DNA of 60,000 nt, from positions 30,444,001 to 30,504,000 of the forward strand of contig CM119371.1 in the NCBI GenBank assembly GCA_051294905.1, in the 5' to 3' direction. Each line of letters starts with the position of its first letter. Positions within the stretch are counted from its first letter, which is position 1. The notes beneath the pieces are model-generated. The model was not told the origin of the DNA, made no database searches, and was given only the letters and a program-made list of their open reading frames with translations. Position numbers and translations under genes: made by a program. Shown here piece after piece: positions 1 to 60,000 of this stretch. The stretch comes from Botryllus schlosseri (taxonomy: Eukaryota).

Positions 1-803
1 CACTTTTCAAAACGGTTGCACATCATTGCCGTAAATGATTTTAGAAATGTGGGTGTCACAACAAATGCAACAAATTCAGACATCATACATGCAGATATAA
101 CAACAACCAACTTGAAGACCTGTTTCATCTTAGCTTATTGTGGACAAAAGGTGTCAGCGTAAAATAAATAATCTGTCTTTAATCGTGATGGCAACGCCAA
201 ATCTGCGATGAGGCATCAAATTACATATTCAATCCTTCCGTCTATTTATCACTGCGTCAGCAGGGAGCGTACCACAGAGGCCATGTATTGTATACCATTA
301 CCTCTGACTCTTGTCACCTGATACAGAACCAACTAACAAGTGCTATTCTCGAAGTCATATTCAATCAATTGGTCAAATTATCTTCAGTGTAACTTTCAAG
401 TCGAACGCCAAATCCATTTCAAAACCACCAATACCTAGGATACCGCTTGTGTTGGGTTAAAGGGACATGATATTCGCGATTCCAACCCACAAAAATGAAA
501 CGCTGCGATATCCAATGATGAATCAGGAGTCGACTCGCGAAGTAATTTGTGTCTGTTCACAAGTTTTGATCCATACCAAGTGCAAAGTTAGAGAGAAACC
601 GAAACAAGATTCCCGTGCTTCACCACTCCACTAACCTAGTGGAACTTGTGTCCGGCGCGTAGGAGCGACTGATGTCCGTGCAATTTCTGACACATCACCA
701 GAGCCCGAGTCTTCGATCCCAATACAAGCATTTAATATTAAAACCAAAATGAATCGGTTACCCCTGCAACTATTTCCACATTATCTACCATCACACTTTA
801 CTC

Positions 804-1627
804 CAGGGGCGGGCAACTGCTCTAGTCGGCGAGCCGGATATAGGAAAATTAAGTAATTGGTAGGCCGGATTGCTGAATCGATAACATTATTCGCCCATTT
901 ATCCACATATACAAGGAATAAATCGTGTTTAATGAATGTATTTTAATGACAGCAATGTCACTTCAAAGCCATTTCAAGCCGATAATTACGGACATAATTT
1001 GGATTTTGGATCAACATTGTCATACAGGCGCCGCCATGTCTGCTATTCTCTGATCAATTCACACACGGTGCAATCCTTGATTAAGATTTCAAGGCGTTTG
1101 ATAAACCCGGAACCCCAAATTTCCCAAGATATCAATTCATAGGGTTGAGTACATCGTAAATGCCGATAATGCAAGTTTCCTCGCTTCGACGAACTTACGC
1201 GTAAGCTCCACTATTACACGCTGTGCACACGTATATGATAACATACCGCTGGGCATATGTCCTCCTTTAAGAGGATTTGTCATCTTTTATAACTTTTTTG
1301 AAAGTGTCCTTGGAGGACGCCCAAATGTCCTCTTATTTGAGAATTTTGGTTAGATATAGGGCCAAATTAGACTGAAACACAATAAGTCAGCACTGTAGTA
1401 ACGCTCTGGCGGCTATTTCGGGAACTGGACCGGAAAGTAGACTTTTTTTATTTTTATTCAACCACCTGATGATATGAAAAACTGTATTTTTGAGAATTGA
1501 CCGAGAAAGTGACATTCAGCGGCTAAAATTTAACGTTCAAGGAAGTAGTGGGGAATCTCGGCAGAAGACGGGAAACTGTCCGATGACAGGAAAAAATCCC
1601 GCGGGCCGCATATGTTGCCCGTCCCTG
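804..1627. mobile_element. hAT-type non-autonomous DNA transposon (MITE)
   Basis: TIRs CAGGGGCGGGCAAC / GTTGCCCGTCCCTG; perfect 8-bp TSD CTTTACTC at 796-803 and 1628-1635. Confidence 0.85.
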
Positions 1628-4600
1628 CTTTACTCCGTTTACATAGTCACTTACCGTCATCCTTGTAGCGCTTCAGTGGTGGTGGGGTTTCTCGGTGTGA
1701 CATCACAATGCCTGGCGATCTCGTAGTGTAGGAGAATAGCTATATATATAAGCTGCAAATTTGATGGACAGGAAAACATAGATTAGGATTATGGTTACAA
1801 AAGGTATGCGCACTTGCGCAGTAGTGCGGTGGCAATGATGGAAGTCCAACTTCGGATAGGATCGCTACCTTGTAACTACAGACTTGTTCGCGAATTTTGA
1901 AAGTTCCCGATATGTTCAAATCAGCTACTATCCATCCACATTTCTCTTGACCCTCCCCGGTTACAAAGCGATTCCACGTTGCGATATCAAACGAAGGCTT
2001 ATGCGGCTGCGAAGCCCCGGGCTAGCTATAAAGATCGTATCAAATTACACAGTGCGTAGTAAAGTTTACAGCACAACGACAATTACCCTCCGACTACATA
2101 GACAAGGATGGATTTCTACGCCTGTGAAATGGCCCGCCGGGTAATTCTGCGTGACTTCTGACACAGTTCCACAGTTCTTAGTATCAGCTCGGCACTACAA
2201 ATACCTGAATGTTTAGTAACATGCCAATTCTCGGCGACGAGGAAACATGAAAAGAAAATTAACGTGGATATCTCAACAATGTATTCAGCCAATCATTTTA
2301 CAACTGTTCTGTCCAAACATGGGATATACCGAAACGTCTTCAATACATGACATACATTGCGTTGATGTAAGTATCCCGGAGTGTTACAATGGCTTTATGC
2401 AAGGCTTAAAAGACTAAACTATATATCTTCCACTTCAGACGGTTAGGGTAAAGGGAAAATTTTATAACCCAGTGATTATATTCTGTGTTAAGTTCGATTA
2501 TGCACGTTTTATGCGACCGCAGAGAACATAATGCCACTCTACACCATAAACGTACTTCGGTATTTTTCCAACTCCATTAAACATTGACAATGCTGTAGGT
2601 TGATTACAACTTCGCCTAACTGCCATTTACGGGGATTTGCGTAGATTTGTGCTACATGATTTGATGTTATGACACGAACAATCGAGGTTTCAAGACTTCC
2701 GCAACGAGAAAGAGGTATCAACACTATGATTATTTGTCATCGATGATAATATCACTCTTGGCGGATACTTCACTACGCCAAAAAATCGTACCTCATTTCG
2801 AACCATTAGAATTAATACTAGATTCGGATTCGATTACTAGAATCGGGGTGCTCAACCCTGCAAGGAATACTGCTCACGAGACAATTAGCTAAATTCATCG
2901 AAATGCCTGTGTATCATTGTATTGCGTTCACTCCGTAGCTAAACGTTACCGAATACTCTCAGAGCAGTCACTACATGGTGTTCAATTTGAAACTGACTTA
3001 TTGGATGATTTCGCAGCTTCTTCGTTTTGCGGACCTTTCGCAAAACCACCCGCTCCAGGCGTGAATAGTCTTCACAAATTATAGTATATGCTAAACGCCG
3101 ACTGTTTGGAGAATGGCAAATTCGCTCCACTATTTTGGTGCCTATTGATAGTGGTTGGAATACCGAGGACTATGATCTCTCTTGTATCTTAACTTTGTTC
3201 CGAAAGCATCTTCGTCTGGCGACTATATCTCATCACACCGTAAAACCCTTCTGGTAACAATGCATTCCGCAAGGGATATGGCCTGGAATTCAATATCTCA
3301 CGGCAAGAGCAAAAGTGAAATTGCAGCATACGTATATTATTACCTATTTACATTCAATACAGTCTACGCCGCGCTTGATGTTAGATACAGTGTGAATATG
3401 ACTAACCAATACATAAACTGCAGGTTCTTTTCGGCGGATAGTAGACGAGTAATCATAACATCGTTCAGTATATATACTATATAATAGTCTTGCGGACTTA
3501 TTCCGCAGCATCAATACGCTACAAATCTACCTAGGATCGCTATTCCCTAATCGTCAGCTCAGAAAAAGAAACCGTCTAGCATTGATCTGAAACGAGGCGA
3601 GACGTGTGTGGGCGACGCGAAGATATTCCTCGGCATTGAGCCGACGGGACAACAACGCACTTTAGGTAGACATTAAATAAATATTGAACAGTTGCGAGTT
3701 TACGAACACAACAAGAACGACTAGTATTGAAACGAAATGCCTTTATAGTGGCGACGCGTCCATAATGATGGTATATATTCCATTGAATTATAATACTATG
3801 GTATTGCGACGGTGGAATGGAAAATGAATTGCTTATTTATTGGTTCTACTTCATTCAATCATTCCCCTGCGTAATCATGAATAGACACATTCACAGCTGA
3901 CCTTCAGTCGGGTTCCAAAAATCTAATAATTTATCATCACTGGTCCACGGCATAAAATTATTCAAGGAAGCCCTCGATGAGAGATATGTAAACTGCACAA
4001 GCACATTGCACAGTGTACAGGACATGTAAAAGTACAATTTGTACGTCGTCCACCCATTCGTCCACCCATTTGTCATGAGCCAATGTCTAATAGAGACTAT
4101 CCATAACCCATAAACGTTTGACAAACTTATTCTAAAAGTCGGCGGAAACGCAGTTTGCCAGATGTAATCCGTATGCTGGAAGTAAATTTGCTCGTACAAC
4201 CCGTAATTAGTGACGTCCAAATACTCCATAACAATGGGTGGAATGATGTAGTGGGGAACACGCAGCAACTTATAGCGGGTGCTGATAAGTGATATTATAA
4301 CTCGCACTACATCTTGCCTAAAACGGTATATCTGACTCTGCTGCATTGTATTTTTATTATCAATTCAAAGGTCCACAAGATTGCCGTAACATGTAAAGAT
4401 AGGAATGTATCGAAAATTGTAGTAGTATTTCAATTATACATCCACCCTGGCCTGAAGATGTAAATTAGAGGCATGCACGCTGCACAGTCCACACTGCACA
4501 GCTGCTCACTAAACGAAAAGTAAAATAAGGCAACTTATATGAAGGAAAGCGGTGAAAGTATAGAGGTATGTGTCGAAGGGTAGACGACGTCAATATGTCA

Positions 4601-4754
4601 TATCCTTGTCCCGTAATCTAAGTAGGCTACTGACTACCTACCCCTGCAAGGCTAAAAATTACGTTAACTCTATGCCCACCGCATTATGAATCGGATGAGA
4701 ATACGTACACTAATGCCATGGTCTCAGTGACCGCACCTTATCGACAGAAAACTC

Positions 4755-4895
4755 TTTATAAAAAGTCTAGAAGTGGGCCTTGCTACAAGCCGGCAACTAT
4801 GGAGTATAAATGAAGAAATTATCCTGTTGTAAATGACCAATGACCATTGACCATAGTAGTTGACAAACTCCAAGAACACCACAAACAACAACACA
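4755..4895 (+). mobile_element. 3' fragment of tRNA-derived SINE family
   Basis: Similar to the body/tail of the SINE at 54080 and copies at ~22045 and ~40265; (CAA)-type tail; boundaries approximate. Confidence 0.55.
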
Positions 4896-6394
4896 TCTGG
4901 TGGTGTTGACGTAGCGCATCTGGTCTGCTGCTAATGCTGTCGTGTAAATAGCGAACAGGAATCACGCACTGGTAATATAGATTTTATTCTAAAATATTTG
5001 CTGAAGCAATATGGTATTTCATACATGGATACATTCGAGATTTTCCGGATATATCACGCGCGACGCCATGGCTACAGTGTATTGGCGCGAATGTAACATC
5101 TGGACTAAAATGGGGCGAGATGTGATATGTGGGCGAAGCGAATATATTGGTATAGACATTGAGCCTCTGGATAACACTAACAACGTATACATTAATAAAT
5201 AAAAATTGATCAATCGCGAGTAAGCGTGACGAACTGAGCAAACAAGACTACTAACAAAAACGAAATATCTTGCTGTGGTGACACCTCCATAACTAAGTTA
5301 ATAAAGTATATTGAATTACTATATTACGATATGACGATGGTGGATAGGAAAAAGAATAGCTTGTTTATTGATTCTTCGATATTCAAATTCATTCATCCCG
5401 TTGTGAAATTATGAAAATACGCAAGGTCTTCAGGAGAATAACCACTGTTTTACGACTTACAATTCTTCAAGCTCTTGCTAAGAAACATTGAGTGCAGAGT
5501 GTAGCGTGCAAATGATGTAAAAGTACATATACATTGAACAATGAACACGTAGTGTATTGCACATCGTGCGGGAATATCTACTCATTCGTGATTCGCTAAT
5601 GTAATTGATATGAAACAACTACTACAAGAAATATATAGGCTACACATAGCCCAGTTGAATAATTCCAATGCGAGGAGCCCATTTCGAAATTTAATTTAAT
5701 TTTGTTCTATCAATCACAGCGTATATATTGTACATCGACATGCCCTGGTGAAATCATAGGATTGGGATTGTCTCAACCATTCATGCTGTGCTTGTTTGGT
5801 TCACTCCGGAAATATAAATGTGGTAACTGGTAAGTCTGATGTTTTACGGACTTGTATGCTCGCATGAATTTTTGTGACACAGCAGTTCAAGAATTCTGCA
5901 CGCGTCATTGCATTCCAATATTGTCATTGTCTGTGCAAACAATACGCTACGAGCGCTTGAGAACAGCTACGATTTTCGTCAGGCAATAAATGTCCCGGTA
6001 AGTCTGCAAAAATTGAACGAAGAGCTATCCAATATAGGACTTTATCACAGACGTTAGGCCATGAATGATGATGTAGTAATGCCGGAACGGATGGTACCAG
6101 CCTCACGTCATTATTTTCATACCACATAGCATTCCAACTACAGTACGATATTAATGTTGAATCGATACTATCACCATCTTCCTGGTGTGGTATACATAAA
6201 TATGATTTCGCGCTATTTCTTGATTCAGCTTGCGAATCAGGTTTGGTGAAAAATCGGGAAATATCAAGAAAGCGAAATACACCAGACAGTGAGAGATATA
6301 CTATAATGCGTTCGATAGACAGGGAAATTTGAACAGCTTCTTGGAGGTACAGAACTTCACTATACAATTAAAATGTATATTCATATTGAAATGA

Positions 6395-6438
6395 ACCCGA
6401 ATATTTTCAGCTGACACTCGTCAGGGGTAATCGTCAGC
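6395..6438 (-). ncRNA. Minimal type I hammerhead ribozyme motif (family A; G10.1-U11.1 wobble)
   Basis: Reverse complement GCUGACG-AUU-ACCC-CUGACGA-G-UGUCAGC-U-GAAA-AUAU-UC-GGGU; same strand as the GIY-YIG ORF and downstream of it. Confidence 0.7.
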
Positions 6439-6549
6439 AACTAGTAGACAATTCAAAAGAACATCGTATATCAACAATCGTATCACAAAATAAGACGTCA
6501 CCAGCATGAAATGTCGAGTACGAGAGCGTTCAATGTACAATTTTTAGAT

Positions 6550-6747
6550 CAGTGGTTCCCAACCTGGAGGTGCACCCCCCCCCCCCTTGAGGGGGCGTGA
6601 AAGCATCTAAAGGGGGCGCGAAGGAGCGGTCAACTGAAAAAAATTCGCGCACTGCGCGATTTACCTCCAATTCACGCGTGTTTCTCTCTCTCTATATATA
6701 TATCTATCATATAGGGGGCGTTTTTTAAGAAAGGTTGGGAACCACTA
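6550..6747. mobile_element. hAT MITE inserted in the Penelope-like element
   Basis: TIRs CAGTGGTTCCCAACC / GGTTGGGAACCACTA; 8-bp TSD TTTTAGAT. Confidence 0.85.
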
Positions 6748-7163
6748 TTTTAGATGATAGACGAACTCTCTTTGATGACACAGCATTGGCTGGTGTATTT
6801 TGATAAAAGTCGACTCCAAGGCACACAAATGAAAGTGTGAACGACCCTTTCCGAGTATGCGAAATCTGTCGTCTCGTTAATTTTTCGCACAGGCGGGATT
6901 ATCCAACAAGAGTTTGGCAATTGCAGAATTTATGGCCTTCAATTGTTCTGCATCAATCTTGAGCGGATGAGTTAAGGGTGAGCTTTCCACCGAGCGTGTT
7001 CTAATGAATCTGGGGACATGCTGATTTAGGCGTTCCTGCAAGCGCTTTGACGTTCTTCCCACGTAGCCACAATCACACTGTCACTTGAAATTCGTAAACT
7101 ACAATTCGTCATATTTTGTGATACGATTGTTGATATACGATGTTCTTTTTAATTCTACTACTT

Positions 7164-7207
7164 GTTGACGATTACCCCTGACGAGTGTCAGCCGAAAATA
7201 TCCGGGT
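7164..7207 (+). ncRNA. Hammerhead motif, family A, probably inactive copy
   Basis: ACCC-CUGACGA-G-UGUCAGC-C-GAAA-AUAU-CC-GGGU; U16.1 is replaced by C relative to the other copies. Confidence 0.55.
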
Positions 7208-8531
7208 TCATTTCAATATGATTAATGATTATACTATTCAACGGGTAAATTTCTATAGAGTCTGGTTGCTAAACCCGAAACTAATTCGCCCTTCGCGTCG
7301 CAATCCGATACGACATATCCGCACCCAGCGATGTAATGCAATATCTGTGTATAAAGCACGATCGGGCTGCAATCTAGGTACATCGAATGTTAACGTCACG
7401 GACCATTGGATTTATAGGCTACCCAACGCTGCAACAGCGGCGAACGACCCGACCATAACATCGGCGTCCCCGGCATACGAGGTAAACCGATTCCGTGAAG
7501 GCTTTCACTATAAATATAATGTACGTTATATACAGTTACAATACTAGCGCTCTGCGCTAGCATATAGCCTAGTTTCCAGCTGGTATGTAGTGATAAGTTG
7601 GACAATTATATACAGAGGTCGCCTTGTGGCATTTGGAGGCATGTTAGACGTTGCACGCTGGCTTTCTTTGCGATTTCTAGCGCCATACAATCTCAAACAC
7701 AGTAACACACTGCCAAACGGCTAATCCCTCATTGCTCCGTGTAGTTCTTATTATAGCTCGAAATGGGCTTCCTTAGCAGAAAAAACCTGACGACACACTG
7801 TATAATATCGCTGCTTCTGATTTCTAAAAAGCGTAGACTGGCTTTGATACTCTGCATATCAACACCGACTGAGAATTGAAATCTTCTGCCTTCGAGCGTT
7901 ACCTATAGAACGCCAGCGCGCTCATAATTTCGTATAATTACATTCTTCGTACCAAGATGTTACCGTATGCACGCTAGTCGCAGTGAAACCAACTGCCCTG
8001 TGAACTGTAGCGCCTTCGCTTCACGGACGCTGGTTATCGTGAAGACTTCCGCAATGCCACGCGCATTTATCACGAATAGCTGAGATGTGGACATTGGTAA
8101 ATGAACTCTATTCTACAACGTCGGTTCTTGGCTGGTATCTCATTTGACACATCGGTAACGGTTATAACATAACAGCGTCGTTTCACCCTGGTGCGGTATA
8201 TAAGCCCGACACGATGCTTAAATGGACAGGACACTGCTATCTAAATATGGTGTGTTCTTGAATTCAAGATGAGAGTGAAAAAGGAATTTTGGCAGCAGCC
8301 ATTTTCTTCAGAGTGGCACCGTACCGTATTCGAACTGTAGCGAAAAGAATTTTACGAAAAATACGATTCCGGTCAATCTCTGTGATATCGAGGAGACGCT
8401 TTTAACCTTTTGCGAAAGTTTTGGCACGCATTTCATCAATGTTATATTAATCTTTTTCAATGCGGTCAGGGATAGAATGCGAGAGAGAGAATTTCTTGCT
8501 TCGTCAACCGAAACAAACAACAAACACTTGG

Positions 8532-8750
8532 GAGTATGTAAAAAATCCCCCCAAACGACAACACACACAGGGAGAGAAAGAAAGAGATTTTATACAGACT
8601 ACAGAGTATGTCTCTGTAGTAACTACAGATACTCTGTAGTCTGTATAAAATCTCTTTCTTTCTCTCCCTGTGTGTGTTGTCGTTTGGGGGGATTTTTTAC
8701 ATACTCAGACATACTACAGTGTAGTATGTCTGAGTATGTCAAAAATCCCC
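8532..8750. repeat. Compound foldback (nested inverted repeats)
   Basis: 78-bp arms 8532-8609 / 8629-8706, plus an overlapping second palindrome 8688-8750. Confidence 0.9.
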
Positions 8751-8761
8751 ACAAATGAAAT

Positions 8762-10024
8762 CACGTGACATACTAGTTGCGATCAAAACAAGGGATTGGA
8801 TGCATAAGCACTACTATCTGCAAGGCACAAGCGAAGGCAAAAAAGTGTACAAAAATATGCAAACCAAGTGACACATATGAAAGCAAATGCCAAAAAAGCA
8901 TACTTCCAGAAAAGATTCGAAGAGTGCTCCAAAGATCCCAAGAATACATGGAAAACCACTGGAGAAATTATCAACCTAACTAAAGGTAATGCTCCCAAGA
9001 GTGCTGTTGACATCGAGCTACTCGAGTATGGCAGCATGATCAAAGACCAGCTTGCAGTAGCAGAAAAGTTCAATCAATATTTTGCAACATTGGTCCGGAT
9101 CTTGCAGCTTCAATACCAAACTCCTCCAATGACTTTCTCTCGTACTTGAGTCCTGGCCCGCAGAAATCCATTTTTCATGAGCCGACAAGTAAAGGAGAAG
9201 TTGCGATCATATTATCTGAAATGAAAAGTAACAAAGCAGTAGGACCCGATCTCATCCCAACTCACTTTCTGAAGCTAGTTTTTTAATATTATTGGCGATG
9301 TTATATGAATTTTCTTTAATGAGTCGATACGTCTAGTCATTTTCCCAGGTGCACTGAAAACTGCCAGAGTAATGCCAGTGTTTAAGAAAGGCTGTAAAAA
9401 GCTAATTTCTAACTACCGACCAATATCTGTTTTGCCAAATCTTGCCACGTTTTTTGAGAAACTGATTGACTGCCGACTCAAGAATTTTTTTGAATTGAAT
9501 GCAGTATAGTCTCCAACTCAGCATGGATTCAGATCAAACCACAACACCAACCATGCAATACTATCAATTGTAACGGACTATATTACAAAACCGTCAAGCA
9601 AAAAAAAAGTGGCTTCAGCATTTTTATCGACCTCCGCAAATCTTTCGACACAGTTAACCACAGAATCTTAAGATACAAGCTAGAACACTGTGGAATCAGG
9701 GGTATTGCAGCAACTCTACTTGAAAGCTACCTGGAAAATCGCAAACAATTTGTTAAACTGGGGACATTAAGAACGACTACCAGAGATAAAACTTGTGGAG
9801 TGCCACAAGGCTCAGTCCTTGGACCGACTTTTTTTCTCATTTATATTAACGATATTGTTAATGCATCTTTTTTCCGCACACCCCTATTTGCTGATGATAC
9901 TCTCCTCTTCGTAACCTCCAACACTGTCGATGATTTGCATGCATCTGTGAATAGGGAACTCCCAAAAGCGTCGAGATGGCTGCAAGCAAACGAACTAAGT
10001 TTGAATGCAGATAAGACTGAGAGC
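8762..10024 (+). mobile_element. Decayed L2/CR1-clade LINE ORF2 (reverse transcriptase) fragment
   Basis: Broken frames carry KAVGPD.IP, NYRPISVL, QHGFR, DLRKSFDTVNH, GVPQGSVLGP, LFADDT; multiple stops and frameshifts. Confidence 0.9.
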
Positions 10025-10025
10025 A

Positions 10026-10372
10026 TATAGTGTCCTATATGGTGTCGACACAGGCAAATTTCACGCCTCAATGAAATTGTATCACGTCACAATTTTCATT
10101 TGGCTACAGGCAATTTGACGGTCATTTTTGACCGGCTTTCCGAGTATTAAATTTGGTAAAACGGGTATCAATCGAAATCTGACACTGCACTGATTACGAA
10201 AATATAAATTTTATTCCGATCGTGGCCCTGGAACTCCCACAATAAGCCTCGAATTTTTTATTGTTATGGAGATTGGCATTGGGACGCAACAATGCAGAAC
10301 AATGCTGTCTGGCTCTTTTTCTTTTGAGCTACTCTATCGTTTCGCCAAACAGCATTGTTGCGTCCCAATGCC
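10026..10372. mobile_element. Truncated copy of the foldback element at 55865-56450
   Basis: Starts ATAGTGTCCTATATGGTGTCGACAC and matches one arm plus the spacer; lies where the LINE fragment ends. Confidence 0.85.
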
Positions 10373-11225
10373 CAAGTAATATATTCTAGTGCGGAGCGGA
10401 TCGACAAATTCTCTGGTCCGGCTCCGATCCGGTTTGCCAATTCTCTGGTCCGGATCCGGCCGTATCAGGAAAAAGTACTGATCCGGATCCGATCCGGCTC
10501 TGGCCTAAAATGAGAAAGTCCTGCCGGAAATCCGGCCCAACACGGTACGCTGGTTCCGTGAATTTAAAATATGGCTCGTTTTTTTCGCTCTGGCTTGGCG
10601 GTTACTTGCGTGTTGTTGGTTGGTAGTTAATTAGTTACAAACGTCATGTTTATCCATAAAGATTCTGGCCTTATCAAAAAAGTAGTGACCCGGCAAGAAT
10701 TTCAACAAATAATGCATACATACATACTAAGATAACTCTCGTGCCACCGAAAATTATACCCCTCGCGACCCATACATTAAAGGACCCTGCGAGAGAGAGA
10801 GAGAGTCTTTATTTTCATCCAACCAAAGTACATAACACATAGCAGTGATGGCGGTACAGAAAATATGCATGCACAGTATTCGGTATCAGATAGGAATGAT
10901 CGATAAGACCGTGAAAGTCATCTAGTCTGATCACACCACCTTCAAACAGGTACGCTTGACTCTAAACAGTCTTGGCTGTAAAAAATGTTAATCTGTATTA
11001 CAGTGTTGCAAATGTGCGTCTGTAATGGTGGCATTTTTACATACTACCTTCATTCCTCGTGCCATTCAAACCGTTATTACGGAATTATGATGACTGTCGA
11101 AAAGAAGAATGCGGAAAGTCAATTTTACGTCATTTTCCCGCGTGTCGTAGGCTCAGACGCGCTGATTCAGTGCCTGCCTCAACACCTGCTTGCGAACTGG
11201 ACTTTCGATTATGTTATAATAATAG

Positions 11226-11605
11226 AGTATTGCTTTCACAACTACATTCATTGCAGTAAAGAATTTATTAACTCGAAGACTTTTCGTGTGCCCCTTATCG
11301 AGAGTTAACGGCACGATAATAAGCATACAGAGAGAGATTCAAACGAAAACCAAATTGGCAGAGCATGGCGTAATAATACAATAATAAAAAATTAACGCTA
11401 GGCAAAGTCAGCTGTTCCGGTAGTCATAACAAGAGACGAGAGAGTATCAAATTATACAATAATGCACGGAAGACAACACACAGACAAATAGCGGTATATA
11501 TTAATAAATAACGGTATATATTAATAAAGTTAATGAATTCTTTACTACAATGAATGTAGTTGTGAAAGCAATACTCAAGTTTAGTACCGCCAACCATATT
11601 TTCAA
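11226..11605 (-). mobile_element. Second Penelope-type terminal-repeat insertion (family B)
   Basis: 49-bp inverted repeats 11225-11273 / 11529-11577; 13-bp direct repeat GTTATAATAATAG at 11213 and 11606; hammerhead-like motif next to the left arm; no coding remnant seen. Confidence 0.55.
11268..11315 (-). ncRNA. Variant minimal hammerhead motif (family B; U3-A8, C4)
   Basis: Reverse complement CGUGCCG-UUAACUC-UCGAUAA-G-GGGCACA-C-GAAA-AGUCU-UC-GAGUUAA; 7-bp stem I. Confidence 0.6.
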
Positions 11606-12328
11606 GTTATAATAATAGTGCGAAAATATGAATTCACTGCGGCTGGTGCGAGATAAAGTTACTGTAAAAGTCACGAATAGTGGTGTGACTTATGATAAAC
11701 AAGTTATCACAAATGCGTCGCAACGACCAAATAGGACCCATGAATTTCGGCAGAAAAAGTAACATATATGACGATATTCATGTACACTCAGGTGACTCAG
11801 CCGTATCACTTTTATCATTCGTACTATAATTATCTCCATCCGCACAAGCTCGTACCATCCAACAGGTTGAAAGGCACTGCTCTGTAGTTTTGCAAATGCA
11901 CCTTTAGTTAGATGTCATAGCTTTTGAATATCGGCTGACCATATCGGTTTTATCGGTGAAGGTGCCAGTTATCGAGTCATCGGTTTCGGCTCAAACATCC
12001 AATACAGGTCTGGCTCTACTTACGATACCACGACGGTTCAGCTACTGTAAGTTACAGTAAGTATAGGCCTATAAGGTATCGGAGCTCAACGGACAACGTA
12101 ACAACGGCGACCGAAGACGGGTATGGTACCGGCAATGGGGGCGAGCTCGAAGGGGGGCACAAAATTACTTCGTGAATTACCATAAACTATGGTGTAAATT
12201 TTGATCGCGCTAGGCGCGATTTAATGTTGTTGAATCTCTTCATTATTGGGTTCCCTTCCCCAAAGAAAAAAATATAGGCATGATTTATAGAAATTGGCAT
12301 TTCGGCGTGCCATTACCGCGCCACGACG

Positions 12329-12655
12329 AAGTTTTAGGCCATGTAACATGCGACTCCGAGAAGTGTGCCAGAACGATCGGCTGAGAGAAAACCTTTGCCG
12401 AAAAGGACTGCCCTTATGCTGACCGAACACTTCGATATACAGACATCTACATATATGTTCATTGTTCATGTTCAATTGTCCATATAAGAGCCTATAAATG
12501 GATGGCGCCAAATGTTCCTGTCCTGGAAATAAGGCAAAATGCCTTCCCGCAGTGGAAAATTATTTGCAAGTGAAGAAATAGCAATTTGAAATCGTGTGCG
12601 TCTTTTAGTTTGGTATGTTTGGGCGATTTTAGTATCTTTTGACATAGAACACAGG
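12329..12655. repeat. Unclassified interspersed repeat; second copy at ~58882-59213
   Basis: Long colinear similarity starting AAGTTTTAGG(C/A)CATGTAACATGCGACTCC. Confidence 0.75.
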
Positions 12656-12657
12656 AG

Positions 12658-12850
12658 CAATGTCCCCTTAATTCTTGATGAGTCTGCGCACACTCACCAA
12701 CTCACTGCGCAGAACCGTAGACAACAGTGCATAACGACTAAAAAAAAGGTCATCACTTCGGATTTTTTGTGCGCAAATTAGATTTTCTGTGCGCAGATAC
12801 CGTGTAAGCACTGCGCATTTGCGCACGTGCGCAGCTTAGAGGGGACATCG
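12658..12850. mobile_element. Short MITE; related copies at ~22310-22440 and 42888-43081
   Basis: Imperfect TIRs CAATGTCCCCTTAAT / TTAGAGGGGACATCG; shared internal sequence. Confidence 0.65.
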
Positions 12851-13437
12851 CTGGTAAGGGAAGAGGGAAAGAAGAATTGGAATGGATTTTCAATATTATG
12901 TTCTCCTTCTGTGTGTACATCATATTTTGAAGGTTTTCTCTTTTAACACTCAGTTGATACACAGTTCATTGTGCGCTTCAGCAATCTATTGCAATGTATT
13001 AGATATGTAGTTGGATAGTTTTTGTGGTAGATTTTGTTTCTATGAATCAGTTAGAATTTAGTCAGTTAGAATTTGGGGTTTCGCGAAAGCTTGCAGATTA
13101 GCGTATGTGTTCGACGGATTAGTAAAAGTTAGGAAGCTTTAATCTATTGCTACATTGCAAGCAGGCGAGACGAAATAAACTCTACAGATACAGCATTGTT
13201 TCAGTACATTGTCGTCTTTTGTTTCCAACAATAATAATACAAATAGTAATTTCATTATCTCCAGCCAGAATAATGAACTTTCGTTAGCACAGTATCGATG
13301 ATACCTACTTTATCAGCAGATAGACAGGATATTGTTGCAATTCGGTCGTGGTTATCATTTCATTGTTTGGTATTTATAATCGTTGGTTGCGACAATACAT
13401 CGACTCATTTCCAGCGTATGTGATACCGATTCCAACC

Positions 13438-13924
13438 ATGAATAAGTGTAGACAGAAAGCGCTCAATGTCACGCCAAGTGATAACCGACGTATATTTAAG
13501 GACGATAACAGAGCTCATTTTTTCATTATGACATTTGCCTTCATTGTTACTAGGTGCAGTGACGGAATATATATTTGAGCCAATGGACAGTTTTCAGAAT
13601 ACTTCGCTTTGCTGTCGCAAGAACATGGGAGAAGATCGGAGCAAAATAACGATGGATGTAATGTCCCGAAGACTGCCGCTGAAAAGAGTGCGCCGATGCC
13701 TGCTATTTGAATTCAACTCGAGCAACAATCGTTCTCGCAGCACTAACAACTCGCCAATTAACCTCACTGACGATGAAGTCAAATCCATGCCCGGTGTAAG
13801 AGTAATTGCAAGACCCCAACCTCGCATCAACACGCCACCAATGGCCGATTTTCTTCTGAATATCGGCGCCATTTCCGCGGAGCGACACGCCCAGTTAACA
13901 GAGGATTGGACCTTAACTCATTGA
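13438..13924 (+). CDS. Candidate 2-exon orphan gene (13438-13489, 13554-13924; ~140 aa)
   Basis: ACCATG start; a 64-nt GT..AG intron joins two ORFs in frame; upstream acceptor at 13414; no recognised homology; weak donor. Confidence 0.3.
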
Positions 13925-15254
13925 AAGCCCGAAAGCAGCTAATTATTTGTGACGCTATAGGCTTTTGATATATGTCAATTTCCTTTATTTTATATGAATA
14001 TTGTTTGATAAACATGTGTTCTTTTCTGCTGGATGTTTCCATTTGACTTGCCCGCCTTGGACGGTTCGGTTTATGAGAATTGCGCACTGCGCAGTTAATT
14101 AAATTTCAGAGTTCATCCAACGAGGTATATTTAGTTCAAACGATGCCCAGTTCTGCAGAATTTTACAGCACGCTCGACGATTTTGCGTGTCATCCTGGCG
14201 ACATGGGCGTAGTCAGGTGTAGCCATTTTTCGTAAATAAATATAAAGTGGGGTATTTTGGAGAAGGTGTTTTCAACCTGAAATTTTTCTTACCGCTTCGT
14301 AGGATCTAATCTGTGGGTGCCGCAGTTGGTTAAACACTGCCGTCACGACGCTAATGGTTGGTGGTTGGATTCTCGGCTCTGCCATGTTTCTATGTGGGGT
14401 TTCTATCGGAGGTTTATCTGGGCTCCTCATGGCCGATCCCGCTGTACATACCGCGCATTGAAAAGCCCAGAGAAAGAAAGAGCCGAACTCTTGAAAGATG
14501 GCAGCAAAAAGACCAAGTTGGAACAGCAAAAAAGCTGGGCGCAAATGACGTTACAGGCGATAAGCGTCAATGTTGTGTGAATAAAACAAACAAACAAACA
14601 ATATCAATTATCAAAATTACGCAATGATTATCTACTACCACTACAATAGAACTACTATCCACTCCTAACTTTATGGTGCAATAAGGAACATTTTTGTTGT
14701 GAAGCGTAATGCGAAGAAGCACCGAATTTTGTGTGATATCATCACATAGTTGAGTGTCAAATATAACGACAACAATATTGATCATTTTGACGCAATGAGT
14801 TTACATAGTTCTTGAAGCAAAGACATCCAAAACATTTGAATTCTTGCTCATTTTTATGGCACTATTATGAAAGGTTTACAAACCGAAAACGTTAATACCG
14901 GTCTACTATATCCGACACACGGCTACGTTACCCAGGAACTACTGCGTTATTTTAAGGAAGTCATCCCAAATCCTCTATGGAGGAGTGACATCTAGTACAG
15001 GTAAATCTCCGCTTACCTCTACGACAAATTTCCGAAAGATTTACAACCAGAAATCAATGCTACACCAGGCGTTAATTAGCATTGGAACAAACGCAAGACG
15101 CACGAAAAAGTAGCGTGCTAAGCTCTGTCTGCTATGCGCTGCGGGTCACGTAATTGAAGTCCTGCAGACAGCCTATTGAGACAGTGGCCTGTCAGTGGTA
15201 TTTGACAGTCAATTAATGTTGCACAGATGTGATAAGGCAACAACATGCAAGTAG

Positions 15255-15987
15255 GCCTTATTACGGCTCTTGTGTCATCCAAAATCGAGCCATAAGAAAT
15301 ATATGTGGCATAGATTCTAGGTCATCTGCTACTCCTGGTTATTTAGCTCTCAGGATACTTAAGCTACCCGATTTGTATAATTATGAAATAGCCAACCTGA
15401 TGCATAAATTTACAAACGGTAATATCTCCCCTTACTTTAATAGCTTGTTTGAGCAATCTTCCACTGTGCATGGGTAGTCTACTAGATCATCGGAATCTGG
15501 TCATCTTTATGTTCGCCGCATGAACTCCAGACTGACCCAACAGTCCATTGAATATATGGGCCCAAATATTTGGAATGACGTGCCTGACAGTATCAAAGAG
15601 CTACCTCAGCATGAATTTAAAACCCAATACCAGGATTACCTTTTTTCAAATTATAATCAGATATGAGAGTATCTACTATCTAGTACCCGTTGATTTATAA
15701 ATTATACATCTATTTATTGACTTCATATTGCTTTACCTAGTATGTTGCCATGGCTACTGTCTTTGTTATATATTTGTGATAATTATTTTCTTCTATTTGT
15801 GATTAATATTTTCTTTTATATTGCAGACTGTCCAGTGTCCACTGTTATATTTATTGGGATGAGTGCACTTGATTACTTCACTGCCATGGAGGTGACGAGT
15901 AACAAGGCCTTTATAGGCCATATCGTCACCTCCAGTCACCTTTTTATGTTTGACGAAGCAATAAAATGTCTGTCTGTCTGTCTGTCA
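15255..15987 (+). mobile_element. 3' end of an L2/CR1-clade LINE
   Basis: IQNRAIRNICG..LRILKLPDLYNYE..GPNIWNDVP C-terminal remnant; 3' stem-loop ~15887-15933; AATAAA followed by a (CTGT)n tail. Confidence 0.8.
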
Positions 15988-16907
15988 AGATCAAACTCGA
16001 ATTACGTAGCAAGGCTCCCGGTAGTCAACGCGTACTACAACCAAATCCACACTTGTATATCCTTCAATATATTCGTTGACTGAAGCCAAGGCGCATGAAT
16101 CTTCTTATTGCAGTGGAAATACGGAAGTGATACGGAGAACTAAAAAATACACAAAAACAGAGTCAATACTAACGCTAGCCTACTGCGTCCTATCTAACAA
16201 CGCAAATCTTACCAATTTATTCCGGCAACAATCCTACAGAACATAATTGATCCTAATTACTAATTATGCATGTAGAAAGGTAAACAATTACTAAATATGC
16301 CAATTAAAAAAGAAAAACAGCAGACCAAGAGCATGGCTTACATCAGGAAAGGAACACACGCATGGCTTGGTACTTCTAAACAACGATGGTACGCTATCGT
16401 TACAGGCCTACAACAAAGAATTGTTTTTTAAATTATTTCCATTCTAGAAAATATATGTTTGAAGCTCTTGTTTGTGTGGTTGTGCCATATAGTGTTTTGC
16501 TAATTGTTACAATTCGACTATGCTTGAATAATAACCTATTTATTGATTAGTTCTCCACTATCTCTGTGCGGGGGAGATAGCGCAGTGGTGACGATAAGCG
16601 CCTACGAATCGGGGCCATATATATGCTATATCGCATATGTGATAATGCTGTATTGTGTCACCCAGCGTGAAATAGCTAAGGAGTAAGGATACGACGACGA
16701 TATTATGGAACCTATCACGGCGGCTGATTCACAGACTTGTACTGCAAATCCATGTGGTAGATATGAATTCTAATGATTAGATATTTGTTGCAATAATGCT
16801 GGTAAATGGATGACCCCATCAGCAAGAAGTTCAATATCCAAATTCAACACGAGATTGGTTACAGTACAGACGAGCAACTTCGCCCACGGACTACTGTCAT
16901 ATCGCGA

Positions 16908-17034
16908 TCAATTGTGCTCGATACATGAAAAGAGATCAGCAAGTTTGACTTGCTGTCCCTCGATTAACTACGAGCTGGGGGTTCGATCTTTGCTCGAACG
17001 ATTGCGTTGCGCAACTTCACCTGCGCACGACAGC
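16908..17034. repeat. 127-bp direct repeat, copy 1
   Basis: Closely matches 19230-19356. Confidence 0.9.
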
Positions 17035-17117
17035 GTACATTTGATGGGGGTTGTCCCTGACCAAAAGTACACGACTGAGATTACTCACAGCCATGAAACA
17101 GTTGGAGAGTTGCTTTG

Positions 17118-19096
17118 TTATTCCATCATTCCTTTTTCTTTGAGCTCTTTCGGGCTTCTGCTTTCCATCTCAGCGTTGATGTAGACCAAGATTTCTGCGG
17201 CTTTGGGTTCGTGATTTTGTTTTCGCCTTCTTTTACTTCTTCGAATGCATGATCTCAAAAGCCAGATTGGTTTTATTGCTTTACCTTCATGCTTTTTCGC
17301 ATTCCTTCCGTCCCATGTCGCTTGCTTCAGTGTCGATGTGATCGTGAGGTAGACGAGCAGCTCCTCTAGTTGCATCGGTTCTCTCTGATCCATGTTGATT
17401 ATTTCCTGTAGCCCTGGTGGTTTTGCTGTCCGCCCCGTGATGCTATTTCCTGCGTCTAAAAACAGGAGTATAATCCGCCTTTCCGTCTTACATTTTATGA
17501 AGAGATGTTCGGGCGATTCGATCTGTGTTTCACATAGTGGGGAGTCTCTTGTTCCTGAAGCCATTGTGGCTTGCAACTTTTCGTTGGTTGGCAGCAGCCT
17601 GTTCGCAATATCCCAATTGACTTTCCTTTGCTCGAGGGTGAGATAGAAGTTGCTCATGCTCATATTTGACCAGTTCGGTCCTTGTATTTCCTTCACTTAG
17701 CTCAGATTGTTTCTGACGATAGCCATATAGTATCTGTCGCGTTGTTTGATTTTGGTGTCCTGTTTGCTGAAGCCCATGTTCTCCATCGTCTTTGCGATTT
17801 CCCTCCAATGTTTCAGCGACTGTACTGTATGTGGTATGGTGTTATCAATCGTACTTTTTCCATACCTTTTTAGGGTGAGGGCTAATTGATTTTCCAGCCT
17901 TCTCTCCCATTCGGTTTCCGGCTTTTTGTCCTCTTTCTAGAGGTATTTTAGGGCTGACTTGATGAACGCGAGATCAGTCATTGTTGGAATGTCTACCAGA
18001 TCCAATCTTCCCGTCTCTCTGCTCTGTATGATATAGCCTACTCGAATTCGATTTTGCCGTCGAGGCCCATCACGATTGCCGCCACTTCGATCTTCAGTTT
18101 CTTTTTCGTCTGGCTCGCTATTTTGTTTTTCGCGGCTGTATAAGTAAAAGCGGGAGGATATTAGTCCTGCCTATACTGACCTTTTCATGTCTTTTTAGGC
18201 GGAATGTTCTTAGCTCATTGAGAATGTCGACAGTTTTGTTTATCGCTTCGATCCACGGTTCCGTCTCGGCCTTCTCGTCATGTGCTATGATGTTGCCCAG
18301 AGCCGTAAGCTTGTTCGTCCAATTTAGTGTGATGGTAGGATGCCTTCGCTTTTTTCTTACGAATGTTATCCCCTTCGTTTTTTCTTGATTCGTCTGGAGG
18401 ACGCTCGCTTTGCCGAATTCTGTTACTATGCCGATTGCCTCTTTGCTGTCGTTCTCTGTTGCGAGCGTGATCGTGATGTCGTCGGCGCATGACGGCGTGG
18501 TGATTCTCTCCTTCATGCCAGCGAGTTCCTGTTATGGAACTTTTGAAGAAGCGATTCGGTGACTATTGTGAATAAATACATCGAAATGGGGTCACCGTGT
18601 TTTATGCCCTCTCGTATTTTTATAGTTTTCCCAATTGCGCCGCCGATGGATATATTCGCTTCTCCGTTCTTGTAAATTGCCTCGTAGAATCGTCTGAAGT
18701 TGTTAGCCAGGCCAGCTTCTTCTAGTGATCTGTGCTTCCTCTTCCGTTATTGGCTTATCTATGTCCTCTTGTTGCTTTTGCGAGAGCCGTCTTGTTTGCG
18801 CTCTGAAATAAGGAATCAGCTATATCGGATTCTGTATTTTTCTTACTATATAGCTATTCGTAATAATCATCAACTGTCTCTCGGATCTTGTTCTGGTCTG
18901 TGGTGGTGCTCGCGGCTGGATTGATTGCGCTGATGAATGCCACATCTCTTCGCTTCTTCGTGCTTTCGCAGAGTGTGTACGGGAATTTACTAAGCATCTC
19001 TTCCGCTCTGGCCTTCGATTCCATTTGGATGAGTTTCAGGATGTTGTCCTCCTTGTTTTCCCGAATATTCTTTTTTACCCTTCTGTAATCTGGCAA
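17118..19096 (-). mobile_element. Decayed L1/Tx1-clade LINE ORF2 fragment
   Basis: IREGIKHGDPIS, CADDIT, NQEKT and C-terminal LPTN..PLC....ESPEHLFIKC zinc-binding remnant; frameshifts and internal deletion. Confidence 0.85.
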
Positions 19097-19229
19097 TGGA
19101 GTATTTGTAGTGTACGCATGACACGGTCTCTCTCTGATTTTAGCTCTTTTCAGTCTTCTTCTCGTTGCTTGCCTGGCGACTTGCTTGAACTACTGAAACA
19201 CGTCACAAGGTCGTGCGTTCACATTGTTG

Positions 19230-19356
19230 TCAATTGTGCTCGACACATGAAAACGGATCAGCAAGTTTGATATGCTGTCCCTCGATTAACTACGAGCTTG
19301 AGGTTCGATCTTTGCTCGAATGATTGCGTTGCGCAACTTCACCTGCGCACCACAGC
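19230..19356. repeat. 127-bp direct repeat, copy 2
   Basis: Closely matches 16908-17034. Confidence 0.9.
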
Positions 19357-19742
19357 CCATTCTGCATCAGTATACGTGTAAACGTAAAGGTAGGAAGAAG
19401 TGAAGTTCTAAATATAGATTGTACCCGATCCTATTTAATAGTGTTTACGGTGAGTAAGCTAATACATACAATTACATGAGCATTTGATTCATTCGAATGA
19501 TAAAGTGTAGCCGTGATCGATTACCAATCGCGACGACACGCGGAATATCTGATCGATTAGCCAATTTGTATAGGCTACTACTGTCGATCCATAATGCTGG
19601 TGTTAAAAGCAATGAGGAGACATCTGACATAATATGCAGCAATGTTGATGAGCGGATTATAGACACTTACATGAACTTTGACATGAGCCAATCAGGTTGC
19701 AGCATCATGTCAAAAACAGAAAGGGGGTTGCAGGGTTTGAAA

Positions 19743-19813
19743 ATGAAGATTTTTCAGCTTCGGTGAATAGTAATAACCGTTATTACTATTCACCGAAGCT
19801 GAAAAATCTTCAT
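19743..19813. repeat. Perfect palindrome, 35-bp arms, 1-nt centre
   Basis: ATGAAGATTTTTCAGCTTCGGTGAATAGTAATAAC-C-reverse complement. Confidence 0.95.
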
Positions 19814-19945
19814 GCTAGTATGTAGGCCTATTTGCAGTGCTCGAAGCTAGAATAAACACGAATGGTGGCAAGTAGCCTACGCATCAGCAAGATGTGTCCA
19901 ATTGCATGGATTTTGACAACTTTTCGAATGAAGAAACTATTATTG

Positions 19946-21946
19946 CAGGGCTGTGGAGTCGGTAAATTTTACCACCGACTCCGGCTCCGACTCCACACAT
20001 TTTCAATATACCGACTCCGACTCCTGAGTCTTCAAACGTACCGACTCCGACTCCTGGGTCTTTAAACGTACCGACTCAAACTCCAGCATTATTACCAATT
20101 TATTTCGAAAATTATATGCCACATAGTCGGTTGAATGACTATCATACAACCATTAAACATATGCAAACATTTGATTAACGGCGGCATGCTAAATTGTTTC
20201 ATTGTGGCACAGCTCGAATTATCCACTATGCAATTAACATGAAAAATAGATTTGCTAAAGATCCTTCCTTTTTCAAGTTTTTATAACATGGACTCTCTAA
20301 TATCCTGAAATGTATGAATCATTCAAATATGGCAGATATCCAATCCTGTATAATAAAAATGTAGATAAAAAATCCAAGTGTAGCTCTTGTGTATGAGTCA
20401 GCAACTAATAAAGAGATTGAACTTACTAATTTTGTCATTGCACACTATCCTGATTACAAGCACACACACTCTTACTACTATAATAGACCTTTTGGTCATA
20501 AATGGAATTTAGTTAAGTAGTCAAAAGACCATAGCCTATGTCATAGTCATAGTCTACACTACATGTACAAAATCAAGTATTCAAGGATTGGGACTTATTG
20601 CAGTGTTTCTTAATCATTTGTTCGACCCAAACAGCTAAGCTACACTACAAATATTTTAAATTTTGTCAAGTGGGAAGCATCGTTTGGTCAGATTTACATC
20701 ATTTTTACAATTTTACAAAACCAGCCGATGCATTTGCTCCATCAAAGTATCATGGTATAATTCTAAAAATTGCTTCAATTTTGACTGCATTGCGAAAACT
20801 CATCTTGCGATTTTATTCCCCTCTGCAACTGAGTTGTAATTTGCAAGAAATGTCTAATTTTATCTATATCAGGGGTGGGCAACTTTTTCGGCGAAAGGGA
20901 CACCTGAGATTTACGAACCATTGCGCGGGCAACTGGAATGTTGATAACCTTTTTTTAATCGTCGATAGGAGCGAACCGAATTAGGTTACATTGCAAACAG
21001 GACTTATATTAATACGCTCTGAATTGATCACAATATGTCATGCAACTGTGCAGTGCGCAAACAGGCCCTGGTCGTGCGAAGCGCGAATTTTTTTTTGCAA
21101 GATAACGACTGAATTAGGCTATATCAATAAATATGTCGCTAACATACATTGCGGGTCGCATCTTATACTACTGGGCTCATTTGGCAAGGACAGGATTATT
21201 CGACGTTTAGACATAGCAAAATCGACGGTATCAGTGAACATGCCTGTATCATTTTGTGCAAATGTTTTGTCGACGATCTCGCTGCGAGTGCACAAGCGAA
21301 GCCGCATGTTGGACGACACGTTATCTCCTAATTGCGAATAGTTAGACTCCATTCGGTGAATAATATGTATTAATAATTTTTAGAAGGGGGCTCAAATACT
21401 GAATGCAAGAAATCTAGTGACAATGAATCATGCGAAGTACCAAGAAAAATGTCAAGTCAAATAAATCTGCTATGAAATATTCTACTTTATGGTCATATAC
21501 GAAGATCTGGGATAAATGTTGCTGGCCCCTGGATACGTCAATGCGTCAGAACTGTTTTAGTCATCATCAAATTTCTCGGTCATGCTAATCAAATTTTGGT
21601 TGGCCTTGCAATTGTACCTGATGTCATAAATAATTTCGAGAATTACCTCGCAGGCCACACCTAACCTTCTCCTGTGCTAAATTTAGCCTGCGTGCCACGG
21701 GCTGATAGCACCTGATCTGTATGGTTATTAATAACAGTGATAGGTGGTACATAAAAATTATATTGAAAATTCTTTTAAAGCAAATGTTTTCATGATAGAG
21801 AAGTTGGAGTCGGAGTCGGAGTCGAAGTCAGGGTCATTCTCACAAACTCCGACTCCGACTCCAGTCAGTATTTCCCCTCCGACTCCAGCTATTATAGTTT
21901 TCACGACTCCGACTCCACCGATTCCGACTCCGACTCCACAGCCCTG
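19946..21946. mobile_element. hAT non-autonomous element with subterminal (GACTCC)n repeats
   Basis: TIRs CAGGGCTGTGGAGTCGG / CCGACTCCACAGCCCTG; 8-bp TSD TATTATTG; decayed relative at ~42450-44070. Confidence 0.9.
20870..21714. mobile_element. Nested hAT MITE (same family as 32488-33214)
   Basis: Starts CAGGGGTGGGCAAC; TSD ATCTATAT / ATCTGTAT. Confidence 0.7.
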
Positions 21947-23175
21947 TATTATTGTAGGCTATTTTCCTTATTCGTATACCACACGATTGTTGTACACGGC
22001 TAAAGAGTGTCCGGAATTTGAGCCGCGAAAACATGGTAATCCTGGCCGTGTGACAAGTCGGTAGCTACGGAATAAAAGTGAAGAAAAATAGTCTGGTGTA
22101 AATGACCATAGTATTCGACAAAACACCATGAATAGTCCACCACAAACAACATCAATAACAAGATGACAATGTAGCCCGCGGCCACAGTCCACTACTTGCT
22201 TCTTTACTAGCTACGTCAAATTATGGTGACTCTATAGAGCAGTGGTTCTCAACCTTTTTTCCTCCGGCGCCCCCTTTCAAAAATTATCGTGCTCTAGCGC
22301 ACAGATAGACCTCTAATTTTTGACGAGTCTGCGCACACTCACCAACTCACAGCGCAGACCCTTGGACAACAGTGTGTAACGACTTAAAAAAAGGTCATCA
22401 CTTCGTATTTTTTGCGCAACTTCGATTTTCTGTGCGCAGATATCATACCAGCGCTGCGTGGGGAAGAGGAGCCCGCAGATGAACCTCCGACGGGAATCGA
22501 TCGGGTACACCAGCTTAGTAGGCGTTTATCGCTATTTCCAAAATATGATAACCCTATGTTATGTGCCTCGAGAGGATAACAATAATGCGAGCGCTGATTA
22601 TAAATATCGATTTGAGGTAAGAACATAAACACAATATAGGCCTCTGCGAAGTGCGAATACAGACGATACGGTTCAATTCACATGTCACGTTTGACGTATG
22701 TCAATAACAGGAGCCGGTGAGCTAGCAGCAGCAGCATATGGCGAATGTTGAGTGTATAATGAACGCAGATTTGATAATCATGGTGATGATAATGGCATAT
22801 ATGATATATCTGTAATCAAATCTGAATTTATAATATAATTTTCTTTGTCTGCTGCTCGGCTATTGTGATTATTAGTGACCGTAATCAGTAAGTTAATCCG
22901 TTAATCGTTGGGTTATATTTTCATGAATCTCGATAAGTCACACACAATGTAGCCTACAAAGGCTACAATGCGATGTAATGAACAGATAGGAAGAGTTATT
23001 CTGTTCCGTGTTCACTTGCGCCAGGGCCAGTATACGGAGCGCACTGCTCAGGATACCTGCCATAATGTTGATGTAACTTATATATTTGCGTCGCTATGTT
23101 GAAGTATTCACCCTCGTATAGCGTTACCTTATTCTTCTTCATCTTTAATTAAATAATATATTCATATTGAAATGA

Positions 23176-23219
23176 ACCCGAATATTTTCGGCTGACACTC
23201 GTCAGGGGTAATCGTCAGC
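23176..23219 (-). ncRNA. Minimal type I hammerhead ribozyme motif (family A, intact)
   Basis: Exact reverse complement of 23242-23285. Confidence 0.8.
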
Positions 23220-23241
23220 AACTAGTAGAGAATTGCTAGTT

Positions 23242-23285
23242 GCTGACGATTACCCCTGACGAGTGTCAGCCGAAAATATTCGGGT
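23242..23285 (+). ncRNA. Minimal type I hammerhead ribozyme motif (family A, intact); predicted cleavage after C23281
   Basis: Stem I ACCC/GGGU, core CUGACGA, G10.1-C11.1 closing a 7-nt loop, GAAA, palindromic stem III AAUAUU, UUC triplet. Confidence 0.8.
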
Positions 23286-23594
23286 TCATTTCAATATGAA
23301 TATATTATTTTATTGTATATTGAAGTTCTTCATCTTTGTGCATCTACAAATGGTTTGCCATACTGGATATAAACAATATAAGCCCATTGTCATATAGTGT
23401 GCTCTTCCTGGCTGTAGCTTCCGCTGTCGTCATGACTTTTTTACGATGTGATGTAGAAGTTGTGGCATTCCACGTTTGTAAGTCAGTAAGTGACATTGGA
23501 AGAGAGGAAGGCCCTCTTTGCTTTGACATTGTGAGGTATGATGCATGAATATAGTGCATTTGGTTCGCTGCCTCGCAATTTGTGAGGGGTCTCA

Positions 23595-24081
23595 CACTAC
23601 AAAAAAAAATTAGACAAATTGGTCTCAAAATTAGACAAATTTGGTCTCAAATTTAAGAAATGAGGATGATTTGGTCTCATTTTACCACCCACTCACCATA
23701 AATGCTATTTTCGACTCAGACAACCATATATATATTGATCTGAATAGTACATGTGAGTAGTAAGTGGCATGTACCTTGATAACTATATCTAGTGAATACC
23801 TTGTAAACTTAGTACAGGATCATCTCAACACTGCAATTTCTGGTCTCTCTCATCCTTCCCCTCCTCCGCTCAGACCCCTAACACTGAAAAGGATGCCCCC
23901 GAGGCACTGCTACTATTTTCGATCAATTTCTGGCTTACTTTTGAGACATAAAGTACTTGGTAAGACTAATTAGTCTTTAAGACTAATTGGTCTTTAAGAC
24001 TTATTGGTCTTTAAGACTTTTTTTTGTAAAAAATCGATTTGAGACATTGAGACCAAATTTGTCTTATTTTTTTTTGTAGTG
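23595..24081. mobile_element. CACTA/EnSpm-type non-autonomous element
   Basis: TIRs CACTACAAAAAAAAATTAGACAAATT / AATTTGTCTTATTTTTTTTTGTAGTG; 2-bp TSD CA; internal 16-bp tandem repeats. Confidence 0.8.
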
Positions 24082-24368
24082 CAGTATAGTCCAAGTCCAA
24101 CCCAATTAAAATAGAGATTTTTTGAATCAGTACAGTATCACTTTTCAATACAACTTATTTTGAAAATTTTTTATTTGTCACTTGGACCTATCATTGTCCC
24201 TTCCTGGCCTTCTAACAATAGCAGTTCATAGAGTTGTTATACTATTAGACAGAAATTTATCCTGTAACATGGCCATTTTACCTCCCCCCCCAAAATCAAT
24301 ACAACACAACTTCAAATTTCATCTATTTTTCAACAGCAATATTAGTAATTGGATGCAATACAAGCATC

Positions 24369-26135
24369 ATGGTGGTTCAAGTACTCGATGCAGCTGTGCG
24401 GAAAGCCACAAAGTCGAATCGCAACCATTCGTGGATACTGGTGGGATGTTGGCAACTTGAAAACCTGTTGATCACGGATGTAGTCGATCATTCATTGATT
24501 TCGGAGATATGCAACGACGCTGATTCGGCGCTGGAGTTTTTAGAGACATTTTTTCCTGAAGGATTTGAACTAGTCGGCACTTTCAACTCGTGCAAAGAAG
24601 ACGAAACCGTCATCAACTTCCTTAAATCCAAGACAAACGGTTATGTGGTCACGGATTTTGATGGTGATTGTGATTCTGCTATAAAATGTCTCACAATTGA
24701 TGGCAGTGAAGAGACAAATGTGTCTGTGGATGTTATATCAAGCCAGGCGGCTTTGAAGTGTATTGCGGAACATTGCCTGATTTTTTGTGCAAACGAGCAC
24801 TTTTTTTCAACAATCGACACCAGCGATTTGAACGCAATCGCAGACACTTCGTTGGACCAACTGAAACTGCAGAAAAACAAGCTTGAATCTGATAATATAG
24901 GGTTACATTTTCCATCGACAGATGGCTTTGTCTTTGGCGAAAAACACAACGACATCAGCATTCTAAAATTTTTGCAAGTCAACGAAAAGGAAAGAACAAA
25001 AGACTTGCAGAAAACATCGTACTATTCCATGAGGCAATTTTTCGGTGCTGACGTCCGCGTGGACGTCCGTACGTTTGAAAACGCGACAAAGAAGGTCGCT
25101 AAATGCACTGCTCCGTTTGTGAAGCATTCGGAAAATGCGTCGTACCGCGAGGTCGCTTGTGACATACTCGGAATAGCGTTTGTGAATAAGAACGCGACAG
25201 TTTTTCAGACAAAAATTGCGATTCGAAGATCGATTATGCGTAACATCGCGAATACATGCGGTATGTTGCGGTATCAATTGCGATCTCTTGAAAATAACGA
25301 TTCTGTGACACTGAACGATATGAAATCTTCCATATTTTGCCTTCCTGATGGCGTGTGTGTGCTGAATTTTTGCCAGCCTACAATTCTGACTGATGAGAGA
25401 TATAAATCATTTCGTGAGCAACTGCACAAGCTCTTTTTAATCAACGCCGATCGTCCTACATTTACGATACTAAACGCTGTAGGATTACAGGACAAATCAC
25501 AAGTACTATTGAACACCCATATCGGATTAAAGCCCGCAGTTATGGATGGTGGGGAAGTGTCTACAGTGTACGGCATCTACGGGTATCACCATTACATGCA
25601 AGATCGTATCGATGATAACGGATGGGGTTGCGCTTACCGTTCATGCCAGACTATTATATCGTGGTTTCGTTACCAAGGATATACAGACGTGCCCGTACCA
25701 TCACACCGGGAGATTCAAGCAGCCTTAGTTGCTGTTGGCGACAAAGAGAAAAGATTTATCGGGTCAAGGCAGTGGATAGGCTCGATAGAAATCAACAATG
25801 TCTTAAGCCATTTGCTGGAAGTTACATCGAAAATAATGTTCGTCAGCCGTGGCTCTGAATTGGCGTCGAAAGGTCGCGAACTAGCTTTGCATTTTAAAAG
25901 TCAAGGCACCCCGGTTATGATCGGAGGCGGCGTGCTGGCGCATACGATTTTAGGCGTGTGTTTTTCGGAAGTCACGGGCGATACTAAGTTTTTGATTTTG
26001 GACCCTCATTATACTGGCGATGAGGACTTGAAAATCATACAGTCGAAGGGTTGGTGTGGTTGGAAGGGTAGTAAATTTTGGGACCAGAACGCTTATTATA
26101 ACTTATGCCTCCCTCAAAGACCTGTCGCCTACTAA
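24369..26135 (+). CDS. UFSP2: UFM1-specific cysteine protease, long form (peptidase C78), 588 aa, single coding exon
   Basis: [21 protein letters not shown] (catalytic Cys), [34 protein letters not shown] (Asp/His), GWCGWK, FW....YNLCLPQRP. Confidence 0.96.
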
Positions 26136-27363
26136 TTTTCTTGTATTCTGCAGTGCAATACAATGTGTGCATTCTGAGTGGAGATATTTTTGCTTTGTCA
26201 AAGAGGTTTTGTTTTTGCGTTTTGTGAAGAGAATTTACTACATAGAATTGGAGTTGAATGTGACCATTTTTTCTGACTCTTCGATCTTATATTTGACAGG
26301 GTTTGTATTTTGATGTTTGGTCTCTATGGTGAAGTATTAAAGTATTTTCTGGCGGCTTACACCAATACCCACGGCCCAGGTTGACGCTTGGTTCACAAGT
26401 TAGCTACCATCTAAAATTCGGAGCTAAAGTCATGACTAATTGGTGACTATTTAAAGGTTATTGGTTTGCAACTGGCCTATTAATATACCGTGGTATTAAT
26501 GCTTGTCTGAAAAATTTATCAATTTGGTATCGTAATTTTCATGTCAGGCAAATGATCGATTTTGTCAAAAGGATGTTGGAAGTAGTTTTTGTCGCTTCAA
26601 ATATTTTAATATATTGTCTTCATATTGTAATCACAAATTAAATTATGACTAGTTCAACCAATGCTTACACTTTGGTGCAGGATGATGTTTCTTGATGCTG
26701 TTGATCAAGTAATGATATCCTAATTACTCTTGTATAATACGCTGCCTTCGAACGCACATATTTTTACCGATGTTGGGCTAGTTGCTATTATGTTGCCAAC
26801 ATCACTTTGCAATATGATTTTTTTTATTTTCTTGGGTATATATATATATATAGGCCTATATATGTATCAGGAGTTGGGAGTTATCAAGGGTGGTAATTTT
26901 TTTGGTGTCTTTTGTGTATACGTTGGGGCAGGTGAGTGCAACCTTTTGTACGAGTTGAAGGGAAATTGGAAACTCATTTTGTGTGCTGCACACCATTAAA
27001 AATTGTCATTGTTTGTGGACGGCACAAATTTTCTCTTGGAACCGACAGATTGAAGCCCTTGCCCTAGTAAAATGGTGATGCCAGAATTTTTATGTCATTT
27101 TGAAATAGGCCTAGTCGCCTAGATCTGTGTTGCTTGGAACACAGACAACACATTTGCAATGGAATTTTGAGACAATGTTATTACCTGCTCTATGACTACA
27201 AGGGTATCTGACATGCCCATAATGCCGCCATCAATTTGTGTCTTAGCTTACAATGGTGAGGTGGTCCAAGTGGTAGGCCTGATGAAGTTTGAACTCTGAG
27301 GTCTATCTGGTTTTGATCAATTCAGTGATGTGATTGAATATGATCGATTTTCTGCTTTTCCAG

Positions 27364-27628
27364 ATGGCATATAATAAATATATTGGCTTTTCTCTGCATG
27401 TGTTGTCAATCCTCTCGTTCCTGTACAGTTTCTCAATAGTGCTGCGGCTAAGCATTCATGTTTGGGCTGAAAATGTATGGACGCTACCTGTCTTCCTATT
27501 TGGTATCATCTCCATTCCGTATGTCGGATACAGCATTCGATCTTATGGCGAAGTGGTTTGGAAAATGGTGGTCTTGAGAATTTTCAAACCCAAGTATCAA
27601 GACGTCTTCGATAAGCATACATATGAAA
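27364..27628 (+). CDS. THEM6: THEM6-like thioesterase, coding exon 1 (hydrophobic N-terminus)
   Basis: ATG directly after a TTTTCCAG acceptor; phase-1 donor A|GTGAGT joins DVFDKHTYE-S-MVLPSD, matching the THEM6 DLLAEQRFPGRVLPSD spacing I recall. Confidence 0.75.
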
Positions 27629-27754
27629 GTGAGTCTTCGTCCATTATTGTACGTTTAGCTAAGACCGTCATTGGTCAGTACTTTTAGTAGAGCTGAGAAC
27701 CGAGGTTGGTATACTGGTACTACGTTCTATTTATATGATACCAGCATGGTTGTC

Positions 27755-28792
27755 TAGGGCCATTTAAAGTCATTACAGTCATATTTTTTTCTATGCATCA
27801 GTAAATCGTGAAATCAATTTTAACGCGAAAACTACGTCCCTCTGGGGTATATTAAGAAAGTTATAAAGTCATATTTTCCTTGTTAGGTCATATTTGAGTT
27901 ATAAAGTCATATTGTTGTACACTTTAAATAAAAAGTGCCAATTTAGGCGGTGAAGCAATTAAGCACTAAGAAAGTAGGGCAATATCTGATTAAACGAAGG
28001 CAAGCTGTAAGGTTAGCCTACATCGCATTTCAGTCACAGACCTTTGAGGTCACACATTGCATTATGAGGTCACACATTGCATTGTGTTGCTACACAATCT
28101 GTTTTACTTCTGTGCGCTGAAGTAGGACGTCATTTGAAGTTCAGTCAGTGGGTAGGCAGGATAAAAAGCTCTATCTTGATCTAGTTATATACAAATACAT
28201 TTGGATTTGAATAAAATAGTATTTACGATGGGCACCACGATAATAAATAATTGAAGAATTGGTCACCGAAATATGCCTCCACTACAACAATATTTCAAAC
28301 TTGACACAGAAAATGGAAAGTTGTACGTACACCATCAGAGAGGCTAATGCTGATCTAAATGCCCTTGATTTCAGAAAAGATCCGCTTGAGCTCAAAAAAT
28401 GCATTAGGAAGCGATTGGACAAAAACGATGTGAAACAAATTGTGGAGCTACAAAGGCAAGACATTTCACCAGCGCTGTATGCAAAACTGCAGAAGTGTCA
28501 ACCCACATCAGCGTCTGTGGAGCGCTCATTTTCCTTACTAAAGTCATTTTTACATCCAAATTTTCACTTTAAAGACTCCAACATTCCACACTACATGAAA
28601 CTGTACTACAACAGTGGTTTAAAATAAAAATGGATGCGTATTACTGTTATATGTTGTGTGTGTTTTACTCGTCATTTCCATGAGTGACGTTGGTTAACCT
28701 ACATGTAAAAATACACTATTTTCACATAAAGTCATATTTTCCATAAAATAAAGTCATATAATTGATTTTAAGGTCATATAAAAATGGCCCTA
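27755..28792 (+). mobile_element. hAT deletion derivative with transposase C-terminal (dimerisation) remnant, in THEM6 intron 1
   Basis: TIRs TAGGGCCATTT / AAATGGCCCTA; ORF 28259-28627 contains CQPTSASVERSFSLLK; no TSD seen. Confidence 0.8.
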
Positions 28793-30545
28793 GTAATGAC
28801 TCGGCTCACGATTTTGTGGTGATTCGCCTTGATTCTAGTCATTTTTCCATATTGTGCGTAAAATGACTCAACTAGGATGGCCAAGACGGACATTTCGATA
28901 ATTTTGAAGAATAGTAAAGTCACATTATTGGTGTTTCATCTAGCAGTCCTGATACTTGGAAAATGGGGCCAGAAACTGTTCGGACTGAAAAAAATTACTG
29001 TATTACGAACGCGAGCCATTCTATATCACTCGATCAGAGTTAAAAAAAGTGGTCAATCAGTTCTGATACTTGAAAATACGGCCAGAAACTGCTAGGACTG
29101 GGGAAAATTATTACATTATGAATGCGAGCCATTCTATATCGGGCATAGTTGAAAATGTTGGATTGAACCAGATTGAACTCATAACTGAACAGAGAACAGA
29201 ATGACTTGAACTCAGACTCAGGTCACAATACTATGCCTAGGACTCGACCCTCTACTCTCATGGACTTGGCTCGGTGTTGAATTGAAAATGGCTCGACTTG
29301 ACTCGAATCAAAACTATAAAAGTGAGATTGATTTGTTACTCGGAACCTTGCGACTTGGTTGCAGACTTGGACAACTAGAAAATTTTCAGCTTCTCTGAAT
29401 TAGATTAGAATTAGAATTAGAGCTACACAGATTATTTCAAATTAGATTAGAATTAGAGCGACACAGCTTTTTCCAAATTAGACTAGAATTAGAATTGGCT
29501 AGGCTATCTGATTTGGCTATCTGATTTGAGATTTTGGAAATAGGTGAAATAAAGCATTTTAAAATGCTAAAATTAATTTCAGTTTCAAATTATTATTGTT
29601 GTGTCAAAATAAAGTATTCGTCCATGCCCAACAACATTATTCCGCACCAGCTGAAACGGCTTCGGCGATGGCAACAGCATTCCATCGATGGAGAGTCCGC
29701 TAATATCAATAAGCATAAGCATGGGGTGCAATGGCGCAGACACTGCCAAGACAAAGACGGTTAGACAACGACATAGGACGTTCCCACAAGATCAATCTTT
29801 ATGATGAGATAGTCTTTCAGCTGGTAACATGTCCCAATATCGATTCATTCGTAGTTGGAAAGCGTTCTCGGGTATTGTGCGCAACTCATATAGTTTAAAA
29901 TACAATGACGTTTATGTTCATGCTATTTCTTTCGTATTAACCATTAGCATCGCCCATGTTAGTCATAACGGCATTGAACTAATGTAAAGCTTTAAAAACT
30001 AGAATGTTGTTCGCAGACTACAAGCTACTATGCTCACAGGCCATTATTCGCCACAATAACTACTATGACTGCACGGTGTAAGTAAGGCGATGGCGACTTG
30101 GCACTGGATTTCCCTGCGCGAGATAAATATCCTTGTTAACTCACTGCAAAATGCCTCGGACGAAGAGGCATTTTCAGGAAAACAATAAATTAGATTAGAA
30201 CTAAAATTAGAGCATAGGGACATTTCACAAATTTGAAAATGAAAAAGCCATATGGCATTCCGCTTCACCAAAAAAGAATTCATGAAAAATGTACTTTGAA
30301 GGTGTATGGTTGCTGTATATAAAATTGAATTTTCAAATTGGACTTCAGTGCCCCACCAATTAGCCAGTTGATGAATGCTGAGTTGGCAACCTAACAATTC
30401 TTTGATAATTTATTGTAGGCCTACTATTATTACAAATCAAAATCTGGAAGACAAAAATTCCAAACCCAAACTCTCTTAGCATATCAGAGGTGGTCTGATA
30501 TTTTTTCAAAACTACAATTGTTTATCAATGTTTTTCTTTATTCAG

Positions 30546-30757
30546 GCATGGTGTTGCCAAGCGACTGCGACGTGTTCAACCACATGAACAATTCTCGTTA
30601 CTCTCGAGAAGCCGATTTTGCCCGGGTCAGATTTTACGTGGACACCGGGCTGATGAACTATTTCCAAGAGAAGCGAAATCATTGGATTATGACCGCAACC
30701 GTGGTCAGATACCGTCGCTCCCTCGAAGTCTTCCAGGCTTTCCGAGTTCAAACAAGG
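30546..30757 (+). CDS. THEM6: THEM6-like thioesterase, coding exon 2
   Basis: VLPSDCDVFNHMNNSRYSREADFAR...VRYRRSLEVFQAFRVQTR hot-dog-fold signature; TTCAG acceptor, AGG|GTAAGG donor. Confidence 0.9.
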
Positions 30758-30829
30758 GTAAGGCTATGGCAGGGGTTGCCAACCTTTTTATGATTGCGAC
30801 CCCGAATTTCAATTTGAAAATGTGCCGCG

Positions 30830-31407
30830 CAAGGTTGCGACCGAATCACATGGCTCCGAGTCACAAGTCAATCTCTCTTTTATAGTTTTGACTCGAGTCA
30901 AGTCGAGTCATTTCAATTCACCACCGACTTAAGTCCCAGTCCAAGTAAGCTAGTAGAGGGTTGAGTCCGAGTCATAGTGTTTTGACTCGAGTCCGAGTCC
31001 AAGTCATTATGTTCAGTTTTCAGTTTGCAGTTCAATCCACATTTTTCAACTCAGCTCGAGTGATGTAGAATGGACGCATTCATAATGTAATAATTATCCT
31101 CAGTCCTAACAGTTTCTGGCTGTATTTTCAAGTATCAGGACTGATAGACCAAATAGCAATAATGTGATAACTTTACTATTCTTCGAAGTTACAATGAAAT
31201 GCTTGTCTTGGCCGTCCTAGTCTCGAGTCATATGACTTGATTCGAGTCATGCACAATGACTCGAGTATAAGTCGAGTCTACAAAAATTGTCTTGAGTCGA
31301 GTCATTTTACGCATTTGAAAAAATGACTCGAGTCAAATCGAGTCACCAAACAATCGCGACTCGAGTCGGACTCGAGGTGAGTCATGACTCGAGTCATTAC
31401 AATCCTG
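30830..31407. mobile_element. hAT MITE rich in GACTCGAGTC; relatives at ~28793-29360 and ~31636-32482
   Basis: 8-bp TSD GTGCCGCG; repeated palindromic subterminal motif. Confidence 0.8.
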
Positions 31408-32069
31408 GTGCCGCGACCCTTCTCTCAATTTGGCGTGCTGTTTACTAAAAAAATGGTCAGCACCTTCACTCAGACTAAAAATTTATTCAGAAATGAGCTG
31501 ACGATATCATCCGGTTTATTGGCATTCCTGTAATAGTCATTGATATTTAATTTTTGTCTCTGTGACCCCAAGACGACTCGTTAGCTGTAATCGTCAGCAA
31601 CTAGTAAAGAATTGAAGAGAACATTGTACATCAACCAAGCATGTAATGACTCGAGTCACGATTTCTTGGTGACTCGACTTGACTCGAGTCTTTTTCTTGA
31701 AAATGAAGAATGACTCGACTCGAGTCAATTTGTCTATTGATTCGAATTGTACTAGAGTACTTGCGCATGACTCGAACCAAGACATATTACTCGAGACTGG
31801 GTCCACGAAGACAGGCATTTCATTGTGATTTCCAAGAATAGTATAGTTATCACGCTATTATTATTTCTTCTATCAGCACTGGTACTTAAAAATGCTACCT
31901 GAAACTGTTAAAAGTGAGGAAAATTAGTATATTAAGAATGCGAAGCATTCGACATCACCGAGCAGAGTTATAAAAAGTGGGTTTCACAAGACATTAACTC
32001 GGAACTGAACAGTCAACACAATGACTCGGACGCGACCCTCTACTCGCTGACTTTGACTTGACTCGGTGG

Positions 32070-32398
32070 TAGGGTTACCATATTTTGGAAATCTGAAAAG
32101 AAGACACTTTTTCAGAATTATCAGGCTTGCAAAACCGGAGGGAAATTCTCAATAAATGATAAATTTTTCCCGCTTTGTGGTCGGTTGACTTGAAAAAAAA
32201 AGGTCAACTTTCCACTCGGCTCCCAAAATCCCCACCGCAGCGTCACTTCGGTGCTGATTTACGGCATCTCAGGCGAATGTTGCTATAAATATGACCAAAA
32301 GTTCAAAAAAGAGGACCAAAGGGCGTCCTTCGAGGACACTATCAAAAAAGTCAAAAAATAAGATAAATCCTGTTAAAAGAGGACATATGGTAACCCTA
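32070..32398. mobile_element. hAT MITE (TAGGGTTACCATAT family)
   Basis: TIRs TAGGGTTACCATAT / ATATGGTAACCCTA; 8-bp TSD CTCGGTGG; relatives at ~39060-39690. Confidence 0.9.
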
Positions 32399-32487
32399 CT
32401 CGGTGGTGAATTGAAAATGACTCGACTTGACTCAAGTCAAAACTATAAAAGTGACATTGACTTGTTACTTTGTTACAACCCTTATAT

Positions 32488-33214
32488 CAGGGGTGGCCAA
32501 CCTTTTCAGCCAGAGTGCCACATTTGATTGACGAACTATTGGGCGGGCCACTAACCGTGTAATGCGCCAAAATTTTTTGAAGTTCATAGGTCAATAATAT
32601 TGTCACTTGACTATATTGCGAGCCTGCTGTATATCGCTGGGATCAGTTTGCAAAGAATGGACTATTCGGCACCTGGACATATCGATATCAAAAGCTTCGA
32701 CCAACATGCGTCAATCATTTTGTGCCTATGTTTCATAGTCGCAGAGTCGCAAGGTCGTATATGTTGAACGACACTTCGTCTCGTAATCGCGAATATAGTT
32801 AGACTCAATCTGATAGTTAGACTCAATCTGATACATTAGGCGTTCTTTCATTTTCAGAAAGGGGTAATAATATTAAAAGCAAGAAATTGAGTGATAAAAT
32901 GTTGCCCGAAGCGTGCAGAAAATTTTTACTTTTGATAAATCTATCGCAAATTATTCTGCTTTATTGTAGTGTACGAAGATCTACCAAAAATGTAACTGGC
33001 TCATGGATTTGCCAATGCGTCGGAACTGATATTTTTGTCATCACATCTCAAGTGTTGCGGCCAGACTAATCAAATTTTTGGTTGACCTTGCAAGTTCACA
33101 ATTTGTGCAATCCAGTTTTGATAATATTAATAATTTTGGAAATTACGTCGCGGGCCACTCAAAACCTTCTTGCGGGCCAAATGTGGCCCGCGAGCCACGG
33201 GTTGGTCGGCCCTG
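32488..33214. mobile_element. hAT MITE
   Basis: CAGGGGTGGCCAACC ... GGTTGGTCGGCCCTG; 8-bp TSD CCTTATAT. Confidence 0.85.
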
Positions 33215-33373
33215 CCTTATATCAAGAATCGTATCATGAAATACGACGCCATCGGCATGAAATTACGAATGATAGAGTCGAACAGATAGCTCAAGCTCAA
33301 TGTACTATTTTATACGGGTTTATTTTGATATAAATATACTATTAAATTGGTTATCGAAGTTCTTTACCTCTAA

Positions 33374-35025
33374 AGGCTGTATCAGACGAGGCGATGTCGG
33401 CGGAGCGTTAGTGTTTGTTTTATCATCGCTGCCATCGGCCGTATCGCCGCCGATTTTAATTGACAGTGTCAATTAACTCGGCGACATCGCCGGCGATGAG
33501 AGAAGTGGGAGATGCGCTCATGCGTATCCATATATAAACCAGTGTCGAGACATGAATTGCGTCACTTTTGCTCAAGCCGTTTGGCGGACGGACCTTCTGG
33601 CGAGGCATTGCAAAACGAATTACTGCGATGTAGTACAAAATTATTGAGCCGCTCCACTTATCCAGTATAAGCCGGCGTTGCAAAATCGGATGCACCCACC
33701 ACCTTCGAGTAGCACCAGCACGCGCACATTCTTCTACAGCTATCATGGCAGTCAAAACTCGTGCTACTTTCAACTTTTTTGACCTACCCTTACAAATACC
33801 ATACTACCATGGTTCAGAGAAGGTTTCATTCGACAAGACATTGCGGCATGAACACATTGGACAGACATCATAACCATATCGCAGAATTAGTTTCGAATAT
33901 TTTCGGCTAGTTGTAACTTTGTTTCTGGATAATTTTGACCAGACGTGACTTTTGACTTCAAGTCGAAAGAAAAAAAATCGTCAGCTCGGCAACCAAAACG
34001 GACAGTCTACCTCTTGTTATTAGGGCTGGGCAAAATGATTCGAGTACTCGAATCTGAATCGAGTAGTAATTTTAATGATTCGAGTCGAGTAGTAAAAGAC
34101 GATTTTTTCGAGTACTGAAATTATACGGTCTTCGCAACTGAAAGTTAATTTACTGACGAGAATTATAGTTTTGATACTATTTTCCACTGAGGAAGCCGTG
34201 AAACCTTGATTGGCCGTGTTTGAGCATACCAGGCACAGTTTAAAGCTACTAACGTTACTGGAAATAACACATTTCCGAAGTCATTATCATCCAACAAAAT
34301 TGTTAAGAAGTGCAATGAAATCGGTATGGCCGAAAAAATACCAAAGTATCTTTCATGTGATGTATAACAGGTATTACGTTCTTTGTGGCGGTATAAAAGG
34401 TTCATATTTGGACTTCGACATAGTGCATTCGGTTGTGACGTCATAATGAGTGATACTCGATTACTCGACTCGACTCGAAGCATATTACGTGATTCAGAAT
34501 CGAATCACTCAGGTACTTGATTTTGCCCAGCCCTACTTGTTATAGGACTGGTAGCACTCTAAAGTTGTTTTGTCAAAGGTCCAAGCAAATATAAACCAGC
34601 CAACTCTAGGCCCTAAATGTATCTAGCTCAGCTGCACAATTGGGATTCTTCGGAATATTTATTCTGTTCGGATTTTCTGGATTATGGACAAGATTTTTCG
34701 GATTTGCATGAGTATTTGGATGAGATTGTTCGTATTCGGAAGGATTGCTCATCAGAGCTTTGAGCTGTCGGATGGATTCGGATTCTCAGAAATCACTATC
34801 CGCCCATCACTGATCATAATACGGTAGTATGTACGTTGTACACTGTGCAGTGTACCTGACCTGTACAACAACAAAATACCGATTCGCAAATGTCAATCAT
34901 CCCCGAGCAGGTTTAAATGCAACGGGTCAACGCCTTCTGAAACTAATCAAGTGCGACGATCTCTCACATGATGGTAGAGAAATTATCGGCCGACATCGCC
35001 GGCATCGCCTCGTCTGATACGGCCT
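33374..35025 (-). mobile_element. PIF/Harbinger deletion derivative
   Basis: TIRs AGGCTGTATCAGACGAGGCGATG / CATCGCCTCGTCTGATACGGCCT; TAA TSD; RRWWVHPILQRR transposase N-terminal remnant on minus strand. Confidence 0.85.
34021..34535. mobile_element. hAT MITE nested in the Harbinger element
   Basis: TIRs TAGGGCTGGGCAAAAT / ATTTTGCCCAGCCCTA; 8-bp TSD CTTGTTAT. Confidence 0.9.
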
Positions 35026-35071
35026 TAAGAGCTTCCTCATATGCAACATCGAATCAAAATATCGATTTCAG

Positions 35072-35320
35072 CTGATTTACTGGAAGGACGACAATGTCTA
35101 CGTGGAACACCGATTCATTACCAAGAGCGACAACACGGACTTTGTCAGCGCCATCATTTTATCGCAAATGCGGATTTTGGGCAAGGGCAATGCGGACCGT
35201 GTGTTCTGTGAATTTTTAAAGACGCCGACACCGCCGGAACGCCCCGACATTACCGAAGAACTGCAGCATTTTTTGAATCACATCGAAACCAGCAGGAGTA
35301 GTCTAAGGAAAGATCGCTGA
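35072..35320 (+). CDS. THEM6: THEM6-like thioesterase, last coding exon (spliced product ~241 aa)
   Basis: TTTCAG acceptor, phase 0; LIYWKDDNVYVEHRFIT...PDITEELQHFLNHIETSRSSLRKDR* matches the THEM6 C-terminal pattern. Confidence 0.9.
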   Translation: MIYWKDDNVYVEHRFITKSDNTDFVSAIILSQMRILGKGNADRVFCEFLKTPTPPERPDITEELQHFLNHIETSRSSLRKDR

Positions 35321-35487
35321 TTGTGAATAAGGCGGGAGGTCAAATATGTACCTTTTATGCGGCTGTAAAGAATGCAATGCTGGCTTTACAACACATAAAA
35401 GATAATTTTGTATTTTGATGACCGCATAATTGCCTGTTTCATTGCGCTCTGCGACAATGCTATGAATTGATTTAGGTCAGGTGTGTC

Positions 35488-35915
35488 TAGGGTTGCATTT
35501 AAAACAAACGGTGTTTTAAAACATTTTGTTTAAAACAGGTTTCAAACATTGATTTCATCAAAGGCCTTCTAAAAATAATTGTGTTTTTTTAAGTTGTAAA
35601 ATTACGCCATAATTGTGTAAATACTTTCCAAAAAACATGCTCTATGAGCCTACGGACAATTACCACCCGATATAGCCGACGTATACGGTATGGGATGGTT
35701 GAAACCCTCAAAATAGTAGCTTCAACATTATTAGTATAGATATTTCGTCAAAGTTGCTATATTTACCCTATAGTTTCAATTATCAATGTCGTTCGACTAT
35801 GACGCCACAATTGAATATTCGTTTAAAAAAAAACAATAAAAAAACATGTTTCAAATTAGTGCCTGGTTTTAAACATGTTTGTTTTAAATTGATGTTTGTT
35901 TTAAATGCAACCCTA
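35488..35915. mobile_element. MITE (TAGGGTTGCATTTAAAAC family); relatives at ~52590-53062, ~53464-53672, ~54405-54924
   Basis: TIRs TAGGGTTGCATTTAAAACAAAC / GTTTGTTTTAAATGCAACCCTA; degenerate 8-bp TSD. Confidence 0.8.
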
Positions 35916-36321
35916 AGTGTGCCCAACCTGCGGCCGCAGAAGGAAATTTGTGCGGCTGTCGACACGCAATTCAATTAGTATGTCTTGGCGGTCGTCGACA
36001 TGAGAATTGAATTTACGAATTGACTCGAGAATTTCTGAGAGATTTTAATTAGTATTTAAATTCTGTTCGCGCTGCGCGCGATTCAATGCGACTTCAGCGC
36101 TCTTTGCAAACTGAGCAGTACATGGAACAGATGTGAACAGCTGGAGAAAATGATGCGCCCCATATAGAAATACCATTTTGGAATCGCGTGCTCGTCACGA
36201 AAGAAAATTGTTTCTGGTATGTTTGTTTGATTCCAATATCTTTCCACTATACCGACAATCCTGATGGGAGGTCAAAATATAACACCTCTTTTCAGGATAT
36301 CAAAATATGGTAACCCTAGAT

Positions 36322-37121
36322 CAGGGGTGGCCAACCTTTTTGTCATTCGCGGCCACATTTCGACTATTCATGTAGCCTACGGCCGCATTCCAGGGCATAG
36401 CCGTAATGAATGAGATGGACGCCAAATACCCATGTTAAAGTGTCTATGTCGATTTCCGGTGAACTCGGGACTAATCTAATTGATGATATAGGCTTACTAT
36501 ACGCACCGGAATCTCCAGAGATCACTGGTAATGTTAAGGAACTGTTTATAGCCGCGCCAAGCGCGAATAAAATATCAGATTCCCTAATGAAGTTCGTCAT
36601 TAATATTAGTACCGGTTGTTTCAAATATTACTATGAAAAATTTACCCTGTGTCAGCCCATGTGATCAGATTCACCGGTATATAGGGTTGATGCAGGAGGT
36701 GTTTTCGAAAATTTAGAGCAAGTTATAGATTATGATGCATCTTCGGGTGGGCCAATTGTTATTAGTCACATTGTTACATGCTGTTATTTCTTGACCTCCA
36801 AACAGGATTGTCGATATAGTGAGGAGCACACGATTCCGAGTGGGTATTTCCATATGAGGCGCATCATTTTCCTCTTATGTTCGCATCTGTGTTAGGGGGC
36901 TCTGATTGCAACGGGAGCTACTATATTAAAATCGAAAAATGAAGGCAAATTGCCCAGCGCGAAGAAAATTTCAAGATTGAATAATATCATTCAAGAAATC
37001 AGGAGTCAATACATTAAACTCAAATTGCATGTCGACGGCCGCCAACACATAGCCTACTAATTGAATTACGTGTCAACGGCTGCACAAATTTCCCTCTACG
37101 GCCGTAGGCTAACCACCCCTG
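36322..37121. mobile_element. hAT MITE (same family as 45826-46588)
   Basis: CAGGGGTGG TIRs; 8-bp TSD CCCTAGAT. Confidence 0.9.
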
Positions 37122-37831
37122 CCCTAGATGAACTGATACTGCTATCTACGGTGTGGGCGTGTACACTGTACATTGACCTTACACTACAATACTACATCTA
37201 CCACAAATATGGTAACCCTTATTTATGGCCTATTTCATTGCCATTTGCAACAATGCTATGGATTGATCACGCTTTCGCAGATATATCATTTCCAGTATCA
37301 TTCATGTTTCTTGCACCGCGATACAACCAACCGAGGTTAACAGGCTTTCCACAGTGGAAAGTACGGTCGAAAGTATAATTTCCGTGGATGGGTCAACTCT
37401 TAAGGAGCGCATATCTCCATCTAAAAAAACTCATCTCTCGCCAACTGACTGCAATCATCGGAATTACTGCTCTATTAAGATTCTATTACTCGAATGACTA
37501 TGCCCATCCCTGATTGCACGTCAAGCGTTCTTTTATAATATATTTATGTTGCCAATTTACGAGCTGACATTACATTGTGAATGTGCTATTCGATGTGTGA
37601 GGCTGGGCGTCGTTAGACGTCTGTAAATTAGTTTGTTACTCTAGGAACCGCTGACCTAAGGATTAAGCAGATCTATGGTCAAAGTAGTCGTTTACGGTAC
37701 TGAATAAGAAATAACACCGTTAAAGACTGTTGAATTAGAAGTGGAGGCTGCGATTTTTAAGATCTGTCTAGTGTCGAAGCGTGTTCTAGTGGAAGGAGAA
37801 ATGAAGGTTCAGGATAGCGTAGGGTTAGCAC

Positions 37832-39053
37832 TAGGGATGGTGTGAACATGAGGTTCACGTTCGTGTTCTGTGTGTGAACCTCAGAAAATTAGAGGTTCAC
37901 GTTCACAAACGAACCTTGGTAGGTTCTGCACTGTGAACCTTTTTCATATATTACAAATTTCACTTCATTATAACAGCTTTGGTTGAAATTTATTGCATTT
38001 CAACTGCGGCCACTATATGCATTGCGTTCGCAGCATAAAAAATTCAACACTAAACGAGCATGCACCTTGACAATCTCACAAAATTTTCTTACTTTGTTAC
38101 CCTACTAAGCTTTGATCGAATATTTAGTGACTCTCTACTGCAGTGGTTCTCAACCTTTTTTTGACGCGCCCCCCTTTTTGATAGTGAAAAATTTCGCGCC
38201 CCCCTTATCGTCATATCACAAAATCCAACTGGGATGCTAGCAACCCCAACAGATTGTTTGGTGGTATGGTCGGTTATGAATGTTGATGAGAGAATAAAAA
38301 ATATGAAATTGGGCCTATATAGAGAGAAACACGCCTGCATTGAAGGCAAATCGCGCAGAGCGCGAGAAATTTTTTTAGGTGACCGCTTCTTCTCGCCCCC
38401 TTCAGATGTTTCACGCCCCCCAGGTTGAGAACCCCTGCTCTACTGTGAGATTAACCCGCAATCACACAACATCAAGAGCGAAATACACTACATGTAGGTT
38501 GTCTGATGTAAAAAATCTGGCAGGCGTACGCGGTCAATCTTGATTTCATGTTTATTGTATCGTAAAAACCAAATCCGTGTGATCGGGGTATTGGCTACTG
38601 CTGTTTAACTTAATGGGGTATCGGTAGGAAGTATAGAAACCCGTTTTACACCCAGATCAGTATCAATGTAGCAATACTCGGACGCGGAATACATTGTCCA
38701 GTCTGGCCTAGACCGGTAAGGCGTAAGCTTACATTCCCTTGCAAGTCCTCGTCGAAATTGTTGGCAAAGCGACAGAAGATATTGATTTTATGGGATTATT
38801 GTATCACTTGATTGACCCAGTTGATACATTTGGCGGCATTTAAAACGTCAATATGTACTTCAGCATTGTGGCCCGAGTCGTTGCTAGGTATCGTGTAGGC
38901 CTACTCGTACAAATAGGCTATCACTCCACTAAAATGTAGGGTTGGAATTAGCAACATGACGTCACGAGGTTCGCGTTCGCGTTCACACAGAACCTTCTAA
39001 AAAGGTTCGCGTTCACACGAACCTGAACCTTTCAGAGGTTCACACCATCCCTA
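37832..39053. mobile_element. hAT non-autonomous element with a nested MITE at 38141-38437
   Basis: TIRs TAGGGATGGTGTGAAC / GTTCACACCATCCCTA, TSD GTTAGCAC; nested element TSD CTCTACTG. Confidence 0.9.
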
Positions 39054-39699
39054 GTTAGCACATTTTGGAAATGTGAAGAGAGGACAGTTTTTCAAACTTA
39101 TTTTCCCCGACTTTGTGGTTGGTTGACTAAAAGAAAGTTCAATTTTCCGGCTAAACTCCTAAAATACCCATTTCTATCAGGTCTCCCGTTGGTTGACTAA
39201 AAACAAACAAAAAGTCATTTACCTGGCTCGAGTCCCGAAAGCACGTCAGCCCGTTAACTGGCCGCTGATTTCCTATATCTCAGTCCGATTTCTACCTACG
39301 TTTAACCAAAATTCTCAAAAAAGAGGACATTTAGACGTCCTCCGAGGACGCTTTCAAAAAAGTCAAAAAAAGAGGACGTATGGTAGGATTACCATATTTT
39401 GGGGATCTGAAAAGAGGGCACTTTTTAAAAAATTTCCAGACTTACAATACCGGAGTAAAATCCGGAAAAATTGGTATCTTTATAGGGAGTTTGTTCCTGG
39501 TTGATTAAAAAAAAAGGTCAACTTTCCGGCTCAACTCCCGAAATACCTGTCGGAACTGAGTACTCATTTCCTATAGCATATCAGTTGAATTTTAACATAC
39601 ATTTAACCAAAATTTTCTAAAAAGAGGACATTTGAGCGTCCTTCGAGGACACTTAAAAAGATCTAAAAAAGGACGTACGATAACTCTAACGTATGGTAA

Positions 39700-39812
39700 G
39701 CCTAAGATAGCGTAATGGTGGAGCGCCCGACTTCTTGATCGGTAGGTCGTGTGTTCGATACCCGACCGGGTCAGACCTAAGACCTGATTTGCAAAACCGG
39801 TATCCATGGCTT
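39700..39812 (+). mobile_element. tRNA-like SINE head; minus-strand relative at ~45262-45338
   Basis: A box TAGCGTAATGG and B box GTTCGATACC; no proper acceptor stem. Confidence 0.6.
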
Positions 39813-39859
39813 GATGTTAATCCACATTTCCGGGATATCATGGAGGGGTGGTACTAGAC

Positions 39860-40213
39860 CAGTGGTTCCCAACCTTTTTCGCCCCATTGCCCCCTTTTCA
39901 AGGTCAACACCGATCATCGCCCCCCAAATTTTGTGCACCGATAATTGGGCATACAGGCTGCAATCACCGGCGGGTTGACTAAAAAAAAAAGGTCATCTGC
40001 CTCTTCTCAGAGCGTTTTTTCTCTCCGAATTGCTAGGTGGATGACTAAAAAAAAAAAAAAAAAAAAAAAAGGTCAGCCGTTTTGACGCGTCATCGCCCCC
40101 CTATCGCCCCCTTCGCTATTTTCGCCCCCCGTCGCCCCCTTTGTCCATCTTCGCCCCCCTATCGCCCCCTTCGTCATTTTCGCCCCCTAGATCGCCCACG
40201 TTGGGAACCACTG
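39860..40213. mobile_element. hAT MITE with TCGCCCCC repeats; near-identical partial copy at ~42087-42441
   Basis: TIRs CAGTGGTTCCCAAC / GTTGGGAACCACTG; 8-bp TSD TACTAGAC. Confidence 0.9.
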
Positions 40214-40948
40214 TACTAGACTTAGAGGGCAGTGGTTATCAACCGGTGTACCATCTACGTCTCGCAAGTTGTTGTTTGTGGTATTCATGGTGTTCGGTGA
40301 CTACTATGGTCATTTGCACCCGGCCAATTTACTTCATTTTTATTCCGTAGCTGCCGACTTGTAGCACGGCCCACTACTAGAATTTTGTAAGACACCGCTT
40401 ACACGGATTAGATGGGGAGGAGGAGCCTAGATAAACCTCAAACACTCAAGTAAGAATTCTGCAGCCGAACCTGGATGGACTTGGACTCGAACGCGAGGGT
40501 GCCGCGAGAGATTTCCTCGAAATTTTGAAATTATACGCAAAATGATTCTAGTCTATAACAGACGGTAATCGGGCTCAATGTGGATCCGCTAATTCGCTTT
40601 ACCAAACATATCGAGTACTATAGGGCTGAAATAAGTTTTGCACAATATGTTGCTTAACCGCAGAGAAGAGCAGACATGTCGACGCCTGTATGACAATGCA
40701 ATTTTCAAAACCTTATTGATTTTCTACTCACAAGCGAGAAATTATCTCATTGGAACTGATGTTCATGTAAGTAACGTCTGCAAATTCCAATTACAGATAT
40801 ATAGCCATCAGTGGCGGCTCGTGACAATATCGGGTAGTTGGGAATGGGGTGCACGCTATTTTAATTGACTAGATGACGTCACAATAGTGTATTCCGTCGT
40901 GAAAATGTGACTTCGTGGTGGTCACACACAGTTTGTATGGGGTATAGA

Positions 40949-41993
40949 CAGGGTTGCCATCGACATCGACCCAAAAATAAGGACAGTCGAAAAATTAGGT
41001 TAGCACGAAAAAGCGTTTTTGTACATACTTTATATTTATACGAGCCGGGGCATATCACATTCCATACTTTTCGCCAGAAACAATCGTTGGCGAGGAATGA
41101 TTGCTGGTGTTTGACAGTATGGAATGCCCATGTACCCTCTACAGCAGCTGCCTTGTAGTCTGTGGTCGATGGTGCTGATCGACTTGTGGGAAAATTATTC
41201 ATCGACTTGTTCAAATTAATCATTATATGACATACTTATTGTGTTTTGGGGTATGAATGTGAGTTGAAATAGCGGTCTTTCCTGTGGCCTCCAGGTTAAT
41301 GTCACAATTGCAGATATTGCAATCTGCGAAACACTCGCCATTCAAGTTTCGTTAGATACCTTTGAATTCTCTCTCATAATCATCACGAAAAACGATTTTA
41401 CGCCTGCTCATTTTAACTAATCAGAATTAGCCTTATTAGTAGCTAAAACTATATGCGCAAGTAAGTGCAATATAATTTAGATAAATATATCAATGATTTA
41501 CGGCTTTACTACTTTTTAACCAATGTGTCGACTGCACTGCGCCTTTTTTCAGTACTCAAGAAATGCTGCCTTCCCCACAGCTTGAGCTTATTCTGCTGTA
41601 GACCAAACCGCAGGAACCTGGCACTGCTGTTTACTGCTAAAATGACGTCCGCCGCGGTAGCTTAATTGGTTCAGACGAAAATGCTATACCACCACTCACC
41701 GCCCTAGCTATCTAACCACTTAGAAGTCAAATCTTGTGGTGTGTACGTCACGAGAGTTCCTTTCGTTTATGATGGCATGAAATCTCGACGCAAAAGCATA
41801 ATTTTAGAATTTTATGCAACACAGATACCAGAGGAAAACAATCGAAGTTCTGTAGTGGTTGAAAATAAGACAAAATAAGGACGCAAGTCGAAAATAAGGA
41901 CATTTCTTAGAAATAAGGACAGTTGAGTTTTCTAAGACGTGGCCCTTCAAAATAAGGACAAATCTTAGAAATAAGGACGGTATGGCAACCCTG
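40949..41993 (-). mobile_element. hAT deletion derivative with transposase remnant
   Basis: TIRs CAGGGTTGCCAT / ATGGCAACCCTG; 8-bp TSD GGTATAGA; AVEGTWAFHTVKHQQSF...DC on minus strand. Confidence 0.85.
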
Positions 41994-44900
41994 GGTATAG
42001 ACATTATAGGCATGGTTAACATAGCTTACGTATTTCAAATTATTCGAAAGAAAATATGAAATACAGTAGTTCATACCTGCATTTTTCGCCCCCTTTTCAA
42101 GGTCAACTCCGATCATCGCCCCCCAAATTTTGTGCACCGATAATTGGGCATACAGGCTGTAATCACCGGCGGGTTGACTAAAAAAAAAAAAGGTCATCTT
42201 TCTCTGCTCAGAGCTGAAAATTAACGTTTTTTCTCTCCGAATTGCCAGGTGGAAGACTAAAAAAAAAAAAAAAGGTCAGCCGTTTTCACGCGTCATCGCC
42301 CCCCTATCGCCCCCTTCGCTATTTTCGCCCCCCGTCGCCCCTTTGTCCATTTTCGCCCCCCCTATCGCCCCCTTCGTCATTTTCGCCCCCCTAGATCGCC
42401 AACGATATCGCCAACGATATCGCCCACGTTGGGAACCACTGATATAAACAATAGCAGTGTGGATCTTGTGTATGACTCAGCAACTAATACAGAGATCTAC
42501 AAATTTTATCACTAATCACTATACTGAAGACAAGCACGCACTCTCTCACTACCAATAAACAATGGTCAGAAACGAAATCCAGGGAGTAGCCAAATAACAC
42601 ATGTCCACCTTTTTGCCTGTCGGAGCCGCATTTCAAACATCAGAGTATGTATGGGGCCGCATGAAAACACGTAGGCGACTAATGACGAAAATTTATAGGT
42701 GTAGCTTGCCTACCTCACGATCTTACCATCCAACTGATTCGAAAGCATGCACATATAGACTTGTATATATTCTTTATCGGTTATTTTAGCATTAACAGGC
42801 GCAGATTGTCGAGTGCTATACACTGTCATAAACTGAAAATACATATCATTATTACAACAACATACTAATATATCATTACGTGATAGCCAATGTTCCCTCT
42901 AATTTTTGACGAGTCTATGCGCGCACTCACCAAGTCACTGCTGTCCCTTGAACAACAGTGCGTAACGACTGAAAAAAAGGTCACATCTTCGGATTCTTTG
43001 TGCGAAACGCAGATTTTCTCTGTGCAGAGACCGCGTCAGCTCAGAGAAACTGCGCACGTGCGCAGATTAGAGGCAACATTGGGGATAGCTCTTCAGTCTT
43101 CATACATTCCAGCACTCAACGCACAAGTTTGCGGGAATTATATACGCCAAGTAATATTGGACTTATTGCGAGTTATACTTGACTATGAGCCGCTATTTTG
43201 ATATTAGTAAAATTGTGTCGATATGTGCTCTTCACAGAGACGATATATAAAGGCCTATGGCCAGCAGAACCCCAGATATATCCTTGTCTGACGGGTATTC
43301 ATTCATGCGTTTGACGATAGTGTGCAAGAATTCTCTTTCCCGGTTTTAGAACCGGCCTTGGACGGCATTCACATAGAGAAATTGACTATACTTATTCACA
43401 GAAACAAACAAAATAAGTCGTCTATTATATTTTTGGCATATTTAGATATCAATCAGATCCTCAAGAAGGCTTCCTTGCAGCCGCATGCAGCTCTGAGAGG
43501 CGCGGTTGGGAATCACTGGTCTACACGCACTTAGTCAAGTATTCATGGACTATAGGACTATTGCACTCCTTCTAAAACATTTGTTTGGCCTATGTGGCTG
43601 AGCTACATCCTAGAAATATTTTCGATTTTGGCAAGTGGGAAGCAGTGATTGGTTACATTTTCATCAATCTTACAAGTGATGTTGTCATTTACAAAACCAG
43701 ACGATGTATTTACTGTATCATAATATCCTGGTAGAATTCCAAAAGTTGAACCAATTTGTGAATGCATCTATAATTTTGTGTTGGTCGCGATTTGATTGAA
43801 ATTTTTTCCTCTGACCAGTTGAATTGCAATTTGCAATAAATGACCAGTTTTATCAATATAGTATAGTAATAATAACTGTGATTGTTGGTACATACAAACC
43901 ATATTCTATTTATCATTAGAAATTTCACGAGTACTCTGAAAGCACTTGTTTTCATATTAGATAAGTTCGAGTCGGAGTCTGAGTTTGTGAAAACTTCAGT
44001 ATTTTTCTCACGACTCCGACTTCAAGGCGTGCTAAAAAGAGAGTCCGACTCCCCCCGACCCCGCATTACTCCCCAAACATCGAAAACAACAATAACACAT
44101 TTTTATTGTTGTCAGTCCGATACATCTTTAGCCAATTCAGGATTCGGTTATATAGTCTGGGAATTTCTGATATTCTTTTCAATCATCAGCGCCGTTCCAT
44201 ATGACGCGATTCTATATGATGGCAACCACAATATTCTATTGAATACCATCCAATTGAGGTATAAATTACATCGCTCCTGTAACATCTTCCATATGCAAGA
44301 ACATAATTGTTGTTGCTATTGCTTCATCTGGTAACGTGATTGAATTCACATCGTCACAATGCGTGATATTCGAAACTCGTCAACGCTAATAAATTATGTC
44401 CCATACAAATTGCACAACAATACCGACTGCGATTTTGGCTTCGGATGTTTTTGATTCAAGAGTTCTTAAACACATTGTTATTCGATCATGCACTCTTGCA
44501 ATTTTCAAAATAAACTTTCAAAAGAAACTTCTCCACTGAACAATGAAGTGTCGAATAACTTGGAATCATCAATAACGGGAAGCGTGTTGCTACTGCTTGT
44601 ACAGTTGATGGCGTTTTGACTATGATAGCAGATAAAATTTATTAACACAATGTCTCAACGGCATTTTTTTTTAATTTTGTTTTTTGCATTACCCATATGT
44701 ATTTACTACCCATTGTGGATATCGAATTTTAATAAGTAACAGGTCGCCGGTTTGTCGAGGCAATGAAAATATAGTAGATAAATTTATACGATACATGGTA
44801 AGCAAGTATCCACGATAATCGAACATGTTATTGATTTAATATGTTACGACAGAGTTTTGGCAAGATGATGCTTAACTAAAATCTATTGAATACTTCAGAT

Positions 44901-45046
44901 GTTAGGAGCAACATAATTCGCATAATTCTTTTCTCATCTTGAATATGCGGATTCCAACTTTGCGAGCCGTGTAGACGAGCCAGATACAAAAATACTATGA
45001 TATTTGCCAAATTGCATCAATGCAGTGTTAGTCACAGAAATTTAAC

Positions 45047-45049
45047 TAC

Positions 45050-45085
<36 letters not shown>

Positions 45086-45108
45086 GGGGAGAGAGAGAGA
45101 GAGAGAGA
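45047..45108. repeat. (GA)n microsatellite
   Basis: Directly visible. Confidence 0.95.
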
Positions 45109-45448
45109 AGTGATATTCGTTTTCGCCTGCACCATTGAGGAGATGATTTGAAGACGGAGATGTAATACGACCGTGCGGTCAATTACTAATCTCCCAAATT
45201 TTTTCTCCTCCAGGCTATCCGTGGATTCAGGATAGCCGCGGGCACCAGTTTACGAGTACTTGATGTGACCCGGCCTGGGATCTAACCCACGACCTACCGA
45301 TCAAGAAGCCGGACGCATCACCATTACATTATCTCGCTCAAAGCAATTGAAGCAATATCCATATAATTACATTTTGAATGTCCGCTTCTTTTCCATTCTA
45401 ATCTCCAAATATCAGCAAACGGTCCTAATACGGCGACATGTTCTAAAG

Positions 45449-47384
45449 CGGTGGTTCCCAACCTTTTTCCACCCACGTACCACTTTGAGGTTTTATGCAG
45501 TGCTTGCGTACCACCTATATCAGTTACGCGCGTTTCCACCATTTATGACGTCATACTCACGTATTTGACTTGAGCGAGGTGTATTAACAAATTCTATTTA
45601 ACTAGGCTAGGGATGTCAAACATACGGCCCGTGGGCCGGACCCGGCCCGCCAGACGATTTTATCCGGCTCGCCTAGCAATTCCGAGTAGGGCCCACATTG
45701 AAAAAAGATTATATTATCCATCACATCCACAGTAATAAACCAAATTACAACGTCGGCGTTGACAGGTAAATATCTTGTATTCATCACCACGCATACGCAG
45801 GGCTAACGCCAGATTATGACTAACGCAGGGGTGGCCAGCCTTTTTGCCATTCACGGCCGCATTTCGACTACTCGTGTAGCCTACGGCCGCATTCGAAGGC
45901 ATAGTCGTAATTAACGAGCTTGACGCGGAATATACACATGTTAACGCGTGTCTATGTCCACTCTGGTGAACGCCGGACTAATCTATTTAATGATAGGCTT
46001 AAGGAAGGAAATGCTCATAGTCGCAAGAAGCGCGAAAAAAAAATCAGATTCACCAATGAATTTCATCATTGATATTAGTAGTTTTACATATAACCATTAA
46101 ACATTTATCCTTTCTCAGCCCGTGTTATCATATTCACTGCTATAGAATTGATGTATAGGGGTGTTTTCGAAAATTTGAAGCAAGTTATAAATTATGATGC
46201 ATCTTCAGGTGGGCCAATTGGTATTAGTCACTTTGAAGCATGCTATAATTTCTTGACTTCACATGAGGATTGTTAGTATAGTGAGGAGCACACGATTCCG
46301 TGCTGATATTTCCATGTGAGGCGCATCATTGTCACTGATGTTCGCATCTGTATTGTGGGGCTCTGATTGCAAAGGGTACGTGTTATTATATAAAAATCGA
46401 AAAATGTAGTTGCATAGTTGCATTGCGCAGCGCGAAGAAAATTTCAATATTAATTAAAATCTTTCAAGACATCAGGAATCAATTCGTAAATTCGAATTGC
46501 ATGTCTTCGGCCGCCAACACATACTAATTGAATTGCGTGTCTACGGCCGCACAAATTCCCTCTTACGGCCGAAGGTTGGCTACCCCTGGACTAAAGCAAA
46601 GAGAGCACTGAAATATGTCTACTTGTATCGCCGGTAATTCCATTGTTTTAGCGGTTCTTAACTGTATTCAACCGGACAAACACCGTATTTTCGCCGATTT
46701 CATTGCTCGCAAATAATGGTTTCGCAATTCGCTAGAATGAAACCCCTACGATCCGTGTATTATCTATATATGCTCGTTCGTGTATTATGTATATATGCTT
46801 GTTAATAAAGTATTCCAGCGAGAAGCAATGGCACGAGGCAACATTTTTGATTCCGTTGACTGGTCCGGGCCGCAGGCGATTTCATGACCTCGATCCGGCC
46901 CGCGATGCAATTTGAGTTTGACACCCCTGAACTAGGCATTATCAGCCAGGTTTGATGGGATGTATGGAATTGTTTGTTTTTTCACCGCCATTCACAAGAA
47001 GAACAACATAATGAAATAAAAACACACAGCAACAGTCAATTTATTTAATGCGATGGCTGCATTTGTTTATTTTCCACTAGCTTGCCGATGCGTGGCATAC
47101 CTTTTCTTTCTGCGCATCGAAAGTCATGTATGGGCGCAACAAGTCTGTTTCGTTTCTTCGACTTGATAGTCATCAGGGATGAAAATCCTTGCTCACATTC
47201 CTACGTATAAGGAGAAATTAGCAGCTGTGGAATAGCGGGTTACGACAGCTTCAAAAAACTCAAAATCTACCTCACCTAAACTAATAACTCCCTTCGGACG
47301 GAAAAAACAGAATCTACTCGCGTACCACCTAGAAGACCTTCGCGTACCACTAGTGGTACGCGTACCACAGGTTGAAAACCACTG
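45449..47384 (-). mobile_element. Charlie/Buster-type hAT derivative containing two nested MITEs (45608-46929 and 45826-46588)
   Basis: TSDs TTCT(A/T)AAG, AACTAGGC, GACTAA(C/A)G; minus-strand CEQGFSSLMTIKSKKRNRL...QMQPSH* at ~47045-47197. Confidence 0.85.
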
Positions 47385-47605
47385 TTCTTAAGAAAATTTG
47401 TTTCTTACAGTATTGAGTGGCAGATGAGATGGCGTAAGTCTGATCTTCAATAGCGGAAAAGTGTGACATACCTAATAAAATACCGCGAAATAGAGCAAGT
47501 TCTAGGGAGTAGGACCGCATGCAAGTGATGGGATGGATTAGAAATTGCAAAGAGGCCAAATCCATTGAGAGGGAATTAAACATTTTATTTCGGCAGATTT
47601 AGAGG

Positions 47606-47690
47606 ATGAGTTTGATTAGCCTAATAATGTGGAATGTGCTGGTAGCATGCTGTGTTTTGACGTGCTTCGTCGCTGCGACTCTGAGTACTG
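47606..47690 (+). CDS. LDLa-repeat protein, exon 1 (signal peptide)
   Basis: MSLISLIMWNVLVACCVLTCFVAATLST; phase-1 donor G|GTAAGA; acceptor at 47596. Confidence 0.7.
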
Positions 47691-47924
47691 GTAAGAATCA
47701 TCATGCAACCCAATGGTTCTCAACAAGGGTCCGTGAAGTTTATAAATTTGAAAATAAGTAATAACATAATTTGTAATTTTTTTTTAATTCGGGAAAGCAT
47801 GAGACAGTTTTCTTTCATAATTGCTACAACTTCAGGTCTCGCATCATTAGAATAGTCATGTGATATAAAAAATCCTTGGGTTACAGAACATCATAACACA
47901 TTTGAATAAAATATTCATATTTAT

Positions 47925-47968
47925 TCCCGAAGCTTTTCGGCAGACCCTCGTCAGGGGATATCGTCAGC
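47925..47968 (-). ncRNA. Minimal hammerhead motif, diverged family A, in an isolated Penelope-type terminal repeat (~47905-48032)
   Basis: Reverse complement GCUGACG-AUA-UCCC-CUGACGA-G-GGUCUGC-C-GAAA-AGCU-UC-GGGA; compensatory changes in stems I and III. Confidence 0.8.
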
Positions 47969-49501
47969 AATATTGCGAGAATTCGAATAACTATGTTCAA
48001 CAACAATATATATCGCTAATTATGACGTCACACAGAAAATATACAAAGTTAGAAAAACGAGAGAACTGAAACGTTGGCAAGGAGATAGCGAAGCAAAACA
48101 AGTCAGGCATTACATAATATCATTGGCTACGATGGACTCTCACGTATGTTTCTCCAATAGTGATTGCAGTGGTTATCATGAAGGCTGAACAGCGAACACC
48201 ATGATTTGAGTACTCGGATTCGCGTCGAGTATTGTTTTCGATGACTCTTGTTAAGTAAAATGGTAAATTGTTGAGTACGAGTAAGATACACCCCTTTCGA
48301 CAAACGAGCCATTTTCCCATCATTAAAGCCTCGAAACTTCGATTGGCTTCATCATAACAACCATAAATGTAGCATGATGCTAGTCATGTTCGCGGAGACA
48401 AGACACGTTTGAGTAGTGATCAACTCTACGCATTAGCACATGGTGTGTGTCATAGTTTTTAAAATATTTATTTCACCAGTTGTAACTGACATTATTTTCT
48501 ATATCATCGTATGAAAGGTGCATATTTGAACTTCGGGATTCGCTCTTACTATATGCATGACGTATGACGTATGACGTCGTAATGAGTGGTACTCGAATGC
48601 TCGAAGCTAATGGTGCTTGATTTTGCCCAGCCTTAGTAATCACATATAAAGCAAAATCGAAAGTATTGAAGTATATTATTGACAGGTTTATGCTTTAAGC
48701 ACAATGTGCTCTAAACATGATGTGGCCTCAAATTATAGTTGAGGGCAATGAAAACATTATGGCAGCAGTCATAGGCGCCTGCTTTTATATTTGCATGCGG
48801 TGGCGGCAGGCGCGTAGCCAGGGGGTGTCGAAACACCCTCCATTGAAACGCAAAACCCCGTCCTTTTGAAATGGCCATTCTGACGCTAATATTCAGTTGC
48901 AATCCAACAAGTCGTGTTATCAGTTTTACGCGGGGCCGCGACCAATTAGTGGGATTCGTCTAGGCACGCATATCGCATCGCACAATGCTACGCCACACGA
49001 TCTCCCGCTGAGATGATTGCGATATTAGGTCATTGATTGCCGCGCACTAGGCATTCGTCGCTGGACTGAGAGCACTGAGCAGTAACACATCGCGACAATT
49101 CTGGAATACGAAAGACAGACAAGAATTATGATTACGCGCGCGGCCAATCAGTAATCATCCCTTACCGCCAACACAATGGGTTTTTACTTAGTATTGAGTA
49201 GCTCGCATCGCGACAATTGGTTGCTGGTTATGGTACCCTGAGTTGAATCCCATGACAGAGTTCTTTTTCAACAAAATCTAAACCAGATAAGAGTTAATGT
49301 CGCTTTTACGAGTATTGAACGCTGCCTTCGGAGCCTCACTATCAAGAGCTCCTCGCGTTTGTGGTCTCCCCATAGTTTAATCCCCCAGTATAATCCACAC
49401 TTCAATTTTGTAACACAATAATCTGCTTTTTCTGTCGTAAAGTGTTAACTACTGCAAATATCAGCACGTATATATCATTGAAGCGGAATGTGGTCTTTTA
49501 G

Positions 49502-49592
49502 GGGAATCCTGCAGATACGATGAATTTGCGTGCGATGATGGGACAGAATGTATCCCAGTGGGGTTCTTCTGTAATGGATATCCGGATTGCAA
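49502..49592 (+). CDS. LDLa-repeat protein, exon 2
   Basis: ESCRYDEFACDDGTECIPVGFFCNGYPDC; phase 1-2 splice sites. Confidence 0.85.
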
Positions 49593-49733
49593 GTAAGGTT
49601 TACATGTTCATTCAACCTATCATATTTTTTCCATCGACGTCATCATTTACATGTTAGTGCGGCCATCCGAACGCATCACAGTTGCTCTATTCAGTATACT
49701 ATATATATATAATATATAATAATCTATACGCAT

Positions 49734-50329
49734 TAGGGCTGTTCAAAATACCTTTTTTTCTATTTCACTGGCTATGTCATAAAATTGTTAGGTGCGTTAA
49801 AACAAAGCTACACACCAAATGTGGCACAATGCCATCCAGTAGAAGTGGGATTCTTGCAGTAAAAAGTTTTGAATTTATCATTAAAAGATAAAAAATAAAA
49901 TTTCATAATTTTTCTGCCAGCCCCATAACATTGTTAGGCTATTGGTTTGATTCCCGCCACTAGAAGCGAAGTTATTGCAGTAGAAAAATCTCCAATTCCA
50001 TCGTTTTGAAATAAATAATTGAAGACTATTTTATTCAAATTCAAATTTTTCAACTGTAAATTACTTCGCTTCTGGTAATTGGAATTGAGTCAAATTTGGA
50101 GTGCATCATCTCTACTGACAGCCTAACACTGTTATGGGGTTGACACAAAAACTTTGAAATTTTTATTTTTTATATTTTAATGATAAATTCAAAACTTTCT
50201 ATTGCAAAAACAGCGCTTCTACTGGTTGGAATTGAGCTAAATTTGGTGTGTAGCGTTTATTTAACCAACCTAACAATTTTATCCCTTAGTCAGTGAAATA
50301 TGAAGAAAAAGTTTTTTTGAAAAGCCCTA
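49734..50329. mobile_element. Imperfect foldback MITE; partial relative at ~50623-50890
   Basis: TAGGGCTGTTCAAAA ... TTTTGAAAAGCCCTA with long diverged inverted arms. Confidence 0.7.
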
Positions 50330-51457
50330 CATGCCTTTGAATTAGCTGGATGGTGAGATAGCTATTAATAAATTTTAGTTATAAGTAGTCTACTCGAGTG
50401 TTTTCATGCGGCTCCATACGGAATCTGAAGTGTGAAATGCGGCTACCACATCCAAAAAGGCAGGGAACCACTGATTCTAAATTAAGGATGTCCAACTTTT
50501 TCACAATTTCAGTGCAACAAAAATTTGCCGAAGTGATTAGGTAACGATGAAAACATCTTATTTTTTACGCATGAAAATCGATGACAATTATGTTAGGAAA
50601 ACTCAATGGGCAATCTGGGCATTAGGGCTGTTCGAAAATAACTTTTTTCTTTGGATTCCAGCCATTCACTGATTAAATTGCCAGGTCACCCTAAAAAAAC
50701 GTTGCACACCAATGTTGTTGCAATTCTAACAAGTATAAGACTCCGCAGATTCAATTAAAATTTTAAATTTATTTGGAAAAACTAAAAATCAAATTTTTCT
50801 GTCAACCCCATGAAATTGTTGGGCAGTCTTCAAAGACGATGCAAAACAAATTTGACTCAATCTTAACTGGTAGAAGCGGAGTTATTTGAGTTTTTCGTTG
50901 ATAATTCTCGGTCCTGTGTTGGCCACGCAAAACCTTCTCGCGTGCCGCTCCTGGTTTAGGACAAAGGCACTCATTTTAGTGGAAATGACCCATCCGTGAC
51001 GTCGTGATCAACCGACAGCATTTTCAAAAAGTGCAATGAAATAGGCATGCTCTAAAAATACAAAATTATATTTAATATGATGTAAAACTAGCATTTATTC
51101 TTTGTGATGGCATAAAAGGTACACATTTGAACTTTGCATATCATTCATGCTTTTGTGACGTGATGATCAGTGAGACTCGCAGACTCGACTTGAATACTAA
51201 TGCTCGATTTAAAATCGAATCACCACGGTACTCGATTATACTCATTTACTCATATATGGTCGTGACTTCTTTAATCTAAATTCGCTTTCCATTAGCTATT
51301 ATTGTGAATATCTGCATTCAAATGACCTCTCTGCCTTGATACGGCGCTAGCATAAATGTGTTCAGGCATACAAATCCTTCCGCCTCGCTACGCGCAGTTC
51401 AATGTCAATTGACCGCTAGCAAAAGGTATCCAATTGGTCGATTTTCATGTAATACAG

Positions 51458-51594
51458 TGACCAATCAGATGAGCCACTTCGCAACGATAGTCTGACCTAC
51501 GATCGAAATGCTACCTTTTGTCAAGGATGGTCAGGCCATCATACATGTGTATTGCCCGATAACCTCGTCGAAGAAAAAGACAGAATTTGTGAAG
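51458..51594 (+). CDS. LDLa-repeat protein, exon 3
   Basis: DQSDEPLRNDSLTYDRNATFCQGWSGHHTCVLPDNLVEEKDRICE; phase 2-1; completes DC-N-DQSDE. Confidence 0.8.
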
Positions 51595-53070
51595 GTAAGA
51601 AATGTTTTATTTGCTTACATCGCCTGATCAAACAGATTGTGTTATGCAACCATAGAATTTGTATTTGTAAGAGATGTGTTTGAGAAAGACATATCCTGCG
51701 ACCCAAATTCTATGGTTATACAACACAATCTGTTTAATAAGGCAGCGTAAAATATTTATTCAGTGAACCAAGGCTGAGTGTAAATCGTCGATACAGTAGT
51801 GTAAATAGATATGGGACAATGTCATGCTGCTCTGGCTTGAAGCGTGCACTGTATATATTTGTTCATAAATTAGTTTCAATGTATCCATCAAACCTTCAAG
51901 TCTTTGATTTCAGAAAGTTTTTAAAAGGCTAAGGTGTAAAAAAAAGGTGAGATCCCCAATATAAAGTATAATATAGGATTTAACTACAGATGGACGACAT
52001 GATATTGCATAAGTTTCCTCTGAATTTATATACTTTAGTCTCATATTACCAATCGATAGGGATTTGGGCGAATGTTGGCTGACTCCCGTCACGCCAACAA
52101 TTGCGACAACGACTCCGACCGAACTTCTTCATATGGAATTTCGCGACTTGTATAGGACTTCTCTCACGTCGAAAAATCCGTAAACGACTTCACGTCCTTA
52201 GTGCCCAAAATGTAATGAGTCTGACTTCCGACCCCTGGGTTGGGCCTCTGAATTAGTGTGTTAGTTGTAATAAGTTATTATTTGGCTTTTCGTATATCTA
52301 AATATTGGGAGCAACTGCAGAATACGCCCTCACTTTCCGCACACAGGAAACACGACTACCTTAGTGTTCCCTCATGATCACATATCAATTCCACATGAAA
52401 CATCTCCATATATTTGACCTTCTTCCTTTCATTCTCTCTCGAATATAGTGTTCATTTGAATCATAATCCTATCACAGGTGAAACATTATCACTCCAGAAA
52501 TACGCCCGCCAATCTATGTTTCACATTGGCGCCGTGTACATCGACGGCACTTAATTCACTAGTACTCGGTGATCTGGTCATTTATGCAGTGTTTTTTTCT
52601 CAAGTTGTATAATTTTGCCATGATTGTTTAAATACTTTCCACGAAGTATGTAACATGAGCTTACGACAGTTTGCACTCGATATAGTCGTCGTATGCGATA
52701 TGGAATTGTTGAAACCCTTGAAATCGTCGTCGGTTCGACAGTTATAGCAGGCAGTTATATTTCATTGGTATGGAATAGATGCTCTGATGATGTTGACCAC
52801 CGACCCAAAAATGCTGCATAGCGATGTAATCTTGGTGAAAGATATTTTACGGCCAGTTTCAGACAATGGTCGGAATTCTTTTTCGTCAAAGGAGCCATAT
52901 TTACCTTATATTTTCAATTGTCAATGCCATTTCACTATGACGTCACAATTAAAGATTGGTGACGTCATGGATGGAAAATAATGATAAAAACATGCTTAAA
53001 CGAATGCCAGGTTTTAAGCAACTTATTTTTAAATTTATTTTTGGTTTAACACACAACCTTATAGTTCTAG

Positions 53071-53161
53071 ATGGACCGTGTAACAGTGATGAATTTCCGT
53101 GTGCGAATGGATTTGAGTGCATAAGATCCAACCGTTTCTGTGATGGCAAAATGGATTGCAG
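53071..53161 (+). CDS. LDLa-repeat protein, exon 4
   Basis: GPCNSDEFPCANGFECIRSNRFCDGKMDC; AG|GTAGGT donor; alternative in-frame acceptor 6 nt upstream. Confidence 0.85.
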
Positions 53162-53337
53162 GTAGGTGATGACTAGCATCACTAGGGCGGCTACAAACTT
53201 GTGTGCAATGTCCAATTTATGGTATTCACCGCTAACCCAAACACTTCGAGTTGATCAGGAGCAACCACCTCAGCTGTAACTACCATGTGTTTTCAATGGT
53301 ATATCTATGTAAGTGCGCATTTTTATAACTATTCATT

Positions 53338-53374
<37 letters not shown>

Positions 53375-54079
53375 CAATGATTGGAGTAGCACTGAATACG
53401 CATGGCAAATGCAGATTGCACAAACTATGCCAGCCCGGGGCGTAAACGACAATGCGTAATGGTCAGGGTTGCGCTTAAAAAAAAGGTGTTTCAAAACATG
53501 TTTTAAATCAAGGGTCACCAACACGCGGCCCGCAAGCTCATATTTTACGGTCCCCGAACTGATTTGAGATTTCGTAAGAACACTAAGAAATAATAAAAAT
53601 CTTGTTTTATACCACGGCCATGTTTTAAAGATGTTTGTTTTAAATTGATTTTTGTATCAAGTGCAAACTTATAGTAATGGTGGATCGTTCAACTTCTCGA
53701 ACGGTAGGATATGGATTCAATCCTCAGCTAATGTGTCAAAACTGCATGGTATCGTCATCTCACCGCATTGGGATTACGCGGAGAGGTAAAATGGTGGTGC
53801 CGACTGCCGACTCTATATTCTTTCTGCTCCATAGCTTCAAAATCGCCCGAGTACCTCGAGTGTCACCAGAATAAAATACCTTAAAATCCTCCTCAGGGTG
53901 TTCATCCTCACCCCACATAGAATGTATGCATAGTTTATGACAACCCGTTGGAAGCGGTTTTAATCTGCTAAATCAACCATTTCACAAAGCATAATTTGTT
54001 CATCTTTATACAAGGCACCGCGTCCCAATCACCGTATGTCAATTGAATTCATCCACAACAGACTGCACCGCGCCAATGT

Positions 54080-54337
54080 GGCGAGATAGCGCAGTGGTAT
54101 AATCTGCGGCTGCAACACCAATGGGTGCGGGTTCGCGTCCCACCGAGGTCGACTTCAGAGGAGGTTTATCTGGGCTCCTCCTCGCCACCTCATCCGCGCA
54201 AACGGTGTCTTACAAAAAGCATAGAAGCGGGCCGTGCTATAAGTAGGCAGTTACAGGGCAAAACTTAACAATATCGGTCTGGTGTACATGACCAATGAGC
54301 CTAGTAGTCGACAAACACCGTGAATATCGCAAAGCAA
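54080..54337 (+). mobile_element. tRNA-derived SINE, near full length
   Basis: A box TAGCGCAGTGG, B box GGTTCGCGTCC; body shared with ~40265-40440 (-), ~22045-22160, ~4755-4895; head also at ~16572. Confidence 0.75.
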
Positions 54338-54946
54338 CGCATGTAATGTCAGGCGATTTTCCAGGAGTGTGGTGAAAGTCAGGCTAGCAACATCACGGGT
54401 TATATTGTGATGCATTTGAAACAAACGTTATTTTAAAGCACCTTGGTTAAAACATGGCTTAAACAGTGTTTTAAACCGATGCCTTTAAAAAAAATGTATT
54501 TTTTTATTCCATAATTGTTTCAATAATCTCGAAAAACTTGTAGTATGAGCTGACGGGCGATTTGCACCCAGTACTGTGGACGTATATGATATGGAGCGGC
54601 TGGAACCCTCGAAATCGTCGTCGGTTCAACAGTTATAGCAAGTAAAAGATATCAGTGGTACGGAAATAGGTGTTCTGATGATGAAGGCCGCCGTACAAAA
54701 AAGGTGTTAACGATATTGTTGGGCTGCTTATGACAGTGGTCGAAGGAGCCATTTTACACAATCTTTTAAAGTGTCAATGTCAATCCACTGCGATGTCACA
54801 ATTATTGATTCGTGACGTAATGGATAAAAGAAGGATAGAATAAAAACATGTTATAAACAAGGGCTTTATTTTGAACATGTTTATTTTAAATTGTTTTTTT
54901 GATTTTGTTTTAAATGCAACTCTAATTGTGATGCTGATATTTTCAG

Positions 54947-55098
54947 TGACGAGTCAGACGAGCCATACTACGACCAAGCAATTAATTACGGGCCCAACGT
55001 TACTTTATGTTTCGGGATAACTAGCTGGGGATTTTGGCGACGGTCTATATGCGTCGTCCGAATGGAGCTCGTTCCCCGTAAAGCTGACTTTTGCGCAG
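54947..55098 (+). CDS. LDLa-repeat protein, exon 5
   Basis: DESDEPYYDQAINYGPNVTLCFGITSWGFWRRSICVVRMELVPRKADFCA; phase 2-1; paralogous to exon 3. Confidence 0.8.
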
Positions 55099-55297
55099 GT
55101 GAAGACTGATTATGGCAATTTTACAATAGATAATTGTATGATGTCGCCGAGAGAAGATACATTAAGGGATATATCAGGCTAACTTGGAATGTTTTAATAC
55201 TCCACTCATTTTTATCCGTTCAAGAAAATTATTCCCTCGTCGTCATCCGTCCGTCCGTCCGTGGAGGTGGTATGATGCATATGTTGACATTTCACAG

Positions 55298-55388
55298 GTG
55301 AATCATGTGGACGTGATGAATTTCCTTGTGCGAATGGAATTGAATGCATAGTATCAACCTTCTTCTGCGATGGAAGTAATCATTGCAG
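55298..55388 (+). CDS. LDLa-repeat protein, exon 6 (gene continues; next exon not found)
   Basis: ESCGRDEFPCANGIECIVSTFFCDGSNHC; TTCACAG acceptor, AG|GTAGGT donor. Confidence 0.85.
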
Positions 55389-55718
55389 GTAGGTGATATA
55401 GTACGGTCTAAGATGACGTCATCATTGAGCCTTGGACACTTGAGTAGCTTGTTTTATCGAATTAAATTGGTCGTAAACCATATCAACATTGCAACAAACT
55501 TGCGTATAATGTGCTGTGCAATCAATGGCATACGATACCATTCCAAAGACTGCGAAGGCGTCTGGAGCAATTAATTCATCTATAGCTATCACATGTATGT
55601 AGTGATATTCATATGTACCTGCATGAGGATTCTTCTATTCGTTGGATAATTGAAGCAATGGTTATTGCACACTGCAGCAGAGACGCCTACAATCCTCGCC
55701 CGCGCGTAGACTAGATAG

Positions 55719-57296
55719 TAGGGATGGTGTGAACTTCAGAAAGGTTCAGGTTCGTGTGAACGCAAACCTTTTTGAAAGGTTCTGAGTGAACGCGAACGTA
55801 AACCTCATGACGTTACGTGACGTCATATTGCTAATTACAACCTTACATTTTAGTAAAGTGACATCATAGTGTCCTATATGGTGTCGACACAAGCAAATCT
55901 CACGGCTCAGTGAAATTGTATCACGTCACAATTTCCATTTGGCTACAGGCAATTTGACTGTCATTTTTGACCGGCTTGCCGAGCATTAAATTAGGTAATA
56001 CGGGTATCACTCGAAAGCTGACTCTGCACTGATTACGAGAATATAAATTTTATTCCGCTCGCGGCCCTCGAGCCCCCGCAATCAGCCTCGAATTTTCCAT
56101 TGTTATGGAGATTGGCATTGGGGTCGCAACAATGCTGTCTGGCGAAACGAGAGAGTAGCTCAAGAGAAAAAGAGCGGACAGCATTGTTGCGTCCCAATAC
56201 CAATCTCCATAACAATGAAAAATTCGAGGCTGATTGTGGGGGTTCCAGGGCCGCGACCGGAATAAAATTTATATTTTCGTAATCAGTGCAGAGTCAGCTT
56301 TCGAGTGATACTCGTTTTACCAAATTTAATGGTCGGCAAGCCGGTCAAAAATGACCGTCAAATTGCCTGTAGACAAATGGAAATTGTGACGTGATACAAT
56401 TTTACTGAGCCGTGAGATGTGCTTGTGTCGACACCATATAGGACACTATGGTGACATATAATAATGTGCACGATACCTAGCAACGACTCTGGGCAATGCC
56501 ACAATGCTGAAGTACGTACTGACTTATTAAACGTCGCCAAATGTAGCAACTGGGGCAATCAAATGACATAATAATTCCATAAAATCAATATCTTTTGTCG
56601 CTTTGCCCACAATTTCTATACCAGGACTTGCAAGGGAATTTATGCTTACGCCTTATCGGTATAGGCCGGACAAGGCAATGTCTTCGACGTCTGAGTGTTG
56701 CTACGTTGATGTTGAGCATAGTGTAAAACGGGTTTTACCCAATTAACAAGTTATACAGCAGTTGCCAACACCGCAATCGCACGGATTTGTTTTTTATGAT
56801 ACAATAAACTTATGAAATAGAGATTGGCCCCGTAAGCTTGATATATTTTTTACGTCAGACAACGATATCAATTTAATCGATTGGTTGAATAAATATCATC
56901 CGCTGACTACCTACATGTAGCGCATTTCGCTCTTGATGTTGTGTGACTGTGATTTTGCGTCAAGCTCACAACAGAGAGTAACTATAGATCTTCACAAACG
57001 GGAAACTGGATATTTCGAGCAAACTTTTGTAACAAAGCAGGTAAAATTTTTGAGATTGTCAAGGTGCATGCTCGTTTAGTGTTGATTTTCTATGCTCCCA
57101 GCGCAATGCATACATTGTCCCTCAGTTGAAATACAATAAATTTCTACCAAAGATGTTATAATGACGGGAAATTGTGATATATGTAAAAGGTTCACTGTGC
57201 AGAACCTACCAAGGTTCGTTTGTGAACGTGAACCTCTAAATTTCCGAGGTTCACACACAGAACGCGAACGTGAACCTCACGCTCACACCATCTCTA
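55719..57296. mobile_element. hAT element, inverted copy of the 37832-39053 family
   Basis: TAGGGATGGTGTGAAC ... CACACCATCTCTA; degenerate TSD CTAGATAG / TTAGAGAG. Confidence 0.85.
55865..56450. mobile_element. Foldback MITE with ~277-bp arms, P-element-like ends
   Basis: CATAGTGTCCTATATGG ... CCATATAGGACACTATG; 7-bp TSD GTGACAT; superfamily inferred only from termini and TSD length. Confidence 0.8.
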
Positions 57297-59307
57297 TTAG
57301 AGAGCGTGTTGGTGGAGCGTCCAGTTTGATTGTTAGGTTGTGGTATCAATCCTCGACAGGAATGCAACAAGGACTTGGTGGTAGAACTGATAGGTGCAGC
57401 GTGCTCGCTGGGCGCCCATTCGGGATTGCGTGTCGAGGTAAAGCGGTGGTAGTGACGCGATTACCTTTCATCTATTTGGAATATTCATCCTCCATGCACC
57501 CGGAGTGCACAGACAAGAATGAATTTCCTCTCTTACCTCCGGAAGTTCACGATCACCCCTTATATAGACCAGCAGTAGATTTATGAAAACGCGCGTGGAA
57601 ACAGTTTTGTACCGCGAAATCCCACGGTTTCACAGACCATCGTTATACAATGCACCGCCGTTTAATTTCCGTGATTTAATCGAATTCATCCTCCACTCGA
57701 CTGTGTGTAGCTGTATAGACTATTTTCTTCTTTCTTCTTCAAGGTGCGTTTATAAGGGACGCGGATGGTCAGGCGGACAGCATCACTGCCTTCAGAGGTC
57801 TTAAACTCAAATGTGCTCGCGGGCCAATTTCTTAGTTTTGATGACGCCGCAGGCCTCACCACCAATAATGTTATGTTCGTGCATTTACGGGATATTAGGG
57901 ATATTCCACGCAGAATTTCCAAGTAGGCCTTGTTTGACGGGAGCTTGAAGATAGGCATTCCTCAAACATCATGAAAATGTAATTTGCTATTGTACTATTC
58001 ACGCTTGACACGGAAAAGTCATATTTTCAAATATTTGAAAAAAATTGTTTTTATGGCGGGCATTATTTGTTCAAATAGTGAGCTATAGACATCATGCGAG
58101 AGGATGCATCATGAATTCATGACATCGTCATTGCTATGGTCAGACTGTCGGGTTATAATATTGCAGCTAGTGGACCTTTGACGTGCTACAATTTTATGTA
58201 GAATATTTTAAAATCTATACTGAAGATTGATCTGATAGCAGAGCATTTGAGCGTTGTAGCCTAATCCGAGTTATGATATAGTCGTGATAAGTAGCCAATT
58301 GTTACTATGTCAGCTTCAGATTTTGCCTCCGATTATTATTGGAACATATCAATAACAACTTGAATATAATCATTATTGGGCCATATTAACCTTAGGGATC
58401 GTACCCCGCGTGCTTCCAATAAGATTTCTCGTAGCACCTGGATATTTTTAACACAAATTCTGTTTGTACCTATATTAAAATTAGAAAGCCCATACACGCA
58501 AAATCGCGCGAAGCGCGAAGACCAGTTTCCAGTTGAATAAGTTGGTCAATAAAATATTCCACAGCATATAGGCCTAATTCCACAATGCATCTCGTACCCC
58601 ATGATGTGGTGCTCCGTACCCCCGAAGGGGTATACGGACCCTGGTTAAAAACCCATGGAATAGAAATGTCCAATCGCCGATGAATTCATTGGTGGTACAG
58701 CTGTGGAGCGTACTACTACCTTACTCGCCACCGATGATAATAACATGGATGAAGAGATCGGACAACACCCAGCATGTAACCAACGCGATTTCAAGTTGCC
58801 AGGTTTCTTAACTATTTGGTACTCTTCCCCTAGACAAAATACGCAAGATTTATCGAAATGGACATATCGGCGAGACATTTAAAGTTTTAGGACATGTAAC
58901 ATGCGACTCCAAGAAGTGTGACAGAACGATCGGCAGCGAGAAAACCTGGGCCAAAAAGGACTGCCCTCTTACGCTGACCGAAAACTTCGTTATATATGCA
59001 AAATACATATAGGTTCAAGTGTCCATGGCAACTAAATGACTGGCGCCGAATGTTCCTGTCTTGACAATCTGAACCTCAGAAGATAAATACCATCCCCGCA
59101 GGGAAAAATCATATGCCAGTAAAGAAATACCAATTTGAAATCGTGTGCGTCGTTAGTTTAGTTACTTAGTACGTTTGGGCGATTCTGTATTTTTTTGATA
59201 TAACAGACAGGAGATCACGAAATGACATCATGAAACGATGTCATACCAACGAGTCCGCCCGCCCGAATATGTTTAATTATTATTTACGCGCCGTACAGTT
59301 TGCAAGC

Positions 59308-59905
59308 CACCTCATTCGGCTCTACTGGTAAATCTGATAACGTGAAAATAGAGGACAAGAAATTGATAGCAATATGCAATTCCCGATATTATTGACCGAT
59401 TTTATCATGAATTATCGAAAATTTTTGCGCTTTGCGCTGGCTCACTAACCTTTGGACCTTATTTCGTGACAAAGGTGAACAACGTGATGGGGGGTCGGTT
59501 TATCACCCTATGGGAGCCCAAGACCCAAGTTTTATTGGGGGGGGGGCTGGCCAAGTGCTGTTTCATTCCTGCGAACGGGTATACGACCGAAGATCTTTAA
59601 TTATTATTGAGGGGTCCTACCATTTCAAGCACACCTCACTCAGCTCTACCGGTAAATCTGATTACGTGGGCAAAGAGAGGATAAAAATTGATAACAATAT
59701 ATATTAAATTCCCGATCATATTGACCAATTCAATGATGAATTTTGAAATTTTTCGCGCTTCGCGCGTCTAGACGAGAATAGACGACCCACTAAACGGACG
59801 CTTAACACAGATGATGAGTAGCGGTAAACAGCGGGTAACCCAGGGGGTCTGGGGTTTATCATCCTATGGGGGCCCAAGACCAAAGTTTGGGGGGGCTGAC
59901 GAAGT
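59308..59905. repeat. Diverged tandem duplication, two units of roughly 325-355 bp
   Basis: CACCTCA.TC.GCTCTAC.GGTAAATCTGAT and GGTTTATCA.CCTATGGG.GCCCAAGACC each occur twice in order. Confidence 0.7.
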
Positions 59906-60000
59906 GCTGTTACGGCCCTAATAGCTATATATACCCTACGCAACGCAAGCTACGACCTTGTGATATATTACTATTCCTCATGACAGTTTCATAGATTGTT

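Follow-up and report, generated by a model that had tools for sequence, protein, structure and literature searches.

Why Penelope-like elements (PLEs) keep hammerhead ribozymes is the question on which this locus bears. Hammerheads have a strict consensus core, C3 U4 G5 A6 N7 G8 A9 in the standard numbering used throughout, in which U4 takes part in the U-turn. Within the window, i.e., the whole stretch of 60,000 nucleotides of DNA analysed here, a motif on the minus strand at 11315-11268 has the layout of a hammerhead and departs from this consensus, its core having U3, C4 and A8. If the C4 form is dead or slow, the latest burst of the element that carries it would be in vivo evidence that retrotransposition can do without cleavage, and if it is active the hammerhead core that is tolerated would be wider than search descriptors assume. 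The clade around this element combines a 3-8 pair that occurs in three states with a recent replacement of U4 by C in a currently spreading subfamily, all on one scaffold kept by long purifying selection, and as such it is a natural experiment. We asked what the motif is, which element carries it, how old the changes in its core are and whether it is likely to cleave.

The motif in the window

The motif is composed of the following parts, where family A is the PLE family to which the insertion is assigned below.

11315-11268, minus strand: hammerhead motif overall, type I
11310..11315, minus strand: 5' arm of the pseudoknot, pairing with loop II (5 bp here, 6 bp in most family A copies)
11308-11302, minus strand: 5' arm of stem I, pairing 7/7 with 11274-11268
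11301-11295, minus strand: core U3 C4 G5 A6 U7 A8 A9, with C4 at 11300
11294 and 11286, minus strand: 1-bp stem II, G10.1-C11.1, closing a 7-nt loop
11292-11287, minus strand: 3' arm of the pseudoknot, inside loop II
11285-11282, minus strand: GAAA (G12 A13 A14 A15.1)
11282-11276, minus strand: stem III palindrome AAG-U-CUU, which can pair copy to copy
11275/11274, minus strand: predicted cleavage site, C17/G1.1, by hammerhead numbering
11268..11274, minus strand: 3' arm of stem I

A preliminary description of the locus had given the positions of stem I, the core, the loop, GAAA, the palindrome and the UUC site, and all of these were confirmed on the minus strand. They form a three-way junction in type I order, with a stem I of 7 bp, a stem II of 1 bp and an intermolecular palindrome as stem III, a layout that is kept across families. 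G5, A6, A9, G12, A13, A14, A15.1-U16.1, H17 and G10.1-C11.1 are all present, and the motif is a hammerhead variant by descent, not a member of the consensus.

A relaxed descriptor, which allowed C3-G8 or U3-A8 and any base at position 4 and required at least 7 pairs in stem I and a stem II region of at most 12 nt, gave a single match in the window itself and no match across 100 mononucleotide shuffles. The 33-nt core has 85 exact occurrences in the genome searched, a 495-Mb eukaryotic assembly of 219 contigs, and its reversed control has 0. It had been anticipated that consensus motif searches would miss the variant, and Rfam does miss it: no hammerhead family was returned in a search of the whole window up to E = 1. 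The canonical-core element at 23147-23325 was missed in the same search, so the failure at 11268-11315 does not come from the core alone. As a monomer, the hammerhead is not the minimum-energy fold (z -0.62; +2.8 versus -6.6 kcal/mol, without the pseudoknot). The absence of an Rfam match and the ordinary folding energy, together with the inverted arms and target site duplication (TSD) that flank the motif, would suit a motif that resembles a hammerhead by chance, or a MITE-like insertion bounded by terminal inverted repeats, rather than a PLE hammerhead.

The insertion and its target site

The insertion is arranged as follows.

11213..11225: left copy of the TSD, 13 bp; base 11225 also fits the element
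11226..11505, minus strand: main body, the entire pseudo-LTR (pLTR) of PLE family A, which runs from the stop codon through the hammerhead and finishes at the short tail end (~ORF +27)
11226..11251, minus strand: first codons of the RT + GIY-YIG ORF, with the ATG at 11251, ended at the short tail end
11503-11501, minus strand: ORF stop codon
11506..11525, minus strand: 20-bp tandem duplication at the inversion junction
11528..11605, plus strand: inverted 5'-truncated second copy, to the long tail end (~ORF +58), with the first 19 aa of the ORF
11606..11618: right copy of the TSD, 13 bp

By its sequence, 11226-11605 is a 5'-truncated copy, on the minus strand, of a young PLE, and this copy, with one core and no ORF, is probably inert. 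The 13-bp TSD and the 49-nt inverted arms reported earlier are present, the arms being 96% identical (11225-11273 and 11528-11576). The 49-bp inverted repeat is therefore real, but its right arm actually extends over 78 nt (11528-11605) and is the inverted 3' tail of the element. This arm begins 1 base past the cut site and is without the hammerhead core, and the architecture that it was said to share with 23147-23325 is shared only loosely, since there both arms hold a hammerhead.

Among 44 distinct ends in the fetched loci, the tail ends were bimodal, with 22 at +19..+34 and 18 at +54..+59, while one was at +87 and three continued into the ORF. All nine inverted insertions carry one short and one long tail, and six of the nine have exact duplications of 12-15 bp. 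An inverted adjacent copy, 5' truncation and a tail of 30-40 bp at one end are described as a pattern of EN+ PLEs (PMC8557442), and the two tail ends would fit two internal RT start sites, as described in PMC11167929. Given that the arms are the element's own tail, they are not the terminal inverted repeat of a MITE, and on these grounds, with one short and one long end in every inverted insertion, the MITE reading was rejected. A look-alike is further contradicted by the shuffled windows, by an intact RT + GIY-YIG ORF whose start codon lies shortly after the motif and by the covariation described below; we regard a chance or MITE-like origin as refuted, with next to no probability left to it.

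The element and its protein

When 11226-11605 was used as a query against the genome, 39 other copies matched positions 101-380 of the query at 94-96% (from the best 40 of 1646 candidates), and in the flanks of the copies the element body extends upstream into the ORF. The search for linked RT and GIY-YIG ORFs, proposed as a check of the preliminary description, bore it out: full copies encode an intact 846-aa RT + GIY-YIG protein, and two copies have intact ORFs, of 846 and 847 aa, behind the pLTR. Locus L031 consists of a partial copy, a pLTR, the 846-aa ORF and a pLTR, i.e., a partial tandem with a single ORF that lies between hammerhead-bearing repeats. The start codon of family A is 24 nt past the predicted cut site.

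The family A protein has an RT domain (PF00078, RVT_1; 38.5 bits, cut-off 29.6), with DKG at 269 and YVDD at 517, and, C-terminally, a GIY-YIG-like domain (PF01541, E 0.0008) at 20.1 bits, which is below the cut-off of 22.6. CCHH-type residues are found at C725 and C727 and in two QH motifs at 745 and 788. A CX2-5CxxC finger had no match in the RT-EN linker, and the absence of this finger is given as a Penelope/Poseidon criterion (PMC8557442). Under the criteria of that study we class family A as Penelope/Poseidon-type, our own tree holding only its own clade. None of the solved structures searched matched the protein.

Two further observations were made at L031. On the minus strand, an open frame with an upstream ATG (832-3447) crosses the whole hammerhead into the ORF, with 25 extra codons, and is absent from sister families. 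At 2141-2803, 24 reads of one RNA run skip 661 nt with GT..AG ends antisense to the element, and this skip is a cryptic intron in a host transcript that crosses the family A copy.

Relatives and the second hammerhead family of the window

A protein search (7873 candidates, of which 54 were scored and 30 fetched) gave families B and C, both 64% identical to A, and family D, 58% identical, and in all of them a hammerhead lies directly before the start codon. Their cores are UUGAAAA in B, UUGAUAA in C and UUGAGAA or UUGAAAA in D, all of them U3-U4-A8. Among 69 metagenome loci with related ORFs there was one further family, with U3.G8 or U3-A8; its members L091, L093, L095, L100, L103, L116, L128 and L134 have the U3.G8 wobble, with one row of U3-A8, and in them the start codon and the 3' arm of stem I overlap.

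The hammerhead at 23147-23325, here family E, has the core C3-U4-G8. It had been described as sequence-unrelated to the motif at 11268-11315, a claim that does not survive: the two align column for column and share a pseudoknot, and identity between their GIY-YIG domains is 48%. The latter comparison was made with a second family E copy in the window, whose GIY-YIG remnant is 57% identical to D.

6325-7224: family E inverted insertion
6389-6441, minus strand: canonical-core hammerhead
6748-7092, minus strand: GIY-YIG remnant with stops
7161-7224, plus strand: inverted hammerhead-bearing arm

In a GIY-YIG tree of 13 rows, E groups with D at 100/97, on a long branch, and is known from two short loci and the remnants in the window. 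A sequence-only model of D, E and the metagenome family ranked the motif at 11258-11310 next after its own type, with a weak E of 0.03. The column-wise alignment, the shared pseudoknot and the kinship of the GIY-YIG domains argue that the window's two hammerheads are homologous, and we take that at 23147 to be a relative with a canonical core. The two nevertheless belong to distinct Penelope-like families, as had been proposed. Families B-E share with A the layout, the pseudoknot, the ORF start and a homologous protein, and differ from it in protein sequence (58-64% identity for B-D, 48% over the E remnant) and in position 4: families A-D have U3-A8 and E has C3-G8, while C4 is present only in A.

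Several further members of this group were observed. The 23147-23325 element is a near-perfect palindrome with 79-nt arms, a 12-bp TSD and two family E hammerheads head to head, and as a query it gave 43 genomic matches from the best 40 of 93 candidates. At 47903-47970 (minus strand) there is another hammerhead of the pseudoknot type, with a canonical core and a start codon after it, which is D/E-related and has a damaged loop II. Full-length elements of the D type are found in tandem and inverted arrays, and their intact ORFs are nearly identical (G000:C11:890699-905424; C12:24286738-24322374; C6:11273591-11284772).

Pseudoknot, covariation and constraint

In all families, loop II has its complement in six bases lying 5' of stem I. 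The predicted pseudoknot, which would prop the 1-bp stem II, is a feature that was overlooked in the first reading of the locus. Over eight tested pairs in a 13-row alignment, 97% of cells are paired, and 96% of the pseudoknot cells, compared with 30-58% in slid controls. Three of the six pseudoknot pairs and the 3-8 pair vary on both sides across the 13 rows, which represent only about five independent families and include the window copy as one row. The covariation score was reached by none of 500 shuffles, a test that is inflated by related rows. The preliminary description had treated U3-A8 as a compensatory change, and position 3-8 is indeed paired in all 13 rows (U-A in 10, U.G in 2 and C-G in 1). 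G10.1-C11.1 is G-C in 13/13, and the stem III palindrome is kept in four different sequences across families. Loss of the core and stems in other copies, which would have counted against a ribozyme, was not seen: the fold is intact in C4 copies, and stems and core are conserved across families.

Between A and B the hammerhead is identical at 43/48 positions, compared with 118/188 in the upstream pLTR (shuffled, about 56%) and 46/201 at four-fold sites, and C and D behave like B in this comparison. By this difference between the hammerhead and the four-fold sites, the U3-A8 hammerhead is under long purifying selection. Furthermore, U3-A8 is old, being common to four families (A-D) with saturated synonymous sites.

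C4 and U4 within family A

A further check concerned whether C4 is fixed in the family, and it is not: U4 is present in about 31 of the 149 near-exact copies, and these make up an older subfamily. The C4 33-mer, with its 85 exact occurrences, reaches 128 when one change is allowed and 230 when three are (100 of them listed), and the U4 form has 10 exact occurrences and 116 with up to one change. By subtraction, with at most one other change, there are 85 + 33 copies with C4 and 10 + 21 with U4, i.e., C4 in about 118 of 149, where a rare A4 or G4 copy would count in both totals. The U4 copies are much more diverged, their ratio of one-change to exact copies being 2.1 compared with 0.39 for C4. 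They also share linked changes in the pLTR, with T at -31 in 11/17 compared with 0/39, G at -19 in 10/19 compared with 0/39 and A at -27 in 10/18 compared with 2/39; these figures cover 20 of the 31 U4 copies, and the comparison set is best-scored, with overlapping loci and three family B rows.

Two other accounts of position 4 were rejected. Decay of C4 at a CpG is not the main cause of U4, as a search that tolerated transitions at both CpG sites gave 101 matches, 12 of them U4 and none C4-A5, and as linked changes are present elsewhere. Coding constraint through the open frame across the motif does not fix C4: the change falls on a third codon position, where it is synonymous, and the spacing to the start codon differs in sister families. 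C4 is a derived change that marks the youngest subfamily, which includes both intact ORF copies. At the level of sequence, these comparisons demonstrate descent from PLE hammerheads, a conserved fold, long constraint on U3-A8 and a recent origin of C4.

The replacement of U4 by C4 in the latest burst, both intact ORF copies included, would also be expected if selection had favoured C4 as a companion to U3-A8, or to the pseudoknotted 1-bp stem II, restoring or tuning activity and aiding spread. In a bacterial hammerhead, a 1-bp stem II with a 6-bp pseudoknot supports cleavage at over 1.2 per min, and tertiary contacts have been proposed to offset core changes (PMC3088659). However, U3-A8 can do without C4, given that it has persisted alongside U4 over saturating distances in families B, C and D and in the older A copies, and a single origin of C4 is indistinguishable from hitchhiking. 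We consider selection for C4 quite improbable.

Comparison with known hammerheads

U3-A8 is not novel, having already been printed for PLEs of Schistosoma (PMC4209133) and for prokaryotic hammerheads (PMC3088659). About 1,300 S. mansoni matches with U3-A8 are given for PLE hammerheads (Cervera and De la Pena 2014, PMC4209133), and of the 56 rows in Fig. S3 of that paper two have U3-A8 (S. mansoni 3 and 4), one has U3.G8 (Saccoglossus 1) and none has C4 or a 1-bp stem II. These minimal hammerheads of metazoan PLEs share with the present motif the type I order, the pLTR site before the ORF, G10.1-C11.1, the palindromic stem III and the U3-A8 core. They have, however, a helix II of at least 3 bp and are drawn there with no pseudoknot, whereas a 1-bp stem II and a pseudoknot are found here.

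The hammerheads of Perreault et al. 2011 (PMC3088659) likewise have a 1-bp stem II supported by a 6-bp pseudoknot that involves the stem I side, and they include natural U3-A8 and natural U4C, the last in a viroid and by citation. In that paper, the example with a 1-bp stem II that was tested comes from a metagenome, belongs to type II, has a consensus core and a stem III of its own and does not lie in a retroelement, and U3-A8 and C4 are listed there as separate variants, not together, whereas here they are combined. PAc, which is the Anolis carolinensis Poseidon element (Frangieh et al. 2024, PMC11167929), shares the RT with a C-terminal GIY-YIG domain and the hammerhead at the pLTR-ORF junction, and also has two internal RT start sites leading to two tail ends. 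It differs in having C3-G8 and an ORF that starts inside the ribozyme, rather than past the cut site as in family A.

U3-A8, U4C, a 1-bp stem II with a pseudoknot and the inverted tail have each been published already, and only their combination in a PLE was not found. U4C was reportedly treated by Ambros and Flores 1998, 3-8 exchanges are said to have been studied by Przybilski and Hammann 2007, and Lunse et al. 2017 reportedly deal with PLE hammerhead variants. The combined U3-C4-A8 core was not encountered in the literature covered, nor was any PLE whose 1-bp stem II is pseudoknotted, and Lunse et al. 2017, the most relevant work, is outside this coverage and could already show C4 or short-stem-II variants.

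Evidence on cleavage

The cut site is crossed by RNA reads, and nowhere do read ends accumulate in four runs with the same species label (358 reads, 3-6% of each run), where depth over the site is about 12-34 and at least half of the reads over the core have family B letters, so that these reads are silent on cleavage. The inverted arm of the window, starting one base past the cut site, prompted the idea that 5' truncations might pile up at this site, and this was rejected: using exact 25-nt matches only, five copies depart there (one exactly at the site) compared with five in a control window before the start codon.

Our preferred reading, which we hold to be somewhat probable, is that the motif is the pLTR hammerhead of a young Penelope/Poseidon-type element, weakened, cleaving slowly and tolerated by retrotransposition. 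In tandem or paired element transcripts, two motifs would pair via the stem III palindrome while the pseudoknot would hold stems I and II parallel, and the RNA would then be cut after C17, a site 24 nt ahead of the start codon; the cut would probably be slow and aided by the element protein. Minimal hammerheads of PLEs are described as cutting slowly, as dimers (PMC4209133), and the PAc hammerhead as cutting only with its protein (PMC11167929). C4 would weaken the U-turn further but be tolerated because insertion would be primed internally, at two tail sites downstream of the ribozyme, using uncut RNA, and it may have reached high copy number by riding on a successful master copy.

Against slow cleavage are the lack of a read-end pile-up in these shallow RNA data and the truncations near the cut site, which are no more frequent than in the control. 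Both are also expected if C4 killed the ribozyme and the youngest subfamily spreads with a dead hammerhead, its fold being undecayed or kept for another job, which may be RNA dimerisation, protein binding or translation start. The core has two simultaneous departures from the CUGA turn, and in deep mutagenesis of a type III hammerhead single and double mutants of the CUGA region had low activity, the C-G swap excepted (PMC9901934), which suggests that U3-C4-A8 may be dead rather than slow, the more so as PLE hammerheads are slow already. Moreover, catalytic mutants of PAc leave insertion in vitro unaffected (PMC11167929), Naiad PLEs proliferate without hammerheads (PMC8557442), and one core change beside several linked pLTR changes fits neutral fixation. 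However, C4 copies retain the rest of the core as well as both stems, the palindrome and the pseudoknot, and a natural U4C, while it lowers activity, kept a viroid infectious (PMC3088659, by citation there). The read and truncation results were likewise negative for PAc, in which no RNA-seq reads end at the cut site though it cleaves (PMC11167929). A dead ribozyme is in our view unlikely, if by no means far-fetched, and we retain a weakened, slowly cleaving hammerhead as the explanation.

A bolder proposal is a spreading PLE subfamily with a working triple-change hammerhead, U3-C4-A8, rescued by its pseudoknotted 1-bp stem II. One fixed scaffold would then hold a natural core series, from C-G, U.G and U-A to the change from U4 to C4, and C4 may be favoured on U3-A8. 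We think this doubtful; if true, current descriptors would be blind to an entire layer of such ribozymes.

Other features of the window

Long perfect hairpins at 8557-8678 and 19739-19816 have sub-threshold Rfam miRNA matches and probably represent insertions that are MITE-like or palindromic. Pieces of non-LTR retrotransposon ORFs, judged by eye, lie at 9494-10030 and 17118-19270. At 24249-26135 on the plus strand there is a single long ORF with a C-terminal Peptidase C78 domain, which is UfSP2-like.

What the first reader, a model, noticed from the sequence alone, without database searches (positions are those of the whole stretch)
23242..23285. Minimal hammerhead ribozyme with a putative loop II / 5'-extension pseudoknot conserved across unrelated repeat families
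Seen: a full hammerhead core (CUGACGA..GAAA..UUC), 4-bp stem I, a single G-C pair for stem II and a palindromic stem III (AAUAUU). The 7-nt loop II UGUCAGC is fully complementary (6 Watson-Crick pairs + 1 G-U) to GCUGACG at -14..-8 before C3. The unrelated family-B motif (11268-11315) pairs GUGCC with loop GGCAC in the same register, and the 47925 copy keeps 5 of 7 pairs. Established: Penelope-like elements carry minimal type I hammerheads that are thought to cleave as dimers through palindromic stem III and are usually described as lacking loop I/II tertiary contacts. Inference: these carry a base-paired tertiary contact, possibly an undescribed subtype. The same pairing could instead be an inhibitory alternative fold.
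Basis: partly seen in the sequence, partly recalled or inferred. Interest (0 to 1): 0.9.

Follow-up and report, generated by a model that had tools for sequence, protein, structure and literature searches.

The report
Retrotransposon hammerhead ribozyme with pseudoknot
This is a small self-cutting RNA motif at the end of a dead fragment of a Penelope-like jumping gene.

Summary
The site is as described: a complete minimal type I hammerhead (core 23256-23262, GAAA 23272-23275, cut after C23281). It lies in one arm of a 179-bp head-to-head pair of 5'-truncated copies of a Penelope-like element (PLE) that is very abundant in this 495-Mb genome.

The loop II / 5'-flank pairing is real, but it has 6 pairs (L2-L7 with -9..-14), not 7. 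On 105 distinct copies, 84% of cells pair, against 14-38% in slid registers. Four of the 6 pairs show double changes, as strongly as in stem I. An 8-nt-loop family adds a fifth such pair.

The "unrelated" family B is a related PLE family with the known U3-A8 core variant.

Best reading: the helix replaces the 3-8-bp hairpin helix II of published PLE minimal hammerheads. This is the solution already known from pseudoknot hammerheads (Perreault 2011; crystal structure 8YDC).

Not shown:
- Cleavage. RNA reads run through the cut site.
- Whether the helix serves catalysis rather than reverse-transcriptase binding.
- Whether Lünse et al. 2017, which I could not read, already described it.

This particular copy would fold into an 80-bp hairpin and is a relic. 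Verdict: new variant of a known kind, moderate interest.

The parts
23147..23325 (.). Whole insertion: a head-to-head pair of two roughly 90-nt 3'-terminal fragments of a Penelope-like element (minus-strand copy about 23147-23235, plus-strand copy about 23236-23325).
   Evidence: Self-BLAST gives an inverted match of 168 nt at 94%. As RNA it folds into one hairpin of about 80 bp, -136.8 kcal/mol, z -28.6.
23135..23146 (+). Left copy of a putative 12-bp target-site duplication, TTCTTCATCTTT.
   Evidence: Read by eye. The boundary is ambiguous by up to 4 nt.
23326..23337 (+). Right copy of the putative target-site duplication, TTCTTCATCTTT.
   Evidence: Read by eye.
23242..23247 (+). 5' strand of the pseudoknot helix (positions -14..-9, GCUGAC). 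G23248 (-8) is not supported as paired outside family A.
23252..23255 (+). Stem I, 5' strand (ACCC).
23256..23262 (+). Catalytic box C3-A9 (CUGACGA).
23263..23271 (+). G10.1 (23263), loop II with L1 at 23264 and L2-L7 at 23265-23270 (the 3' strand of the pseudoknot helix, GUCAGC), and C11.1 (23271).
23272..23281 (+). G12 A13 A14 A15.1 (23272-23275); palindrome AAUAUU (23275-23280), which is a 1-bp stem III with an AUAU loop or a 6-bp intermolecular helix in a dimer; C17 at 23281. The predicted cut lies between 23281 and 23282.
   Evidence: The palindrome changes to AAGCUU in other subfamilies.
23282..23285 (+). Stem I, 3' strand (GGGU).
23176..23219 (-). Mirror hammerhead on the minus strand: extension 23219-23213, C3 at 23205, C17 at 23180, stem I 3' strand 23179-23176.
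6351..6453 (-). Another family A fragment (C3 at 6424). C11.1 is changed to U.
7154..7233 (+). Family A fragment facing the previous one (C3 at 7178). U16.1 is changed to C and the extension reads GTTGACG.
47885..47970 (-). Subfamily A2 fragment (C3 at 47954): palindrome AAGCUU, stem I UCCC/GGGA, loop GGUCUGC (5 of 7 pairs with the extension).
11264..11320 (-). Family B fragment: core UCGAUAA (U3...A8 type, with U4 changed to C in this copy), loop GGGCACA, extension GUGCC, stem I UAACUC/GAGUUA, stem III AAGUCUU.

Best explanation
The motif is the minimal type I hammerhead that a lineage of Penelope-like retroelements carries between the stop codon of one unit and the start codon of the next.

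In this lineage the usual 3-8-bp hairpin helix II is reduced to the single G10.1-C11.1 pair. Six of the seven loop nucleotides (L2-L7) pair instead with a single-stranded segment 9 to 14 nt upstream of C3. This helix probably stacks on G10.1-C11.1 and does the work of helix II. At the same time it ties the 5' side of stem I to the helix II side, as in known pseudoknot hammerheads.

Stem III is only a palindrome, so two units (for example in a tandem transcript) would pair through it. Each pseudoknot-closed 5' module would then cut the other unit after C17.

Shown here: the anatomy, the element, and selection on the pairing. Inferred: coaxial stacking, dimer cleavage, and that the helix serves catalysis.

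The window's own copy is a truncated head-to-head relic. Its transcript would form a long hairpin rather than a ribozyme.
For: Element:
- L190 holds a full unit of 2692 bp with 100% identical direct repeats at both ends.
- It has an 860-aa frame with RVT_1 at E 7.8e-9 and a weak C-terminal GIY-YIG match (E 0.021, below the cut-off).
- The order along the unit is stop codon, 90 nt, extension, 8 nt, core, cut, 14 nt, ATG.
- L031 is a 1480-nt perfect head-to-head pair.
- Copies end at two preferred distances after the cut, as for the PLE 'tail' (Craig 2021 passages; Frangieh 2024 passages).

Pairing, counted on 105 distinct copies whose extension was never constrained by any search pattern:
- 84.3% of 630 cells pair, against 13.5-37.8% in six slid registers.
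- The covariation score is 0.352, against at most 0.086 in the slid registers.
- 0 of 500 shuffles reach the observed values for cells paired, cells with a change on both sides, or covariation score.
- Pair types: -14:L7 is GC 47, AU 29, UA 3. -13:L6 is CG 70, GC 11. -10:L3 is AU 61, GC 14, CG 9.
- This is as good as stem I (79.6% against 77.4% of cells paired).

Further support for the pairing:
- The 8-nt-loop family splits into GCCGAC/GUUGGC and GCUGAC/GUCAGC, with no cross combination among the 100 rows listed (my count by eye).
- The G.U fixed in the first of these fits an RNA of this strand.
- Genome-wide on the ACUGRC...GYCAGU backbone: G-C 191, A-U 199, G.U 14, A.C 7.
- A metagenome contig carries a further state, U-A at -14:L7, with 7 of 7 pairs. 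The other 23 of 24 pattern hits are chance hits with 0-4 of 7 pairs.
- The distance from the helix to C3 is 8 nt in every family.
- The paired nucleotides belong to no other part of the hammerhead.

Precedent:
- In crystal structure 8YDC a 6-bp pseudoknot 'fulfils the same role' as helix II (Zhan 2024, part 1).
Against: - No cleavage is shown. In four RNA runs laid on L031:3450-3950 no place has many molecules beginning or ending, and depth runs straight through the cut site 3803/3804 (X23: 632/660 falling to 598/595). Most of these reads come from truncated copies embedded in other transcripts, since 68-98% run on into unlike sequence.
- No Rfam hammerhead model matches. There is nothing at gathering score. 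At E up to 10 the only hammerhead hit is RAGATH-1-hammerhead at 14.5 bits against a gathering score of 56.3, on the palindromic copy. On the full-length copy there is none.
- Published PLE hammerheads cleave poorly in vitro. A 5'-shortened S. mansoni construct showed no hidden tertiary contact (Cervera 2014 text and the Fig. S6 legend).
- Covariation shows that the helix is selected, not what it is for.
- G.U (14) is not significantly more frequent than A.C (7).
- With a 6-bp stem I only 2 nt link the two helices, which may be tight. No 3D model was made.
- In family A the minimum-free-energy fold of the monomer prefers a competing hairpin between C3-C7 and the loop.
Confidence: 0.6

Rival explanations
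1. The extension/loop II helix is a stem of the element's 3'-terminal RNA structure. The reverse transcriptase/endonuclease protein recognises it next to the site where reverse transcription starts. The hammerhead core simply lies in the loop of that stem.
For: - Inserted copies end about 23-32 nt and 68-72 nt after the cut site, so reverse transcription begins just downstream of this structure.
- Frangieh 2024 (passages) found internal RT start sites downstream of the hammerhead. They also found that the hammerhead cleaved only with protein added, and that core mutants did not affect insertion in vitro.
- In isolation the helix is the minimum-free-energy structure of the 5' part in 6 of the 8 subfamily representatives folded, at -6.5 to -11.4 kcal/mol.
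Against: - The helix is built exactly where helix II is missing and has the length of a normal PLE helix II (1 + 6 bp).
- It leaves every core nucleotide free.
- The same design is a proven catalytic aid in other hammerheads.
- The two roles do not exclude each other.
Confidence: 0.2
2. The pairing is a regulatory or inhibitory alternative fold. It keeps monomeric RNA from cutting until a second unit or a protein remodels it.
For: - Minimal PLE hammerheads are thought to be inactive as monomers (Cervera 2014).
- No ends appear at the cut site in RNA reads.
- The helix forms before stem I can, because both of its strands are transcribed first.
Against: - The helix sequesters no nucleotide of the core, stem I or stem III, and there is no proper helix II for it to compete with.
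- The fold that does compete with the core (C3-C7 with L2-L6) exists only in family A and is not kept in families B and C.
Confidence: 0.1
3. The complementarity is an accident of descent: linked diagnostic substitutions of subfamilies, or a leftover of an inverted duplication, with no selection on pairing.
For: - All copies come from one genome and from related families, so shuffle tests overstate significance (caveat printed).
- In family A the extension contains a second CUGACGA box.
Against: - At least 9 separate double changes keep the pairs, on different backbones.
- The slid registers, which keep relatedness, give 13.5-37.8% paired against 84.3%.
- Close subfamilies differ by 6 of 56 positions (rows L122 and L143). 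Four of these are two compensatory pairs, one improves a wobble pair, and one is the free N7.
Confidence: 0.05
4. It is a terminal inverted repeat of a DNA transposon, or a foldback or microRNA-like hairpin, and the hammerhead-like letters are incidental.
For: - Motifs occur as facing pairs at variable distance.
- The window copy folds as a long hairpin and gives sub-threshold matches to microRNA precursor models.
Against: - The arms are 5'-truncated copies of an RT-encoding unit, with junctions at variable points.
- A full-length unit has direct, not inverted, repeats.
- The outer ends vary and are flanked by a 12-bp duplication.
- Facing pairs of this kind are described for PLEs.
Confidence: 0.02

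Closest known systems
Minimal hammerheads of Penelope-like elements (Cervera & de la Pena 2014, PMC4209133; Lunse, Weinberg & Breaker 2017, not readable here)
   Same: - Type I topology with a 4-6-bp stem I.
- Stem III reduced to a palindrome, so dimer cleavage is expected.
- Location in the repeats flanking an RT plus GIY-YIG frame.
- Facing copies on opposite strands.
- Thousands of copies per genome.
- A U3-A8 core variant in one family.
   Different: - All 56 representative motifs in their Fig. S3 have a 3-8-bp hairpin helix II and mostly an extra nucleotide after A9. Here helix II is one pair, and the loop pairs with the 5' flank.
- Their search descriptor asks for a helix II of at least 3 bp and would not find these.
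- A 2017 review by the same group describes PLE motifs as lacking the characteristic tertiary interactions.
Pseudoknot-containing (PK, RAGATH-1) hammerhead, Rfam RF03152, crystal structure 8YDC (Zhan et al. 2024, PMC11300833)
   Same: Helix II is replaced by a 6-bp pseudoknot helix formed by the helix II loop. The core is the standard one.
   Different: - There the partner is the loop of an extra hairpin (helix IV) attached to helix I, and helix III is stable, so it works as a monomer.
- Here the partner is a single-stranded 5' flank, G10.1-C11.1 is kept, and stem III is only a palindrome.
- The RF03152 model scores 14.5 bits against its gathering score of 56.3.
Hammerheads with a stem I / stem II pseudoknot (Perreault et al. 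[quoted passage not shown]
   Same: A Watson-Crick helix between a loop and a tail holds stems I and II parallel. One base pair of stem II plus a 6-bp pseudoknot is a tested, active design. The paper reports pseudoknots in all three topological types.
   Different: Those are mostly bacterial, phage or conserved vertebrate ribozymes with a normal stem III. None is described there in a retrotransposon minimal hammerhead.
Double-hammerhead (dimer) cleavage of avocado sunblotch viroid and newt satellite RNAs (Forster et al. 1988, as cited)
   Same: A weak stem III with a palindromic loop, so that two units form one long stem III and cut each other.
   Different: Those have normal helices I and II with loop-loop contacts and no loop-to-tail helix.

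Membership tests
Hammerhead ribozyme (core definition) | CUGANGA box followed by G10.1, and C11.1 followed by GAAA | tested here: met
   23256-23263 and 23271-23275. In alignment A1 these letters are invariant only because the search patterns fixed them.
Hammerhead ribozyme (core definition) | Cleavage triplet N-U-H followed by stem I, which pairs with the strand just before C3 | tested here: met
   UUC at 23279-23281 and ACCC/GGGU. Stem I covaries: CG 41, UA 29, UG 16 at one pair; CG 56, AU 11, GC 8 at another.
Hammerhead ribozyme (core definition) | Hairpin or duplex helix II of two or more pairs | tested here: not met
   Only G10.1-C11.1. The loop nucleotides are not self-complementary.
Hammerhead ribozyme (core definition) | Self-cleavage after position 17 | tested here: inconclusive
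   No pile of read ends at the cut site in four RNA runs. The libraries were not made to capture 5'-OH or cyclic-phosphate ends, and most reads come from embedded monomer fragments.
Rfam hammerhead families (Hammerhead_1, _3, _II, HH9, HH10, RAGATH-1-hammerhead) | Covariance-model score at or above the gathering score | tested here: not met
   No hit at gathering score. At E up to 10 only RF03152 appears, at 14.5 bits against 56.3. No hammerhead model hits the full-length copy.
PLE minimal hammerhead (Cervera & de la Pena 2014) | Lies in the repeats that flank an RT plus GIY-YIG frame of a Penelope-like element | tested here: met
   L190 has the motif in both 100% identical direct repeats, spaced 2692 nt, around an 860-aa frame with RVT_1. 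GIY-YIG is only a sub-threshold match (E 0.021), plus the motif read by eye.
PLE minimal hammerhead (Cervera & de la Pena 2014) | Helix III absent or 1 bp, with palindromic positions 15.2-16.2 or a palindromic loop | tested here: met
   AAUAUU, AAGCUU and AAGUCUU in different families.
PLE minimal hammerhead (Cervera & de la Pena 2014) | Helix II hairpin of 3-8 bp, usually with an extra nucleotide between A9 and G10.1 | tested here: not met
   One pair, no extra nucleotide. Compare their 56 motifs and their descriptor.
Pseudoknot hammerheads (Perreault 2011; PK/RAGATH-1) | Covarying Watson-Crick helix between the helix II loop and a segment attached to stem I | tested here: met
   Six pairs, 84.3% of cells paired, 4 pairs with double changes, slid controls 13.5-37.8%. 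Further states appear.
Pseudoknot hammerheads (Perreault 2011; PK/RAGATH-1) | The pseudoknot is needed for fast cleavage | not testable with these tools
   Needs kinetics with disruptive and compensatory mutants.
PK/RAGATH-1 hammerhead (RF03152) | The partner of the loop is the loop of an extra hairpin (helix IV) | not tested
   No conserved hairpin around the extension was looked for systematically. The extension lies 2-4 nt from stem I.

The most novel reading that the evidence does not exclude
Pseudoknot-type minimal hammerheads (one-pair helix II, loop II paired to the 5' flank, palindromic stem III) are an undescribed and widespread architecture of Penelope-like elements. The standard helix II descriptors and Rfam models miss it. 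It could account for some elements reported to have a hammerhead core but no canonical hammerhead. It could also give these ribozymes the tertiary clamp, and hence the activity, that PLE hammerheads are said to lack.
Probability: 0.3. Interest if true: 0.65.

Novelty: new variant of a known kind. Interest (0 to 1): 0.5.

Why it matters
PLE hammerheads are described as minimal motifs without tertiary contacts and with poor activity in vitro, and their role in transposition is unsettled.

A lineage in which helix II is replaced by a selected loop-to-flank helix matters for three reasons:
- These ribozymes do use a stabilising contact of the kind proven elsewhere.
- It gives concrete constructs for asking whether PLE hammerheads can be fast.
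- The descriptors used to survey genomes (helix II of at least 3 bp) and the Rfam 15 models under-count them. In this genome the four motif searches gave 4972, 890, 858 and 160 matches.

It does not change what is known about hammerhead chemistry.

Tried and rejected
I worked through pattern searches and fetched stretches instead.
I used a 35-place pattern.
Two single smaller stretches were granted.
- L189 turned out to be two separate truncated insertions, not a full element.
- Lünse, Weinberg & Breaker 2017 is not held, by PMC id or by DOI. A search for 'diminished stem III' found nothing. Whether that paper shows this pairing stays open.
- Searches for PLE plus hammerhead plus pseudoknot or tertiary interactions turned up no description of a pseudoknot in a PLE hammerhead in the texts I read.
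- The 2026 preprint on animal retrozymes has no occurrence of pseudoknot, tertiary or helix II.
- The look-up of sequencing runs listed no holder on record as RNA. I laid the raw RNA runs of the same species label instead.
- The metagenome scan gave 23 chance hits and 1 real member out of 24, so it says little about distribution in other organisms.
- In one search I wrote the structure one column off. It served as an extra slid control and was redone.
- The excess of G.U over A.C intermediates (14 against 7) is too small to use.
- A DNA-transposon reading and a microRNA-hairpin reading were considered and dropped (see rivals).
- The earlier-findings index holds nothing for this genome.

Full report
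**What is at the site**

- extension GCTGACG at 23242-23248
- stem I ACCC (23252-23255) with GGGT (23282-23285)
- CTGACGA at 23256-23262
- G10.1 at 23263
- seven-nucleotide loop TGTCAGC at 23264-23270
- C11.1 at 23271
- GAAA at 23272-23275
- palindrome AATATT at 23275-23280
- C17 at 23281

The same motif lies on the minus strand with C3 at 23205. The two arms match over 168 nt at 94%. As RNA the 179-nt stretch folds into a single hairpin of about 80 bp (-136.8 kcal/mol, z -28.6). That explains the sub-threshold matches to microRNA precursor models.

A 12-bp direct repeat, TTCTTCATCTTT, flanks the insertion at 23135-23146 and 23326-23337 (by eye).

**What the element is**

The window lies in a 495-Mb genome in 219 contigs.
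- The family A motif has 4972 matches there against 0 for the reversed control. They often form facing pairs 75 nt to 3 kb apart.
- L031 is such a pair with perfect 1480-nt arms. Each arm carries the 3' part of a frame with RVT_1.
- L190 holds a full unit on the minus strand. It has 100% identical direct repeats spaced 2692 nt and an 860-aa stop-to-stop frame with RVT_1 (E 7.8e-9). It also has a C-terminal GIY-YIG match that stays below Pfam's cut-off (E 0.021, 15.5 against 22.6 bits).
- Protein-atlas look-alikes are animal RT proteins, one cluster with GIY-YIG on 27% of its members.
- Along the unit the order is stop codon, 90 nt, extension, 8 nt, core, cut, 14 nt, first ATG of the frame.
- Copies end at variable points, with two preferred boundaries roughly 23-32 and 68-72 nt after the cut.

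Partial tandems, facing 5'-truncated copies, a 30-40-bp 'tail' and a hammerhead in the repeats are the published marks of Penelope-like elements (Craig 2021, passages; Cervera & de la Pena 2014, main text parts 1-2; Frangieh 2024, passages).

The window copy is therefore a pair of roughly 90-nt terminal fragments, a relic. The window holds further copies:
- 6424(-), with C11.1 changed
- 7178(+), with U16.1 changed
- 47954(-), subfamily A2
- a family B copy at about 11292(-), with U4 changed

**Is the pairing real**

I collected copies with patterns that fix only core letters and leave the extension free.
- each gave 30 loci. Their patterns fixed part of the loop.
- (pattern T, 14 free places, CTGADGAG, 7 free places, CGAAA) gave 858 matches against 6 for the control. 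All 100 listed places were fetched as 97 stretches.
- After removing identical 56-nt segments, 105 distinct rows were aligned. Rows were also dropped if they did not fit the core expression. This excluded three of the window's six copies.

For the six pairs -14..-9 with L7..L2:
- 84.3% of 630 cells are standard pairs, against 13.5-37.8% when the partner is slid by 1-3 columns.
- The covariation score is 0.352, against at most 0.086 in the slid registers.
- 0 of 500 shuffles reach the observed percentage, the number of doubly changed cells (70 against a shuffled mean of 21.3) or the score.
- The two measures that count pairs or pair types do not stand out (372 and 155 of 500 shuffles reach them).

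| Pair | Pair types (of 105 rows) |
|---|---|
| -14:L7 | GC 47, AU 29, UA 3, GU 5, other 21 |
| -13:L6 | CG 70, GC 11, UG 8, other 16 |
| -12:L5 | UA 85, other 20 |
| -11:L4 | GC 82, GU 8, other 15 |
| -10:L3 | AU 61, GC 14, CG 9, GU 9, UG 2, other 10 |
| -9:L2 | CG 81, UG 5, GU 1, UA 1, other 17 |

The helix does as well as stem I, which nobody doubts (79.6% against 77.4% of cells paired).

**Subfamilies**

The states sit in multi-copy subfamilies, not in single decayed copies.

| Subfamily | Extension / loop helix | Stem I | Stem III or other |
|---|---|---|---|
| A1 | GCUGAC / GUCAGC | ACCC / GGGU | AAUAUU |
| A2 | GCUGAC / GUCAGC | UCCC / GGGA | AAGCUU |
| C1 | ACUGGC / GCCAGU | CACUG / CAGUG | |
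| C2 | ACUGGC / GCCAGU | CACUC / GAGUG | |
| C3 | ACUGAC / GUCAGU | | |
| F | ACUGAC / GUCAGU | UCGCUA / UAGCGA | cut after U |
| B | GUGCC / GGCAC | | U3...A8 core |

These are read.

- A family with an 8-nt loop (160 matches against 5 for the control) splits into GCCGAC/GUUGGC and GCUGAC/GUCAGC. By my count by eye, about 30 and 24 of the 100 listed rows carry these, and none carries a cross combination. Here U-A became C-G at -12:L5 and G-C became G.U at -11:L4. A fixed G.U would be a C.A mismatch on the other strand, which points to an RNA of the hammerhead strand.
- Genome-wide on the ACUGRC...GYCAGU backbone the four combinations number G-C 191, A-U 199, G.U 14 and A.C 7. This is mostly subfamily structure, and the G.U excess is not significant.
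- Rows L122 (C1) and L143 (C3) differ at 6 of 56 places. Two of these form a compensatory pseudoknot pair and two a compensatory stem I pair. One turns a G.U of stem I into A-U, and one is the free N7.
- Single lineages add U-A at -14:L7 (L118/L119), G-C at -10:L3 on a family A backbone, and A-U at -9:L2.
- Counting these, at least nine separate double changes keep the helix.
- A scan of metagenome contigs with a core-only pattern gave 24 loci. Of these, 23 are chance hits with 0-4 of 7 pairs and poor stem I. One, L202, is a real relative with 7 of 7 pairs, 6 of 6 stem I pairs, and U-A at -14:L7.
- The distance from the helix to C3 is 8 nt in every family. Stem I takes up 4 to 6 of those 8 nt.

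**How it most likely works**

- The six loop nucleotides and the extension belong to no other part of the hammerhead, and the loop cannot form a helix II of its own. The helix therefore competes with nothing in the catalytic fold and crosses stem I, which makes it a pseudoknot.
- Published PLE minimal hammerheads have a hairpin helix II. All 56 representatives in Fig. S3 of Cervera & de la Pena 2014 do (supplement parts 1-2), and the main text describes 7-8 bp in S. mansoni. Here G10.1-C11.1 plus six pairs gives a helix of the same length. I read it as a helix II built with a strand from the other side of stem I.
- The precedent is strong. Perreault 2011 (passages) report pseudoknots between stems I and II in about 40% of hammerheads of all three types. 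[quoted passage not shown]
- Zhan 2024 (part 1) solved a hammerhead in which a 6-bp pseudoknot replaces helix II.
- With a palindromic stem III (AAUAUU, AAGCUU), two units would pair as in the double hammerhead. Each 5' module, closed by its pseudoknot, would cut the other unit's C17. This step is inferred.
- In isolation the helix is the predicted minimum-free-energy fold of the 5' part in 6 of the 8 representatives folded (-6.5 to -11.4 kcal/mol). In the full family A monomer a competing hairpin between C3-C7 and the loop wins. That competitor is not kept in families B and C.

**What speaks against, and what is open**

- Cleavage is not shown. Four raw RNA runs of the same species label, laid on L031:3450-3950, show no place where molecules begin or end. 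Depth is steady across the cut site 3803/3804.
- 68-98% of those reads continue into unlike flanks. They come mostly from fragments embedded in other transcripts, where a dimer-dependent ribozyme would be silent. Frangieh 2024 likewise saw no read ends at the cut site of their element.
- No Rfam hammerhead model reaches even E 10 on the full-length copy, and none reaches gathering score in the window.
- Covariation cannot tell a catalytic clamp from a protein-binding stem next to the start site of reverse transcription. I give that rival 0.2, and the two roles may coexist.
- I could not read Lünse, Weinberg & Breaker 2017. From memory only, its abstract says that most earlier hammerheads carry a pseudoknot or other contact between nucleotides preceding stem I and the stem II loop. 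I cannot say whether it draws such a contact for the PLE variants.
- In what I could read, PLE motifs are described as lacking the characteristic tertiary interactions (de la Pena 2017, passage). A 5'-shortened S. mansoni construct showed no hidden contact (Fig. S6 legend). The published descriptor needs a helix II of at least 3 bp.

**Verdict**

The pairing is real and selected but has six pairs. The families are related. The design is a known one appearing in a new setting.
- Novelty: new variant of a known kind.
- Interest: moderate.

Noticed in passing
L190:2821-2838 (minus strand): The first ATG of the 860-aa frame lies 14 nt after the predicted cut, and the extension lies 90 nt after the previous unit's stop codon. 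Cleavage in a tandem transcript would leave an uncapped RNA with a 14-nt leader.
   Followed up: partly
L087 and L091, around position 1501 (+): A separate multi-copy motif reads CTGATGAG, an 11-nt loop ACCAGTAAATT, then CGAAA. The loop is complementary over 8 nt to GTTACTGGT about 30 nt upstream. There is no palindromic stem III, and 4 unpaired nucleotides precede the stem I partner. It does not fit a canonical hammerhead.
   Followed up: no
window 23242-23249: In family A the extension itself contains a second perfect CUGACGA box. The box is not kept in families B, C, D or F, so it is probably incidental or ancestral.
   Followed up: partly
L031:3598-3818: RNA reads show many 'opposite strands' joints at different positions (for example 3714/3798 and 3710/3774). 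This fits transcripts crossing head-to-head insertions with different truncation points.
   Followed up: no
window 31576-31614 and 33311-33364: Short partial matches (80-90% identity) to the element's terminal fragment, without a hammerhead core match. These are probably older debris.
   Followed up: no
window 6454-7153: About 700 bp lie between two facing family A fragments. I did not check whether this is more of the element or unrelated DNA.
   Followed up: no
window 39901 (minus strand): A lone match to the relaxed U3/A8 expression (TTGAAAAG...CGAAA) with no family context. It looks like chance.
   Followed up: no
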